Shown: one piece after another, positions 1 to 11,616 of the stretch
Layout: every line of letters begins with the position of its first letter
How positions within the stretch are numbered: position 1 is the first letter of the stretch
Source of the DNA: an uncultured Thermococci archaeon
GTDB lineage: Archaea; Methanobacteriota_B; Thermococci; Thermococcales; Thermococcaceae
DNA length: 11,616 nucleotides
Reading direction: 5' to 3'
Assembly: GCA_964615185.1 (NCBI GenBank)
Contig: CAZTOS010000007.1
Coordinates: 32,370-43,985, forward strand
Position numbers and translations under genes: made by a program
Notes under the pieces: model-generated
The model's database searches: none
Seen by the model: only the letters and a program-made list of their open reading frames with translations
Told to the model about the DNA's origin: nothing

Positions 1-18
1 CATTTCTCTCCCTCCAAT
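1..18. repeat. Direct repeat copy 1 (RBS + start codon of the next minus-strand gene beyond the window)
   Basis: catttctctccctccaat; 16/18 identical to 657-674. Minus strand reads attggagggagagaaATG. Confidence 0.6.
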
Positions 19-491
19 AAACTTTGCATTTCACTCAAAGATTTTTGTCGTACTAAAATGGAAGGTATTCCCAATGTTTCAGCATGCTTCACCATTTTTT
101 CGTCATCACTAATTAGCAGTGTGCCAAACATTTTTGCTACTGCCAGAAAATATGTATCCAATCCCGAAGCACCGGTTTTACATGCAATGTCAAGAGCAAT
201 TTCCTTAATTTCCGCTTCTTCAATTATGGTAAATGAATTCTCTATACCCGTAGCAAACTCTTTTGCAATTTCCTCATTCCTAATCAATCGTTTTATGACA
301 CTTGCTGTCTCTATGACAATTGGATATGGGACATAAACATCAAAGGACATAATCTTCCTGAGGATCAATCTGCATTTTTCATGAGTTTCCAGCCCACGCT
401 CTATTACATGAGAAGGAATATTTTTTGGTTTAAAAAATGCCTTGATTATTATATTGGTATCAACAGTAAACTTTTTTTCGCCCCCTAACAT
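1..491 (-). CDS. vapC: PIN-domain (VapC-type) ribonuclease toxin, about 163 aa; stop codon probably cut by the window edge
   Basis: Manually translated (not in ORF track): ATG at 491, MLGGEKKFTVDTNIIIKAFF...VIETASV...SGLDTYFLAVAK...LLISDDEKM...LLEGEK, then 'TG' at positions 2-1 (probably TGA). PIN acidic residues are present (VDTN, E, D, SDD). Confidence 0.9.
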   Translation of the reverse strand, partial: MLGGEKKFTVDTNIIIKAFFKPKNIPSHVIERGLETHEKCRLILRKIMSFDVYVPYPIVIETASVIKRLIRNEEIAKEFATGIENSFTIIEEAEIKEIALDIACKTGASGLDTYFLAVAKMFGTLLISDDEKMVKHAETLGIPSILVRQKSLSEMQSLLEGEK

Positions 492-659
492 CCTCAAGCA
501 CTTCCTCAATGTTTTCAGAAGTTTCAAATTGGTATTTTTTAGAAGGTCAACTATTGTAGGCCCAATAATAACCTTAACTTTTGCCCCTTTTGGTAGGTTT
601 ACTCTTTTTAAAGGTTTGAATACCTCCCCATCATATACGGCCTCAACTACCTTAGTCAT
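460..659 (-). pseudogene. AF2212/DUF104-like antitoxin, frameshifted (or recoded) at an A6 run
   Basis: ATG at 659 (ATGA overlap with the DUF123 stop), MTKVVEAVYDGEVFKPLKRVNLPKGAKVKVII is the AF2212 signature. The zero frame has no stop and runs into the toxin. The -1 frame after 540-534 gives YQFETSENIEEVLEDVRGRKKVYC and TGA at 462-460, a 66-aa product. Confidence 0.8.
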
Positions 660-1099
660 CTTTCTCCCTCCAATTCTCTAACTTCATCAGGACTTTTAAC
701 ACTTTTCCACTTTAATCCCAATTTTTGGAGAATATCAGTTAAGATTTTATCCGGTTCATCTTTGAAATAATAGAGATTTGAGCCTATTTTTAAATCGCTC
801 GCCCCAAATCCTTCAACGGGCTTTCCGAATTTAGAAACCTCCATTGAGAGCTCCTCTTCGATTTTTACATTACTTGGAATTATATAAGCCCTCAGAAGCT
901 CGGATTCTTTAAGAAGAAAATCAATATGCCAGTGAAGCTTTTTGTCTTTTTTAAAGTGCCTCTCAACTCTCTTCTCAAGGGAGTTCATTGCAGAGCCCAC
1001 ATAGACATAATACCCTGCTTTAAGGGGAAACTCTTTTCTTTTGGTTCGTACAATCATGTCTCTTTCGACTTTAATGACTAAGAAATATGAGCCCCTCAT
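656..1099 (-). CDS. DUF123 / GIY-YIG (Uri superfamily) nuclease-like protein, 147 aa
   Basis: GSYFL...GYYVYVGSA...RVERH...KLHWHIDFL...GFGASD motifs typical of archaeal DUF123; AGGTGA RBS just upstream. Confidence 0.85.
   Translation of the reverse strand: MRGSYFLVIKVERDMIVRTKRKEFPLKAGYYVYVGSAMNSLEKRVERHFKKDKKLHWHIDFLLKESELLRAYIIPSNVKIEEELSMEVSKFGKPVEGFGASDLKIGSNLYYFKDEPDKILTDILQKLGLKWKSVKSPDEVRELEGER
657..674. repeat. Direct repeat copy 2 (RBS + start codon of the antitoxin)
   Basis: catctttctccctccaat; minus strand reads attggagggagaaagATG. Confidence 0.6.
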
Positions 1100-1120
1100 A
1101 ATATCACCTTACAAAGAAGA

Positions 1121-1129
1121 TTTTATAAA
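1121..1129 (+). promoter_or_regulatory. TATA box (TTTTATAAA) with purine-rich BRE, probably for the DUF2095 gene
   Basis: aagaaga-ttttataaa lies about 30 nt upstream of ATG 1161; core TTTATAAA is palindromic within a divergent intergenic region. Confidence 0.55.
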
Positions 1130-1160
1130 CTAACCTCCAACCCATTATTAGGTGGAATTA

Positions 1161-1559
1161 ATGGACAAGAAAAAGAAGAAACCTGTTGATGAATTCGCTT
1201 GGCAGGAATATGATAAGGAGGAGTTTAGAGAAAAATTCCCCGCCTTAGCTGAAGAGCTTGAAGAAAGGGAAGGTATTGTTATTAAAGGTTATCGTATAGA
1301 TGAATTCCAAGTTCTTGAAGAGGAGGAGCTAGAAGATGAGAAGATAAATTTTTCAGGGTATAACCCTACAGTGATTGATTTCTTAAGAAGATGTGAAACC
1401 GATGAAGAGGCTTTAGAAATTATCAACTGGCTTGAGGAAAGGGGGGAAATAACTCACGAGATGGCTAAGGACTTAAGGATTACCCTTGTCAAGAAAGGAG
1501 TCAGAGCTTTTGGACCAAAGAAGGAGTGGGGCTGGTACGAAAGACATGGAAAGCATTAA
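1161..1559 (+). CDS. DUF2095 family conserved archaeal protein
   Basis: GYNPTVIDFLRRC..DEEALEIINWLEERGEI...GVRAFG.KKE.GWY motif. Start moved from GTG 1152 to ATG 1161 because AGGTGG at 1150-1155 is a well-spaced RBS. Confidence 0.8.
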   Translation: MDKKKKKPVDEFAWQEYDKEEFREKFPALAEELEEREGIVIKGYRIDEFQVLEEEELEDEKINFSGYNPTVIDFLRRCETDEEALEIINWLEERGEITHEMAKDLRITLVKKGVRAFGPKKEWGWYERHGKH

Positions 1560-1573
1560 AAGAGGGAAAGAAG

Positions 1574-3085
1574 CTAAATATTTCCTATCCTCTGGAGAAC
1601 CATCCCTTCAATTCTTATTGGCTCTGTCCTTCTTGCGTAGACAATTGCCTGCTCAAGTCTTGCTTCACTTTCTGCGTAAATTTTGAACAATGGGTCACCT
1701 TCCTTGACTTTCTCTCCAACCTTAACATAAAGTTCAAGTCCAGCTCCCTTGTCTTCTGGTGCTCCAGCCGCTCTTGCAATTCCTGTTATAGCTTTGTTGT
1801 CAATAAACGTTATATATCCGCTTGTTGGTGCTGTGAATGTGTACGTTTTGTCCCCAATCGGAATTTCCTCTGGCTTAATATCTGGATTTCCTCCCTGTTC
1901 TTCAATGATTTCTCTCATCTTCTGGTATGCTTTTCCGCTCCCGAGAATTTCTTTTGCCATTTTCTTACCCATTCCAGCTGGTGCAACACCACCCATCTCT
2001 AATAGGATTCCTGCCAAGCCCGTTGCCTTCTCAACGAGGCTTCCAGGGCCTTTTCCGGTCATGAGTGTCTGCAGTGCTTCTTTAGCCTCAAGGGCTGGAC
2101 CAACTGTGTGTCCAACTGGCTGTCCGCCATAAGTTATTGCAACCTCAACATACTGTCCCAATCTCTTTCCAAGCTCAATGAAGTCTCTTGCTAATGACCT
2201 GGCTTCCTCCATTGTTTCAACTTTAACTCCCTTACCGGTTGGAATGTCAATTAAAATGTACTGAGAACCCATTGCGTACTTCTTTGACATGATACTTGCA
2301 AGCATTAATCCTCTTGGGTCAATGCTTAGGGCTCTCTCTGCCTTAATTGTTATATCATCAGCTGGGGCTAAGTTCAATGCTCCTCCCCACACGAGGCAAG
2401 CGCCGATCTTTTCAACAATTCTCTTAATCTCGTCCAAGCTAAATGATACGTTTGTAAGCACTTCAACAACATCAGCTGTTCCTGCCGCACTTGTGATGGC
2501 TCTTGATGATGTCTTTGGAATTGTTAATCCAGCGGCGGCAACAATTGGAACAACAAGAATGTTTGTCTTGTTTCCTGGAACTCCCCCAATGCTGTGAACG
2601 TCCATAATCGGCTTTCTGTCTATGTCCAGCATATCACCTGTCTCTGCCATTGCAACGGTGAGTGCGGCAATTTCATCCATGTCAAGACCATTAACCTCAA
2701 GAGCAGTGACAAATGCGCTGATTTCAATTTCTCTAAGCTTTCTATCAACAATATCCTTAATTACGCTCTCAATCTCAACTTTTCTCAGCTTTGCTCCATG
2801 CATCTTTTTCTTTATGTAACGTATGCTTTCTGGGGTTCCTGCTGGGGCTATGTTAACAATCTCTCCCTGAGAAAAGCTATGTACTTGGAGAATATCCTTG
2901 CTTAATCCAATTTCCCCTTCTTCAACCATATTGCTTATCACAACATCTCCATATACTGTTTTTTTGCCACTCTCAATTCTAACTAAATCTTCTGGATGTA
3001 ATTTAACTTTTTTAGCATCCTTCTCATTTATAACCACAACAAATCTCCCGGTGTATACATCGAGAATCCTTATCTTCGCCTTCAT
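1574..3085 (-). CDS. deoA: AMP phosphorylase (archaeal thymidine-phosphorylase family, pentose bisphosphate pathway), 503 aa
   Basis: [36 protein letters not shown] motifs plus the N-terminal extra domain of archaeal AMP phosphorylases. GGAGG RBS supports a start at 3085 (MKAKIRIL) rather than 3118. Confidence 0.95.
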
Positions 3086-3132
3086 ATTCATCCCTCCAAA
3101 AGGCTGGCAATACTTCATATTGAAAAAAACAC

Positions 3133-3147
3133 TACTTAAAGATTTTT
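3133..3147 (-). promoter_or_regulatory. BRE/TATA-like promoter of AMP phosphorylase
   Basis: Minus strand reads AAAAATC-TTTAAGTA about 50 nt upstream of the start codon. Confidence 0.45.
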
Positions 3148-3221
3148 AACTAACTTATGAAAAATTTTGAAGCTATTGAAAAGAATAGACACAAAAATCT
3201 GTAAAGGAACAAAGGTATGCT

Positions 3222-3473
3222 CTAAGCAGTAATGCCCTTTGAAAAGTTTGGTAATGCGAATTTCAGCAAGTTTGTATCTCTGGAGAGAAGCGTAAACACC
3301 TTCAGAACGTCATGTGCCACTTTTTTTAATTCCTCTGGAAGAACAGCATCCTTTCCGTATGCATAATATATCACCTCATCAAGGGGGGCGCTTATAAGCT
3401 TACCATTAAAGAGATATACTTCTTTCTCTGTTATTTCTACCTGATATTCGGGATATGCTAACTTTACTTTCAT
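3222..3473 (-). CDS. Hypothetical protein, 83 aa
   Basis: Clean ORF with strong RBS (GGAGGTGG) upstream, AT-rich promoter region and T-rich downstream sequence; no family recognised. Confidence 0.75.
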   Translation of the reverse strand: MKVKLAYPEYQVEITEKEVYLFNGKLISAPLDEVIYYAYGKDAVLPEELKKVAHDVLKVFTLLSRDTNLLKFALPNFSKGITA

Positions 3474-3605
3474 AGCGCCCCACCTCCAATATATAATAAC
3501 AATAAGGCTACATTTTTAAAATTAACGCTGTAAAATCTTTAGTTACTATATTAAAACTAAAAATCATAATAAATCAAAGAATTAAAAGTGAAGTAGAGGG
3601 GTAAT

Positions 3606-4427
3606 TCACTTCTCTTCTATTTCTTTTTCAAGCTTTTTCTTAGCGATTTCTGATGTGTCAGCCAGGCTTCTGAAGAGCTTGAGCATTTCCATAGGAAGTG
3701 TTAGAAGTATAACATTGCTTTTGTCACTCGCAACATCGCTGATTGTTTGCAATGTTCTCAATTGCAATGCCATTGGATGTTCTGAGATTATCTCAGCGGC
3801 TTCTCTGAGCTTCTCTGCTGCTTGCCTTTCTGCTTCAGCAAGTGTTATTCTTGCTCTTCTTTCTCTCTCTGCTTCAGCCTGTCTTGCCATTGCCCTCTGC
3901 ATTCCACTTGGCAACTCAACGTCTTTTATCTCAACGGTTGTTACCTTAATTCCCCAAGGGTCAGTTGCTTCGTCTATAATCCTCTGCAATTCTCTGTTTA
4001 ATTTTTCTCTCTCACTCAAAAGCTCATCCAAATGTGCCTGGCCTATTACACTTCTCAAGGTCGTCTGGGCAATTTGTGAGGTTGCCATGATGTAGTTCTT
4101 AACTTGTGTAACTGCCTTAATTGGATCCACAACCCTGAAATATACAACCGCATTAACTCTAACTGGAACGTTGTCTTTGGTTATTGTTTCCTGCACTGGA
4201 ACGTCTAAAACTTGAGTTCTTAAGTCCACTATAACTGCTTTTTCAAAAATTGGGATTATGAAGAACAGACCCGGCCCTCTTGCTCCAACAACTCTTCCTA
4301 AACGGAATATCACTGCTCTTTCGTATTCCTTGACTATTTTCAGTGCTGAACTCAAAAACACTAAAATAAACAACAAAACAATTGCCGTTACGATAAAGCT
4401 TCCACCAATAAAGCCTACCATTTTCAT
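3606..4427 (-). CDS. Stomatin-like SPFH/band-7 (slipin) membrane protein, 273 aa
   Basis: N-terminal hydrophobic segment, [49 protein letters not shown] coiled coil, [13 protein letters not shown] overlap with nfeD. Confidence 0.95.
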
Positions 4428-5773
4428 CCACCACCTTTGCTTCCTTCTTTAAGCCTTTTCTCTTTTTCTCTAACAACAATGAGTTTTAACCCCTCCATTC
4501 CAACAACTCTAACTTTTTCACCAATATCTATTTTCTCTCCGGTTTTGCTGACTGCTCTCCAAAGTTCGCCTCTAACCTTTATCATGCCCTCTGGAACAAG
4601 TGGCTCAATGACCTCCCCCTCAAGATCTATCATCTCTTCTTTTCCTGTTTGGGCCTTTCTCCTATGAGCTCTTATCACTGTAGCCATTCCAAAGGTGAAA
4701 AAGACCGCCAATAGAATGCCTATTGTTATTATTACTACTCTGAGCTGGCTGTAAACTTCCTTGCTTACTAAATAATCCACGCCACCACCTCCACTGAATA
4801 GGAATATGCTCCCTAAAACAAACGATATGAAGCCCGCAACAGTAAAGAGACCGAAGGTCGGAGTTAACGCTTCAGCTATGAAGAAAATAATTGCAAGGAA
4901 TATCAGCAAAAGCCCAGCACTTCTGTAGCCGAAGTATCCCAAGCCAATTATTGCAAGAGCAATCATTATTGCCCCAGCAGTTTCTGGAACATGCCATCCT
5001 GGACTTAAGAATCCCAGAATCAGCGCCCAAATTCCGAGAGTTAAGAGAACATATGCTACCACTGGATCAGTTATGTATGTAATCAACTTGTCCTTAAATG
5101 TTGGTTTCAGATAAACTACCTGAGCACCCTTTAAACTGAGTGTCACGTATTTGCCGTTAACAGGTAGTTTAGTTTTCATTCCATCAGCTTTGTTAAGGAG
5201 ATCATTCAGATCATGCGCTATGACCTCGATGACATGATATTTTAATGCTTCCTCAGGTGTTAAACTTAAATCCTCGGTTATGAATTTTTCAACAATTGTT
5301 GCGTTTCTTCCACTTGCCTCTGCTAAACTCTTGATATAGGCTACATAAAAATTTGTTATCTTAGCCGGTGCCTCAATTATGCTTCCGTTTTGAGAATAAC
5401 CGAGGATTGGTCTACAGGCCCCAATACCTGTCCCTGGTGCCATTGCTATTAAGTGAGATCCCAATGCTATGTAGGTTCCAGCAGAGGCTGCCATGGCTCC
5501 AGAAGGATAAACATATATTATTACTGGAACTTTTGCAGTTTGAATTCTCTGTATTATATTCTGCATGGCATCTCCTCTTCCTCCAGATGTGTCAAGCTCA
5601 ATGATTACAGCATTAGCATTGGCTTTTTCTGCCTCACTTATGTATCTATCAAACTGGTCATAGGTATATGAGGTTATTTGACCCTTAATCTGAGCCACAT
5701 AAACCGTCTTAGCCTGAGCAAATCCAGGTGTGAGAAGGATAAGGAATGCTATGACCAGTAAAACTTTTCGCAT
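4424..5773 (-). CDS. nfeD: Long-form NfeD / stomatin operon partner protease (ClpP-like serine protease + membrane domain + C-terminal OB fold), 449 aa
   Basis: Signal peptide, [15 protein letters not shown] (catalytic Ser region), APAKITN (Lys), multi-TM block, GELWRA C-terminal NfeD motif; adjacent to stomatin like P. horikoshii PH1510/PH1511. Confidence 0.95.
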
Positions 5774-5808
5774 TTATCACCACCTTGTATAAAATTTGTT
5801 TCTTCGAC

Positions 5809-5825
5809 CTAATTAAAGTTTTCTC
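5809..5825 (-). promoter_or_regulatory. BRE/TATA promoter of nfeD-stomatin operon
   Basis: Minus strand GAGAAAAC-TTTAATTA about 40 nt upstream of ATG, followed by RBS AAGGTGGTGA. Confidence 0.55.
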
Positions 5826-5870
5826 TCAGATTCTCTAATTAGCGTTTAGATTCATGTTGAAATTTAGGCC

Positions 5871-5909
5871 AAAATCTCGAAAAAACTAATAAAGAAAGAG
5901 CGAGATTTT
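5871..5909. promoter_or_regulatory. Perfect 9-bp inverted repeat flanking a BRE/TATA-like element upstream of the alkA operon
   Basis: AAAATCTCG (5871-5879), 21-nt spacer containing AAAAAACTAATAAAG, then CGAGATTTT (5901-5909); ATG at 5923. Confidence 0.5.
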
Positions 5910-5922
5910 TTACTGATGGATT

Positions 5923-6210
5923 ATGAGAGAAGAAATCAAGAAGTTTAAGGTTGTTAGAGGGAATGAAAAAATTAAAATCGCATGGAAGGTTGTACGAAGT
6001 GCGGCAAAGTACTCGAATAAAGAACCATTTTGGGAATTCCTAAGGAAACAGTTTGGAATAAAAGACAGAGAAATCAAAGAGATTATGCTGTTCTTGGAGG
6101 AAGTGGGTGAATTGGAAATTAAGCGTTCTCAAGATGGAAAACACCTTTATGTATCTACCCTAAAGGATATAAAGGAAAATCCAGTCAAACTTGATCAATG
6201 GTTGAAATGA
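5923..6210 (+). CDS. Hypothetical 95-aa protein, winged-helix-like pattern
   Basis: FLRKQFGIKDREIKEIMLFLEEVGELEIKRSQDGKHLYVS resembles HTH plus wing; overlaps the alkA start. Fold is inference. Confidence 0.7.
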   Translation: MREEIKKFKVVRGNEKIKIAWKVVRSAAKYSNKEPFWEFLRKQFGIKDREIKEIMLFLEEVGELEIKRSQDGKHLYVSTLKDIKENPVKLDQWLK

Positions 6211-7028
6211 TAGACCTCAAAAAAGTAACCCACGAGATGATAAAGAACAAAACTTGGAAATATGAGAGGGGAGTATTCTGGCAGGCTTTAGATCATGGCA
6301 TAGCTGGTTTTGATGGAGAGAACTTTTATTTGCCATATTATCTCTCATCGAAAGAAAAGAAAGATGCAAAAGAGAAAATTAGGTTCATTCTTGGGCTTAA
6401 TACTGATTTGGAGAAATTTTATGGTGAAATTCAGGATTCAAAGTTTGCATTCCTTATTGAGGAGTTTTATGGATTAACAATTCCAGCTGCTCCATATAAG
6501 TATCAAGCTCTGGTTGAGACAATAGCTCAACAACAAGTTAGCTTTGAATTTGCCATGAGAACTATTAGGAACCTGGTCGAGTTAGCCGGTAAGAAAATTG
6601 GAAGCCTGTATGTTTTTCCAAAGCCAGAAAATATAGCAAAGCTGAGTGTTGAAGAGCTAAAGAAAGCGAAACTCGGATATAGAGCAGAATACATCAAAGA
6701 ACTTTCTGAGCTTTACCTAAGGGGGAAGCTTAATTTAAGCCTTGAACATTTGACAGAGCAAGAAGCAATAAAGTATCTTACAAAGTTTCGAGGAATTGGA
6801 AAGTGGAGCGCTGAGCTTTTCCTACTGTATGGACTCAGAAAGAATGTTTATCCAGCTGGAGATTTGGGTCTGAGAAGAGGGATTGCCAAAATTTTTGGAA
6901 AGAGAACTAAAGAAGTAAAAGAGAAGGATGTGAGAGAAGTTATAGAGCCCTATGGAAAGTGGAAGAGCTTATTAGCATTCTACATCTTATGTTATGACAG
7001 GAAGACTGAAATGAAAAGAAAAAGGTGA
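6207..7028 (+). CDS. alkA: DNA-3-methyladenine glycosylase (AlkA, HhH-GPD superfamily)
   Basis: ALVETIAQQQVS, LGYRAEYI, HhH motif LTKFRGIGKWSAE, YPAGDLGLRR with catalytic Asp. Start 6207 gives an ATGA overlap (6198 is the alternative). Confidence 0.9.
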   Translation: MIDLKKVTHEMIKNKTWKYERGVFWQALDHGIAGFDGENFYLPYYLSSKEKKDAKEKIRFILGLNTDLEKFYGEIQDSKFAFLIEEFYGLTIPAAPYKYQALVETIAQQQVSFEFAMRTIRNLVELAGKKIGSLYVFPKPENIAKLSVEELKKAKLGYRAEYIKELSELYLRGKLNLSLEHLTEQEAIKYLTKFRGIGKWSAELFLLYGLRKNVYPAGDLGLRRGIAKIFGKRTKEVKEKDVREVIEPYGKWKSLLAFYILCYDRKTEMKRKR

Positions 7029-7033
7029 ACCTG

Positions 7034-7360
7034 ATGGAAATAATTCTTCCAAAAGAGAAGTTCAAAGAGCTTAAAAAGCTCAGCGGGACGGAAATCATAA
7101 AATTAATCGAAGAAAATCTCAAAAAAGCTGAAGAAACCCTAAAAGCTGAACGAGAAGCCTTTCTTAATGAGAAAAAAGCTAAGCTTGAGGAAAAGCTAAA
7201 AGAGATCGAAGAACAGCTTGAGGTTCTAGAGAGGTTTTATGAAAAAGCTCTGAAAGATAGAGAGTTCATGCGTGAGATGAGTGAAAAATTAAGAAAAGAA
7301 AACAGGGCTTTGAGAAAAGAGCTGGAGGAGAGAAAGCGTGCGCTTGAAAATAAAACCTGA
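7034..7360 (+). CDS. Hypothetical coiled-coil protein, 108 aa
   Basis: AGGTGA RBS at 7023-7028 favours ATG 7034; E/K/L-rich heptad pattern over most of the length. Confidence 0.75.
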   Translation: MEIILPKEKFKELKKLSGTEIIKLIEENLKKAEETLKAEREAFLNEKKAKLEEKLKEIEEQLEVLERFYEKALKDREFMREMSEKLRKENRALRKELEERKRALENKT

Positions 7361-7733
7361 AAGAGGATTTGGAAAAATCGAGGTTGAGATTAATGAAGAT
7401 CTCTGGAAGAAAATAAAAGATCTCGGCGAAAAATACAAGGTTAGTGAGGAGCACATCTTGAGGATAATTCTTACTGAAAACTTCAAAACCCCAAATGGAA
7501 ACGTGCAGAATCTTGAGAGAGAAGTGCAAGAGCTCGAAAAAAGAGTATATGAACTTGAAAAGAAGTGGGCACCTCTCAGATATAAAGCCTATGGAGTTAG
7601 TGAAGACAACAAAATTTTGGCTATAGAGCTGAGCGGACTTTTAGCTGAAAACACGCAGCTTAGAAGGTTTTTAAGGAAAAAGGTCAAGCCAAATTTTGAG
7701 CTTAGAAAACTTATTGAATACTACATCCGATAA
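7338..7733 (+). CDS. Hypothetical protein, ribbon-helix-helix-like N-terminus plus coiled coil, 131 aa
   Basis: GTG start with GGAGGAG RBS; IEVEINEDLWKKIKDLGEKYKVSEEHILRIIL fits the RHH strand-helix-helix pattern; LEREVQELEKRVYELEKK is a leucine-zipper-like heptad. Confidence 0.75.
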   Translation: MRLKIKPERGFGKIEVEINEDLWKKIKDLGEKYKVSEEHILRIILTENFKTPNGNVQNLEREVQELEKRVYELEKKWAPLRYKAYGVSEDNKILAIELSGLLAENTQLRRFLRKKVKPNFELRKLIEYYIR

Positions 7734-7739
7734 AATTAT

Positions 7740-7796
7740 AGCGGATGATGAGTAAATTTAAGCGGAGCGATGAAGAACCCTATGAGCGCTGACGCT
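7740..7796 (+). ncRNA. Box C/D 2'-O-methylation guide sRNA, predicted target C34 of tRNA-Met(CAU) precursor
   Basis: Box C ATGATGA 7745-7751, guide GTAAATTTAAG, D' CGGA 7763-7766, C' ATGAAGA 7770-7776, guide ACCCTATGAGCG, box D CTGA 7789-7792, terminal stem AGCG/CGCT, followed by an oligo-T tract. Confidence 0.9.
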
Positions 7797-8265
7797 TTTT
7801 TCTCTTTTTCATTGGGAGCAACCTAACAGGGCTCCCACAATCAGGGCAGATGCCTCCTGGTGGCTCACGGTCAAATTTTTTGTTACATCCGATGCATACA
7901 TATCTCCAGCGGATTACTTTTCTTATGCCTCTTTTAAGCGTTTTAAACTTTATTCCAAGAGTTTTGGCAATATTCTGGAGATTGTAATCATCAGTAAAAA
8001 GGACAGCTTTTAGCTCATAAGCAAGTGCAAGAACTTCAATATCTGCTTCGCTCAGCTCATCTAATTCTCCTGTCTCGAGGGCTTTCGTCTTAATAACCTC
8101 AATGCTCTCCTCTGAAGGCATCAAAACTTTTACTTTGCCAGCACTGATTAAGCTCTCCAGAAAGAGCTTCGACTCAGGGTCTTTCACTTCTTCCACTACT
8201 TTTGGTGTGGTATAACCTTCAACATCAATTCCTTGAATGAATATCGCTGCATCTATAACCGGCAT
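7780..8265 (-). CDS. nob1: Nob1-like rRNA maturation endonuclease (PIN domain + C-terminal zinc ribbon), 161 aa
   Basis: [41 protein letters not shown] motifs plus CIGC...CPDCGS zinc ribbon. No RBS; a TTTAA element about 25 nt upstream suggests a leaderless mRNA. Confidence 0.9.
7796..7809 (+). terminator. Oligo-T archaeal terminator after the sRNA / alkA operon
   Basis: TTTTTTCTCTTTTT directly after the sRNA stem (also encodes the nob1 Lys/Arg tail on the opposite strand). Confidence 0.5.
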
Positions 8266-8458
8266 GAAGTGTAATTAGAGGAAAGGGTTAAAGGTTTATC
8301 GCTTTTGGGTATTCTTTACTTTTTGTAGAGAAAAGTTGTGCAAAGGTAAGAAAATTACCACGGAAAATGTTAAGATAAATACAGTCAATCTTGAACTAGT
8401 ACTATCAATAGAGTTGTACTTCCCTTTGTCAATGCAACAACATAAAGAATATGAGTTC

Positions 8459-8472
8459 AAAAACTTTATATA
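8459..8472 (+). promoter_or_regulatory. BRE/TATA promoter of the symporter operon
   Basis: AAAAAC-TTTATATA about 50 nt upstream of ATG 8523, with RBS GAGGTGGTGA at 8511-8520. Confidence 0.65.
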
Positions 8473-8522
8473 TTTCAAGAGTAACATTCAAATTGTGGAT
8501 ATTTTCCAAAGAGGTGGTGACA

Positions 8523-8735
8523 ATGCCTGAAAAGCCCTCTTTTATAAATGACAAAAACCTGGCTATTCTAACAGTAATTCTATGGATATTTCCCTTTGCA
8601 GTGTACCTTTTCAACACACCAGACCCATCAGTTCTCCACATGAGCAAGCCATTCGCATATTCTGTGATATGGTGGATAATAGTTCTATTGCTCTTTGTAA
8701 TCTGGGCGTACTATGATCTCGGGGGTGGCGAGTAA
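8523..8735 (+). CDS. Small two-TM membrane protein (DUF3311-like accessory of sodium:solute symporters), 70 aa
   Basis: MPEKPSF...; two hydrophobic helices separated by NTPDPSVLHM; strong RBS; TAATG overlap with the symporter start. The ORF-track start 8451 lies upstream of the TATA box and is rejected. Confidence 0.75.
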   Translation: MPEKPSFINDKNLAILTVILWIFPFAVYLFNTPDPSVLHMSKPFAYSVIWWIIVLLLFVIWAYYDLGGGE

Positions 8736-10279
8736 TGGAAGCTTGGCAGGTTGCCACCACAATTATATTCTTCTACAGCTTGCTTGTAATAGGCATCGGT
8801 GCTTGGGCAGGAAAAATCATGAAGAAGTCCATGGAGGACTTTTACGTCCTTGGCAGAAAAGGGAGCACAATCGTCACTTTCCTTGCAACCGCAGCAACTT
8901 ATCATAGCGCTTTTGCGTTCTTAACAAGTGTAGCGGTGTTTGCAACGGCGGGTGTTACTTTTTGGATTGCAGCTTCTGCCTGGACAGTTCTCGCGGGAAT
9001 CTTCATGTACATAGCTGGACCAAGAATATGGAAGATAGGGAAGGCCAGAGGACATATAACTCCCGCCGATATGCTGAGCGATTTCTATGACAGCAAAGCT
9101 ATTGGAGTAATAACTGCAATTGTCATGGCACTTTTCATAATTGCATATATAGTGGTCCAAGCCGTTGGTCTTGGAATAATTCTCGATGTTGCAAGCCAGG
9201 GGCACATTCCTTATCAGTGGGCCTCACTAATATTGATACTCGTGGCAGCTGTCTATCTTTTCCTCGGTGGGCTTAGAGCTGCTTACTGGACCGACGTACT
9301 TCAGGGAATTTGGATGTACATAGGCATTTTCGTGGCAGCATTGATTATCGTTGGCAAACTTGTACCTGGAGGCTTTGCAGTCCTTATGGACTCCGTTAGG
9401 GCAGTAAATCCGAAGCTACTAACCATGAATTGGACGCCTCAAAAGATGCTCGGGGCAGTCCTTATATATGGCCCTGGTCTCATGCTTCTCCAGCACCTCT
9501 GGATTAAGTACTATATAGCCAAGGACGAGAAAATCCTTAAGACGTCTGCAGTAGGAACTGCAATCTATTTGAGCACCTACTACATTGCCGCAGCACTAAT
9601 AGGACTTTCAGCTGCAGTAGCGAATGCAAAGGGAATCCCAGGGGTTCTCGATGCTGGGTTTATCTCGGCACTGAAAGCCCAGTATGGAAGTGCCGATGCA
9701 GTTGCGGCGGTGATGATATACAAGCTCCTTCATCCAGTTCTCGCAGGATTCCTGCTTGCCGGCGCCACTGCAGCAGCAATGTCAACCCTCGATTCATTCT
9801 TAGGCTCAACATCGATGATTCTGGTCAGGGATATCTACCAAAAGCATATCAAGCCCGGTGCAGATGAGGGACATTATGTGCTTGTCAGCAGAGTCTTCAT
9901 GATAATTTGGGCCCTCATAGGATGGTACTTCGCCCTCCTCAAGCCGGGTCTAATATTCAACATAGCTTCAATTGCCTGTGCTGGTGGACTACAGTTCCTA
10001 CCACTCCTTCTTCCAGCAATAGTTCCAAGTACGAAGAGGTACATAAACAGAAACGGTGCCCTCTGGGGATTGATAATTGGGAGCTTCCTCGCAGCGTTCC
10101 TCTCACCACAGATTGGAGGAAAAGTTGGCTTCCCAACTGTTGAACACCCAGCCGTTGCGGGTCTTGTAGCAGTAATCATCAATGTAATAGTTGCACTCGT
10201 GATTTCAGCAGCCACAAAACCCAGCGAGAGGGAGCTTAAAGTTATGGAAGAATACAGAGAGATCCTTACAAAAGCTTAA
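8735..10279 (+). CDS. Sodium:solute symporter family (SSF/SLC5-like) transporter, 514 aa
   Basis: EDFYVLGR, GGLRAAYWTDVLQG, AAAMSTLDS, RDIYQK and NRNGALWG motifs; many TM segments. Confidence 0.92.
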   Translation: MEAWQVATTIIFFYSLLVIGIGAWAGKIMKKSMEDFYVLGRKGSTIVTFLATAATYHSAFAFLTSVAVFATAGVTFWIAASAWTVLAGIFMYIAGPRIWKIGKARGHITPADMLSDFYDSKAIGVITAIVMALFIIAYIVVQAVGLGIILDVASQGHIPYQWASLILILVAAVYLFLGGLRAAYWTDVLQGIWMYIGIFVAALIIVGKLVPGGFAVLMDSVRAVNPKLLTMNWTPQKMLGAVLIYGPGLMLLQHLWIKYYIAKDEKILKTSAVGTAIYLSTYYIAAALIGLSAAVANAKGIPGVLDAGFISALKAQYGSADAVAAVMIYKLLHPVLAGFLLAGATAAAMSTLDSFLGSTSMILVRDIYQKHIKPGADEGHYVLVSRVFMIIWALIGWYFALLKPGLIFNIASIACAGGLQFLPLLLPAIVPSTKRYINRNGALWGLIIGSFLAAFLSPQIGGKVGFPTVEHPAVAGLVAVIINVIVALVISAATKPSERELKVMEEYREILTKA

Positions 10280-10323
10280 ATTTTATCTTTTTTATTTTCT
10301 CTTGAGTTCTGGAGGTGATAATT

Positions 10324-11088
10324 ATGAAAGTTGACCTCAATTCTGATCTCGGAGAAAGTTTTGGAAGATACAAACTCGGCATGGATGAGGAAGTTATGAA
10401 ATACATTACATCAGCCAACATTGCATGCGGCTGGCACGCTGGAGACCCATTGGTGATGAGAAAAACCGTAAAGCTTGCAAAAGAAAACGGCGTTGAAGTA
10501 GGTGCTCACCCAGGCTACCCAGACCTTATGGGCTTTGGTAGGAGATACATGAAGATAACAAGGGAAGAAGCAAGGAATTACACTCTTTACCAAATTGGAG
10601 CGTTATATGCATTTGTTAAAGCTGAGGGCTTAACTCTACAGCATGTTAAACCCCATGGAGCTCTCTATAATGCTTTAGTCAAAGATGAAGAGCTTGCAAG
10701 AGGAGTTCTTGAAGGAATAGCAGATTTTGACAAAAAGCTGATTTTTGTAGGATTGTCGCTCTCAAAGCCCTTAGAGATTGCCAAGGAAATGGGGCTTAGA
10801 GTTGCTCACGAAGTTTTTGCTGATAGAGCTTACAATCCAGATGGAACCTTAGTTCCAAGGAGCAAAGAGGGTGCAGTAATTCACGATAAGGAGCTTATAG
10901 CGGAGAGGGTAATTTCAATGGTCAAGGATGGAGGCGTTAAAGCAATCAACGGTGAGTGGATCGAGCTTAAAGCTGATACAATTTGCGTTCACGGTGACAA
11001 TCCAAAAGCCCTTGAGATTGCAGCATACATCAGAAAGCGCTTGGAGGAGGAAGGGGTCAAGATTGTGCCAATGGGAAAGATTATTTAA
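10324..11088 (+). CDS. pxpA: 5-oxoprolinase subunit A (LamB/YcsF family), 254 aa
   Basis: [64 protein letters not shown] motifs; GGAGGTGA RBS favours ATG 10324. Confidence 0.95.
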
Positions 11089-11107
11089 GCATCAACAATA
11101 ATGGAAA

Positions 11108-11308
11108 ATGGGGAAGAAGATGGGAATAATAGAGGCAGTTTATGAAAATGGAGTGTTCAAACCTCTAAAGAAAGTAAAAGCTCCAAAAAAGGTTAAACTG
11201 GTGATAATCAAAGACTTTGAAAGGGACTTAGAGGAAGTTTTTGGCATCCTTGAGGAGGACATAGACATCAAAAAACTCAGAAGTGAGTGGGATAGAGGAT
11301 GTATTTAG
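11108..11308 (+). CDS. AF2212/DUF104-like antitoxin (start may be 11120)
   Basis: IEAVYENGVFKPLKKV signature, acidic C-terminus, overlaps a PIN gene. Confidence 0.88.
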   Translation: MGKKMGIIEAVYENGVFKPLKKVKAPKKVKLVIIKDFERDLEEVFGILEEDIDIKKLRSEWDRGCI

Positions 11309-11616
11309 TTGATACTGATGTTATAATTGACATTCTCAGAGGCATCAAGGGATCAAAGGAGTTCTTACTCGATATATCTAACGAGGGCATCTTTCTTTCA
11401 GTAATCAGTATGGCGGAGATATTTTCAGGGAAGGAGACAAGAGACCCAATAAAACACGAGAAAATATTGAGGTTTCTGTCTCATTTTGAAGTGGTGCCTC
11501 TAACTCAAGAAATTGCCATTCTGGGAGGGGCAATAAGAAGAGACTACCAAATTGGCCTGGCTGATGCGTTGATTGCTGCAACTGCAATCCACAATGGATT
11601 AACAGTGGTAACCCAC
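11299..11616 (+). CDS. vapC: VapC PIN-domain toxin, truncated by the window end
   Basis: Manually translated: MYLVDTDVIIDILRG...SVISMAEIFSG...IGLADALIAATAIHNGLTVVTH, open to the edge; classic PIN motifs. Confidence 0.92.
   Translation, partial: MYLVDTDVIIDILRGIKGSKEFLLDISNEGIFLSVISMAEIFSGKETRDPIKHEKILRFLSHFEVVPLTQEIAILGGAIRRDYQIGLADALIAATAIHNGLTVVTH

Follow-up and report, generated by a model that had tools for sequence, protein, structure and literature searches.

Type II toxin-antitoxin pairs need more antitoxin than toxin. Among the predicted type II pairs are those in which an AF2212-like antitoxin gene (COG2880, DUF104) precedes a gene for a PIN-domain toxin, and the available part of Makarova et al. 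2009 names no COG2880-PIN fusion (PMC2701414). In Saccharolobus solfataricus, the heptamer of fucA1 directs a -1 frameshift of about 10% in cell extracts (PMC1616953); a review gives the spacer between a slippery site and its stimulatory structure as 5-9 nt (PMC8211752). In Haloferax, premature stops abolish downstream translation at ATGA overlaps, that is, coupling is strict (PMC6728339), and archaeal polarity is attributed to FttA in a review citing work on T. kodakarensis (PMC12548453). GGGP synthase, the enzyme encoded next to the pair studied here, makes the first ether bond of archaeal lipids (PMC4244643).

In this study, a toxin-antitoxin pair at the left end of a window of 11,616 nucleotides (the window being the whole stretch of DNA analysed) from an uncultured Thermococci archaeon was investigated. 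The window belongs to a genome (G000) of 138 contigs that is 95.6% complete. Sequencing runs containing DNA of this locus are mostly labelled hydrothermal vent metagenomes. The features of the locus, in order of reading on the minus strand, are as follows.

656..1099, minus strand: DUF123 (GIY-YIG-like) gene (Pfam PF01986, E 2.9e-22).
537..659, minus strand: antitoxin codons 1-41, the AF2212-like (COG2880/DUF104, AbrB-like) N-terminal part, retained in the fusion (PF01954, E 1.1e-13).
534..540, minus strand: run of six A followed by T (A-AAA-AAT), polymorphic, with seven A in sister populations (run contigs and metagenome contigs L057 and L051).
460..537, minus strand: antitoxin tail left behind in the -1 frame (in the A7 product, residues 42-66), with its stop at 462-460; near-identical or identical in four of four intact antitoxins.
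492..536, minus strand: basic linker of 15 codons, net charge +5, read in the A6 allele only (from translation).
3..491, minus strand: PIN-domain (VapC-like) toxin of 163 aa (PF01850, E 9.8e-12).
443..454, minus strand: site of a 12-nt in-frame deletion at about toxin codons 13-17, between CAA repeats (runs X2, X8 and X12).
57..197, minus strand: site of a 141-nt in-frame deletion of toxin codons 99-145 (joint 56-198 in runs X1, X3, X8 and X12).
1..15, minus strand: GGAGG (15-11) and ATG (3-1) of GGGP synthase (from L057, the identical locus).

Translation confirmed the reading frames claimed by the first-pass annotation. The minus-strand ATG at 659 opens 219 codons without a stop, and the toxin start (M57, at 491) is in frame with the antitoxin. 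Codons 40-42 read CTA AAA AAT (542-534), which places A-AAA-AAT (540-534) in the X-XXY-YYZ phase; past codon 41, the -1 frame leads to the claimed antitoxin tail, for a total of 66 aa, and to TGA at 462-460. That this tail is reachable only by a -1 shift is true of A6 carriers; A7 carriers read it normally. The single ORF holds two Pfam domains, AF2212-like at residues 1-44 and PIN at residues 66-193. The antitoxin alignment matches PDB 2nwt at positions 1-30 (E 1.2e-06), and the paralogue at 11108, to which the 66-aa product had been likened in size, is indeed an AF2212-like protein of 66 aa. The toxin starts 29 nt before the antitoxin stop, the same distance as in orthologues. Of the 169 nt that precede the toxin ATG, only 48 are open in the toxin frame, and the A-run lies at the edge of this open stretch.

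The pair is set in a string of overlapping genes. The TGA of DUF123 overlaps the antitoxin ATG (ATGA, 659-656, minus strand), and the TGA that ends the fused ORF at the window edge overlaps the ATG of GGGP synthase, again as ATGA; the latter is visible in L057, an A6 metagenome contig identical to the window over 1200 of 1200 bases, perhaps from the same assembly. The pair is therefore flanked by ATGA overlaps on both sides, towards DUF123 and towards GGGP synthase. GGGP synthase matched NCBIfam TIGR01769 with 278 bits (cut-off 161.55); of two matches to the family in this genome, only this gene is over the cut-off, and we infer that it is essential in this organism. In all seven same-genus genomes examined, DUF123 overlaps the GGGP synthase ATG directly (-4 nt), without the pair. 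A near-perfect direct repeat of about 20 nt, containing the GGAGG motif and the ATGA overlap, flanks the pair (window 1-20 and 656-677, minus strand); recombination between its copies would yield the arrangement of these seven genomes. This gene string, and the destruction of the toxin in many lineages described below, were overlooked by the first-pass annotation. Each end of the window lies at a 100-N scaffold gap within a PIN toxin gene, with duplicated flanks. The left gap is likely caused by the bubble of the 141-nt deletion, which matches it; beyond 11616, the right gap could reflect a polymorphism of the same kind in the paralogous toxin at 11299.

The length of the A-run was called on contigs of eight runs, one from each of eight studies, among 20 matching runs; in such calls, rare variants drop out and strains can be mixed. 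The fused allele, A6, was found in four runs (X1 at depth 30.8, X2 at 5.8, X6 at 4.0 and X8 at 19.8). The other four runs (X3 at 41.1, X9 at 5.0, X10 at 5.4 and X12 at 6.6) carry A7, which encodes the 66-aa antitoxin and a separate 163-aa PIN toxin. X1 is possibly the source run of the window assembly. A pattern scan of metagenome contigs gave eight matches, six of them due to chance; the two from this locus are L057 and L051, the latter an A7 contig that is 97% identical and contains two ordinary genes of 66 and 163 aa. A protein collection held four intact antitoxins, three separate toxins and one fused record. A6 is a natural inherited allele, and A7 is the two-gene form.

The PIN domain of the window contains D11, E61, D112 and D130, which are near-invariant in alignments of 33-34 homologues; a catalytic role is assigned to the acidic residues of PIN domains from knowledge of the family. 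A search of solved structures with the toxin gave nothing below E 0.028, and the best PIN matches were at E 0.11-0.23. The window toxin differs from all three A7-type toxins by E33G, T70I, G71R and K74E. Of 34 homologue alignments, 31 have G at position 71 and none has R, and we propose that G71R, T70I and E33G may weaken the full-length PIN. A dense block of substitutions at 237-408, relative to the toxin haplotypes of X8, X10, X12 and L051, is a sign of recombination within the toxin gene. The populations with A6 and A7 also carry toxin deletions. The 12-nt deletion, found in three runs, lies just behind the first acidic residue, and the 141-nt deletion, found in four, removes D112 and D130. 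In X1, the form with the 141-nt deletion is the minority (depth 9.8, against 18.1 for the full form), so that about two thirds of the possible source population combine A6 with a full-length PIN in which all four acidic residues are kept, and a third is already without half of the PIN domain. Among A6 contigs that reach into the toxin, that of X2 has the 12-nt deletion, that of X8 has both deletions and that of X1 has the window substitutions. Toxin loss can occur without A6, because both deletions are also found with A7.

Decay of the toxin is not confined to these populations. A syntenic antitoxin after DUF123 was found in 21 of 96 other genomes of the family, in every case unbroken at the position of the A-run. 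Of the 21 orthologous toxins, 12 are intact, eight are gutted and one is cut by a contig end (L083, left out). The overlap typical of an AF2212-PIN pair is present in the A7 allele (L051) and in the 12 intact orthologues. The window antitoxin is closest to the syntenic ones (58-69%); the window toxin does not show this preference, at 34-41% for the syntenic toxins and up to 44% for paralogous groups, which raises the possibility of a toxin swap (L020, L035-L045, L022-L034). In one genome (G048, locus L089), about 130 nt that look unrelated take the place of the toxin, yet a 51-codon frame leads from the toxin ATG to the native stop. A pattern search for the toxin in genome contigs gave 218 pattern matches, none of which was confirmed.

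The gutted orthologues carry toxin deletions of 240, 285, 375, 411 and 411 nt, which are multiples of three, and of 326, 410 and 419 nt, which are not; three of the eight represent one shared event. A mechanical rule was applied to these loci, in which the antitoxin is translated and one restart near its stop is permitted. Under this rule, all eight broken loci ahead of GGGP synthase are translated to within 21 nt of its ATG, seven of them to the native toxin stop. A6 and the 12-nt and 141-nt deletions of the present locus likewise keep translation running to the GGGP synthase start. As a control, an AF2212-PIN pair was used that stands ahead of a gene, presumably nadA, with its own TATA-like box (the motif occurs in 11 of 12 loci); 12 of 15 loci were included, L117, L120 and L126 being located elsewhere. 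Six of the 12 contain a break, which is a nonsense codon, a frameshift or a deletion. Four of these six leave 113-398 nt untranslated and two pass the mechanical rule, a count in which some of the frameshifts could be assembly errors. The difference between eight of eight and two of six has a Fisher p of 0.015 when loci are counted and of 0.06 (two-sided) when independent events are, and related genomes are not independent. Short repeats in these genes by themselves bias toxin deletions towards multiples of three (39-55%); under this bias, six in-frame deletions out of eight have a p of 0.05-0.14.

These lesions suggest a filter by which only non-polar lesions survive, and we consider the chance of such a filter a little better than even. 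Operon polarity in archaea was reportedly described by Santangelo in 2008. GGGP synthase has its own GGAGG in an organism that uses SD motifs, and it may not need coupling. In the same genome, a frameshift in the antitoxin of another pair (on contig C52) leads to an early stop upstream of another isoprenoid gene, yet it is tolerated.

Structure modelling gave a prediction of what the antitoxin loses in the fusion. Antitoxin residues 34-66 modelled on the PIN domain scored 0.64, against 0.02 for the best of three controls. On this scale, 116 of 157 solved pairs attained the mark, as did 2 of 215 mismatched ones; this calibration is roughly applicable here, and VapBC-like pairs can pass by likeness. 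The three runs of the model share at least 97% of contacts, with a partner pLDDT of at least 74. The modelled interface comprises antitoxin residues 34-40, 43-52, 54-55 and 58-61, and on the toxin side, residues 61, 112 and 130 are among the contacts. The fusion retains residues 34-41, and its basic linker (+5) replaces the acidic core at 43-57 (net -6). The prediction is therefore that the fusion lacks most of the surface that would bind and neutralise the toxin. A6 encodes one ORF of 219 aa, and the two polypeptides of a toxin-antitoxin pair are found in A7 carriers only; the separate start at ATG 491 may still be used in the A6 allele.

Other AF2212 antitoxins of this genome are broken as well, three of nine in all. 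As background, three internal frameshifts were found in 244 genes compared with genome G007 (27 of the 244 were flagged, of which 23 were set aside by eye as start-codon extensions or shadow ORFs and one is broken in G007). They are deletions of 8, 2 and 1 nt at C46:8041-8638, C98:371-842 and C4:14712-15468. The C52 antitoxin (C52:10602-10774, minus strand; L059 1160-1810) is broken in a shortened A-run, with a phased A-AAA-AAC and a stop two codons on, and the reading frames suggest a former A7 form. Its PIN protein seems about five residues short near the end. The neighbours of this pair we take to be the genes for RNase J and GGPP synthase; a DNA query for the pair gave no match in the 96 relatives. 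Two of the broken-antitoxin pairs of this genome thus stand ahead of lipid-pathway genes. The third broken antitoxin (C92:3054-3200, minus strand; L060) has an in-frame TAG, and no recognisable PIN gene follows it.

Fusions by frame breakage were also met elsewhere. Protein P0011 comes from a different lineage, where a deletion fused the same pair and two catalytic Asp are lost; its frame continues past the GGGP synthase start, and the search that found it sought long proteins and was biased toward in-frame cases. At L124, antitoxin and toxin are fused by two extra C, and a second frameshift lies inside the toxin. At L092 (G007:C1:100001-120000), a 220-aa ORF joins an MNT-like and a HEPN-like gene, presumably an MNT-HEPN pair, by a frameshift; the two genes are separate on contig C72 of G000. 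Judged from these sequences, such fusions are a recurrent accident wherever an antitoxin tail overlaps a toxin start, and they are seen in three other lineages.

Four other explanations of the fused frame were considered, two of which treat the A-run as a device. According to one, -1 shifting at the heptamer is programmed or co-opted: about a tenth of the ribosomes would slip and supply antitoxin that silences a still active PIN. The first-pass annotation correctly named A-AAA-AAT as the slippery site of fucA1 (PMC1616953), the match is exact and in phase, and on fucA1 the shift in extracts is about a tenth. It also draws on the full-length PIN of the majority X1 haplotype, on the phased A-AAA-AAC at the break of the C52 antitoxin and on the modelled interface residues 34-40, which the fusion would keep. 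However, the heptamer is not independent evidence, because losing one A from CTA-AAA-AAA-T necessarily yields a phased A-AAA-AAT. It is also common: it occurs in phase 122 times in 115 of the 1867 mechanical ORFs of at least 150 aa in this genome, a second time at codon 79 of the same fused ORF, and the A7 allele itself contains three phased heptamers. No stimulatory RNA structure stood out above shuffles downstream of the heptamer (five of five segments, z -0.59 to +0.30). The weak stem pointed out by the annotation is present in the sequence but folds no better than these shuffles, and it starts 11 nt after the heptamer instead of 5-9 nt (PMC8211752). The split frame with its slippery site is kept in none of the 21 syntenic orthologues, and the gene is unsplit in four of the eight near-identical populations; the orthologue comparison that the annotation had proposed for A7 found no A-run at codons 40-42 in any of the 21. 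Toxin output would exceed antitoxin output, the opposite of what such pairs need (PMC13488343), and A6 also sits on dead toxins (X2 and X8), where an antitoxin is superfluous. Thus, of the marks of a programmed -1 frameshift, a phased heptamer was found, and a stimulator and conservation in orthologues were not. A programmed shift is not supported and is in our view unlikely; slippage on this heptamer would be a leak, not a program. We regard as similarly improbable the idea that a pair ahead of an essential lipid gene, unbreakable by ordinary stops, evolves a dimmer, that is, a fused ORF with antitoxin made only via -1 slippage. If true, no toxin-antitoxin system that depends on recoding would have been found in archaea before it, and a programmed frameshift would have been caught in nature half-way through its birth. 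According to the other, the run is a phase-variable DNA switch, in which A7 and A6 interconvert by slipped-strand mispairing and set subpopulations with and without free antitoxin. Both alleles are common (four of eight runs each), and A6 and A7 occur with and without the 12-nt toxin deletion, in all four combinations, on single contigs. Yet a plain substitution at 647 shows the same four combinations with this deletion, and A6 was found with one base only at 647. One origin of A6 plus recombination therefore suffices, and the four combinations were discounted as evidence of recurrent flipping. No run had both A6 and A7, and neither A8 nor A5 was seen, among the contigs of the eight runs. Length variants of the kind expected of a contingency locus were found, but the tract is conserved in none of the 21 orthologues, and a homopolymer of 6-7 nt is short for such a locus. 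We consider a phase switch quite doubtful. The annotation had offered recoding or a phase-variable switch as one of its options, an unlikely one given the missing stimulator, the absence of the run from all 21 orthologues and the sufficiency of a single origin with recombination.

The remaining two explanations concern the fused protein and its record. A selected new protein, in which an AbrB-like DNA-binding domain is tethered to a PIN nuclease and is self-inhibited or retargeted, would account for an open frame of 219 aa that contains both domains and the four acidic residues of the PIN, and fusions of this family arose more than once. Against it, the protein collection holds a single fused record, and among the 150 listed of 276 AF2212 matches (80 genomes), only this locus has an open frame of more than 152 aa. 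A search for longer relatives found one protein among 8000 candidates scored, P0011, which is without two catalytic Asp; the other fusions carry further breaks, and half of the PIN domain is already gone in a third of the possible source population. A homologue search with the fusion gave three matches among 334 candidates, all PIN-only. Selection for the fusion is thus very unlikely. The last explanation is a homopolymer error of sequencing or assembly, another option of the annotation. It is suggested by the 138-contig assembly, by the position of the locus next to a scaffold gap and by the recording of the fused protein from one contig only. An assembly error is out, because A6 and A7 were each found in four of eight runs from eight studies. 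A6 appears in contigs of three of the seven runs other than the possible source (X2 at 5.8, X8 at 19.8 and X6 at 4.0, dated 2018, 2022 and 2025), and in X1 it has a depth of 30.8. Moreover, none of the 153 A-runs of at least six in the 244 genes compared with G007 differs in length. An error was thus refuted at contig level and is hardly credible.

The explanation we prefer, and consider probable, is that the loss of one A from the A7 run fused antitoxin residues 1-41 to the PIN toxin as a step in the decay of the pair, and that the lesion was kept as a non-polar one. About two thirds of our confidence in it goes to decay with a non-polar filter, and one third to plain drift without a filter. 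It agrees with the loss-of-function option of the first-pass annotation, which is supported by toxin decay here and in orthologues. The toxin would have been weakened or killed first, as suggested by the deletions that accompany an intact A7 antitoxin and by G71R, T70I and E33G in the window PIN. The antitoxin would then be free to drift, and its longest A-run would slip, with the slippery heptamer as a by-product of the A loss. Lesions followed by a long untranslated stretch ahead of the lipid gene would be removed through loss of coupling and polarity, so that in-frame deletions and this fusion would be the survivors. The persistence of A6 is probably explained by translation, which would still continue up to the stop that overlaps the GGGP synthase start. 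The end state would be the clean loss of the pair, as seen in the seven same-genus genomes. The main gap in this decay reading is that the full-length PIN of the window keeps its four acidic residues.

In sum, the event is of an ordinary kind, a broken toxin-antitoxin pair. It carries a warning that an in-phase slippery heptamer at a frame break can be the product of a one-base loss in an A-run, and that most antitoxin-toxin "fusion proteins" of these archaea are accidental. The locus offers a natural series of lesions at one place, almost every one of which lets translation proceed to the GGGP synthase start. If the filter is confirmed, this would be field evidence that coupling or polarity shapes how archaea shed selfish modules inside operons. 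Among the papers listed by literature searches, none dealt with this locus or with this lesion pattern.

The locus resembles the archaeal systems of coupling and polarity in that ATGA overlaps flank the pair and a premature stop upstream would be expected to lower downstream expression (PMC6728339, PMC12548453). Those studies used laboratory mutants, whereas the effect is read here from natural lesions only; moreover, SD motifs are not what drives de novo initiation in Haloferax, the organism in which coupling was demonstrated (PMC6728339). With fucA1 of S. solfataricus, the locus shares an identical heptamer in the same phase and the existence of relatives with an uninterrupted gene and one A different in the run (PMC1616953, PMC8211752). 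In fucA1, however, the shift rescues the full-length enzyme, whereas the long product here comes from the unshifted frame; and fucA1 has a measured shift, a putative stem-loop and rare codons, whereas no stimulator is seen here and the pair is decaying. The closest likeness is to the predicted COG2880 (DUF104, AF2212)-PIN type II pairs, in which an AF2212-like gene overlaps a downstream PIN gene. Carriers of A7 have an ordinary example of these pairs as described by Makarova et al. 2009 (PMC2701414), and the A6 allele differs from them as a single ORF without the antitoxin tail.
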